64,000 bases of DNA from NCBI RefSeq assembly GCF_009914755.1, contig NC_060946.1. One strand, given 5' to 3'. The position numbers were made by a program, and so were the translations under genes. Positions 1-64,000 of this stretch are shown here, piece after piece (position 1 is the first letter of the stretch; each line of letters begins with the position of its first letter). A model generated the notes under the pieces. The model was not told where the DNA came from. It saw only the letters and a program-made list of their open reading frames with translations, and ran no database searches. Source of the stretch: the human T2T-CHM13v2.0 reference genome, Homo sapiens.

Positions 1-85
1 TGCACCTCCGCCTCCCAGATTCCGGTGATTCTCCTGCCTCAGCCTCCCGAGTAGCTAGGATTACAGGCATGCCACTACGCCCAGT

Positions 86-128
<43 letters not shown>

Positions 129-558
129 TTATTATTATTTCTTGAGACAGAGTCTTGCTCTGTTGCCCAGGCTGGAGTGCAATGGTGCAATCTCGGCTCA
201 CTGCAACCTTTGCTTCCCAATTCAAGCGATTCAACTGTCTCTGCCTCCTGAGTAGCTGGGATTACAGGCACGTGCCACTGTGCCCGGCTAATTTTTGTAT
301 TTTTAGTAGAGACGGGGTTTCACCACAGTGCCCAGGCTGGTCTTGAACTCCTGACCTCAGGTGATCCACCTGCCTCAGCCTCCCAAAGTGCTGGGATTAC
401 AGGTGTGAGACACCGTGCCTGGCCCAATTTTTGTATTTTTAATAGAGACGGGGTTTCACCATGTTGGCCAGGCTGGTCTCGAGCTCTCAACCTTGTGATC
501 CACCTGCCTCGGCCTCCTAAAGTGCTGGGATTATAGGCGTGAGCCACCGCGCCCGGCC
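1..558 (-). mobile_element. Nested Alus: a full Alu (85-424, with (TTTA)n tail) inserted in the A-rich linker of another Alu (1-84 plus 425-558)
   Basis: Reverse-complement Alu motifs. The right arm (1-84) and left arm (425-558) of the outer Alu are separated by a complete Alu. Confidence 0.9.
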
Positions 559-1724
<1,166 letters not shown>

Positions 1725-1749
1725 TACATGAGACTTCTCTGCATTATTT

Positions 1750-2360
1750 CTTTTTTTTCTTTGTAGAGATGGCGTCTCTCTGTCATCCAGGCTGGAATGC
1801 AGTGGCACCATCACAGCTCACTGCATCTTTCAACTCCTGAGCTTCAAGGGATCCTCCTGCCTCAGCCTCCCAAGTAACTGGAGTCACAGGCATGGGCCAC
1901 CACACCGCGCCCAGCCTGTCTTTTCATTCTTAACAGTGTCTCTGGCACAGCAGACATGTTTCACTTTAATGAGGTCCATCTTGTCCATTTTTTCTTTCGT
2001 AGATGGTGTTTTTGTGTTGCATCTAGAAACTCATTGCCAAACCCAAGGTCACCTAGATTTTCTCCTATGTTATTAAACTTACAGAAGTTTGCTAGTTTTG
2101 TGTTACATTTAGGTCTATGGTCTGTTTTGTGTTAATTGTTGGGAAAGGTGTAAGGTCAGTGTTTATATTCATTATTCCACATGTGGATGTCTAGTTGTTT
2201 CCAGCACTATTTATTGTAAAGACAATCTTTTCTCCATTAAATTGCGTTTGCTCCTCTGCCAAAGATGAGTGGCCTCTATTTGTATGGGTCTATTTCTGGG
2301 GTGCTTATTTTGTTCCATTGATCTATTTACCTATTCTTTTGCCAGTACTTCACTGTCTTA
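1750..2360 (-). mobile_element. Alu monomer fragment (~1750-1915) plus old L1M fragment
   Basis: Alu motifs followed by antisense L1 ORF2-like sequence. Confidence 0.7.
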
Positions 2361-3081
2361 ATACATACAGAAGACAACATAAACAAAGTAGGAAGTCAAC
2401 TATAAATGAGAACAAAGTACTTGCATTTTTCCCCCAAAGTATTTTAACCAAACATTTTGCAAAAAATCAAAATGCAAAAATATAAGAATGTCAACAAATT
2501 TGCTCAACTATAACAGAAAAAGAAAGCTTACAAGAGAATGTAGAGCTCAGAGTTTCTATTTACTGTTCATTAGATAAATGGTTTAAATGGACTGAAAACC
2601 CTGAAAAACTGCTCAAATTATAAAGAATCTATGAAATACTATGGAAGCATTTTCTAACCTGTTTCTGAAACCTCTGAAAAAAACTCATCATGTATCAATA
2701 CAAGCTAACTTGCTTTACAGAAATAAAAGGAAAACTATACATTTCATTACATGTATACATGTGTCTTTCACATACTTGTAACTCAGAAAACCATGCTTTC
2801 ACAAATATAATAATAGAAATACCATAATATTAGCAATCATAACATTCGTGAAACTATAAAGAAAAAACTGGCCAGATGCTGTCTCTTACACCCTAGAACC
2901 CAGGTTCTGGTCAGGGCTTCTCTTGGTTGTATGAATTCACCTCATGGAACTGTCGTAAGACTCAAAAGAGATAGTGTAAACAAAAGCATCCTATAAACTG
3001 TATTAGCCTGTAGATATGTGGTTCATGTAAATCCAGGCACTTTAATGACTGACAGCTGCCCCGGCAGAACCGCTTGTCTCG

Positions 3082-3085
<4 letters not shown>

Positions 3086-3118
<33 letters not shown>

Positions 3119-5217
3119 GGGAATCTAAAGAATTCTTTTATTCTGTTAAACAGAATAAAAAGGAAAAAAGAATACAGACATCACAGTGATGAACTTTCAC
3201 AAAGCTAACAGATTTGAACTACAGAGCAATGGAATATTCATAAGCAAGATGTCATGGTATTAATGACCAAATGGCATCCAACTAGGTTTTCTAAGCTCAA
3301 AAACATTTAAAATCTCAGACTTAAAATTCAAATCTAGACATGACAATTGTAAGCACACCACTCAGTCATTTAAAACTATGCAGTGAGTGCTACTCCTGAT
3401 TAAATATTTTTTTCTTGTTATTTTTTTCTCCCAAGATTTAGAATGTCACATCTCATGTTCTTACTAGTAATCACACACAGGATTAAAAGCCCAACCAAAC
3501 AAGAAAGTATTCTTTTTATAATGTGTTCTTAAAAGAAGAAAGAAAAATTAAATGTGAACATTTTGTACAACAGTTGCTGAAGAACAGCAACACCAATTCT
3601 GAAATATCATGTGGACTATACAAAAAGGCACGGCTCATGGAACCAAGTATGTAATGCTACAGCATTTGAACATCAGTCTCCAAAAGTTGGTGATATTACA
3701 TCCTGTACACAGCTCTGTGTCTCTCTACCCGGCTAGCGCATGCCCAGGATCTGTCTGCTTTTTAGTTGATAATTTTTCTCAAAATCTGACAGGGCTTGAG
3801 CCCGCAGCTGGGCAGCATGAAGCATGAAGCAAGGACCTTCAGGTCCTTGCACTTGGACTTAGATGTGAGCTGACTCTCAGAATTCTCACTCCTCATGACA
3901 TTCTCTTTACTTTCCCCACTGAAATGAACTTTCTTCTTAATTACTGAGGATGGAAGATTAAGAAGTTCTGGACTACTTGCCAGAGACAGGAACTTCTGTT
4001 CCTTTAGCAAGCTGTAATTCTTCAACAGATTTTCTGGTATAGCCAGTCTGTCCTCTGCTAGTCTCTCACAAACACAAAGCTCCTGTTCTTTCTGCTCCAA
4101 CCTTTCTTCTCCTGCTTTGAGAGCTCGCTCTTGCTCCTCTAACTGAATTTCCTTTAGTTTCAGCTCACTCAATACAAGGCTGGAATCCGGCAATTTTTCT
4201 GGCTCTCCTAATTGTCGCCCTCTTCTCTCAAGATTTCTTCTTTGCTCTTCTGCAACCAAATCTGCTATTAAAGGGTTCTCGAGAATTTCTTCAACAGAAG
4301 GTCGATGGTAATCCTTTAACATCCTCATAATAATTTCATTCAATTCATCAGAGTAATGGTATAGAATTCGCCTGAATTTGCCTTCTCTGATTTTCCCAGC
4401 GAGTTCTTTCTGGCTAAAAGCTGTAAATGGAGGCATTAATGCACGCGACTCATACGGCAAGCAGCCCAATGACCAGATATCTGGTTTCTCATTGTAGGAC
4501 ATGTGATTCGTTTGTTCAGGAGACATGTAATAAGGTATGCCAACAAATGTTTTTGCAAAACTCGTGTCGTGGTTTAATATTCTGGCTAGCCCCAAATCTC
4601 CAAGCTTGACGTTTTGCTTGCCATCCAGGAAAACACTGGCTGGTTTCAGATCCCGACGCACTACAGTATGATCACCACCACTTCGTCTGTGGCATTACTT
4701 CAGGGCCAGAGTCAACTGAGTCGTCACTCGAAGAACAAACTCTTCATCTAAGTATTGCCTTTCCTTGGTTCCCTTTGTAATTACACTAGCCAGGTCTCCT
4801 TCTTCACAATATTCCATTACAATGTACAGTGTTGTGTTGGTCCGGTCAATAATACGATCATAGTAATGAACGATGTTTGGATTTTTCAGTTTACAAAGCA
4901 AATTCACTTCAGAAATAAGCATCTGTTTCTCAGCTTCTGTCATGAAGCCATAATCAAGTTCTTTCCAAGCTAGTATCTTGCCGTCACTCTTCCTCTGGAT
5001 CTTCTGGCAGCGGCCAGAGGAGCCTGTGCCAATGGTGTCCAACACTTCATAGTTCTCAGCCCGGGACGGCATGGCCAGCCAGTCGCCAGAGTCACGCTGC
5101 CTCACGCAAGTTGTGCCCCCAAGTGCAGAGCTCCAGGGACCGGGAGCTCCAGGGACCTGGATGGAGAAGCCCCCGAGCAGCACTGACCTGCCACCCCTGC
5201 CTTCGGCCCCATTTCTC
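3086..5217 (-). pseudogene. NEK2P: Processed pseudogene of NEK2 (NEK2A isoform); CDS remnant 5072-3733
   Basis: Intronless MPSRAENYEVL...QILGMR*. T30 tract at 3086-3115, AATAAA at 3137-3142, TSD TCTCG(G/A)TTCTT at 3077-3087 and 5218-5228. In-frame TAA at 4695-4697, HRD>RRD, DFG>DLG, frameshift at ~3814-3850. Confidence 0.97.
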
Positions 5218-5974
5218 TCTCGATTCTTAAACAACTTATATTTCCAAGTCCAGTTCAAAAGTTGTATTCTTGGAAGCCTCCGCATCCCACCTGTCCATCC
5301 AGGCAGAACTAATCCATCTACACTCTAGTATTATGCTCTCATAACTCTTGGCTCTTCACCAATTCATTCAAGGGTATAATGAGCATTTAAAATATGTCAG
5401 GCATCAGGCTATGCACTGGAGAAAAAAATCCTAAATGTGTAAAACTTCCAAAGTTTTCTCACATACATTATCTCATTTCATACTTTAAAAAAATATCCCA
5501 TAGGATGATAATTTTTTGTTAACAATTTCTCCTACCAGAATGAATTCCCAGGGGGTAGAAACTAAGTGTGATTCGTCCTTGACTCCCTAGAGTCTAGTGC
5601 AGTGCCTAGCACACCGAAGACACTCATTAAATGCTTGATAAAGGAGTAACAGACACTTGTTTAATTACTAAAATATCAATCAGGGTTAACACTGAAATAA
5701 TCTTTCCACAAAGTTTCCACAGGGGAAAGGGGAAAATACATTATATGAACACATCTGTGGAGCGAAAATTCCTCCCTACGACAGAGCATCTCCAACTCAA
5801 GTTTAACTGTTTAACAAAGCCATGTAGCAACTGAAGATGGATTTGATTTCACTATTAAGAGTAATAAGCTCTAACTGAAGAACAGTGAGTTCTGCATAAA
5901 AGCTCCTGTGCAGATCATTCTGCTTGGTAAAACTGGACGTTATTGCACAAACATTAAAATAAACATTTAAACTT

Positions 5975-6296
<322 letters not shown>

Positions 6297-6690
6297 CTAT
6301 ATAAATGGGTTTATCATCCTTTTCTCCTTTAGTATTTACTTTTCTTAATCTCACATCATGTTCTGCTTTACATAAAAAAGCCTCACAGTTTACAAAGCCC
6401 TTTCCCTTATATGGTCTTAGCAATCCTGTAGATACCATCAAAAGCATCTTGGAGAGGTAGTGCAGTACTGGAGAAGCAACACAATGAGAAGACCTGGGCT
6501 TGAATCTTAGCTTTTACTAGCTGTATGACCTTAGGGATATGTAGCTAAAACTGCAGAAGAAATAAAAATGAATATGTGTCTAAAATTATAGAAGAAATAA
6601 AAAATGAAAACATTTTTAATGTTTTTAAAAAGCCTACAACTTTGGATCACACAAATGACCAAGCTGATGAACCTTAAAAATTCAAAATAT

Positions 6691-7117
<427 letters not shown>

Positions 7118-7378
7118 AATCCCACTTTCTGACTTTGGCCACTGCACTGAGGGGGATATTCTGGCAGTGTCGTTATCACTGGGGAAACGAAGGCCAGGGA
7201 GCATTGCCTTATGGGCTGTGACTGTTTCTTCAGCTGCTTTTACATAAGCTTTGACAGCCTGCCCCCTCAGCAGGAAGGACAGGGATGGCTGTCACCGGCA
7301 GGCCCAGGCCCAGCCCCTCAGCCAGGTAGGATGCCCGGAGGATGCCAGGCAGCACTGGCTCCCCAGCCTGGGGCTCAC

Positions 7379-7561
7379 CGCTCTCATCCAGGTCCTCCAG
7401 GCGCACTGTCTGGTGGGGCACGGGGCCATCCACAACTCGCTCCAGGATGCCTTGGACCAGGGCTGGCTGGTTGCCTGGGCAAACCCTGAGGTGCTCCCCA
7501 CCGCAGGTAGTTCAGGCCTTGGCTGTCCTCACAGGAGAGTTCCACCAGGATGGTGATGTGG
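7379..7561 (-). pseudogene. NOS2P: Isolated NOS2 (iNOS)-derived exon from the reductase region, with flanking intron sequence
   Basis: Translates (one frameshift) as [17 protein letters not shown]/..[36 protein letters not shown], matching recalled iNOS [59 protein letters not shown]. AG acceptor at 7562-7563; GTGAG donor at 7374-7378. Confidence 0.88.
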
Positions 7562-7585
7562 CTTGGGAAGGAAAAAGAAGCCTCA

Positions 7586-7776
7586 GGTGGGCTGGGCCCT
7601 GTGGCTCACGCCTATAATCCAAGCACTTTGGGAGGCTGAGGTGAGCGGATCACCTGAGGTCAGGAGTTCAAGACCAGTCTAAGCAACATGGTGAAAACCT
7701 GTCTCTGCTAAAAATTACAAAAAATTAGCTGGGTGTGGTGGTGGCTGTAATCCCAGCTACTCGGCAGGCTGAGGCA
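7586..7776 (+). mobile_element. 3'-truncated Alu
   Basis: Left arm and part of the right arm, ending abruptly. Confidence 0.85.
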
Positions 7777-8205
7777 CATACTGGACATAGGGACACCAGA
7801 AATCAACTGGCTGGCCAGCACCTAACATTAAAGGTCCTGCCAAGCAGAGATATTTTTTAGCTGAATCATATTTTCTTTCTGGAATTTTAGACATGCAAGT
7901 ACTGAGATAATGAAGGGACTACTATCTGGGGCAAAAGCTGAAAGGATACAGAAAGATGAAAATCATGAGGAGGAGCTGAACACAAAACCAAGAGACAGTC
8001 AAAGAGTGTAGCCAGTTCCAGAACCCACAGCCATCTAGTTCTCTCTATATCTGGGTAGGCTCTGCTCTAATTCATGCTTTTCCTAAGATCCTTAAGAAAA
8101 TACAAATGACTGCTTTGCAATAAAAGCCTAACTGGAACAACTTAAATTGATCGCCCAGGCTCTCACAGGTAAACTCAAGATTTGGTGACTAACAATGAGG
8201 AAGAT

Positions 8206-8908
8206 AAAAGAAATAAGAGGAGGGGGGAAGGGGGAGGGATAGCATTAGGAGATATACCTAATGCTAAATGACGAGTTAATGGGTGCAGCACACCAACATG
8301 GCACACGTATACATATGTAACAAATCTGCACGTTGTGCACATGTACCCTAAAACTTAAAGTATAATAATAATAATTAAAAAAGAGACTCCCACACCACTT
8401 GTGCATCCCAATCAGAAGCCTGATACCCATCCCCACATGGACAGCTGCACAGGCCCTTGGGCTCCACGTGCTTGTGAACACACATGTACTCTCAAGTAAG
8501 GACACGGGTTCTTGTGCATCAAGTGGTATGTGGACAGGCCCCTTTGCCCATCACTGGGTATTTCTGGCAGTTTCCTGTTGTTATTCTCTTTGATCTTGTA
8601 ATGGGTTTTGGGACCCCCACTTCTCCAGTCCCAGGGCTCAGAAGCCCACCAGGCTTTCCGATGCTCTCACTAAGTGTTGGCTTCTTGAGCAAGAAGGGCT
8701 AGGTCAGGGGGTGGGGTCTGGTTTTACTCATCTCTGAGTCTAGCCTCTAACCCACTGCTTAACGCAGAAAAGGTACCTGGTGAAAATCTATTAAAATCAA
8801 TGACTGATTTCGCCCAATTTGGAGTGAGACATTCCTGCACAGTCTCAATGTCTGGAGAGCTTTACAAACCCCAGGGGACACCAGGAAAAAAAAAAAGAAA
8901 TAAGAGGA
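8206..8908 (+). mobile_element. Severely 5'-truncated L1PA 3' end (8222-~8382) with ~500-bp 3' transduction and TSD
   Basis: L1PA 3' UTR, then non-L1 sequence ~8383-8885, then A11. 16-bp direct repeat AAAAGAAATAAGAGGA at 8206-8221 and 8893-8908. Confidence 0.85.
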
Positions 8909-9540
8909 AAGAATTTAAAATGATTAGGGTTTCTAGATGGGGAACTAGAAGAGATGATGATGCTACTGAGAAAGAGAAATATGGTGTGAAGAGGAGGTTG
9001 ATTGGAAGAGATACTGAATTAAGTTTTGGACATTTCAAGTCTGAAACGTCTGCGGACTATCTATGAGGAGATTGGAAAATCCGCAATTCAAAAAGCATCA
9101 CTTAATACATGGTAGTCTAAGCCGCAGAAACAGAGGAGTATCAAAAGACAAGTCAAACCCAAGTGCTCTTTGACAAAGCTGATGGCATATAGACAGACAA
9201 GACCTTCATAATGGAGTAAATGGATGCTCTGCCCTGATGTACTGTGTACTCATCTGTCCTGGAGCTAGGCTTCCCACCAGGCGAAAATGAAGGCCAGGAG
9301 GAGCTCCAGTAGGTCTAAGTAAGAAGCTAAAAGGACTGAAAATCTGAAACTGACAGTGCCATATCCCCCAGAAAGAGAAAGAAAGAAAAAAAGAAAATCT
9401 CAAATTTACTCCTTACACAACTTTATAGGTCACAAAACACTTTATAGGAGAGGTGGACAGTTTTCATAAGCACACACCCCAGCTTTAACATATGAAGCAA
9501 CAGATTTGGAAAAATAAACTTATCTAAGATTATGCAGCTA

Positions 9541-9842
<302 letters not shown>

Positions 9843-10095
9843 ATATGCAGCTAATAAGCAGCAGAGCTGAGAATCCTTAGCACTCTCAAGCCACAAGACT
9901 CAACAGGTTTCACGGAAACCGAACTGATTGAATCTCACTGAAGTATCCACAGCAGGTCCAATCTGCTTTCCTTTAGCTTTTTCTAGATCACCACAGAGAA
10001 GGAATACAAATATAACAGTTTCTGATCCTGAAAAAAAAACCAACCCAACTTTGTTTTCCAGAAATCTTTGCTATTTGTAAACTAGTCAGATTTTA

Positions 10096-10395
10096 GACTG
10101 GGCATGGTGGCTCATGCCTGTAATCCCAGCACTTTGGGAGGCCGAGGCAGGTGGATCACGAGGTCAGGAGATAGAGACCATCCTGGCAAACACAGTGGAA
10201 CCCTGTCTCTATTAAAAATACAAAAAGTCAGCCGGGTATGGTGGCATGCGCCTGTAGTCCCAGCTGCTAGGGAGGCTGAGGCAGGAGAATGGCATGAACC
10301 CGGGAGGCGGAGCTTGTAGTTAGCCAAGATCGAGCCACTGCACTCCAGCCTGGGTGATAGAGCGAGACTCTGTCGCAAAAAAAAAAAAAAAAAAT
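10096..10395 (+). mobile_element. Alu (Y/Sc-like)
   Basis: Full dimer with A tail. Confidence 0.92.
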
Positions 10396-10544
10396 TAAAG
10401 AGGAGGGGACACACATCTTCTACCTTCCTCACCAATGTTTGCTTTCTACTTACACAAAAAAGGGAAAGTAAAAACATCCTGGTTGTATTAAAGGTTGGGG
10501 TTAGAATGCAAATATGGTTCATCTCAAGTACAAAAGAAAATTAA

Positions 10545-13400
<2,856 letters not shown>

Positions 13401-14526
13401 GAAAATTAAAATTATCTTAGGCAATTTAGAAATAGCAACTGAGATAAGAGCTGGAGAGAGGCCTTTCATGGGAAGGTGAGAAGGGGTTACTTAGAATTGT
13501 TAAAGGGCGGGGCGGGGAGGTTCGACACAATTTTCTTACTTTCTTGATTCCCTAATGCTCCAGTCCTTTGGACTTCTTGGTCTTAAGGCTATATGAATGA
13601 CCTAATTAGACAAGTTTCCCATCTTCCACTGATTCTTCACCGCCTCTCCACTATTTCTCAACCTCAATTTGTTTCCTACACACTGCCACCTGTGGCCAGC
13701 AAATTGACTAACAATGTACGTCTACTAACTTAACGGTCATGGATGTTAAACACTGTTAAATCCAGGAAACTGGTAAAGATTAAGTCTATAGCTAATGATT
13801 GGCAGAACTAAGTCTAAACATGATCCTTGAGATTCCAAAATCAGTGGTCTCTATACGTATCATGTTGTCTCTAAGGCTCAATTACCATGAATGTATGTTA
13901 TGGTAAATGGGACCAAATAATGTCACAGAAGAGTTTTCAAAAGGAAGGTAAAATGAGGCAAGAAAAAAAGACAATGATAGGGAAGGCAATGCAAGCATCA
14001 TATCTATTATTAAGGAAGAGCTCACAACATTTCCAGAAAGGCTTTCTAGGAACCAGCCTCGACTGAGGGCAGCACGAACAAGCACCATTTTCCAGGCCAC
14101 CCCTTGCACCATCTTCATGATTTCCCACCACCCCTTTGAATTATTTGCTAAATCACCCTGATGCTGTCTTACACAGCATATTTTTAAAAGTTCTCAGAAA
14201 CAGGCTCTTACAGTTTTATTTCTTCTTTTAAAAAAAGTTCCCGCTTATCATGTTGTACTATTTAATCAGAATATACTTGAAAACAAAAGATGCTTTGTGG
14301 TTTTTTAACTCTTGGTAATTAATCCATTGTAGGCAGTATTTTAAAAAATGATGTAGGACAGGGAAACCAATATGAAATGGGTAGTCTGAAAAGCAGTTAC
14401 TAGATACTGACCACCATTTTAGGAAAGGCAGGCTATTTAACCCACTGTATGCTCCCAGGTAAACTTGTCTTCAATTCTTGTTAAGTCAAATATGAAAAAC
14501 CAAACTTGCCATCTCTATAATTGCTA

Positions 14527-14877
<351 letters not shown>

Positions 14878-15171
14878 TTAGGACTATTCTAAGAGAACTA
14901 TTGGACGAGGATATTAACCATAGGATTGTTTTTACTCATGACATTTTTGTCCCAGACAGAAGTTTATGATTTTTGAATGAATTCATTTTATCAATCTTTT
15001 CCTTTCTAGCTTATGGATTTTGAATGGATGAAAAAGGCCTTGCTTTGCCATGCTGTTTTGATTTATGGGAGTTTATCCTCATAAATGGTATGAAGATATT
15101 TTTCCAGATCATTACTCAGTTTTATCAACACCATTTATTGAAAGTCCAACCTAATCTCCTGGATTTCAAAT

Positions 15172-15445
15172 ACTCAACATGTACAGATTTTTCTTTGTTT
15201 TTATTCCTTAAACAATATGGTATAACAACTATTTATATAACATTTATATTGTATTAGATATTATAAGTAATCTAAAAATATTTAAAATATATGGGAGGAT
15301 GTGCATAGTTTATATGCAAATACTATGACATTTTGTATCAGGGACTTGAGTCTGTGGATTTTAGTGTTCATGGGAGTGAGATGTGGGCAGGAGTTTGGGG
15401 GGTGGTTCCTGGAACCAATCCCTGACAGATACTGAGAGACGACCG
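15172..15445 (-). mobile_element. MER2 (TcMar-Tigger) DNA transposon fragment
   Basis: Ends ...GGTTCCTGGAACCAATCCCTGACAGATACTGAGAGACGACCG followed by TA, matching the MER2 terminus. Confidence 0.8.
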
Positions 15446-15962
15446 TATTATAAAGCTAGGCTTTGTCAAAGAAACATATGTAAATGCTTATTATACAGTC
15501 CATAGTGTTTAATCACTTTCTGATATGTGTCAATAAGTATTTATCATTAAAGTAGACTTAATTACTTCCTTTTTTGGTCTATCTCTGGTGTTTGAATCAG
15601 GAAATCAATTGTTTCTTAGACTCAACACAATGAGTTTCTCAAATAATACCTTTATCTATCTCATCATAACATAAATGCAATCTGAGGCTTTATGTATCTT
15701 ATTTCCCAATAACTGTAGACTATTCTTCATAAACTGACAACAATAACTTCCCAAACATACCGCTCTCGCACATTTATTTTTCCTGAAAGTCTATCGGTCA
15801 AGAAAAAGTAGTAATAAAGATTAGTGTCTTTACATATTTTGAACACAAAAGTTTTACATCTAAAAAGTTTAAATACACATAAAATACAAGTATAAAGCTG
15901 TAATGAAGTAGTTATAATTCTCACAGTAAAACCCACTAATATTTGAAAGTCATTTTTTTTAC

Positions 15963-16046
15963 CTTGTAAGACATTTTACATCATCATCTGCTGCTTGGTT
16001 TGATGTTCCCATAACCCAGTCTGTCAGGTATTCTACCATCTTATTC
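15963..16046 (-). pseudogene. NF1P: NF1P exon equivalent to NF1 exon 24 (19a)
   Basis: NKMVEYLTDWVMGTSNQAADDDVKCLT; 84 nt; AG/GT. Confidence 0.95.
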
Positions 16047-16514
16047 CTATAGAATGGTGGAGAAAAGAGAAACAGCACACAATTTTTCTGAAGTCATACC
16101 CCCCCACACACACACCTTCAGTGATGTAAGATTACTTATGGTGCAAATAATTTGGCAGATAACCCAGGTGACATGACGACTTTATAAAAGAGATACTGCT
16201 ATCATAGATGTAAAAGCCAGAAGGAACAAGCAACGTGGATACTGATCCTCCATCATGGCCTTTAGTTATGCTATCAGATTGGAAACAGAATCAAATTCTT
16301 AGCTCAAGTACAGCAGAGTTTTAGAAAAAGGGAGGCTTGCCACAGGCACAAAGCTTAGGGAAATTTGAGGAGAGACACAGAGAAAAACAAACATGTAAAC
16401 TGCTCTCTTTTTATGTCTTTCTTCCTACCAATAACCAGATATCTACTCTATTTCTGTACTTCATTCAACAAATTAAGATTTACAAGACCCTACATTGCTC
16501 TTTTGAGAACTCAC

Positions 16515-16637
16515 CTAAATTTCATCTCTCGGCAAAATGAGAGGTCATCTCTCCTTGCCATCGTTACTTCAACCAACTGACACAGTTTCGTTTTTATTTG
16601 AATTGCATGGACCATATTCCCAAGCACACAAACGTAC
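16515..16637 (-). pseudogene. NF1P: NF1P exon equivalent to NF1 exon 23 (18)
   Basis: YVCVLGNMVHAIQIKTKLCQLVEV..; 123 nt; AG/GT. Confidence 0.95.
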
Positions 16638-16931
16638 CTATACAGACATAGAGACAATAAAAAAGTTATCAGATACAGACACAAGATAAGGCATTCAAAA
16701 TACTTTAACCATCAAATAAAATGAACTAAACGTAAGTTTGAAAACAGTAAGACATTTATTTATAGGAGAGCATACACAATTTCTGGTTACCTTGTTGTCA
16801 CAGCCTAGTTTGTGTGCAGTAAAGAATGGCAAATTATTTTATCAATTACTATCAATATCAATGTGTGACAGGTTTTTCTTGTCTCTTAAATCTTAAAGTA
16901 TGTTTCTGCTACATTTCAGTAGAAGGCTTAC

Positions 16932-17071
16932 CTGACCAGATTTAACATCATTGTTTCAATGCTAGCTTGCTCTAGATGTTCAGAGCTGCCTTCAGTATGA
17001 TTATCTAGCAAGTTCTTCAATATAGCTAGGGTTTCCTCTACAAATTGAGTATTGGTATCAGTCAATAAAAC
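16932..17071 (-). pseudogene. NF1P: NF1P exon equivalent to NF1 exon 22 (17)
   Basis: VLLTDTNTQFVE..ASIETMMLNLV; 140 nt; AG/GT. Confidence 0.95.
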
Positions 17072-17448
17072 CTATAGAGAGAACAAATATATTAATGATT
17101 TGCCATCAATGCCCAGAAGACAGATCCCTAGAGAGATGAAACTGACTGATCTAAACACACAAATAGAGACATGCACCCACAGGCACGCAGCCAAACAGGC
17201 ACACAGATATACACAGACACTCATACCCATATACAAGGCACGTATACCCTCAGGCACACATACACATCAGAGTTCCTAGAAGCAAGCTGACCATTCATTG
17301 AGATGATTCTTCTTTCTACAATTTTTTGACAATTTTTAAAAACTGTGAGTACCTAATTTAAATAATCTGAAAGAAAAAGGCTTCATTATTTCAAACAAGT
17401 CACTCTATTCATAGGGAAAGGTGAAAAATAAAAAAGAGCACACTTTAC

Positions 17449-17888
17449 CTGTCCTTAGGAGTCAAAAAACTTGCTGATGCGTCTCTTCAATTTGTTAAAT
17501 AGCATCAGATAAAGAGCAGGACTCAATTCTAGACCCACCAGGTCCTTACCATTGGTCCGTATTTGAAGTCCCACTTTCTCAAGCTTACACACCATTAACG
17601 ACAACAGCTGATCCATATATTTGCTGACAGGTGTATCTGCGTTTCCCTCTGAGGACATCACTGAAATCATGGAACCCTTATGTTCACTGACCGGACCCAT
17701 GGGTGGGCTATAGGTTGCCAGGCCAGAATTCCTTCTCTGCTGGAGGCACACTCCCCCAAGGGCACAAAGGAAGCTAGTCATGTTGATCCATGCCTGTAGG
17801 GAGTCTGTGTCAGACAAATCTATGGGTCCTCCTCCACTCACATGGGACATTCGCCTCTTAACAATGGTCTTGTGAAGCTTTCAACAGC
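17449..17888 (-). pseudogene. NF1P: NF1P exon equivalent to NF1 exon 21 (16)
   Basis: ORF 17455-17850 MSHVSGGGPIDLSDTDSLQ..KFFDS*. 1-nt deletion near the 5' end; TAA at 17455-17457. Confidence 0.96.
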
Positions 17889-18959
17889 CTAAACACAAAA
17901 TTTTTGTGCAAAGCATGAATTAAACCTAAATTAGTTGAGACTTGACAAATTACTCTTTATCCAACATTTCTTCCGTGACAAACGTACAAAAAAATGTAAA
18001 AAAATACATTAAAATCAACCCCCTAAATTACCATATACATTTTTAAAGAGCCACTGATTTATTTTTGTCATACACTAATATAATTGCCAAAGTATCAAAT
18101 TTCTTTTAAAAAGCTTTGATTTCACACGGATGAACCTTGGGAACATTATGCTAAGTGAAAGAAGCTAATCGTAAAAGGCCACATATTCTAAAACTCCATT
18201 TACAGAAAATATCCAGAATAGGCAAATCTACAGAGACAAAGTAGATTCGTGGTTGCCTAGGGTTGGAGAAGCGGGGGGAAGAGAGACAAGAAAGGTGGGG
18301 GGTTGTTAGAGGCAGAGATAGCTAAAGGATACCGGCTTTTTTTCTCAATTGATGAAATTGTTCTGAAACTGATGGTGGTGATGGTTGCACAACTCTGTGA
18401 ATATGCTAACAACAGTCACTGAATTGGACACTTTGAATGCGTGAATTGTATGGTATGTAATTATATATTATAGTAACAGTTATCCCCCAAAAGCTTTCAT
18501 TCTAAAGCTACATGTCCCCTCCAAATAAAGGTATGAGGTACACAATTTTGCTTCACGAAAATATAACTTTTTTCTTATTATAATTAAGCATGACAGAAAA
18601 ATAACATGGGGGAAGAGCCAGTTTTTATAAACCACCTAATAATGAGAGCAATATGAGCATTATAAATCATATACACACAAACACCAACTCATCAATTTCC
18701 AAAGTAATGGATAATATAGTCAATAGTAATAGTTGAAGGAACTGTCCATATTTTAAAATTTTATTTTATCTATGGGTTCCATCTTCTGCCCAAGACATTC
18801 TTTAATTAGAATACCTAACAAAATAGCAAAATGAATGGTTTCCATGTTAATTTTTCTCTACCTCTGTTGCTCCTTTTCTGAAAATTCTGTGAAACACCCT
18901 GATGAAGGGAGAAAGAGCAAGAAAAGATAAAGAAATGGTCTTTGCAACAAACAGTCTCT

Positions 18960-19170
18960 AGCAGTGCTGCCCAGTATTTCTGTGATGATGGAAACATTTT
19001 CTCTCTGCTGTCCAACAGAGTAAGTACCTGTCATATGTGGCTACTGGGTACCTGCAATGTGGCTACTATATGATTGAGGAACTAAACTGTATTTAATTTT
19101 AATTATGTTAAAATTTAAGTTAAAGAGTCACACGTAGCTAGTGGCTATCATATTACAAAGTACAGGTCTA
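18960..19170. mobile_element. MER3-like hAT-Charlie MITE
   Basis: Motifs TTTCTGTGATGATGGAAAC..TGCTGTCCAA..ATGTGGCTACTG. Confidence 0.65.
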
Positions 19171-19306
19171 GATAAACCACAACTAAATATCAGTTTTCAG
19201 ACAACTATATGCTTACTTTACTGAGTGACTCGTGAAAGATTACCAAAGAGAAGGACATATATTTAGCAGATCAGTTAATAGACAAAAGTCAACTTTACAG
19301 ACTTAC

Positions 19307-19390
19307 CTGGCCATCTTCCATTTGGGCTTTTGGATAGCTAAGGATTAGTTTTGTTGCTTGTTCCCATTTTGCATGTGTATCTTCCCAAGT
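19307..19390 (-). pseudogene. NF1P: NF1P exon equivalent to NF1 exon 20 (15)
   Basis: TWEDTHAKWEQATKLILSYPKAQMEDGQ; 84 nt; AG/GT. Confidence 0.95.
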
Positions 19391-19623
19391 CTAAAATGAA
19401 GACAGTTATCACTTGAAAGCAACTTTAAGTCTAGAGCTAAACATCAATCAGCAACAGCCAAGCTTCAAACTTGATATATATTAAGTACTCAGATATTATA
19501 CTTGTAATATGCACGTATCTTGGATTTACTTCAAAGCTATTCCTGATCACACATATGTAACAAGAGGCTTCCAAAATCGAGCGTGGGTGCCTGGGAGAGG
19601 TGTTTTTGTTGCTTAGAGCACAC

Positions 19624-19696
19624 CTCAGTGTTTCCTGCAGTGGGATGCTCAGTGCGCCTCAGCAGTGCCATCACTCTTTCGGAAGTGCTGCTGTGC
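19624..19696 (-). pseudogene. NF1P: NF1P exon equivalent to NF1 exon 19 (14)
   Basis: ..RVMALLRRTEHPTAGNTE; 73 nt (1-nt deletion); AG/GT. Confidence 0.93.
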
Positions 19697-20306
19697 CTAA
19701 GCAACTACAACAGCAAATCAAGTTACTGCACTTAGAGCCCTGCCTGCCAATGGACAACCTGATAAGCCCACCCAAAAGGCAGAGTAGGAGGAGCAGAGCA
19801 AATGCCTCAAATGATAAAGCCAAAAACTTCCGTTCACTAACCTCACAGGAAAGGTACTTATCTTAGACTCTACAATGTCCACAGCATAAAATAGCTATTC
19901 CCACCTATAATTTACTCAAAACAAATGCCAATGTGTGTAAACTTCACTATCCATAACATACGGAGTTATGGATAACATAAATTACATAGTCATATGTAAT
20001 TTGACTATGTATATGGATAACATAAATTACATAGTCATACAAACGTAAATTACATAGTCATAACTGATAGTAACACGTACTGCCAGTTAATTTTAAAATC
20101 TATAGCACATTAAAAACTCAGTGGGAGACTAACAATTTATTTCAAACGCTTTTTATTTTCATCTTACTTTGTTCAGAAAAGGATTTCAAGTAAGCTACTT
20201 GAATTTCTCCTGTAAACTTACAGAAGTGTAATCTTAAATACATTCTCACAATCAGATGCCATGTGCTTTAGGGAGGTTGAGTAAAAAAACCACTATTCAT
20301 ATTTAC

Positions 20307-20555
20307 CTGTTGACATCACATTGCTGACAGGCAAACTCCATGAATGTGTTAAGAGTTGGGCAAGAGGTTACGCACCGACACTTCGTCCACCCCACACCGG
20401 GTATCTGCTTCCTCACAGAGGTGGCGGAAACAGGACATGGCAACCAGAACAGCTTCAGTGTCAGGGTTCCGCAGAAACATGTACAGGGCCACTTCTAGAC
20501 TGGTCTGCGCTTGTCAGCAAGTCAGGGGGGTTCCGCTGCATCCTGCTGCACTATC
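20307..20555 (-). pseudogene. NF1P: NF1P exon equivalent to NF1 exon 18 (13)
   Basis: DSAAGCSGTPLTC*QAQT..LEVALYMFL..; TGA at 20514-20516; indels. Confidence 0.95.
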
Positions 20556-21712
20556 CTGAGAGTCAAGGGTGGTAGACATATATTTGCAACTTGGGTAATT
20601 TTATGTATAAAACCCAACAATGCAATAAACTGCGTGTGTGTGTGTGTGTGTCCACATATATCTCAGCATACAATAACTCATAAGAGCTTTCTCCTTTAAT
20701 CATTATATGAATTTTTCAAACCCCAAAATATCTTGTCCAAATGAGAAATGAGATTATCTGGACCAACATAAAGCTACTATCTGTCCAATTTCAAATAAAA
20801 TAGGTATTATCCTATTCCAGATTCCAGAAATGGAAACCGATTCTAACACGGACAGGTAAAACACCATAACATAAATCTACTGCAGTAACTATATAATGTA
20901 CTTCCCAGTCAATTACAAATGACAAAAACAGAGGAAGTAACAGGAAATTCTATCTACTTGCTCTAGGGAAGTAATAAAATAAGTACACTGCGACACTCAT
21001 TGAAACAAGGGCATAAACAAGAACAAAATATTGCTGTAGAAGATAGACTTGATTCTGAATGACCTATTCCCCAAACATGAAATGGAGAAAATAATTGACA
21101 AAATACATTCAAATTCTGCAAGTAAAACAGACAATAATAAATAGCATACTGCTTAGATTTTTTTTCTTTAACAAGGCTATATTAAAAATTAGGGATGAAA
21201 AAAGTTTTGGTTTGGAAAATAAACTCTTCTGTAATGACCCGATATTTTCACTTGAAATATGATTTATATTTAAAGGAAATTATACACACAAATGCAAATC
21301 ACAGAAACACTTATCTTTAACATGAAACAAAATATTTTGTTTTTATCCCTGTACATCTGTACCTTTGTTAGCTGGTACAAATTCTATACTTCTATGCTAT
21401 GAATGGTTTTTCATGAGGTGGAGGTTATCAGATACAGCTTGTATGTGTCAAGTGCTATTTACACATTTTTTTATTTAACCCTCACAACAACTCTGGAGCA
21501 GGAATTATTATTGTCCCCATTTTAAAGTTGAGGAATTGAGGAACAAGGATGTTAAGAACTTGCCCAAAATTCCATAAAGAGCAGTGATAGAACTAGAGTC
21601 TAAGCAGTTTTTCACTATTACTCTATATTACCTGGATGAAATTTACCAAAGTTCATTCAGAAAACAAATAGAGCACACGAGATGATACAGGAAAATTACA
21701 AAAGAAGCAGAC

Positions 21713-21867
21713 CATAGAGGAGTTCCCTTTTCCCTTCTGGAGAGAGGCTCAGGAGTACATAGTGACACTTCATGACCCATGGACATTTGATTGGTATTTC
21801 CACTAGAAGGAGTATCACATCCTACTCCATAAAAAAGGAGAAAGTGACATGAACTTCTATCTGCCTG
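21713..21867 (-). pseudogene. NF1P: NF1P exon equivalent to NF1 exon 17 (12b)
   Basis: QADRSSCHFLLFYGVGCDTPSSGNTNQMSM..KGKGNSSM; 1-nt deletion; AG/GT. Confidence 0.94.
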
Positions 21868-23387
21868 CTAGAAAAAAGAAGGAAAGAAGCTTTACTGACG
21901 CACTGACAACCAAGAGGAATAAACACTTATATCGGTTGTCTTCCTGTTTGAGACTCTCCTAGAAAACCTCTCCTCTCAATCTCTATGCCCCACCTTGAAG
22001 GAAATTCACTAGAAACCCATTAGAACAAATAATGTTCACTTAATGTCTTTAAAATTTCTTTCAGTTTCCCATTCTCTAAATAATCAGAAACAGTAGATTC
22101 TACAAATATAAAGTAAGTCTAACATAAACATAAGTAAAACATCAACAATGTAAATCCACTGTATGAAAACTATAATTTGGTCTCAATGACAAAGATTTTT
22201 TTTCTGCAAGATTTTATCCGTGCCATGTTGGGATAACTAGAAATTGACTCTTGAGATTAAGTTCTTCTGGACCAGTAATTAACCCTGGTATATACACCAA
22301 CTATATCACAAGAGTGACTGTGCTGACCAGGGCACTACGAATTCATTACTGGATTCCTCATACTCATATTCTGGAGATTATGCCATAGGCAAGGGCACGA
22401 AAGTCTGAAGTCTAATCTCTTTCCAATCTTTGGAATAATGCCAAATTCAGCTACATTAACACATCAAATAAGCCAGATGTGAATAAACCCACTTCACCAT
22501 TAGTCTATTTCTAAACAGAGACAATTTATTAATAACAAGCTGTATAATACTGAAAAGGATATGAGTTTCATACATTTAAGGTTTTTCACAGCTATGCTTC
22601 TAGTACCAGATAAAAATTCATTAAATCAAGTACTCCTAAAACTAGGCCATAATAGAATTCCTAAATTGATTAACTATAGAAACTATATGTTAAAAGAAAT
22701 GTAAGACTCTTCTCTATCTGCCACAACCTCACCATGTTTCAATAGTGCAGAATCAAAAAATTTCACTCCACCCCAAGAAGTGTCGTGAAATTTTCAAGAT
22801 GTGAAACCCTTATTGGAGGCATAGAAATAAACCTAGATTGAGGACCCTCAACCTTTTCCCTTTTGCTTCTTGATAGATAATTCTCTGGACTAGTCTAGCC
22901 ACGACATCTAGGCCTTTATGATTTCTCAGAGCTATGATTCTAGAACTGGACAAAAAACTCATTAAATCAAGTACTCCCAAATCTATGCCATAATAGAATT
23001 CTTAGATTAATTATAGAAGCTATATGTTAAATTTTACGTATGAATTATGTCTATGTGTGAACTTGAGAGTAAAGATAGAATATGCTCCTCAAGCTACTTT
23101 GGTTATAGCAGCCCCCACTTTTCCTAGGCCTGTCCCATAGAGACCTATTTAACTCAAACTAGAACTAGAATTCATCAACAGTGTGGTTTTACGGCCAAAG
23201 CTTCAGAATAATTTTTAAAATGCTAATTTGCCAGCCCTTGTCCTCTGCACATATATATCCTTTTGAGAACCTTGGGGGGAAGGAGGAGCTGAAATAGAAA
23301 CTAATTTGGCTATAAAACACTTTCTTAATCTCTCCCCATCACCATTCCAAATATTCTCCCATTTTTTAAAGATGTCATTTCGTTTAT

Positions 23388-23512
23388 CTTATTTTTAAGA
23401 AAAAAATTTATTCCTGCAGATCAAAATTTCCTGCAACCACTTGAGAATTTCTGTGCTACTAAGCATTTAATGACTAGTTAATTTCTTGCAGATGTAAAAA
23501 TACACTTGTGAG
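23388..23512 (-). pseudogene. NF1P: NF1P exon equivalent to NF1 exon 16 (12a)
   Basis: SQVYFYICKKLTSH*MLSSTEILKWLQEILICRNK; donor GT>AT. Confidence 0.93.
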
Positions 23513-23891
23513 CTGCAGTAACATAAAATTTATTGTCACTAGCATCAACAATAACCTAATGCAGATATAACCAGACATAAGAACGGCATTCTCCCATAAT
23601 GAATACCAGCTTAGAGAAGCTTAGTTATGTTAAGCATGTCAGTTGAATGATACGGAAATTAAGAAGAAAGAGAAATGTTAAGAAATGGTAAGGGCAATTA
23701 AGAATCTGATCTAATTATATCAGTATTCATTATACATTAGGTTTCTTAGAGACGTCTTAGTTTTCAGTTACGATCAGAAAGGATCAGTAAGTGCTCTTGA
23801 GCTAAAAATTACCCTCAAGGTCTTGGCGTTTCAGTTAAACCAAATGAACTTAGTGTGGTAATTTTGACGTATTTCATAAAAAAACACTTAC

Positions 23892-24026
23892 ACAAAGCAA
23901 GAGCTCTGGATCTGCATGAATTAGTTTCACCATGGACAAGAGAAGATACTTACAGCTTCTTGTCTCCAAGCCTGTAGGTTTTTCTTTAAATTTAAGGCTT
24001 GTTACTTTTTCTTTAAATATAAGACT
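23892..24026 (-). pseudogene. NF1P: NF1P exon equivalent to NF1 exon 13 (10b)
   Basis: SLIFKEKVTSLKFKEKPTGLETRSCKYLLLSMVKLIHADPELLLC; 135 nt; AG/GT. Confidence 0.95.
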
Positions 24027-25518
24027 CTAAAAACAAAACAAAAACATGGTATCAGACATAAGACTCAGGATAATAGCTATCCAACCTTTTAAAAGAAATT
24101 TATTATGAGAAAACTTTGAAAAAAGCTATTTTTATACTACCAAATGTGTGGTATAAGTAGAAACACTCAATAGTAAGCATAAGGTCAGTATTATTAAGCT
24201 TACAAAATGGAAATTGTTTTTGCACCATTTATATTATTTTTTAATCAATCTAATGAAACAATGAAAATCTACTACAATACTCAAAGCTTAATATCAGGTT
24301 GTAAAAAGCCTCCTATTTAAAAAACTATTTTCCAAAATGTAAAAACATAAGGGAAAAAATATTTGGTCTATAGTTCTCACAAATCTCCACACCGGGTAAC
24401 TCATTAACAAACACTCCCCACACATATACGCAAGTATTTCACAGACTCTACAGTATTGTCCGTTTTAAGATGCAGCATTATTTGATGTCCCAAAAGGAAT
24501 GAAAACACACTGTCAATTGTAAGACACCATCTAAAATAAGATACACTCCCAATTTCAGAGAAGAGTAAAAATAAGTGCTCCTTAGAATTAATGAAATATG
24601 TTATCTAGACAATCTCTGTATTTACTAGTTTAATTGTAAAATCTGCTTTTTCCTTCGATGGCACTCCATCTCTTTTGAGTTACAGAATGCACGCATTTTG
24701 CCTGAAGAACATTCATAAAACAGAAAGAATTCAGAGAAAGGTAAAACTTATGGAAAATATGTTTCCATTACAGAGACATAGGATGAATTAAAATAATCAT
24801 AGATGTTTTTCAACCAAAAATCCAACAATTATATTCTAGATCTAATATCACCTATTATTATAACATATTTCCTTCCTTTTCTTCTTTAAAAGAACACAAA
24901 ACTATCTGATTTTGACATGAATGCCTTTATGTAAACATATATATAACATAGAAATAGTAGACTGTGTACCAACTGTGGACCCATAATACAAATGTCCAAG
25001 TAAACGGGCTGTCTTTCAAAGTTAAAAAGCGGACATGCATATCTACAACACAAATGAACCATCTTCTGTGTTTAAGTGAAATATGCGTTTGTTATTATAC
25101 CCAAGAACACTGAAGGGCTGTAGTCCTCAGAAGGGAAGAATAGCTATTTAAATGCACACATTTATATTCAAGAATGTCACAACAGAAGAGAAATAGCAAA
25201 ACTTACAAATAGTTTGCTTTTATATTTATAACTGCCCCTTAACCCCTAGGCAAATGTTTTACTAAATGATTTAACAAATGCTGGTTTTACTGTTTGCTCT
25301 CTTTCAACTGTATTTTTTCCTCACTCTAAGTTGAGGTGTTTCACCTTAGATCAAGCTGAAACTTTGATTAAACAAATGTATTTACTTTGACGTAACTAAG
25401 TGTAACTATCAAACGACTCTTCTCTAATGCAGCCATTGCACAGGAAGATAAGATCAGAGAACAAGTAGTAGATATCAGAATTTTTCCTTATTTAAGAATA
25501 ATTTCCAAAAAAAGTAAA

Positions 25519-26582
<1,064 letters not shown>

Positions 26583-26619
26583 TAGATCCTGAGTATGAGA
26601 AAAAAAACAAGTATTGAAA

Positions 26620-29600
26620 GAGGCATCCTGTGCCCTGGACTCAGAGGCTTCCCTAGGGGGTGCCCCACTTGCCCAAAGCAGTGCAGCCTGAACCCAAAAC
26701 TGTGAGCAGAGAGTCCCATGTGTGTTTGAAGGGTTTCCTATGTCCTCTGTGTTCTCCTATAGAAAGCAGCAGGGGTGTGTCGAGCACACACAAGACGCGC
26801 TAACAACAACCTGAGCACAACCTCATGCTGCTGAGATGCACCCGGACCCTGGACAGGCCGTGGTGAGAGCAGCCCGAGGATCGTGGCTGGGGACTGTGTC
26901 TGGCTTCATGGAGGAAGTCACATGGAGTGCCTTCTCCAAGAAGACAGCCAACTCCCTGCAGGCAGCACACTCCACTGCGCACCTATCAGTCTGTACAAGT
27001 GTGGGATTTCATTTGGCAGATCCCCAAGGCAGGAGAGAAAAGGAGGAAAGCTAACCTAACTCCAGGCTCTCCATGGACGCCAACATCTAGAAGTGTCTGA
27101 CAGGAGGCATGCATCCTTGGCCCCGATGAGGCTGCGGGCCATCCCTGCAGTCCTGGCTAGGCAGCCGAGAGGCAGGCCTTGTGGATGCTCTGGGCACAGG
27201 TGCTGAGCAAGGTGGTAACCTAGTGCTTGTCCGGGAGCTGCAGCTGCCTGGAGGTCACGCGGTGGTGCATCGACCTGAGGAAGGGGTTGGTGCCTGCAAC
27301 CGAACAGTGGGCATGAGCCTGAGGCAGCTGGCGCTGCACCCACGCCCTGCACACCCGGCAGTGCTCTGGGAAGTGGCAGCCCCAGGACTGGCTGAAGCAC
27401 CAGGAGGATCCCTGCACGCTGCCTGCCTGGCCATCAGGCTCTCCTCCCGGAGCCTCATCATCAGTGAAGAACTGAATCTGAACGGGATTTGGAGCTCAAG
27501 GCTTTGCCTCTGACAACCTTGGGGACCCAGCCCTGGCTCTGCTATGTGCCAGCTCTGGGCTCAGGGAGACTGACTCCTGTCAACATGACTCTCTTTGGAG
27601 ACACATCACCCAGATGGGGTCTTGTGTGCCCAAGCTACTGGTAGGACCTGTCAGCTCCACTGAGCTCCCTAGTGGCCTCTGGGAAAAGCGGGGTCTGTCC
27701 TTGAGGCGTAGGGTTTCTCACCCCTCAGCCACTGAACACAGCCACCCTGGAAAGCTGACCGGACACAAGATGAAGGGGCAAAGGGACACAGAAGAGCAGA
27801 GACTCCTATCTCTCAGGTTACCACTGGAACCTGAGAGATTCCACACAGGAGGAGCCAGAAGAGGGGAGGAAGGGGCCTGAGCCGGGGAGGGGCACAGAGG
27901 CTGTCCCTGCAGCACTAGAAGCTTGGTTTTCCAGAATGACCCCTGCCTGCCCTGGGCCCCCAGACAGCTCCTCTGGGTCTGCCCACTGTATAGCCACTGC
28001 CAGTCCATCCACAGTGGACTCTGGGCAGGGTAGTGGGTGGGCACATGGTGGCACACTTGGGAGGTCCTTGTCGTTTGCAACACACAAGGCTGTACCTGTG
28101 ACCCGGACGAGCCCTGGCCTGCCCCGCCTCACAGCCCTGCTCCCGAACAGGACTCTTCACACCCCGGGAGGTTCTGGTGAGGCTTGCGGCAAAGCCTGGA
28201 TGTCTCTCTGACTCTCAGATTTCCAAACCTGAAGCCCAGAGTGCCCTGCGTCAATGGGTGCCCAGAGGTCCTGCCTGTCACCTCCCTAGGGCCCCAGGCA
28301 AGCAGAGCCGTATCTGTGTTGGGGAGATGAGGGTGCGTGGGGGCAGAGGCATGGCCAGTCTGTCCTGGGCTCCGTGTATGTGAAGACAAAGCAGACAGCC
28401 TGCTGGGGTGTGAACACAGGGTGGGGTCTGGGCACGGTGCCCTCCGGCTCGGATGGCAGAGACCTGGTGCTGTGGACAAGGCTTCCTAACTTGTGCCGGC
28501 CTGGCCCTCCTGGACGCTCGCCCAGCTTGCAGACCAGGTGGACGGTGCCATTGTTGCTGCAGCGAGAAGAGTCCAGGTTTATCATGCACTTGGGGTCCAG
28601 CCTGGCCACCTCGCCCTGGAGCATGCTGGGGATGCTCTGCCGCTCATCGTCCTCAAGCCTGTGCTTCCGGGTGCACACCACTGTGGACGTGAGGAGGCAG
28701 CATGGTGACCACAGTGGGCACACATGGTCCAGGGCTGGCCATCCGCCCTCTGTAAAGCCCAGCCCAGCTGGATGTATGTGATGAGTGGGCCGTGGATGGC
28801 AGTCATGGCTGGAGCGAATGTGCGGTACAGGGAATGGCTGAAGAGGGTGAGCAGATATTGGCTAGGACAGCATCCAGGAGCTGCTGGCATAGGTACTGCT
28901 GTTTGGTCAGCGGCACCAGGGGCAGCGGGCTGGCGGTAGGATGGGCACGGTCAGAAGCCCGGGACCTGAGGGTTCTCCATTTAGGGGGCCTTCCTACCTC
29001 TGGCCAGTCCTCACTCACAGCCAGATTCCCGAGGCCTCTCTCTTAGCCTCCACCCTTGTGCAGACAATGTTGGCCGATCCTGGGTATAATCCCCACCCCC
29101 ACAGCCTTGTCCTCCCCAGAGTCCCTGCTGTCTCTGGACCGGGTGGCAGAGGCACCCACGGGGGCCACAGACAGAGGGTGACTTCTCCCACGTTCCCGCC
29201 CAGCACAGCAAACCTGGCCTGGAAGAGGCCTGGTGGGCAGGGTCTCAGATCAGGCCCAGCCCCCACCCAGCCTGACCATGAAGGCCCCTCCAGTGGTGCC
29301 CCCAGGAGCTCTTGAGGGAGCCCCGATCCCCCAGGGGTCCCCAGCATCCCACTCACCACCGCCATGTCATTCTTGAGTTTCTCCAGGGTGATCTCACACT
29401 TTGGCAAGGTCTTCAGGGGACCTGCAGAGAGAGGGGACTTGGGCTGAGCTCTGTGCTGGAGGGCTGGGAGACATGGCAGGTCTCAGGCTGGGATCTGGGA
29501 TCCCAACCACTGCCACTGGGCCTCGGCCCTCAGAAACCTCTGCAGGAGCTCCCTTCAGCTGACCAGCTGTTCCCAGACCCAGAGTCTAGGCAGGTGGCCC

Positions 29601-30987
29601 TCACCCCTAGGAGCTGCCCATCCCTGTTGGCAGTGAGGCAATGGGTCAAGAGAAGGGACAGTGGCCAGGACCCTGACCAGGCTGGAAAGGCCTCAGTTGC
29701 ACCTAGGCCAGTCCCTGTCCTGCTCAGTCCTATAACCCTAATGAAGAATCAACTCAAGAAGGCCTGGAGGACCACCCAATAGTGACTGGCATTCTATCCA
29801 GACAAGCAAAACAGAGAGACACTTCTAGACGGGGGTGGGGGGACACCCTGAGTTTAGGTGACAGGGAAGTATAGGCCAACGCCCATGCGGTTCTGAGGTG
29901 CTGCCCGAGCTCACAGCAGCCCGTGGCCGGTGGCCCTGCCTTCCACCTGCTTCTCACCAGCACCGTCTTGTTTCATTTTCATGACAGCACACATGGGCTG
30001 CAAATGGGGTAACTGAGATGCAGTCGCCTGTCCATGGTCACCGGGAAGTCAGGGGCAGAACTCCAGGTCATGCTCAGGCCCATCACGGCCAGCTGATGTT
30101 CAGGTCACTGCAAGCTGGGCCCCCAACTACTGGCTGGATGAGACCTGGCTGTGATGGGCCAGCATGAGGGCCACAGCAGTGGTCAGGAGTAGGGCAAAGG
30201 CTGGGCACCGGCCAAGATGAAGCCTGGGCTCGAAGCCCCAGCACACACCAGAGTGGAGACTTGGAGGCCTCTGTCCAGGGCCCAAAGAGCTGCCTGGGGC
30301 CTTTGCTAACCCCACATCATCACCAAATGCCCATCCATGGCTGGACGACCCACGCCCTTGTGGACCCTACGTTGGCTGTAGGCAAAACTCACTGCTTGGA
30401 GAGGTCTGTCACAATGTCCAGAAGGCTCTTCATCTTGCTCAGGTCCTTTTTTCTGTCTGGGACAGCAGAGGGGACCATAAGACACGAGCCTGGTGGCATC
30501 CCCAGGGCACTGGCCCCCACCCCGGCCGCAGCCCACCTTCACTCTTGTCGATCTTGTTGACCACGCGGTGCAGGGGCTTGATGTGCTTGGACAGCTGCTT
30601 CAGCGTGTCCCAGTACAGCTGCTCCTGGCCCGGCTGGAGCCGGCTGGACTCATGACAGAGCTGGGGTCACTGCAGGACTATGGGCGGGTGAGGCCTCAGC
30701 CCTAGACCCTCAGGCTGGGAGCTTGGGCTCTGAGGGCCCCAGAGCACGCATGAATGGTATGACCTGAGGCCTTTTAAAGGTGAGGGGTGACCTAGCACCT
30801 CAACCTGCCAGGCCGTGTACAGCTCACATGATGGAGCTGTGGGTCCCAGGCCTGGCTTAGCAGGTGTGTGTAAAGGACTAGGGGAGGGGACACTGGAGTT
30901 CTGTGGGGTTTGTGCTGTTTCTGGGTGCTGGGAAGGCTGCAGTGTGGAGCTGGGCAGGAAGCTACGGGGGACAGAGCAGGGCTGGAG
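26620..30987 (-). pseudogene. MED15P: Unprocessed MED15 pseudogene: last 8 exons (30861-30987, 30537-30669, 30393-30456, 29357-29421, 28778-28940, 28522-28688, 27987-28074, 27157-27293) plus partial 3' UTR
   Basis: Peptides QTPQNSSVPSP, RKKDLSKMKSLLDI, PLKTLPKCEITLEKLKNDMAV, TKQQYLCQQLLDAVLANI, VVCTRKHRLEDDERQSIPSMLQGEVARLDPK, DKDLPSVPP, NPFL..QLPDKH..ACLSAA*. Stops, frameshifts and broken splice sites. Confidence 0.95.
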
Positions 30988-31352
30988 CTGCAGCCAAGCG
31001 GGAGAAACATGGGAGCTGGGCCCAGGCAAGGCAGCCACCAAACTCACTCTGCAACAAACCACAGTGGTGACCAATCCCCATCCTCCTTCCCATGCCAGCT
31101 GGGCGGGACCTCACCCGAAACAAGGGGTGGGAAAACTGGCAAGACCAGCACCCTGAGCACAGAGCCAAGAGCACACACAGCTGGCATCCTGCTTCTGGAA
31201 GGTGATGGGATGCCAGCGAGACTGCAGGGTGGACACTTCCTTCAGCTAGAAGTCTTACGAGCATACCAGCTGGGTCTGCACCAGCTGAAAACACCGGCTG
31301 TTCCATGGCTGCTCACTTTCCAAATACCAAGAAATGGAAAGAAAAGGGAAGT

Positions 31353-32007
<655 letters not shown>

Positions 32008-32346
32008 TCATTTTCCTGCTGGGCTTGACCTGAGGTGTTTAGATGAAGTGAGGTCCTGGACAGGGGAGGGACGGTCCAAAGAGGCAAGAGCAGCAGCTTC
32101 CACTGGCTGGGCAGTCACTACATCCCACCACCAGGCTGGCTCTCAACACACACTACGTCTTTCCTCTGCATGAAAGACCAGGAAAAGGGAGCCCCCAGCA
32201 GGCCTGAGGACATGTGGAGACACACAGGGAAGTGTGGCAGTTGGGTTCCAACCTTGTCACACAAGGTGGTCAGCCTCCCCCAGCTGTAAGTGAACATAAC
32301 TTCTGTGGTGTGTTTCACACAAGACTCCATCTAAGAAAGAAGATGA

Positions 32347-32790
32347 CTGCTGGGCACGGTGGCTCACACCTGTAATCCCAGCACTTTGTTAGGCTGAGGA
32401 GGGCAGATCACCTGAGGTCAGGAGTTCGAGACCAGCCTGGCAAACATGGTGAAACCCAGTCTCTACTATACTTTTACTGATAAAGCAGACAATGAACATA
32501 ATGTATAGAAATCTTGAGCACAAATAGACATCAAAAGCACAAACAACAAAAGCAAAGATGTAATTACATTAAACTTGTCAAAAGTATAAGCAACAAAGGC
32601 AAATATGTAATTACATTAAACTTAAAACCTTCTGCAAAGCAGAGGAAGCAATCAGTAGAATGAAGAAACAACCCAGAGAATGGAACAAAATATTTGCAAA
32701 CTATGCATCAGCCAAGGGGTTAATACACAAAATATATAAAGAACTCAAACTACTCAAAAGCAAAAATACAAATAATCTGATTTAAAAAAA
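32347..32790 (+). mobile_element. Alu left arm (~32347-32469) fused to an L1 ORF2 3' fragment
   Basis: The Alu stops at CTCTACTA and is followed by L1-like sequence containing a ~45-bp tandem duplication. Confidence 0.75.
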
Positions 32791-34000
32791 TCTACCCAAA
32801 ACCTTTGTCTCTCACCATTATTTCTCCACCTTCTTTTCCCGACCGCCTTTGGTCTCCTCCCCCTCGCCACCCATTTTCTTCCTCCATCTACCCCAAAACT
32901 TTTTCCCCACCATTTTTCCCCCACCGTCATTTCGCAAAGCCTTCTCTACTCTCCCGCTCACCACCCTTTTCCCCATCTATCTGCCCAAACACTTTCCCCA
33001 CTGTTTTCTCCCACCGTCTTTTCCCCTTCTCCCTGGCCACCTTCTTTTTCCCCGTCCCACTCTCATCACCATCTTTTGCTCCTTCATCTAAGCAAAAGTA
33101 TTTTCCCCCCTCTTTTCCCAAAACCTTCTCCTCACTCCTGCCGCTCACCAACCTCTTTTCCCCCTTCATCTACCCAAAAACTGTTTTCCTCATCGTCTTT
33201 CCCCTGCTCCTCCTTGCCACCCTCTCCCTTCTCCATCTACCCAAAAACATTTCCCCACAGCCTTTTCGGAAAGCCTTCTCCCCACTCCTGCTCACCTCCT
33301 TCTTTTCCCCCTCCATCTATCCCTCAAAGTTCTCCCCACCGTCTTTTCAGTATTTCCCCCTTCCCACTCATCCTCTTTGCCCTATCCTGCTTTCCACTCT
33401 GTTTTGCCCTCCATCTACCCCAAACTATTTTTCCATTTTTTCCCCAACCCTCTTTCCCTGCTCCCTCTCGCCACCCTCTTTTCTCCTCCTCCTGGTCACC
33501 CTCTTTCCCCCGTGCATCTACCCAAACACATTTTACCCATCATCTTTTCTTCCCCGCCCCGTCTTTCTTTTCTGCCTGCTGTGTTTTTGCAAAACCCTGT
33601 CTTCCTCCCGCTGGCCACCCTTTTCCCTTCCCCCACTTGTTACCCTCTTTTCCCCCTCTATCTACCCAAAAACTTTTCTCCCCACTGTCTTTTCACAAAA
33701 CCTTCTCTCCCTACTGCTTGCCCCCATTTCCCTCCCACCCTCTTTCCTCCTCCCCCTTGCCACCCTCTTCTCCTCCATCTACCCATAAACTTTTTACCCA
33801 CTGTCTTTCTGCAAAACCTTCCCTCCCTCCCGCTCCCCACCCTGTTTCTCCCCCTCCATTTACCCAAAAACTTTTTTCCCACCATCTTTTCCCCACTGTC
33901 TTTTTGCAACACCTTCTCCTGCTCGCTATTCTCTTTTCCCTTTGTCACTAACCACCCTCTTTACCTCCCTCCATCTATCCCAAAACTATTTTCCTCCTCC
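32790..34000. repeat. Degenerate pyrimidine-rich minisatellite (anchor CCATCTACCCAAAAC, ~13 units of ~70-140 bp)
   Basis: Recurrent CATCTA(C/T)CC..AAAAC..TTTTCCCC..GCCACCCTC motifs; very G-poor + strand. Confidence 0.85.
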
Positions 34001-34190
34001 TACCTCTTGCACCACACTGCTTTCTCCGTTGCCGTCACCACAAACCGCAGCGAGGCGAGCCGTCCTACCGCGGCTCCAGCCTCCAGCGTACGGCCTGTGA
34101 TTACCCATTCCCGGTCCTCTAAGCTGGGCCCTGAGCAGCTCTACAGGAAGATACCGGAACCTTAAAGGGGCAGCCTTCCCTTCAGGATCA

Positions 34191-34435
34191 TTCATATACT
34201 GAGGTTATATATAGATGAAGGTTCCTAGACTGCATGTTCTGATTGGATGAGAAAAACCCTCCAGGGTTACTGGGATTGGACTTTATTATCATGTTCTGAT
34301 TGGATGAGAGCAAGTCTTAAGACAACAAATCACAGCATGAAAATAAAGCCCAATCAGAGTAGGCCTAGAGGTTTTTCTCTCATCCAATCAGAACATGTAG
34401 TCCAAGAACGCATGTGCGTAACCTCAGTATATAAA
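34191..34435. promoter_or_regulatory. Symmetric bidirectional promoter core: TATA boxes plus CCAAT arrays
   Basis: + strand: CCAAT at 34350 and 34384, TATATAAA at 34428-34435. - strand: ATTGG at 34242, 34275 and 34299, TATATGAA at 34191-34198, TATATAA at 34205-34211. Confidence 0.65.
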
Positions 34436-34759
34436 GCACGGTGAGAGCAACCTCAGGTCATTTCAGGTTCTTCAGTGCTGGTGTGCTGCTCTTCGCTTAG
34501 AGAACTAGGAGAGGGGACCGCCATCTGCTGCCAGCTGGAGCCAGGGCACTGGCTGTCTCCGGTTGGTGGTGGGGATGGAGCGGTCGAAGGGTGGCCTGCA
34601 GTGGGAGCTTTTCCTGCCGGGCAGGAGGAAGAGTAGAAGGGAGAGGCACGGACGCATGCTGGAGGCTGGAGCTTGCGCCACCGCAGCTCGCCTCGCTGCG
34701 GTTGGTGGTGATGTCGGACACTGCAGGTCTTCCAGAGTGGTAGACGTGCCGTTGGGTAG

Positions 34760-35420
34760 GTGAGTTTTCTGGGGCTGCACTGCCCACCTCTGGGGGCAGG
34801 GGTTGGGTGTCCTTTTGGGGCTCACTGCCCAAGGCTGCACTCCCTGTGGCAGGCAGCTGGTTCGGGGCACTCTCTGGGGTATTGCTGGCGGTTGGGGGGG
34901 GGTTGGCTGGCTATCACTGGCTACACTGCCTGCGGTGGCGGGGGTGGTGGAGGGAGGCAGATTGTGTGCACTAATGTGTACTGCTGGTTGTGGGTGATGG
35001 GTTAGGGGCACTATTTTCTGCTCCACTGCCTGCGGCAGGGGGTGGGTTGGGTGGTTATCTGGAGCTATAATGCTGGCAGTGGGCGGTGGTTTAGGGGTGT
35101 TATGGAGTGCTGCACTTCACTTACTTGGGGTGCACTATCAGGAGTTGCACTGCCCGTGGTGGGGTTGGGGGGGGCGGGTTTGGGGCACTGACTAGTGCAG
35201 CAACCCCCTTGGCTGGGTCGGGTTGTGGGCCCTGTAATGTGCTACACTGCCTGTTGGGGGTGGTGGCTTGGGGGGGTACTGGGGTTATATGCCTGCAACT
35301 GGCACGGGATGTGTTGGGTGTGCTATCCCGGGGCTACACTGCTGATGGCAAGGGGCAGGCAGGTTAGGGGTGCTGTCAGGGGCTACACTGCGTGGCATTG
35401 TTGGGCTGCAGAGGTGGCAG
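34760..35420 (+). repeat. G-rich degenerate tandem repeat (GGGGCTACACTGCC..GGGTTGGG units)
   Basis: Repeated GGGG(C/T)(T/G)(A/G)CACT motifs and many G-runs. Confidence 0.7.
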
Positions 35421-36883
35421 CAACAGCAACAGTGGTGGCCTCCTTTCTCCTTCCAGTGACCATTCTTCTTTTCCCAGATTCCAGACTCTAGAGGGTAATC
35501 TTCTCCTGCTCATGCAATTGTGAGCACAGCAGGGCCCACACACCCCCCGTGGTTCCCCAGCCTGTGCCTCATGCTGCCTGTTGGGGAGACCACCTGGGAC
35601 TACCGGGCAGGGATTAGTGGGAATCATGGGGGACTGTGGGGCCAGGGCACTGTAGGTGGAGGCGTCAGGAACAGGAACCAGCACTTGGGTGGGGAGGGCT
35701 GCCTAGGTCTGAGTTTTTCCTAGTCCTGCTCCTGGAGGAGTGCAGCCCTGGTGGGCCCAGCAATTTCTGGCCAGCTGCACCTGAACGGGGGCACTTTCAG
35801 CGAAGGCACTCACACCCACCTCAGGCCCCAGTTCTTGGCCAGCTTTGCCAGAAGTAGAAGCTGGACTTTGGAGGGTGGGTGTGAGTGCCTTTCCTGAAAC
35901 TGGTCCTTGCCACCCAGTGGCCAGCGTGACAAGGTGAGGCTCTAAGGCTACCACTCTCTGCATCCCATTCTAGGCTTTTCTGGTTTTGCCCTCCCAGCTG
36001 CTCCAAGCCAGGATGGAGGAGGAGGACAAGGAAGAGTCACCTGTGGTAAACTGGAGCCTGCATATGGCTCTGCAGCTGGTCTCACGAGATTGGTGGCAGC
36101 GACGGAGACTGCAGCTCGACTGGAGTGGTAGGAGGGTGCCCGCGGGGGCAAGGTGGTAGGAGCCTTGTAGGGTGGGCTGCTGCATTGAGGGCGACAGCGG
36201 TTGTATTGGCATCGGTGCTAGTGGTGGTATCAGCATTAAGTCTGGGGGCTGGGAAGGGGGAGTAGGAGCGCTGCAGGGCCCAGCCCGACCTGGGGATGGG
36301 GAGGAACCTGCGGGTACTGTACCAGGCCTTGGTGGCAGCAGTGGAGGTGCACCTAGGGAAAGGAGGAGTCCTTCCCCTTCTCCTGCAATCTGTGGAGGGT
36401 GCCCTCCTCCTGCTGGTGACTGAGCCAGGCGTGAGGGGCAGGATTGTCTTATTCTTAACAAAACTTAGGGGGTGACTATTTGTGTATCTTGTTTCTTTTT
36501 TGTTGTGATAGTCTCTGACTTTTTCAAATTTCATGAATTGGGGAGGGGATAAAAGGTATCATAATAGGCCTTCTACTTCCCACACCTGTTCTTTTTTCTT
36601 TCTTCTAGTCTGTATTGTCTTCTTCTCATCTTCTTGTTTCTCTTTATTTTCTTTTGCTGCTGCTTCTATTTCATGTTTCTATTGTGGTTTATCCTCCTTT
36701 TTAAATTTTCTTTATGCCAAGCAATGGCCTTAACAAACAACAAACCGAAACTGAGTTAAAAAGAAACTACTGGTCCCTGTGTTGTATTTTTAAAATAAAT
36801 GGTCCCTTACTGTGTTTTAGAGATGAGAAAAAAAATCAGTTGTATTAGTCACTTGAATAGGTATGCTTTCATGATCGTGTTAA

Positions 36884-37023
36884 CCCACTTATGCCTAGTG
36901 TTCCATTATTGGAATACTGAGCATGAGGAATTAACTTACATCCTACTGCCCAAGGTCATTGACAAGGTCTGATTTTTCACTCATGCAAAAATTCAAAAAA
37001 TTGCAGCCTCTTGCATAAGTGGG
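36884..37023. mobile_element. MER85 (PGBD3-derived piggyBac MITE), full length
   Basis: 140 bp; TIRs CCCACTTATGC/GCATAAGTGGG; TTAA on the left, CTAA on the right; internal palindrome GTTCCATTATTGGAAT. Confidence 0.9.
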
Positions 37024-37234
37024 CTAATGCGTTGTAAGTAGTTACTCAAGGAATCAAAAATGAAGCATCACATAAAATATCGGTAGCAAACAGCCATTTC
37101 ATTTCTGTCACATATTTATCTGGAGCTATGCAAGAGTCACCGGGGTAATAAGTTCCAGTTTATGAGATTATTAAGTGAACTGTATTCTCTTCATTTTATT
37201 TGTCTGCCACCATTTTCTTTTTTTCATTCATTCT

Positions 37235-37946
<712 letters not shown>

Positions 37947-38799
37947 TAAGGCAAAGAGTCACAACCAAAAACAAGGCTTTATTAACTTTTGCCTCTAAGA
38001 ACCTGCAGTGTTGAGCCCTCTTTTATTCCTAGTATTACTACCTTTGGTGTGAACCGTTTTTTTATTTTTATTTTTACTCATTCTTCTGGAAGTTTATACA
38101 TTTTCTTGCCTGCTTTAAAGACAATCTATATTATTTTTCAAGCCCACAGTAATGTGTAAGGCCTGTAATTTGGACACTTTTCAGTTATGTTTAAGGTTAT
38201 GAGCATGTAAGATACTGTTGATATATGGAAGAATATGTCTAATTACCACTAGATAGCTTATATTGAAGAGATAATATCTAAATGTTTGTCCAGAGTTGAT
38301 TGGGTGCAGTTTCATAGGTGTGTTTCTCAATAAATTGCATCCATGTTTTAAAGCATATAGGAATTTGAATACTGTTTAACCTCATATAGGCCTTGTTTGT
38401 AGGTTTAATATTTCTGAAGACAAAAGTCATCACAGCCCCCTTTAAGGTTCAGTAATATTAATAAAATTTGAGATACACAGGGTTAGAATCCAACAAATTC
38501 AGAAGAAAATTGTAAAATTATATAGCTGTAGAGCAGGAATGAAACTCAGGTTCTAAGTTCCTAGGGGACCATGAGCTACCATACAGGGGCATCAGTGACT
38601 GGGCATAGAGTTGGCAAAATTGCAGGATGGTAAGAGAGTGAGCTGTGGAGCCTAACTCTATGTGAACATGAATTTTTAAACTGCATGGTGCCTCAGTTTA
38701 TCCATCTTTATGGTGGCGACAGTAGTAAGTTTTTCTTTTTCTGCTCAGTTGTCCGAATTATTTCCCTTGTCTGTCTTGTTGCCACTCTTGATGCTCACG

Positions 38800-39682
38800 T
38801 GAGAGGATCTAAGGTAATTTCTGACAGCCTGGGACTCCTTAAGGAAAAATAGAAGGTTCGACAAACCCCATTTTAGGAGAAACTCTGTTTTCCTCATGGA
38901 ACCCCAAGAACTTTAAGCAGACAGGTCCTTCTCAAAACCTAAGGCTCTCCTCTGTTTTGCCTTGCGTTATCTGACCTTTTTGGTTTAGGTGGACATCAGA
39001 AATTAGTAGGGGAGAGAGATCTAAAGAAAGTTGTAGATGTGAAGATGTATTGATGGTAAGAAAAGTTATGAAGGAAAGAAATGTTGTATGAGAGAGGATC
39101 TTATATGGCAAATTGTTGTCCTAAAGTAGAATGACTAATTACGAAAGAGGAAAATACAGGACAGGTCAGAAAGTTTAATCATGTCATAGATGCTCTGTGG
39201 AAGTTGTGTTATGGTTCATGAAATGGGAAAGAAAATCTTAACAGCTGCTAGATCTTTTTCTGTCTAGAAGTGTTGTGTATGTGATGTATATATAAAGGAG
39301 CTCTAGTGGCTCGGCTTAAAAGAAAATGAAAGCTCTTAAATATTTTGTCAGAAAAACAGAAGCTCTAATGCCTTTTATTTCATGTGAGTTCAGTAATCTT
39401 GGGGAAGTAAAGACAGTGTTAAAATCATTGGTAAAATAAAAATATCTTCAAAATTTATCCATTTGGTCTAATTTAAGTCAAAGTTCAGAAGTGCTTTAAT
39501 GTCATGAATTGATTGTTTGACTTTGGAAAATAGTTCTGTTTATCTGGTTTGGAGCCGTTAGATTTCTAGGTAAGGCCTCCAGACAGGTGGAGTTAGCCAT
39601 GTCTCCTAGCTATGCTGGAAAGAGTCAGACTTTATCTACGGTTCCGTCTTGAATCCTAAACTCTGCACCTGGTATGTAATTA
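38800..39682 (+). mobile_element. ERV1/MER4-group internal fragment
   Basis: AACCCCATTTTAGGAGAAACTCTGTTTTCCTCATGGAACCCC and similar MER4-group leader motifs; no LTR seen. Confidence 0.5.
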
Positions 39683-41640
39683 AAACTTCCTGCTGCTGCT
39701 AATCTCTGGGTTCCATTTAAAATCCTTCCGTCACATGAATACTATCCCCTGTACTAAATTTTTCCACAATTAAGTACTTAGAATAGTTTTTGCTGACTTG
39801 ACCCAACCATTAGTGATATATTTTAAAACTACTTCTAATGTGTCACAATTTATTCAGCAAATGCAGGGAATGACATTTTTCCTTTTGTCAGCATTTACAT
39901 AGCATTTATGTAGCAATGCTATTTCAAGTATTTTTAGTCATTTAAATATTGAATAATAGATAATGCTTTTGATTCTTTCATTTCTATGTAAATAAATGTA
40001 ATTGAGATATTTAGTAAATAGTATCAATTACATGTCTCACTTATAGAATATACTTATCAAATTGGGATTATTCTTTTTATACACTACATCATATTTCCTT
40101 GTTGGTTTTATAATAACTTAGAAATAATATTCTGGATTAACTGTGTGACTCATGAGAGAGGGAGTTTGTGCAATTATAGTCTTTACAAATTTTTATTAGA
40201 TTTTCAAGACTTAACACTGGAACTGTGAGAACAAGGTAATAAATAAGCATATCTATTAATATCATCTTTGGTCAACTCTTGGCTGGACCCAATGATAGTG
40301 TAGGAATTAACATAATTTTTCCTACTAAAGGTATTGGATTTGTTTTGAGAGACCACAGTTTAATATCATTGACATAGAAAGTTTAAAAATTGTTAGACTA
40401 AAATTTTTTAGTGCTGTTGAAGTTGTTTTACAGAAAAATATCTATCCTGGTTTACATTGATAGTTTTTTTTATAAGAACTAGATCAAGAGAAAGGGAGAG
40501 TAGTGATAAATGTCCAGGTTTTCGAGTTGAAAAGTAACAATCAGTGTATTACAACAGATAGATTTGATGTCAAATTGCAAATGCTGAAAACGTTATATGT
40601 AATTGACTAGCCAGAGTAATTATACAAGGCAAAGAAAGGAAAAGCATCTAAATAGGAAAGGAAGGGGTGAGATTGTCTCTGTTTTCTGAAAATGTAATCT
40701 TTTAACATAGGGAAAATCTTAGACTCCACCAAAAAAACCCATTAAAGCTGATAAACACTATATTCAACAAAGTTGAGAGTTACAAAATTAACATACAAAT
40801 AGTATTCTTGTTTTTATACACCGATGATAAACTATTATCTGAAAAATAAATTAATAAAGTAATTCCGTTTATAATAGCATCAAAACAAATATATAAATAA
40901 ATAAAAGGCCAAGGAGTAATTTTAATGAAGGATGTGAATGATGTGTATACTGAAAATTATAGCACATTGATGAAAGAAATTGAAAGTGACATAAACATCC
41001 TATATTTATAAATTGAAAAAATTAATATTGTCAAAATTGCAATGCTACCGAAAGCAGTCTACAGATTAAATGCAACCACTATCAAACTCCAATGTCATTT
41101 TTCACAGAAATAGAAAAATTAGTCCTAAAATCTGAATGGAACCACAAAAGACCCTGAAAAACCAAAGCAATCTTGAGCAAAAAGAACAAACCTGGAGGCA
41201 TCAGACTATACCTAATCTTTGACAAAGCAAACAAAACATAAAGTGGGAAAAGATGCCCTATTTGGTGCTGGCATAATTGGCAAGCCACGTGCAGAAAAAT
41301 GAAACTGTTCTTCAAAAGGTTAAGTATAGAATTATCACGACTCAGTAAATTAACTCCTATGTATACAGCAAAAAGGAATTAAAACAAATGCCTTACACAA
41401 AAAGTAGCATACAACTGTTTATGGCAACAAAAAGTAGGAAACAACAGAAATGTCCATCAGTTGAGGAGTGGATTAATAAAATGTGATCTGTCCATAAAAT
41501 AAAATATTATTTGGCAATGAAAAAGAAAACGGTATTAATAGATGCTCCAAAAAGGATGAACATTGAAAAAATAAGTGAAAGTAGTGAGTCACACATAACT
41601 ATATATTATTATGATTCCACTTACATGAAATGTCCAGAAT
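39683..41640 (+). repeat. Direct duplication, copy A (paralog of 60520-64000)
   Basis: Both copies start AAACTTCCTGCTGCTGCTAATCTCTGGGTTCCATTTAAAATCC and stay co-linear through unique and L1 sequence. Confidence 0.92.
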
Positions 41641-41939
41641 AGGCAAATCCTTCCAGAATTGGCAAATCCTTAGGAAGTAGATGGATGATTGCCTAGGGCT
41701 GGGAGGGTTTTAAAGGAAGAGTGGGGAAAATGGGAAAAGATTGCTAATGGGTGCAAGGTTTCTTATAAGGAGCATAAAAGTGTTCTAAAATTATATTGTG
41801 ATTGTTTATGCACCCAGTTAATACACTAAAAAAACCTGAATTTTATACTTTAATTGAGTGAATTAAATAATACATAAATTATATCTCAATGAACCTGTGA
41901 AAAAAGTTTAAAAATATGTGGTATGCATAAACAAAAAGT

Positions 41940-44050
<2,111 letters not shown>

Positions 44051-44539
44051 TCAGGAGCCACCAGGTGCTGCAGCAGCTTTGGGATAACTTGAGGGCGCAT
44101 CCTGGGGAAGAAACACCTCCTGTCCATGGTGCTGACTGCTGAGGACAGTGCTTCGGCGTGGCTTCTCCGTGGCCCAGCTTCTTTGGGGCGTTTTTCTTTC
44201 ATGGTGAGTACAGAAGCTTTCGTTTTGTGGAATGTTCTGTGCATTTCTGCTAGATTCTCACTCCTTTTTTCTCTCTTGATATCTTGCCATTAATTTTACA
44301 GTAGTACTCATTCCCTGAGGGCTTTTGAGTTTGGAATGTGTGGGAGGCTTTAGGGCTGTTTCTGAGGGAGACTCCCCATGTAGGTGGAGAGGAAAGCTCT
44401 GGCTGTGGGAGGAAGGGGAAGCCTGGCCCAGGTGGGGTTTTGGGGCCAGGCCCCAGTTTGGCTGCCTTGCTTTCAAGCCTCAGATGGAAGGAAAGGATCC
44501 AACTTAACCTCCAGGGTTTGCTGATTTTTTAATTGTTTT

Positions 44540-47500
44540 TATTTTTATTTTTATTTTTTGGAGATACAGTCTTGCTCTGTTGCCCGGGCTGGAGTGCAGT
44601 GGTGGATCTCAGCTTACTGCAACCTCCATTTTCTGGGCCCAAGGGATTCTCCAGCCTCAGCCTCAACAGTATTTTGGCCTATGCCACCATGCCCAGCTAT
44701 TTTTTTTTTTTGTATTTTTGGTAGCAACAGGGTTTCGCCATGTTGCTTGGGCTTGTCTCAAACTTCTGAGCTCAAAGCAGTCCTCGCGCCTCAACTTCCC
44801 AAAGTGCTGGGATTACAGGCATTAACTACTGCACCCGGTCTGGTGAATTTTTAAATCTGTATCCCTGCTATCAGGACGTAGGGGTCACATTTCTCCACTC
44901 CCTGCAGTGCCTGCCTAACTCTGTCCCTCTAGTCATGGCCACCTGACTGGGGGAAGGGACCTTGAGTGTGGTTTACTGTCCTCTTTGCAGAAATGTCTAT
45001 TCAGGGTCCCTGCTCATTTTTGGATGGATCATTGGTTTTTTTGTTGCTACTTAGTACTGTTAATGTGTTGTATATTTTCCATAACAACCCCTTAGCTGAT
45101 TCGTGATTCCTCAAAACATTCTCCCAGCCTTTCTTTTTGGGTTCATTGTTTCCTTTTCCTTGCAAAAACTTTTCACTTTGATGTTGCCATGCATGTTTTC
45201 TTATGGCCAGGCATAATGGCTGGTGCCTGTAATCCAAGCACTTTGCAAGGCCAAGGTGGGCAGATCACTTGAGCCAAAGAATTTGAGACCAGCCTAGGCA
45301 ACATGGCAAAAGTTCATCTCTACAAAAAATACAAAGAAATTAGCCAGGCGTGGTGGTGTGTGCCTGTAGTTCCAGCTATTCAGGAGGCAGAAGTGGGAGG
45401 ATCACTTGTGCCAGAGAGGTCAAGGCTGCAGTGAGCCATGATCATGCCACTGCATTCCAGCCTGAGTGACAGAGTCCTTGTAGTTATCACTTCTATGTTT
45501 CCTTCAAATGTTCTAACAATTTTTTTGAGACAGAGTTTCATTCTCTCACCCAGGCTGGAGCACAGCGGCATATCAGGGATTGTGAGTCCTCCAACTTAGT
45601 TTCTATTTCTCAGGATTCCTTAGACATTCAGGGCCATTTGTGGTTCCATGTGATCATCAGCATTGTGTATTCACGTTTCTTAAATTTCTGTGCATAGTAA
45701 AGTATATAATTAGAGAGTCTGCTGGGACTGTTTTTCCTCTGGCACATTTTGATTCATGTATATTTTTAGTAATGATCAAATCAGGGTACTTGGCATATCT
45801 GTTCTCTCATACAGGTATTATTCTTTTGTGAAAACATTGGAATTGCTCCCTGTGGCTTTTTTGAAAAATATAGTATTAACCAGAATCACGGAGCTGTGGT
45901 ATAGAGCACAAGAATGTATCTGTCCCAACTAACTGCAACTTTGTTTCCACAACCAATCCTCCCATTCCCTCCTTCCCCTCTCCTCAGAAAACCACTACTT
46001 ATCCAAGGCAAAGTTTTCTGGATTCCATATAAGTGAGATGAATCTGTGGTTATTTTTCTATGCTTGGCTTATTTTATTTAACATATTTTCCAGGTTCATC
46101 CATATGGCTCCAAATGAAAATTACATTAATTATGGATGAAGAGTATTGTGTTGTGCAGATATACTGCAGTTTCTTCATCCCTTCATCTATGGATGGACAG
46201 GTAGGTTGATTCCATATCTTCTATATTGCGAATACTGTCATGAAACATGGGAAGGCAGGTAACTCCTTAAGGTACCGGTTTCCTTTGCTTTAAATGCATA
46301 CGCAGTGTGAGGAACATCCCAACTTTTTCACAGTGTATTCACTAATTCACATTGGCATCAATAGCGTATAAGAGTTTCCCTTTCTGTAAGTCTACACTGG
46401 CTGCTACCTTCCAAAAATGTTATTCCTGTTTTTGGTAATATTCTCAGTGGAGTTTGATGGTATCTGATATTGGAGTGTGATTCTGACTTACATGTTTGGA
46501 GTGATTAGTGATGTGGAGAATCTTTTTTTTTCACCTGTGAATCAGTTTCATGTCCTTTGCAGAAGTGATTGTGCAGGTCCTTTGCATATTTTTAGCTTGT
46601 GTATTTTTTTAATCTTTTCCCCACTTAGTAGCTTTAGTGCTTGCATATGTTAGATAACAACCCCTTCCAAAATCACGATTCTCCACAATTTTAACCCAAT
46701 CATCCTTTCCGCCAAGGTAAGATGCTTTCTCTTTGGGTTCATTGTTTTCTCCCCCATGCAGAAGCTCTAAAGTGTTGGTCTCACAGTTTTTTATTTGCTT
46801 TTGTCAGCAGGGATTTCTGTGTCCAATCAGAGAGAGAAAAAAGAGATCACAAAGTCATTGTATTGTCTACAGGTATTTTCCCTGTAAGTGAGAGCATGTG
46901 GTATTTTGTTTTCTGTTAGATTGTGTTAGTTTGCTTAGCATAGTGACCTGCAGGTCCATCCTTGTTGCTGTCAAGAGCATGAATTTTTTTTAAGCTGTGT
47001 AGGATGTTGTGGTATCTATGTATAGCACTTTTAAAGCATGTAATCAACTGTTAAGGGGGGACATAGGTCGATGTTATTTTATATTTCCATGTGAATAGCA
47101 CTTCCAAGAACATACCCATGCCTGTGTCATTTTGAAAGGAAGATTTATGATTTATTTTCCTTTGTGTAGATACCCAGTTATGTGATTGCTCATTTGGATG
47201 GTAGTTGTTAAGTTCTTTGAGGAACCTCCAAACCACTTCTCATAGTGTGAGAGCTAGTTTTTATTCCCACCAAGAGTGTAGCAGTGTTTGCTTTCCTCCA
47301 TTGCCTTGCCACCATGTTAATGCTTGGCCTTAGGACAAATGGCCATTCTGACCGATGTGAGATGGTATCTCAGTGTTCATGAGAGTTGCATTTCTCTGAT
47401 GATGAGGGATGTTGAGGTGTTTGTTCATGTTCTCTACCCATTGTTTGAATGGTTTGTTTTTCTGCCTCTTGATTTTTTTAAGGTCATATTAGAGTCTGGC

Positions 47501-49509
47501 TATCAGACCTTGGTGAGAAGCATAGTTTGGGAACATTTTCTCCCATCCTGTAGCCTGTGTGTTTACTGTGCCAGTGATTTATTTTGCTATCTGGCAGTGT
47601 TATAGTTTCTTAGGCCCAGCTTGTCCTTTTGGTTTTTCTTACTGTTGCTTTTTGTTTAAATGCTTTTCCAAAGCCCGTACTGAGAAAGATATGTCCTAGG
47701 TTTCCTTGTAGGACTTTTATAGTTGGAGGTATTCTGCTGAAATCTTTCATTCACCTTGGGTTAGTTTTTGTATCTGACGAGAGTTAAGGCTCCAGTGTTG
47801 TCCATCTGCATGTGTCTAGCCACCTAGCCCAGTGCCCTTCACTGCATAGTGAGCCTTTTGTCCATCTGACGTTTGGTGTTTCAGCATGGCTTTGGAGTTT
47901 CAGGGCATTTTGTGATCCCATGGGAATTTTAGCATTGTTTGTTTATGTTGTTTTTAGGAAACAAAATTGGCCCTGTCCTAAATATGTACAACTAGAGGGT
48001 CGAGTGGGACATTTGGGTCCATGCATGCATCGTATAGGGATGAAATCAGGGTATTTAGCATCCTTTTATGCCTGGTAGAGTTTTCATGTCTTTGAGTGAG
48101 GAGAGCGAGAACCCTCCTTTCTGGCTGTCTTGAAGACCACCCTTTGGTAAAATTTTCCCTAGTCATCCTGCTGAGGAATAGAACAGCAGGTTTCATTCCT
48201 CTCATGCAACGTGTCACTTTGTACCTGTTTCCTATGCCCACCCTTGCCCAGCCTTCTTTTCCAACCCTGGCAAGCACGATGGTGCTTTGTAGGTCTGTGT
48301 GAGATAAAGTTTCCTAGATTCCTCATGAGTGAAGTGATGCGAGGTTTGTCTTTCTCTGCCTAGTGTGTTTTGTTTACCATAATGTTCTCCAGGTTCCACA
48401 GTGTTGCCACGGATGACCTGATTTCAGTACCCATGTCTGGCTGAAGAGTATCTGGTTGTGACTGGATACTGCAGTTTCTGGATCTCATCCTCTGTGGGTG
48501 GACAGGTAGGTTGATTGCTTATCTTGGCTATTGCGACTGTTTCCACAGTCAGCGTGGGAAGGCAGATACGTCTTCTGTGTACTGATTTCATATGATTCCA
48601 GTAGCAGCACAGCTCAGTGGTTGTAAGTTTAGTTTTCTGAGGAACCTCCAGGTGGCTTCTGTAGTGTGCATACTAATTACCTGTTAACAGTTGTGGATAA
48701 GAAAGCTAACCTCTCTGGAAATTCACAGCAGCTTCTTTTAAGATACACAAAGGTCTTTGTAATAATCGTTCCACCAAGAGAGGCACAGTATCTGAGTCTT
48801 GTTCTGATTTTCATTTTTGCCATGATTAGTGGTGTTAACCGGGTGTTAACAAGCATACTTATTTTCAGTTTTATGTGTCTTTTGCAGAAAAGCCTCTTTG
48901 GTTTTTTTATCCAGTTTTGGTTTGGTAATTAATTTCTGTTTTCTGGTGTTTTTTGCTAGTTAGTAATGTTAGTTACTTACACCTTTTCCAAAAAATGCCT
49001 CATCAGCTGTGTTTTTCTCCAAATGCTTCTTATCATCCTTTGTATGTTTCTTTCTTTTCATTCATGTTTTTCATTCTTTCTTGCCCACAAGCCATGTAGT
49101 CTGATGCAGTTTCAGGTGTGTGCAGTGTTCTGGTTTTCCCTTACTTTGGTGACTGATGAAGTTAAAGAAATTCACCAGCTTATCAATCTGTTGCCAGTGA
49201 GTTTTGGTTGTTGCTTGTTTGTATTCTTTTTTGTCTTCTTTATTTTTTCTGTTTTCCTTTTTGCAAACCATGAGCATAGATCCAAGTTGACCCTGGTATC
49301 TGCACACTATATGCTTTCTTCTTAGAGAGTGACTTTATCAGTTTTGGATAGGTCTTTCTTTCAGTTGAATGAATTGTGAATTTCGCACAATAAGGACCCT
49401 ATGTTATTTTGCTTAGGGATATCCAGTTCCCTGAACACTGTATTGGACAGACTCTCCCTTCCCAGGGTGACTTTTGTGGTTGTTTTCAAACATGTGCTTA
49501 CTCGTATGT
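44540..49509 (-). mobile_element. Array of degenerate L1MA-type fragments and Alus (44540-44842 -, 45204-45475 +)
   Basis: Repeated antisense L1 3' motifs; heavily diverged. Confidence 0.65.
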
Positions 49510-52500
49510 TGTTAAAGGAAAGTATCTTGGTCCCCCAAAATCACTAAGGAAAACTCAGGCTGGAAACTGCTTAGGGCCAACCTGTCTCCCATTCTGTTAA
49601 AAGCCACCCCTCTGCTCACTGAGATAGATGCATATCTGATTGCCTCCTTTGGAGAAGCTAACCAAAACCTCTAAATAATGTAATTATTTGTGTATCTCTT
49701 ATCCATGACCTTGAAGCTCCCTCCCTGCTTCCAGTCTTCCTGCCTTTGCTTAAAGTTGTTCCACCTTTCCAGAACAAACCTATGTACTTCTTAACATACA
49801 TTGATTGTTGTCTCATGTCTCGCTAAAATGTATAAAACCAAGCTGTGCCCTGACCACCTTGGGCACATGTTTTCATGACTTTCTGAGGCTTTGTCAGGAG
49901 TGTGTCCTCAACCTTGGCAAAATAAACTTTCTAAATTAACTGAGACCTGTTTCAGATTTTCAGAGTTCCCCTTTTGGTAACCACGAGGGATTCTGAGTGG
50001 AGATGCCCCTGACCTTTGGCAAATCTCCTGTCAGTGCTTGGGACCAGTGTGAGCTCACTTTATGACCCAAACCAATAGGACAATTTGCTGAGATCTGAGA
50101 GCACTCCCTCCAAAGAATCCTTCATCTCCAAAACTTTGGTCAAGATCTAAAGTTTATTTTGCTGTACAACTCCTCTTTTTTTTTTTTTTTTGGAGTTTTA
50201 CTTGCGTCCAACAAGACAAGTTTTCACACCTCCATGATGTTGGAAGGCAGGTAACTACTTTATAGAGTTTGAGCTCACTTCTTCTATTAGGCAAATTTGT
50301 TTTGTGTGTTTGTTTGTTTGTGTGTTTTTCCTGCTTCTAGGATAGTAGAGAGTAGTTTGCAGCCTGAGATCCATCACTAAGTAAGAAACTAGTTTTGGAT
50401 TCTGTCTTGCAAATTCCTTTTAAAGAATAAAGTTAACATTTAACAACCAGCCGGTGTTAATTTCTGCTTACACGTCAGAGTGCTCAGAAATCATATAATT
50501 TGTGTGACCATTGTTAGTTTAGCAGCATTTTGTCCTCGCTGAAATATGGTAATAAGATTAAAAGAGTTTTGTTTAAAGGAGCACAATTGTGTAAAAGTCA
50601 GCTTAATTAAAAGGGTAACATCCAGATGTGTGTGCATGTGTGCGCATGTTTGTATTTGAAAGGCCTTCATGTTTTTTGTTTTTTTGTTTGTTTTACTCTC
50701 CTAAGACCTTGTCTTTTTGTTGTTGTTGAGCAACTGTGTTTATGTTTTTTTTGTCTTTTTTTTCTCAGTTGACTGAATTCTGTTTTCACTTGATTTTTCT
50801 TGACTAAAGTAGTTATTGCAACAGAGGCTACTCTTGGGTTTTTAAGGAAGACTGTAGTTTAATTTAATGTTTAATTTGGCTCGAAGAAAATATTAGTGTC
50901 TCCCTCTAGCACCACCAGACTCTTTCCTTGTGTGCTTTATGTAGTAAATTTTGCTATTTGATTTTCACCTGAATTGTTTCCCTTAACGTTCAAATTTAAG
51001 GCTGTTTAGTTGACAGCTGCCTAGGGTTGTGAAACAAGTTACCAAGAATCTGAAAGTCTGAGAGAGAAAAAAAGGGGGAGGTCTTCAATCTATAAAATGT
51101 ACCGTGACAGCCCAATGCGTTCACCTTGCCCGCTGCCTAGACAGAACCGATTTATCAAGGTAGAGGAAGTGCAGTGGAGAAGGAGTAATTCACGCAGAGC
51201 CGGCTGCATGGCAGACCAAAGTTTTTACTCAAATCGGTCTCCCCGAGCATTCGGGGATCAGAGTTTTTAAAGATATTTGGTGGGTAGGGGCTTGGGAAGT
51301 GGGGAGTGCTGATTAGTCAGGTTGGAGATAGAATCATAGGGGGTTGAAGTTAGGTTATCTTTCTGTCTTCTATTCATGGGTATGACGGCACAACTGGTTG
51401 GGCCAGATTACTGGCCTGGGCAGGGTCTGCAACACGTATCAAGCCCTGATCTTAGGTTTTACAGTAGTGATGTGATGTTACCTGCAGGAGCAGTTTGGGG
51501 AGGTTCAGACTTTCGAAGCCAGAGACTGCATGACCCCTAAACTGTATATTCTAATCTTGTAGCTAATATGTTAGTCCTGCAAAGGCAGACTGCTCCCCAG
51601 GCAAGAAGGGGTTCTTTTCAGGAAAGGGTTGTTATCAATTTGCTTTCAGAGTCAAACCGTGAACTAAATTCCTTCCCAAAGTTAGTTGAGCTTACACCAA
51701 GGAATGAACAAGGACAGCTTAAGGGTTAGAAGCAAGATAGAGTCGGTTAGGTCTGATTTCTTTCACTGTCATAATTTCCTTAGTTGCAGTTTTGCAAAAG
51801 TGGTTTCAGTACTTCCATAGATATGCCTGATAGATTTTTAAGATGTATTTATGTATTGTGTACAGAATGTTGGACTACTAAAAATATATAAAAGCTCTAA
51901 TCGGCTTAAAGAAAAATAAAACCACTTAAGTTAAATACTAAGAAAGACTTGTGAAATGCTTTTTCAACTTTATGTAACTTAAGCAAAATCTTTAATAAAT
52001 AAGCTATCTTTAAAATTATTGGTAAAAAAATATTAGAAATGTCTTAAAAATTGGTAGCATACATTTTTGTTTACATTTAGTATCAACCAATTTCATACAT
52101 ATTCCTGCCAAATACTATAAGGTGTCAAAATTTGGCATTGGGGTTTCAAAAGTATAAACCCAGCCCAAAACGGAATGATCTTTACTTGTGTAATTTTTAA
52201 TAAGTAAGACATTGATATGGGGTTTAATAAAAACAGCTGCATGTTGAATTTAGTAAGATTACTAGCACTTCTAATCCTGCGGCATTTGGCAGTCTAGTCC
52301 ACAGACAATAAGGTAAGGACTGTTACTGCCTTTGTTTCAAATCTAAACTATAAACCAGGTTCCTCTCAGTGTTAGTTCAGCCTATGCCCAGGAATGAACA
52401 AGGACAGCTTGGAGGTTATGAGCAAGATGGAGCCAGTTAGGTCAAATCTTTTTTTCACTGTCTCAGTTATAATTTTGCAATGGCGGCTTCATAACTTTAA

Positions 52501-55500
52501 ATCATGACTATCACAGATTTCATAAATAATCTAGATAAACAATTAAAATAATTAGGTAATTGTAATGGGATAAACACTTGTAGACAAACTGGTCATAATT
52601 TAGAATATAAAGTTAAGTTAAATAATAGATATTTCATTATTTGGGTATTTTCCAATACACATATATTGTAGGAAAACATTCTTGCCAAAAAAGTGTCTTT
52701 TTTTCTAAAAAAAAAAAAAAAAGAACATGTTTTATCTAATTCAAAGCTTATTTAAAGTTATATATAAAACAAAGTAAAAGGAACCAGGAAATAAAAAAAT
52801 GTAAAGAAAGTTGTAAAGAGGTAGTTTTTGAGGTAAAAAAGAGTTTAAAGAGAAATACTATTATATAAGAAAGAATCCTGTGTAGTAAGTTTAGTCCTAA
52901 AATAAAATAACTGGTTGTTTAAAAAGAAAGGATGTTCAGAACAAATCAGAAAGTCTGACCATGTCATGAACAATGTAAGTTACAATAAGGATTTATATAT
53001 TTAAAAAATCCAAAAACTTTTATATAATAAAGTTGTCACATTAAGTTTTGGTTTACTTAGGAAAAAAACTGAGATTTTTTAAAATTGAAGTTATTACATC
53101 CATGTATCTTCCTGTATATGCTTTCAAAATCCTTGCAACATTGAGTTACAGGGCTTTTTAACTCCTATGTCTAAAAACGAAAACCAATTCCTGCTAAATC
53201 TTAAATACCCACAGCAATTAAAGCCTCATCTTCAGGACCAGTAGAAGATGCCAATTTAAATAAACTGCTGCATTCCTGAGACACAGGGCAGGAAATGAAA
53301 GCTATTGAACTCCTCAAGACCAAGAGACTATTGTGAAAGAGGTGGGAGCATAAGATTGTAAGGGCCGATTTTGAAAGATAAAGTTGGTTCAGTTTCTCTA
53401 TACATTAATTATTAATGTCAAAATCACAATGATGCAAAACCAGTATATGGACCCCTGTGTCAGATTAACAAGGTTTTCTTGAAGCATTTACCAACTCCTT
53501 AGTACAGGTTATAAAAGGCTTATGGAAGTTATATTTTATAATCAAGATTACATTTTATAGATTTAGAAAATTTTAAAAAACAAATGTAATTGGCTTCATG
53601 CTGTTTTTATTAGGGCTTCTTGTTTAAAAAATTAAGTCTCCTGTCTCAAAGGATGAAGGTTTTCACTTTTAAAAAATCCTTGAATTATCACTTTGGTTAA
53701 ATAAATGACTTTACAATGACCTGTAATCCTATTTTTTAATATCAAGTGTTTTAAACATTTTATATTTGACAAACTTTCCAAAATCAAATTATATATTATG
53801 TCTTTTTCCATCCTAAATAGAACATTAGTTTCTCTAAAGTCTAAAAATGACATAATTTGGCTTATCTGGTATAAAATTTATACAGGAAAGTACTGTCAGA
53901 TAAGAAATGGTGTTTGGCTTTCTTTCATATCCATTTGTATAAATATGTTATTGGTATGTGTTCCAAAATGATGGGAAACTCCTGTAATTCTGATATAACT
54001 TAGTGTACATTATTCGTAATAATCATAATTGCTATGTTAAAATTATCGTGTGCCACGGAGGTAACACATTCACTTGTCAATTGTATCTTTTAACTATGGC
54101 TGCCTTTACTTTTTTTTCATCCACAGACGGTTATCTTGTTTTGTCTTGTTTTGTCTTGTTTTAAACCCTCTTTATAAGGTGGGTTTATAATCAGCTGTAG
54201 GACTCTTAACAGGTGCACTTAAATTCAGGTTTTCTGATAATTTTGGAAATTGTTACATTGGAATAAAGCAAAAAATTTCGGAACTCTCTCATGGAGAGCT
54301 GAAATGTTCCTGACTATGAAACGGAACAGGAGTTAATTGAAATAACTGAACCAACAGAAAATTGAAGTAATCTTTTTGACTTCTTGCTTAAAACATTGCT
54401 GATACTTTGTTTAGTTTTTCAGAGTTAAGAAAACTTTGTTAGTTGCAGATTTTAACAATAAAGTATATTCCTGTGAACAAAATTTGGAGCATATTTGTTT
54501 TTCTCTACCTAATTTCTCCAGAATTTGGAAACTGGGGGTATTCTTAATTTATGGCAATATAGTTATTTGCATAAGTGCAATAAGAATCTGTTTTATTTAG
54601 CAATAGGACACAGTTGGAGAAGTTGGTTATTTTATCAAGGGTTTGACTGAAATGGTGTGCTTTCCTTTAAGGAATCAAACTTGACTTATAGAAGCCAATA
54701 AAGCCCGTGGAAAAACTGGCCTCATATTTTGTGTACACAGTCCCTGTACAGGGTTTTGACCTGTGGTAAATAAAGAATGTCACTTTCTGACAGGTGCAGA
54801 AGCCCCAGGTTTATCTTGGAACCTCAAGAGGAGAGGAAATTCACTGAAATCATAGGTATTTGATGGCACAAATCCATGGCTGGGCCTGGCTTAAGAAAGT
54901 CTTATCTAAGATTCCTCCTATGGAACAAAGTTCCATCAAAGCCAATTTAAAAGCCTGTGTAAAAAATAATTATTGTTGTTGCACTGTATGCAAATAATTA
55001 GACCAAGAATAATAAAGCAAATCAGTTCTAACATGATTTATCTTTAGTAAAAATGGAAAACTGGAGAGAGAAAAAATTATGTTTCAAAACCACAGTAGAC
55101 CTGTTTTTAGATTCTAGTCTTGCCTAATATTTTTTTCAATTTTTATTATTTTCTACAGTTGGGACCAAATTCTAATTTTTCTTGGCTACAAGTCTTTAAT
55201 GTTTTCAATTTTTTTTTCAATTATTCCTAACTTGGAGTCACTGAAAACTAAGCTGTGCTTTCTTAAAACCCTGTGAACTGAAGCCAGACAAATTAAACTT
55301 CAGAAGAAAATAACAGCAACCTGTTGACATACCTAAGCCACTTTCATACCTGCCTACTGAGGCATGGACTGCAGAGTAATGTGGCTTACATTGATTTTTC
55401 CAGGATTGTTCTTTTGTTTGTTGTTGTTTTTTCTCACTTCCTCCCCCCTATTTTAACTTCAAAGGATGTGAGACATCACAACCTGCTAAAAATGAGCTTT

Positions 55501-56062
55501 TGGGACCTACCTCTCTAGGAATAAACCCTCCTAGCCATGAGAGATCAGATGAAACCCGAGACCAGAGACTCATTTTCTTGTAAAATGCTTTTTCCAAAAG
55601 ATTTTTTAAAAAGAAAAGGGGGGAAATGTGAAAGGAAAATATCTTGGGCCCCTAAAATCACTAAGGAAAACTCAGGCTGGAATCTGCTTAGGGCCAACCT
55701 GCCTCCCATTCTATTCAAAGTCACCCCTCTGCTCCCTGAGATAGATGCATACCTGATTGCCTCCTTTGGAGACTAATCAGAAACTCAAAAGAATGTAACC
55801 ATTTGTGTATCAGTGATCTGTGACCTGGAAGCTCCCTCCCTCCTTCCAGTCTTCTGAGTTAGCTTCAACTTGTCACACCTTTCTAGACCAAAGCAATATA
55901 CTTCTTAGATATATTGATTGATGTCTCATGTTTCTCTGAAATGTATAAAACCAAGCTGTGCCCTGACCACCTTGGGCACATGTCATCATGACCCTGAGGC
56001 TGTGTCACGAGTGTGTTCTCAACCTTGGCAAAATAAACTTTCTAAATTAACTGAGACCTTCA
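49510..56062 (+). mobile_element. MER4A-type (ERV1) non-autonomous provirus: 5' LTR 49510-~49970, 3' LTR 55627-~56062
   Basis: Two similar LTRs starting TGT(T/G)AAAGGAAA..AAAATCACTAAGG. PBS-like TGGTAACCACG after the 5' LTR; purine tract before the 3' LTR; non-coding interior. Confidence 0.88.
51103..51808 (-). mobile_element. Solo LTR8 nested antisense in the provirus
   Basis: Reverse complement starts TGAAACCACTTTTGCAAAA; 4-bp TSD GTAC at 51099-51102 and 51809-51812. Confidence 0.85.
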
Positions 56063-58720
56063 TTTGAGTTTGCTGCTGGACACCCTCATTGTGTTCGTTG
56101 GCCTGTGTTTCTCTGTTAATGCCTATCACGAATCGCTTGGGTAACTAAAGCTTTGGGAAGTAGTTGAAAGTGGAAGAGTGTGATGGCACTCCACTGACTT
56201 TGTATGTGCAGAAACTGCTTTGGGAATGCAGGACATTTCATTGTCCCACGGGATTTTTAGTAGTGTGTTGTGATCCTATTTGGAAAACAAAAATAGGACA
56301 TGGTCTATGTTTTTATTTAAAGGGTGCAATGGACCTTTTTACATGAATCAATGAAACTACAGGACCTAGCATCTGTTTCATGCTACAGTGAGGATTTCTT
56401 GATGGAGAGAGCATTCCAAATCCTTTCCAGCAATATTGAATATTATGCTAGGATATTGTTAAGCCTAGTCACCCTGCTGTGCTGTAGAACACCAGAGTAC
56501 CTGTGCCTCATCTGAGCATCCCTTTGTAGCCATTTCCAATCCTCCTCCGAGCCTCTGGTACCCACTGTTGACATTGCTACTGTATGAGATTCACTTTGTT
56601 AGATTCCACGTGCATGAGATTGCACAGTATTTGTGTTTGTCTTCCTCTGCCTGGCTCATGTTTTTTAACTTAATGCCCTCCAGGTTTCTCCATCTTGCTG
56701 GTAGTGAACTGATGTCCGGAAGTTTGATGGCCGAAGAGTATACCGTTGTGCATATATCCTTCAATTCCTGATTTTATCATCTGTAGAAAGACAAGTAGGT
56801 TGATTCCCCACCTTGGTTATTGTCCAGAGTACTTCATGAAACATGGGAAGGGAGATACCTCCTTAAGGTAGGTTTCCTTGGCTTTGCAGGTATACCCAGT
56901 GTTGGGATGGCTAGAGGAACTGGTGGTTGTGTTGTTAATTGTTTCAGAAACCTCCAGCTGTTTCCCAGTGGGTATACAAATTTGCATTCAAACCAGTAGT
57001 ATGTAATAGTTCCTCTGTCTGCAAATCTACACTGCCCTTATCTTCCAAAGTTTTATTGCTGTTTCTGGTCATACTCGTTCTCTGGGGAGAAACTCTTCTG
57101 ATGTGGAGAAACTTCTGTTACCTGAGAGGCTGTTTCAGGTTTTTTCAGAAATGCCTACGCCAGTCTTTTGGGCATTTTTAGTATTGGTTTTTGTCCACTT
57201 AGGTGTGACAAGCATTGTATATTGGTTTTTGTCCACTTAGGACCATTAGTTTCTTGAATATGTTAGATAAGAAGCCCTTCCAGATCCACAGTTTTCCATA
57301 ATTTTCTCCCAGTCTGTAGGATGTTTTCTGTTGGGTTCACTGTTTTCTCTCCAGTGTTGAAGCTGTGTGAAGCTCTGAAGTTGTCCTTAGTTTCACATGG
57401 TCACATTAGCTTTTCTTAGTGGTGATTTCTGTGTCCCTTTGAGGAGAAAAGCAAGATGGTGAAGCCATTATGTATGGTCTATGGGTATTTGGTTCCTATG
57501 TCTTCGTTTTCTGCTTGTAGCTTAGGTTCACAGGTTCAAGTTTCCCCACAGTAGACATACACTCTATGCGTTTCCCTTGGAGATTTTGGTTTCAGGATTG
57601 AATTTAGGTGTTCAGTAGATTTTGTGTCACTTTTTGTGTCTTGGGTAAAGGAAGGGTTCGGTCCTTTACACGTGACCCCCACCCCCCCCACAGTTTCCTC
57701 AACCATTGTTGTGCTTTTGGGGTAAAAGCAAGAATCCCATGGGTTCAGTGTTTATAACTGTGGGTTGATTATTTGGCTCCTTCGTTGTGTCCATTCTGTT
57801 ATCTTTCTGTGTTCATGCCACTAAGAGGATGGATTGGGTCACTGTAGGCTTTTTGTTTTGTTTTGTGTGTTTTCTTCCTTTTTTCTATTTTTATTTCCAA
57901 AGCTGGGTTTTCTAAAATGATAGCTACTTTTATTGTGATCAAGGGGTACGCCTGCAGGTTCACTTCACTACATGGCTATACAGTAGAATTTTGATGCTTG
58001 AGGTCCTAACGTACCTGTCGTCCAGGCAGTGAACACAGCACCAGTTGGGTCTTTCTTCCTCCAAGGCTCCCTGTCTCCCTTCTTTTTCTGTCTGGTAGTA
58101 CCCAACGTCTGTTGATTTCATATTGATGTTGATGTGCATTGGGTGTTGAGCTTCCACTTATAAATGAGAACCTGCAGTGTTTGGTCTTCTGTTCTTGCCT
58201 CAGTTGCTTAGCAGAGTGGCCTCCAGTTCCACCCATGTTCCTACTGAGGGCATGATTTTGTTTCTGTGTTTGATTTTCCTTAGTGGTTTTTTCAGCATTC
58301 TGTGATGTATAGGTACCACATTTTAAAAAATCCAATTTTCTGTTGGTGGGCATCTAGGTCAGTTCCACATCTTTATTCCTGTCAGTAACACTCCCGTGGA
58401 CATGTGAGTGTCTGTGTCCTTTTGATAGATGCATGTGTTTTTCCCTGGGGTAGACGCACGGGGTGGGATTGCTGCGTCAAAGCGTAGCTCTGCTTTCTGT
58501 CCTTTTTTTTTTCCAGAAATCTTCAGACTGATTTCCACAGTTTGAGATCTAGTTTGCATTACCTCCAAGAGAATAGCCATGTTTGCTTTTCTCTGCTGCC
58601 ACACCAGCATGTTATGTTTTGACTTAGGACAAATGGCCACTCTGACCAGCGTGTGATGGCACCGGTACCTCATCTCTGATGATTGGTGATGTTGAGCATT
58701 CCCCACGCCTGTTGGAATGG
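56063..58720 (-). mobile_element. Degenerate L1 fragments (MA/PB-type)
   Basis: Antisense L1 3' motifs; the L1 resumes after the provirus. Confidence 0.6.
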
Positions 58721-60519
58721 CAATCCCTTGGAAATGTCTTCTCAATAGTTACTACCCATAGGTATGTTGCTCGGGCCACTGTGTGGCCCCAGCACTTGGT
58801 TTGCATAGGGACTTGGGGATTGTTTGTCATCATTAGCCGGGACAAATGTTACACTGCTGTTCCTACAGTGAGTAGTGGGAGTGGCGTATGGGGGCATATG
58901 CTTATGTCCACAGTTCCATCAGAAATCCCACTGCCTTAAGACAGTCTTACGGAAACCGAGTCCCAGCCTTGCAGCACCGGGTAGCCCTGTGGCATTTTGA
59001 CATTGAGTGTGTCTGCATTGTTGAAGTCACTCAGCATGTTGCCATGCGTTTATCCACTTAGGTCAACGTTAAGGGAAGTTCATTGCCTCTGCTTCTTCAG
59101 TAACTGATGTCTGGTGCATCAACTGAATGCATTTCAGGCTTTTCAGCAGTTCCCCCAGATCTATGGGTAAAAAAAGGTTTTCACCATGCCCACCTCCCCA
59201 GTGAGTGACCAATGTCTCATTGTTAATGCATCTGATGCACAGAGTTTAGTGGTCTGAGGGAGGTCAGTCGCCAAGCGGAGATTGAAATCACATTTGTATT
59301 TACATTATTACTTTTCTACAGTTTGGTTTGTTGCAGGCTTTCACACTACTAATCTGGGCTGAATCCTTGAATTACTTTGTCTACCAAGGGTTTCAAAGAA
59401 CTTGATAAACTTGTTCTAATTAGCCAACATATTCATCCATGTTGTCCGTATACCAGGTGTAAAAATAAAACGTTTCTTAATGCACACAGGACATGGAAGG
59501 CAATCTACACATTTTCAGGTGTAGACTTTGCTTGTGACTCTTTTGTGAGGAATGGTCATTGTTATTTTAGGAAAACCCTGAGTTTATCCAACTCTTGTTA
59601 GAATTGGATAAGTGTAAAAACCTACAATAGAATGCAAGTGTGAGAGCCAATTCCTCTGGTAAAATAAACTCATATTATTATTTATATATGTCTGGTCATT
59701 GTATTAATAAAATCAGTTTGTTTTGGCTGAAACACATGGTTGGCCTTTACAATAGATGTGAAAATGGGCTTATAGATCATTGCTCTTTATTGTGAATATT
59801 AGGTTGTATTTATTGCCAAACTCTTTCAACAGCTTCTAAGCAGTGAATTTTCAGTGCATTGTTGTTGTTCTCCAAGTACAAGCAGCCACTTCAGTTTTAC
59901 CACATTCATCTTCCACACACTGATGAACCATATGGAGGCAGCAGGAATTGAAGTAGAACCAGAGGGAGTAGTTAGGACAGACATTCTGATTCATTCATTC
60001 TGATTCTCACTATTGTCAGTGAGTAAAGGTTCATTGAATTTTTCTTCTGATGAATAAAATGGTCAGTTTTCTCAGTGCAATGGCTTACTTTTGGAAGAGC
60101 AGCTCTAAAGACTTTACTACTGATTAGTAAAGACTAAACTGCTTTCTGTATTTTTTTTTAAATTCAACTTTTATTTTAGATTGAATAAAAATGTGCAGGT
60201 TTATTGTGTGATACTGAGTTTTGGGGTACGATTGAAGCCATCACTAAGGTAATGAGCATCTCACCTTCTCCTTCTCTTCACTCTGTTACAGAGAACAGAC
60301 CCTCCCAGTCTTCAGTGCACTCTAAATACTTGCTAATTCTGGCCAATGGAAGGCATCTGTGGAAGAAAAAAGCCTCAGATCATGTGCTATCTGTCTTTAT
60401 TCAGTGTGACATATTAGGTAATGGTCACAGACACTCACCATGGCCCCAGTTTTTAATAACATGACCCTGCTTTTGTGTTCCAGTAACTTCTGTTGTTTTC
60501 CCAATCCTAAGTATGATAG

Positions 60520-64000
<3,481 letters not shown>

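What the first reader, a model, noticed from the sequence alone, without database searches (positions are those of the whole stretch)
34025..34720. ~700-bp degenerate palindrome forming a mirror-image bidirectional promoter (REP522/BAGE-type)
Seen: 34231-34303 is the reverse complement of ~34325-34399 (CATGTTCTGATTGGATGAGA.. vs ..TCTCATCCAATCAGAACATG). The symmetry extends to TATACTGAGGTTA (34195) / TAACCTCAGTATA (34419), CTCTAAGC / GCTTAGAG, and CCGCAGCGAGGCGAGC..GCTCCAGCCTCCAGC (34045-34087) / its reverse complement (34658-34701), centred at ~34315. Each side has a CCAAT array and an outward-facing TATA box. Recalled knowledge: the arms closely resemble the BAGE 5' UTR (GGTATCT..GAGCTGCTC..GCTTAGAGGACC..GCTGGAGGCTGGAGCC), and REP522 is a palindromic repeat reported to act as a bidirectional promoter in cancers. 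Inference: an inverted duplication created a portable two-way NF-Y/TATA promoter that seeds new transcripts in duplicons.
Basis: partly seen in the sequence, partly recalled or inferred. Interest (0 to 1): 0.85.

Follow-up and report, generated by a model that had tools for sequence, protein, structure and literature searches.

The report
REP522-type palindromic promoter repeat copy
The palindrome is real, but it is one copy of an old, already catalogued human repeat family (the one that supplies the promoter of the BAGE cancer-testis genes), carried here inside a pericentromeric duplication, so it is ordinary rather than new.

Summary
Observation confirmed. Window 34035-34711 is an imperfect palindrome. 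Its core, 34191-34435, scores 178 against its own reverse complement, versus 25 +/- 4 for shuffles. It did not arise locally: 47 other places in this genome carry the same core, and all match in both orientations. In a tree of 28 non-redundant copies all left arms separate from all right arms (100/98 support), so the inversion predates the family's spread. Eleven loci that carry both published BAGE primers (+32, +99) are family members. A paper places a large REP522 region at the BAGE locus, and REP522 is described as largely palindromic and enriched among cancer-activated promoters. The family consensus has six mirrored CCAAT boxes; this copy keeps five. BAGE +1 maps to window 34474 (+) and, mirrored, to 34155 (-). 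TATA boxes are poorly conserved and are deleted in BAGE-type copies. I could not test promoter activity, bidirectionality or NF-Y binding at this copy, and I could not run a Dfam/RepeatMasker match.

The parts
34035..34711 (.). Whole imperfect palindrome, between the outermost inverted pair
   Evidence: (I3, I5)
34191..34435 (.). Palindrome core, centred at 34313-34315. AT-rich and CpG-poor (GC 0.39, 3 CpG).
   Evidence: score 178 versus 25 +/- 4; as single-stranded DNA it folds at -61.2 kcal/mol versus -22.6 +/- 3.2, z -11.95; composition.
34239..34246 (-). CCAAT box L1 (CCAATCAG on the - strand)
   Evidence: Pentamer intact in 22 of 28 representative copies.
34275..34279 (-). CCAAT box L2 (ATTGG on +). 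The window's flank differs from the family's CTGATTGG.
   Evidence: Intact in 22 of 28
34296..34303 (-). CCAAT box L3 (CCAATCAG on the - strand)
   Evidence: Intact in 21 of 28.
34326..34330 (+). Box R3, degenerate here (CAAAT); the family consensus is CCAAT
   Evidence: CCAAT in 21 of 28 representatives; the window is one of 2 with CAAAT
34350..34357 (+). CCAAT box R2 (CCAATCAG)
   Evidence: Intact in 27 of 28.
34384..34391 (+). CCAAT box R1 (CCAATCAG), 86-90 nt upstream of the BAGE +1 equivalent
   Evidence: Intact in 26 of 28.
34428..34436 (+). Right, outward-facing TATA box (TATATAAAG)
   Evidence: TATAWAW at this place in 12 of 28 copies. Deleted in BAGE-type copies.
34191..34214 (-). Left, outward-facing TATA-like sites on the - strand: TATATGAA (34191-34198) and a second run (34206-34214) that falls partly in a gap of the family consensus
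   Evidence: TATAWAW on the left in 20 of 28
34474..34759 (+). Right-arm first-exon-like stretch, from the BAGE +1 equivalent (34474) to a donor-like site TAG|GTGAGT (GT at 34760). A TATA-directed start would lie near 34458-34460. GC 0.62, CpG o/e 0.55.
   Evidence: The start site is inferred by homology and was not measured.
34012..34155 (-). Left-arm first-exon-like stretch. On the - strand it aligns to BAGE-type +1..+129 (102 of 148 columns). GC 0.60, CpG o/e 0.73.
32830..34000 (.). C-rich, degenerate, internally repetitive flank that is shared with the other copies, including the BAGE-type ones
   Evidence: self-hits at 65-78% identity. Not detected by TRF..
32521..37217 (.). Duplicon module that carries the palindrome. 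It is colinear at 78-85% identity with copies on chr2, 7, 13, 17, 20 and 21, and continues past two Alu-sized breaks to about 39.4-40.0 kb.

Best explanation
This is one copy of the old palindromic repeat family catalogued as REP522, whose right arm supplies the promoter and first exon of the BAGE cancer-testis genes. It sits in a pericentromeric 22q11.1 duplicon that is 98-100% identical to two chr14 copies. Shown by sequence: a CpG-poor core with three CCAAT boxes on each strand in mirror order (five intact here), spaced 24-34 bp apart. The core is flanked on each side by an outward-facing TATA-like box and then a GC-rich, CpG-retaining, exon-1-like arm. Inferred mechanism: NF-Y binds the CCAAT array and recruits the transcription machinery to start sites about 90 nt outside the outermost box on each side, near 34458-34474 on + and 34155-34168 on -. 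In somatic cells the copy is held silent by DNA methylation and H3K9me3. It can fire in germ cells, the 8-cell embryo and hypomethylated tumours. The palindrome formed once, before the family spread, and the copies examined were then moved by segmental duplication together with their flanks.
For: Family. The 696-bp query gave 127 matches on chr2, 5, 7, 9, 10, 13, 14, 15, 17, 18, 20, 21 and 22 (72 candidates, 40 scored, so a lower bound). All 48 of 48 stored loci (the window plus 47 others) match the core in both orientations. Age of the palindrome. In a tree of 56 arms from 28 representatives (clustered at 96%), L and R are each one side of a single branch: support 100/98, 100% of 200 bootstrap trees, 0 of 500 shuffles as low. 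BAGE link. The primers BAGE.BS+32f and BS99f from PMC3757347, written with Y at the converted positions, hit 11 places exactly and 3 more with 1-2 mismatches; the reversed control pattern hit none. Both primers lie 67 nt apart in 11 of 11 exact loci. Those loci align with the window from about 32.8 to 36.5 kb. BAGE +1 falls at window 34474, and the - strand of the left arm aligns to +1..+129 starting at 34155. REP522 link. PMC3560060 says the BAGE locus contains a large REP522 region that is H3K9me3-marked in liver and transcribed when that mark is lost in Tc1 mouse (passage). The abstract in PMC4896275 describes REP522 as ~1.8 kb, largely palindromic and strongly enriched among the most cancer-activated CAGE promoters. 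Other passages report up-regulation at the 8-cell stage, enrichment in lncRNA exons and BAGE loci hypomethylated in 98% of cancers. Motifs. Four of the window's six CCAATCAG sites lie in 34239-34391. The six boxes are intact in 22, 22, 21, 21, 27 and 26 of 28 copies. Bin 34260-34359 is the best-conserved 100 bp of the 3.5-kb module (0.93). CpG o/e is 0.55-0.73 in the arms against 0.26 for the window.
Against: I could not run a match to the REP522 consensus, so the name rests on two indirect links. The palindromic part is about 0.68 kb here and 0.19-0.8 kb in the 12 other loci tested, not the ~1.8 kb 'largely palindromic' of the abstract. I have no expression, CAGE, ChIP or methylation data for this copy, and the RefSeq table from the hub lists no transcript start at the palindrome. 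Evidence for constraint is weak. Box columns score 0.94 against 0.88 for non-box core columns (Mann-Whitney p 0.009), but the copies are related, so this is not a true probability. The conservation peak of 0.93 barely exceeds CpG-poor flank bins at 0.88-0.89. This copy has lost box R3, and its left TATA is weakened. The only family start site I could anchor, BAGE, is on the R arm and lacks the TATA box, so neither bidirectionality nor a role for TATA is shown. That the boxes fit NF-Y preferences is recalled knowledge, not a test.
Confidence: 0.72

Rival explanations
1. Same family, but this copy is an inert relic: permanently heterochromatic, never used as a promoter, and passively copied with its duplicon.
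For: The hub's RefSeq table lists no transcript start at the palindrome. Box R3 is mutated, and the left TATA is weakened relative to the family consensus. The arms are among the least conserved bins of the module (0.63-0.76). The BAGE locus is H3K9me3-covered in liver.
Against: The arms keep CpG o/e 0.55-0.73 against 0.26 for the window, which is hard to keep under constant germline methylation. Five of six boxes and the right TATA are intact. The copy is 98-100% identical to its chr14 twins, so short-read expression would be hard to assign and annotation may miss it.
Confidence: 0.22
2. A one-way promoter. Only the R arm (the BAGE-type side) fires, and the L arm is a non-functional mirror left over from the ancient inversion.
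For: The only start site I could anchor, from the BAGE primers, is on the R side in all 11 exact-primer loci. The right half of the core is better conserved than the left (0.934 versus 0.849).
Against: The - strand of the left arm matches BAGE-type exon 1 slightly better than the right arm does (69% versus 66%). TATAWAW is kept more often on the left (20 of 28) than on the right (12 of 28). CCAAT boxes are, from recalled knowledge, orientation-independent.
Confidence: 0.15
3. A structural element rather than a promoter. The core would act as a hairpin: a small-RNA precursor when transcribed through, or a cruciform or fragile site that promotes rearrangement at duplicon edges.
For: The single-stranded core folds far better than shuffles (z -11.95, 0 of 200 as good). 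A preprint states that the hsa-miR-5701 hairpin overlaps the Rep522 repeat.
Against: The arms are only 74-79% identical, which is poor for cruciform extrusion in duplex DNA. No Rfam family reached its gathering score; the best hit was 33.1 bits against a threshold of 55. I could not obtain the miR-5701 sequence from any held text, so I did not test whether it overlaps this core. Outward-facing promoters would not transcribe the core.
Confidence: 0.05
4. A recent local inverted duplication, an assembly artefact, or a DNA transposon bounded by terminal inverted repeats.
For: Only the palindromic shape itself.
Against: There are 47 other loci with the same two distinct arms, and the L/R split lies at the base of the tree. 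Flanks are colinear for 4-7 kb in the copies examined, with a shared left edge at about 32521-32665 well outside the palindrome.
Confidence: 0.01

Closest known systems
REP522 (RepeatMasker class Satellite/telo; described as an unclassified, largely palindromic interspersed repeat of ~1.8 kb)
   Same: It is palindromic and multi-copy, in pericentromeric, acrocentric-short-arm and subtelomeric duplicated regions. It is present at BAGE loci. It carries promoter-like motifs, which fits the reported enrichment among cancer-activated CAGE promoters.
   Different: The detectable palindrome is about 0.68 kb here, and at most about 0.8 kb in the 12 other loci tested, not ~1.8 kb. The consensus match was not run. 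The copies examined share much longer colinear flanks than an ordinary interspersed repeat would.
BAGE gene 5' region (promoter plus exon 1 of the BAGE cancer-testis family)
   Same: It has the same six-box core and the same exon-1-like arm. BAGE +1 maps to 34474 (+) and, mirrored, to 34155 (-).
   Different: It belongs to a different subfamily: 72-78% identity over the core and 66-69% over exon 1. Neither BAGE primer site is exact in the window. The window keeps the right TATA box that BAGE-type copies have deleted. A BAGE-type locus is followed by a segment 93% identical to chr7:153.59 Mb, and the window's locus is not among the hits to that segment. That this chr7 segment is KMT2C/MLL3 is recalled.
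Multi-CCAAT, NF-Y-dependent repeat promoters active in germline and cancer, such as LTR12 (recalled)
   Same: A repeat-borne array of closely spaced CCAAT boxes that is silenced epigenetically and reactivated on demethylation.
   Different: It is not an LTR. The mirror-image arrangement gives two outward faces. NF-Y binding was not tested here.

Membership tests
REP522 | Significant match to the Repbase/Dfam REP522 consensus | not testable with these tools
   No repeat library is available. NCBI soft-masking as listed by the hub does not cover 32009-37182, and it gives no family names.
REP522 | Largely palindromic unit of ~1.8 kb (abstract in PMC4896275) | tested here: inconclusive
   The palindrome is clear, but it spans 0.68 kb here and 0.19-0.8 kb in 12 other loci. 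The flanks at 32.5-34.0 kb and 34.8-36.2 kb do not align as reverse complements.
REP522 | Present as a large block at the BAGE locus (PMC3560060) | tested here: met
   All 11 loci with both BAGE primers carry the same core in both orientations and align with the window over about 32.8-36.5 kb.
REP522 | Multi-copy, mostly in telomeric, pericentromeric or duplicated regions | tested here: met
   There are at least 48 places on 13 chromosomes, many on acrocentric short arms and near centromeres, and one within about 0.2 Mb of the chr5 end.
REP522 | Holds transcription start sites that are activated in cancers | not testable with these tools
   No expression data. The BAGE start was placed in the R arm only by homology.
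BAGE gene | Exact BAGE exon-1 primer sites at +32 and +99 | tested here: not met
   The pattern search, allowing up to 2 mismatches, finds 14 places, none of them in the window. The window's homologous stretch is 66-69% identical.
BAGE gene | Promoter module joined downstream to the chr7q36-derived segment | tested here: not met
   Hits to the downstream segment of a BAGE-type locus are on chr13, 15, 21 and chr7:153.59 Mb, not at chr22:16.2 Mb.
NF-Y/CCAAT-TATA divergent promoter | CCAAT boxes with NF-Y-preferred flanks about 60-150 nt upstream of each start site | tested here: met
   Four CCAATCAG sites plus one plain CCAAT lie in 34239-34391. The outermost boxes are 86-91 nt from the BAGE +1 equivalents. 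The flank preference and typical position are recalled.
NF-Y/CCAAT-TATA divergent promoter | Divergent start sites and factor occupancy | not testable with these tools
   No CAGE or ChIP data are available here.

The most novel reading that the evidence does not exclude
The six-box core may be a maintained NF-Y platform that fires in both directions in germ cells and at embryonic genome activation. It could be the recurrent birthplace of hominoid duplicon transcripts. BAGE would be the case where the R arm was joined to a chr7q36 fragment. At this locus the L arm, about 3 kb upstream of the - strand MED15P7 exon at 30857-31109, may be the real start of the MED15P7/NF1P6 pseudogene transcript, instead of the predicted first exon beyond 64 kb. 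The core's hairpin might also be the source of the small RNA annotated as miR-5701.
Probability: 0.2. Interest if true: 0.5.

Novelty: already known. Interest (0 to 1): 0.2.

Why it matters
The result explains the striking palindrome as a known repeat, so it should not be counted as a discovery. The details may still help anyone annotating T2T pericentromeres. The family's promoter core is a mirrored six-CCAAT array that is older than the family's spread. The BAGE start site lies in one arm. The TATA boxes are dispensable. The copies travelled with their duplicons. Together these give concrete coordinates (34155 on -, 34458-34474 on +) for checking whether silent duplicon copies like this one start unannotated germline, embryonic or tumour transcripts.

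Tried and rejected
Extension of the palindrome into the flanks: I aligned 31000-38000 against its own reverse complement. Apart from Alu pairs, only the known outer pair and short matches appeared, so the C-rich left flank and G-rich right flank are not detectable mirror images.

Tandem Repeats Finder on 32000-37200 found only a 47-bp x 2 repeat at 32531-32623. It missed the degenerate array at 32830-34000.

Rfam, 33500-35300 at E <= 1: 8 matches, all below their gathering scores (best Phe_leader, 33.1 bits against 55). I read them as generic hairpin hits; no miRNA family matched.

miR-5701 route to a second REP522 link: a preprint says the miR-5701 hairpin overlaps Rep522.

MED15 origin: the neighbouring MED15P7 exons (30391-31109) are shared only with two chr14 copies, the parent gene at chr22:20.98-20.99 Mb and a short chr2 piece. 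The nearest family copy to the parent lies about 74 kb away at chr22:21.07 Mb. The palindrome therefore did not arrive with the MED15 fragment.

ORFs: only one ATG ORF of at least 90 aa overlaps 32500-37200 (36082-36534, - strand, 150 aa, low complexity). I did not pursue it.

Kaczkowski 2016 (Cancer Res) is not held, so I could not see what it says about REP522 anatomy or bidirectionality. Horie 2017 I know only from a citing passage and reference entry.

A search for BAGE plus CCAAT found 13 papers; none of the 10 listed appeared, from title and abstract start, to concern the BAGE promoter, and I did not open them.

Full report
- I1: 34221-34256 / 34374-34409, 36 nt, 89%.
- I4: 34290-34313 / 34374-34397, 24 nt, 96%.
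- I9: 34191-34207 / 34419-34435, 17 nt, 94%.
- I3: 34035-34060 / 34686-34711, 26 nt, 96%.
- I5: 34073-34095 / 34650-34672, 23 nt, 87%.
- CTCTAAGC (34117) / GCTTAGAG (34487).

A gapped local alignment of 33900-34900 with its own reverse complement returns 34191-34435 with score 178. One hundred shuffles gave 25.1 +/- 4.1, with a maximum of 40. The arm-to-arm global alignment has 200 matches and 53 mismatches, and scores 187 against 48.4 +/- 8.2 for shuffles. The core is centred at 34313-34315. The outer pairs are centred about 50-60 nt further right, because the right arm holds two partners for left block 34040-34095 (an inner one near 34520-34575 and an outer one at 34650-34711). The right arm is therefore about 115 nt longer. 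Folded as single-stranded DNA, the core reaches -61.2 kcal/mol, against -22.6 +/- 3.2 for 200 shuffles (z -11.95).

**2. It is a family member, not a local event.** The genome holding the window is available (the window is C22:16182001-16246000). The 696-bp stretch gave 127 matches on chr2, 5, 7, 9, 10, 13, 14, 15, 17, 18, 20, 21 and 22. Only 40 of 72 candidates were scored, so this is a lower bound. Two chr14 copies are 98-100% identical; the rest are 70-82%.

I stored 48 distinct places, the window included. All 48 of 48 match window 34220-34400 in both orientations, so every copy is palindromic. Self-comparison of the window and 12 re-fetched 9.9-kb loci found a self-complementary core in 13 of 13. 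Its length was 190-610 nt at 67-84% identity, or up to about 0.8 kb when outer pairs are counted.

I clustered the aligned cores at 96% identity, which left 28 representatives. I then cut each at the window's centre and built a tree of the 56 arms. All 28 left arms lie on one side of a single branch and all 28 right arms on the other (support 100/98; 100% of 200 bootstrap trees; 0 of 500 label shuffles as low). One caveat applies: each copy was oriented by its best match to the window. That choice decides which arm is labelled L but cannot by itself create a clean split. The two arms were therefore already different in the common ancestor of all copies. The inversion is old, and I see no sign of arm-to-arm homogenisation within copies.

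**3. How the copies spread.** In 12 re-fetched loci the homology to the window is not confined to the palindrome.
- It is colinear from a shared left edge (32521, 32578 or 32659-32665 in 9 of the 12) through to 36.2-37.2 kb.
- In the chr2, 7, 10, 17, 20, 21 and 22 copies it then continues past two Alu-sized breaks, as far as about 39.4-40.0 kb in most of them.
- The right-hand part (37940-39400) is itself a separate interspersed repeat that also occurs at places lacking the palindrome (834 first-look candidates).

These copies therefore derive from one ancestral locus that was propagated by segmental duplication.

The neighbouring MED15P7 exons (30391-31109) are shared only with the two chr14 twins, the parent gene at chr22:20.98-20.99 Mb and a short chr2 piece. 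The MED15 fragment and the palindrome module are thus separate pieces of a mosaic, joined across the Alu cluster at 31.35-32.47 kb.

**4. Link to BAGE and to the name REP522.** I did not rely on a remembered BAGE sequence.
- PMC3757347 prints bisulfite primers named BAGE.BS+32f and BAGE.BS99f (passage).
- Written with Y at the converted positions, the first primer hits 11 places exactly and 3 more with 1-2 mismatches. The reversed control pattern hits none.
- The second primer lies 67 nt downstream in 11 of 11 exact loci, as the primer names predict.
- All these loci carry the family core. They align with the window from about 32.8 to 36.5 kb at 65-79% identity.
- Counting back from +32 places BAGE +1 opposite window 34474.
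- The - strand of the left arm aligns to BAGE-type +1..+129 starting at 34155 (102 of 148 columns, 69%). The right arm aligns at 71 of 108 columns, 66%.
- A stretch about 4-5 kb downstream of the BAGE-type start is 93% identical to a single place at chr7:153.59 Mb. This fits the published origin of BAGE by juxtacentromeric reshuffling. I saw that title only in a reference list; that the donor gene is MLL3/KMT2C is recalled.

The REP522 name comes from text I read:
- PMC3560060 states that the BAGE locus contains a large REP522 region, H3K9me3-marked in liver and transcribed in Tc1 mouse liver (passage).
- The Kaczkowski abstract in PMC4896275 describes REP522 as ~1.8 kb, largely palindromic, unclassified and strongly enriched among the most cancer-activated CAGE promoters.
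- Other passages report a peak at the 8-cell stage, the RepeatMasker class Satellite/telo, enrichment in lncRNA exons and citation as a cancer marker.

The name remains an inference, because no repeat library could be searched. The palindromic part I can detect is also shorter than 1.8 kb.

**5. Anatomy and likely mechanism.** The family consensus has six CCAAT boxes, three per strand in mirror order. In the window they are L1 34242-46, L2 34275-79, L3 34299-303 (ATTGG on +), and R3 34326-30, R2 34350-54, R1 34384-88.
- This copy has CAAAT at R3.
- Four of the six CCAATCAG sites in the whole 64-kb window fall within 34239-34391. The whole-window expectation is 3.3.
- Across the 28 representatives the pentamers are intact in 22, 22, 21, 21, 27 and 26 copies.
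- Centre-to-centre spacing is 24-34 bp.
- The outermost boxes lie 86-91 nt from the two BAGE +1 equivalents.
- From recalled knowledge, this flank (CCAATCAG) and this position are typical of NF-Y sites.

The right TATA box (TATATAAAG, 34428-36) would direct a start near 34458-34460. The left one is weakened to TATATGAA on the - strand (34191-98), against a family consensus reading TATATAAA.

TATA is not a stable family feature. TATAWAW is present in 12 of 28 copies on the right, 20 of 28 on the left and 10 of 28 on both sides. It is deleted in the BAGE-type group.

The arms outside the TATA boxes are GC-rich and keep CpG (o/e 0.73 for 34000-34190 and 0.55 for 34440-34760, against 0.26 for the window). 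That suggests periods without methylation in the germline. On the + strand a donor-like TAG|GTGAGT at 34757-34765 would close a first exon of about 285 nt. On the - strand the nearest comparable site is at 33298.

My best reading is an NF-Y-type CCAAT-array promoter with two outward faces, silenced by DNA methylation and H3K9me3 and released in germline, early embryo and hypomethylated tumours. The sequence anatomy, the family relations and the homology to the BAGE start are shown. Factor binding, activity of this copy and use of both faces are inferred.

**6. Evidence for constraint is modest.**
- In a 10-copy alignment of the 3.5-kb module, bin 34260-34359 is the most conserved (0.93). CpG-poor flank bins reach 0.88-0.89, and the CpG-rich arms are the least conserved (0.63-0.76).
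- Box columns are somewhat more conserved than other core columns (0.94 versus 0.88, Mann-Whitney p 0.009). The copies are related, so this is only suggestive.

**7. Comparison, novelty and verdict.**
- The element works like, and almost certainly is, a REP522 copy.
- It is not a BAGE gene. Neither primer site is exact, and the chr7-derived segment is not attached.
- REP522, its palindromic nature, its promoter activity in cancers and its presence at BAGE are all in print.
- I could not confirm in the held texts that REP522 has been called a bidirectional promoter. The two papers containing both words use 'bidirectional' for other things, and the key paper is not held.
- The finding is a correct reading of a known repeat. 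Interest is low.

What may be worth keeping are the mirrored six-box anatomy, the evidence that the inversion predates the spread, and the concrete start-site coordinates to check for unannotated transcripts from this copy and its chr14 twins.

Noticed in passing
window 32830-34000: A C-rich stretch with many internal self-matches at 65-78% identity (a degenerate tandem array, period not determined). Tandem Repeats Finder missed it. It is conserved as part of the module in the other copies, including the BAGE-type loci.
   Followed up: partly
window 32531-32623: A 47-bp x 2 tandem repeat (89% matches) that sits right at the shared left edge of the duplicated module (32521-32665 in 9 of 12 loci).
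   Followed up: no
window 37940-39400: This stretch travels with the palindrome in many copies (82-91% identity), but it is also found at places without the palindrome (for example chr9:106.7 Mb, chr22:32.6-32.8 Mb, chr8:78.6 Mb and chrX). With 834 first-look candidates it looks like a separate interspersed repeat; the family was not identified.
   Followed up: partly
window 30391-31109 (MED15P7 exons, - strand): Query positions 1-646 match the parent gene at chr22:20991433-20992039 (78%). The last 72 nt match chr22:20979966-20980037, so about 11.4 kb of the parent is missing between them in the pseudogene. Only the two chr14 twins share this block in full.
   Followed up: partly
L021-L032, L047, L048 (G000 chr5:181.84 Mb, chr9:44.2 Mb, chr13 x4, chr15:5.48 Mb, chr18 x2, chr21 x4, chr22:11.1 Mb): The published BAGE +32 primer site occurs at 14 places in this assembly (11 exact). 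They include acrocentric short arms of chr13, 15, 21 and 22 and a site about 0.2 Mb from the chr5 end.
   Followed up: partly
window 34260-34360; L020/L033/L056 (chr15:18.6 and 19.98 Mb): A preprint says the hsa-miR-5701 hairpin overlaps Rep522. The palindrome core folds as a long hairpin, and I recall that the MIR5701 genes lie on proximal chr15, where family copies exist. I could not obtain the miRNA sequence from a tool, so the overlap is untested.
   Followed up: partly
window 35792-35820 / 35874-35902: A separate 29-nt inverted repeat (90% complementary, 53 nt apart) in the G-rich right flank. Unexplained.
   Followed up: no
G000 chr2:130.56-131.98 Mb, chr13:18.31 Mb, chr14:13.23/13.79 Mb, chr15:18.6/19.98 Mb, chr18:15.03 Mb, chr21:11.72 Mb: The closest copies of the module lie where, from memory, POTE paralogues sit; POTEH is 47 kb downstream of this copy. 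The module may therefore be part of the POTE-associated duplicon. Not checked against annotation.
   Followed up: no
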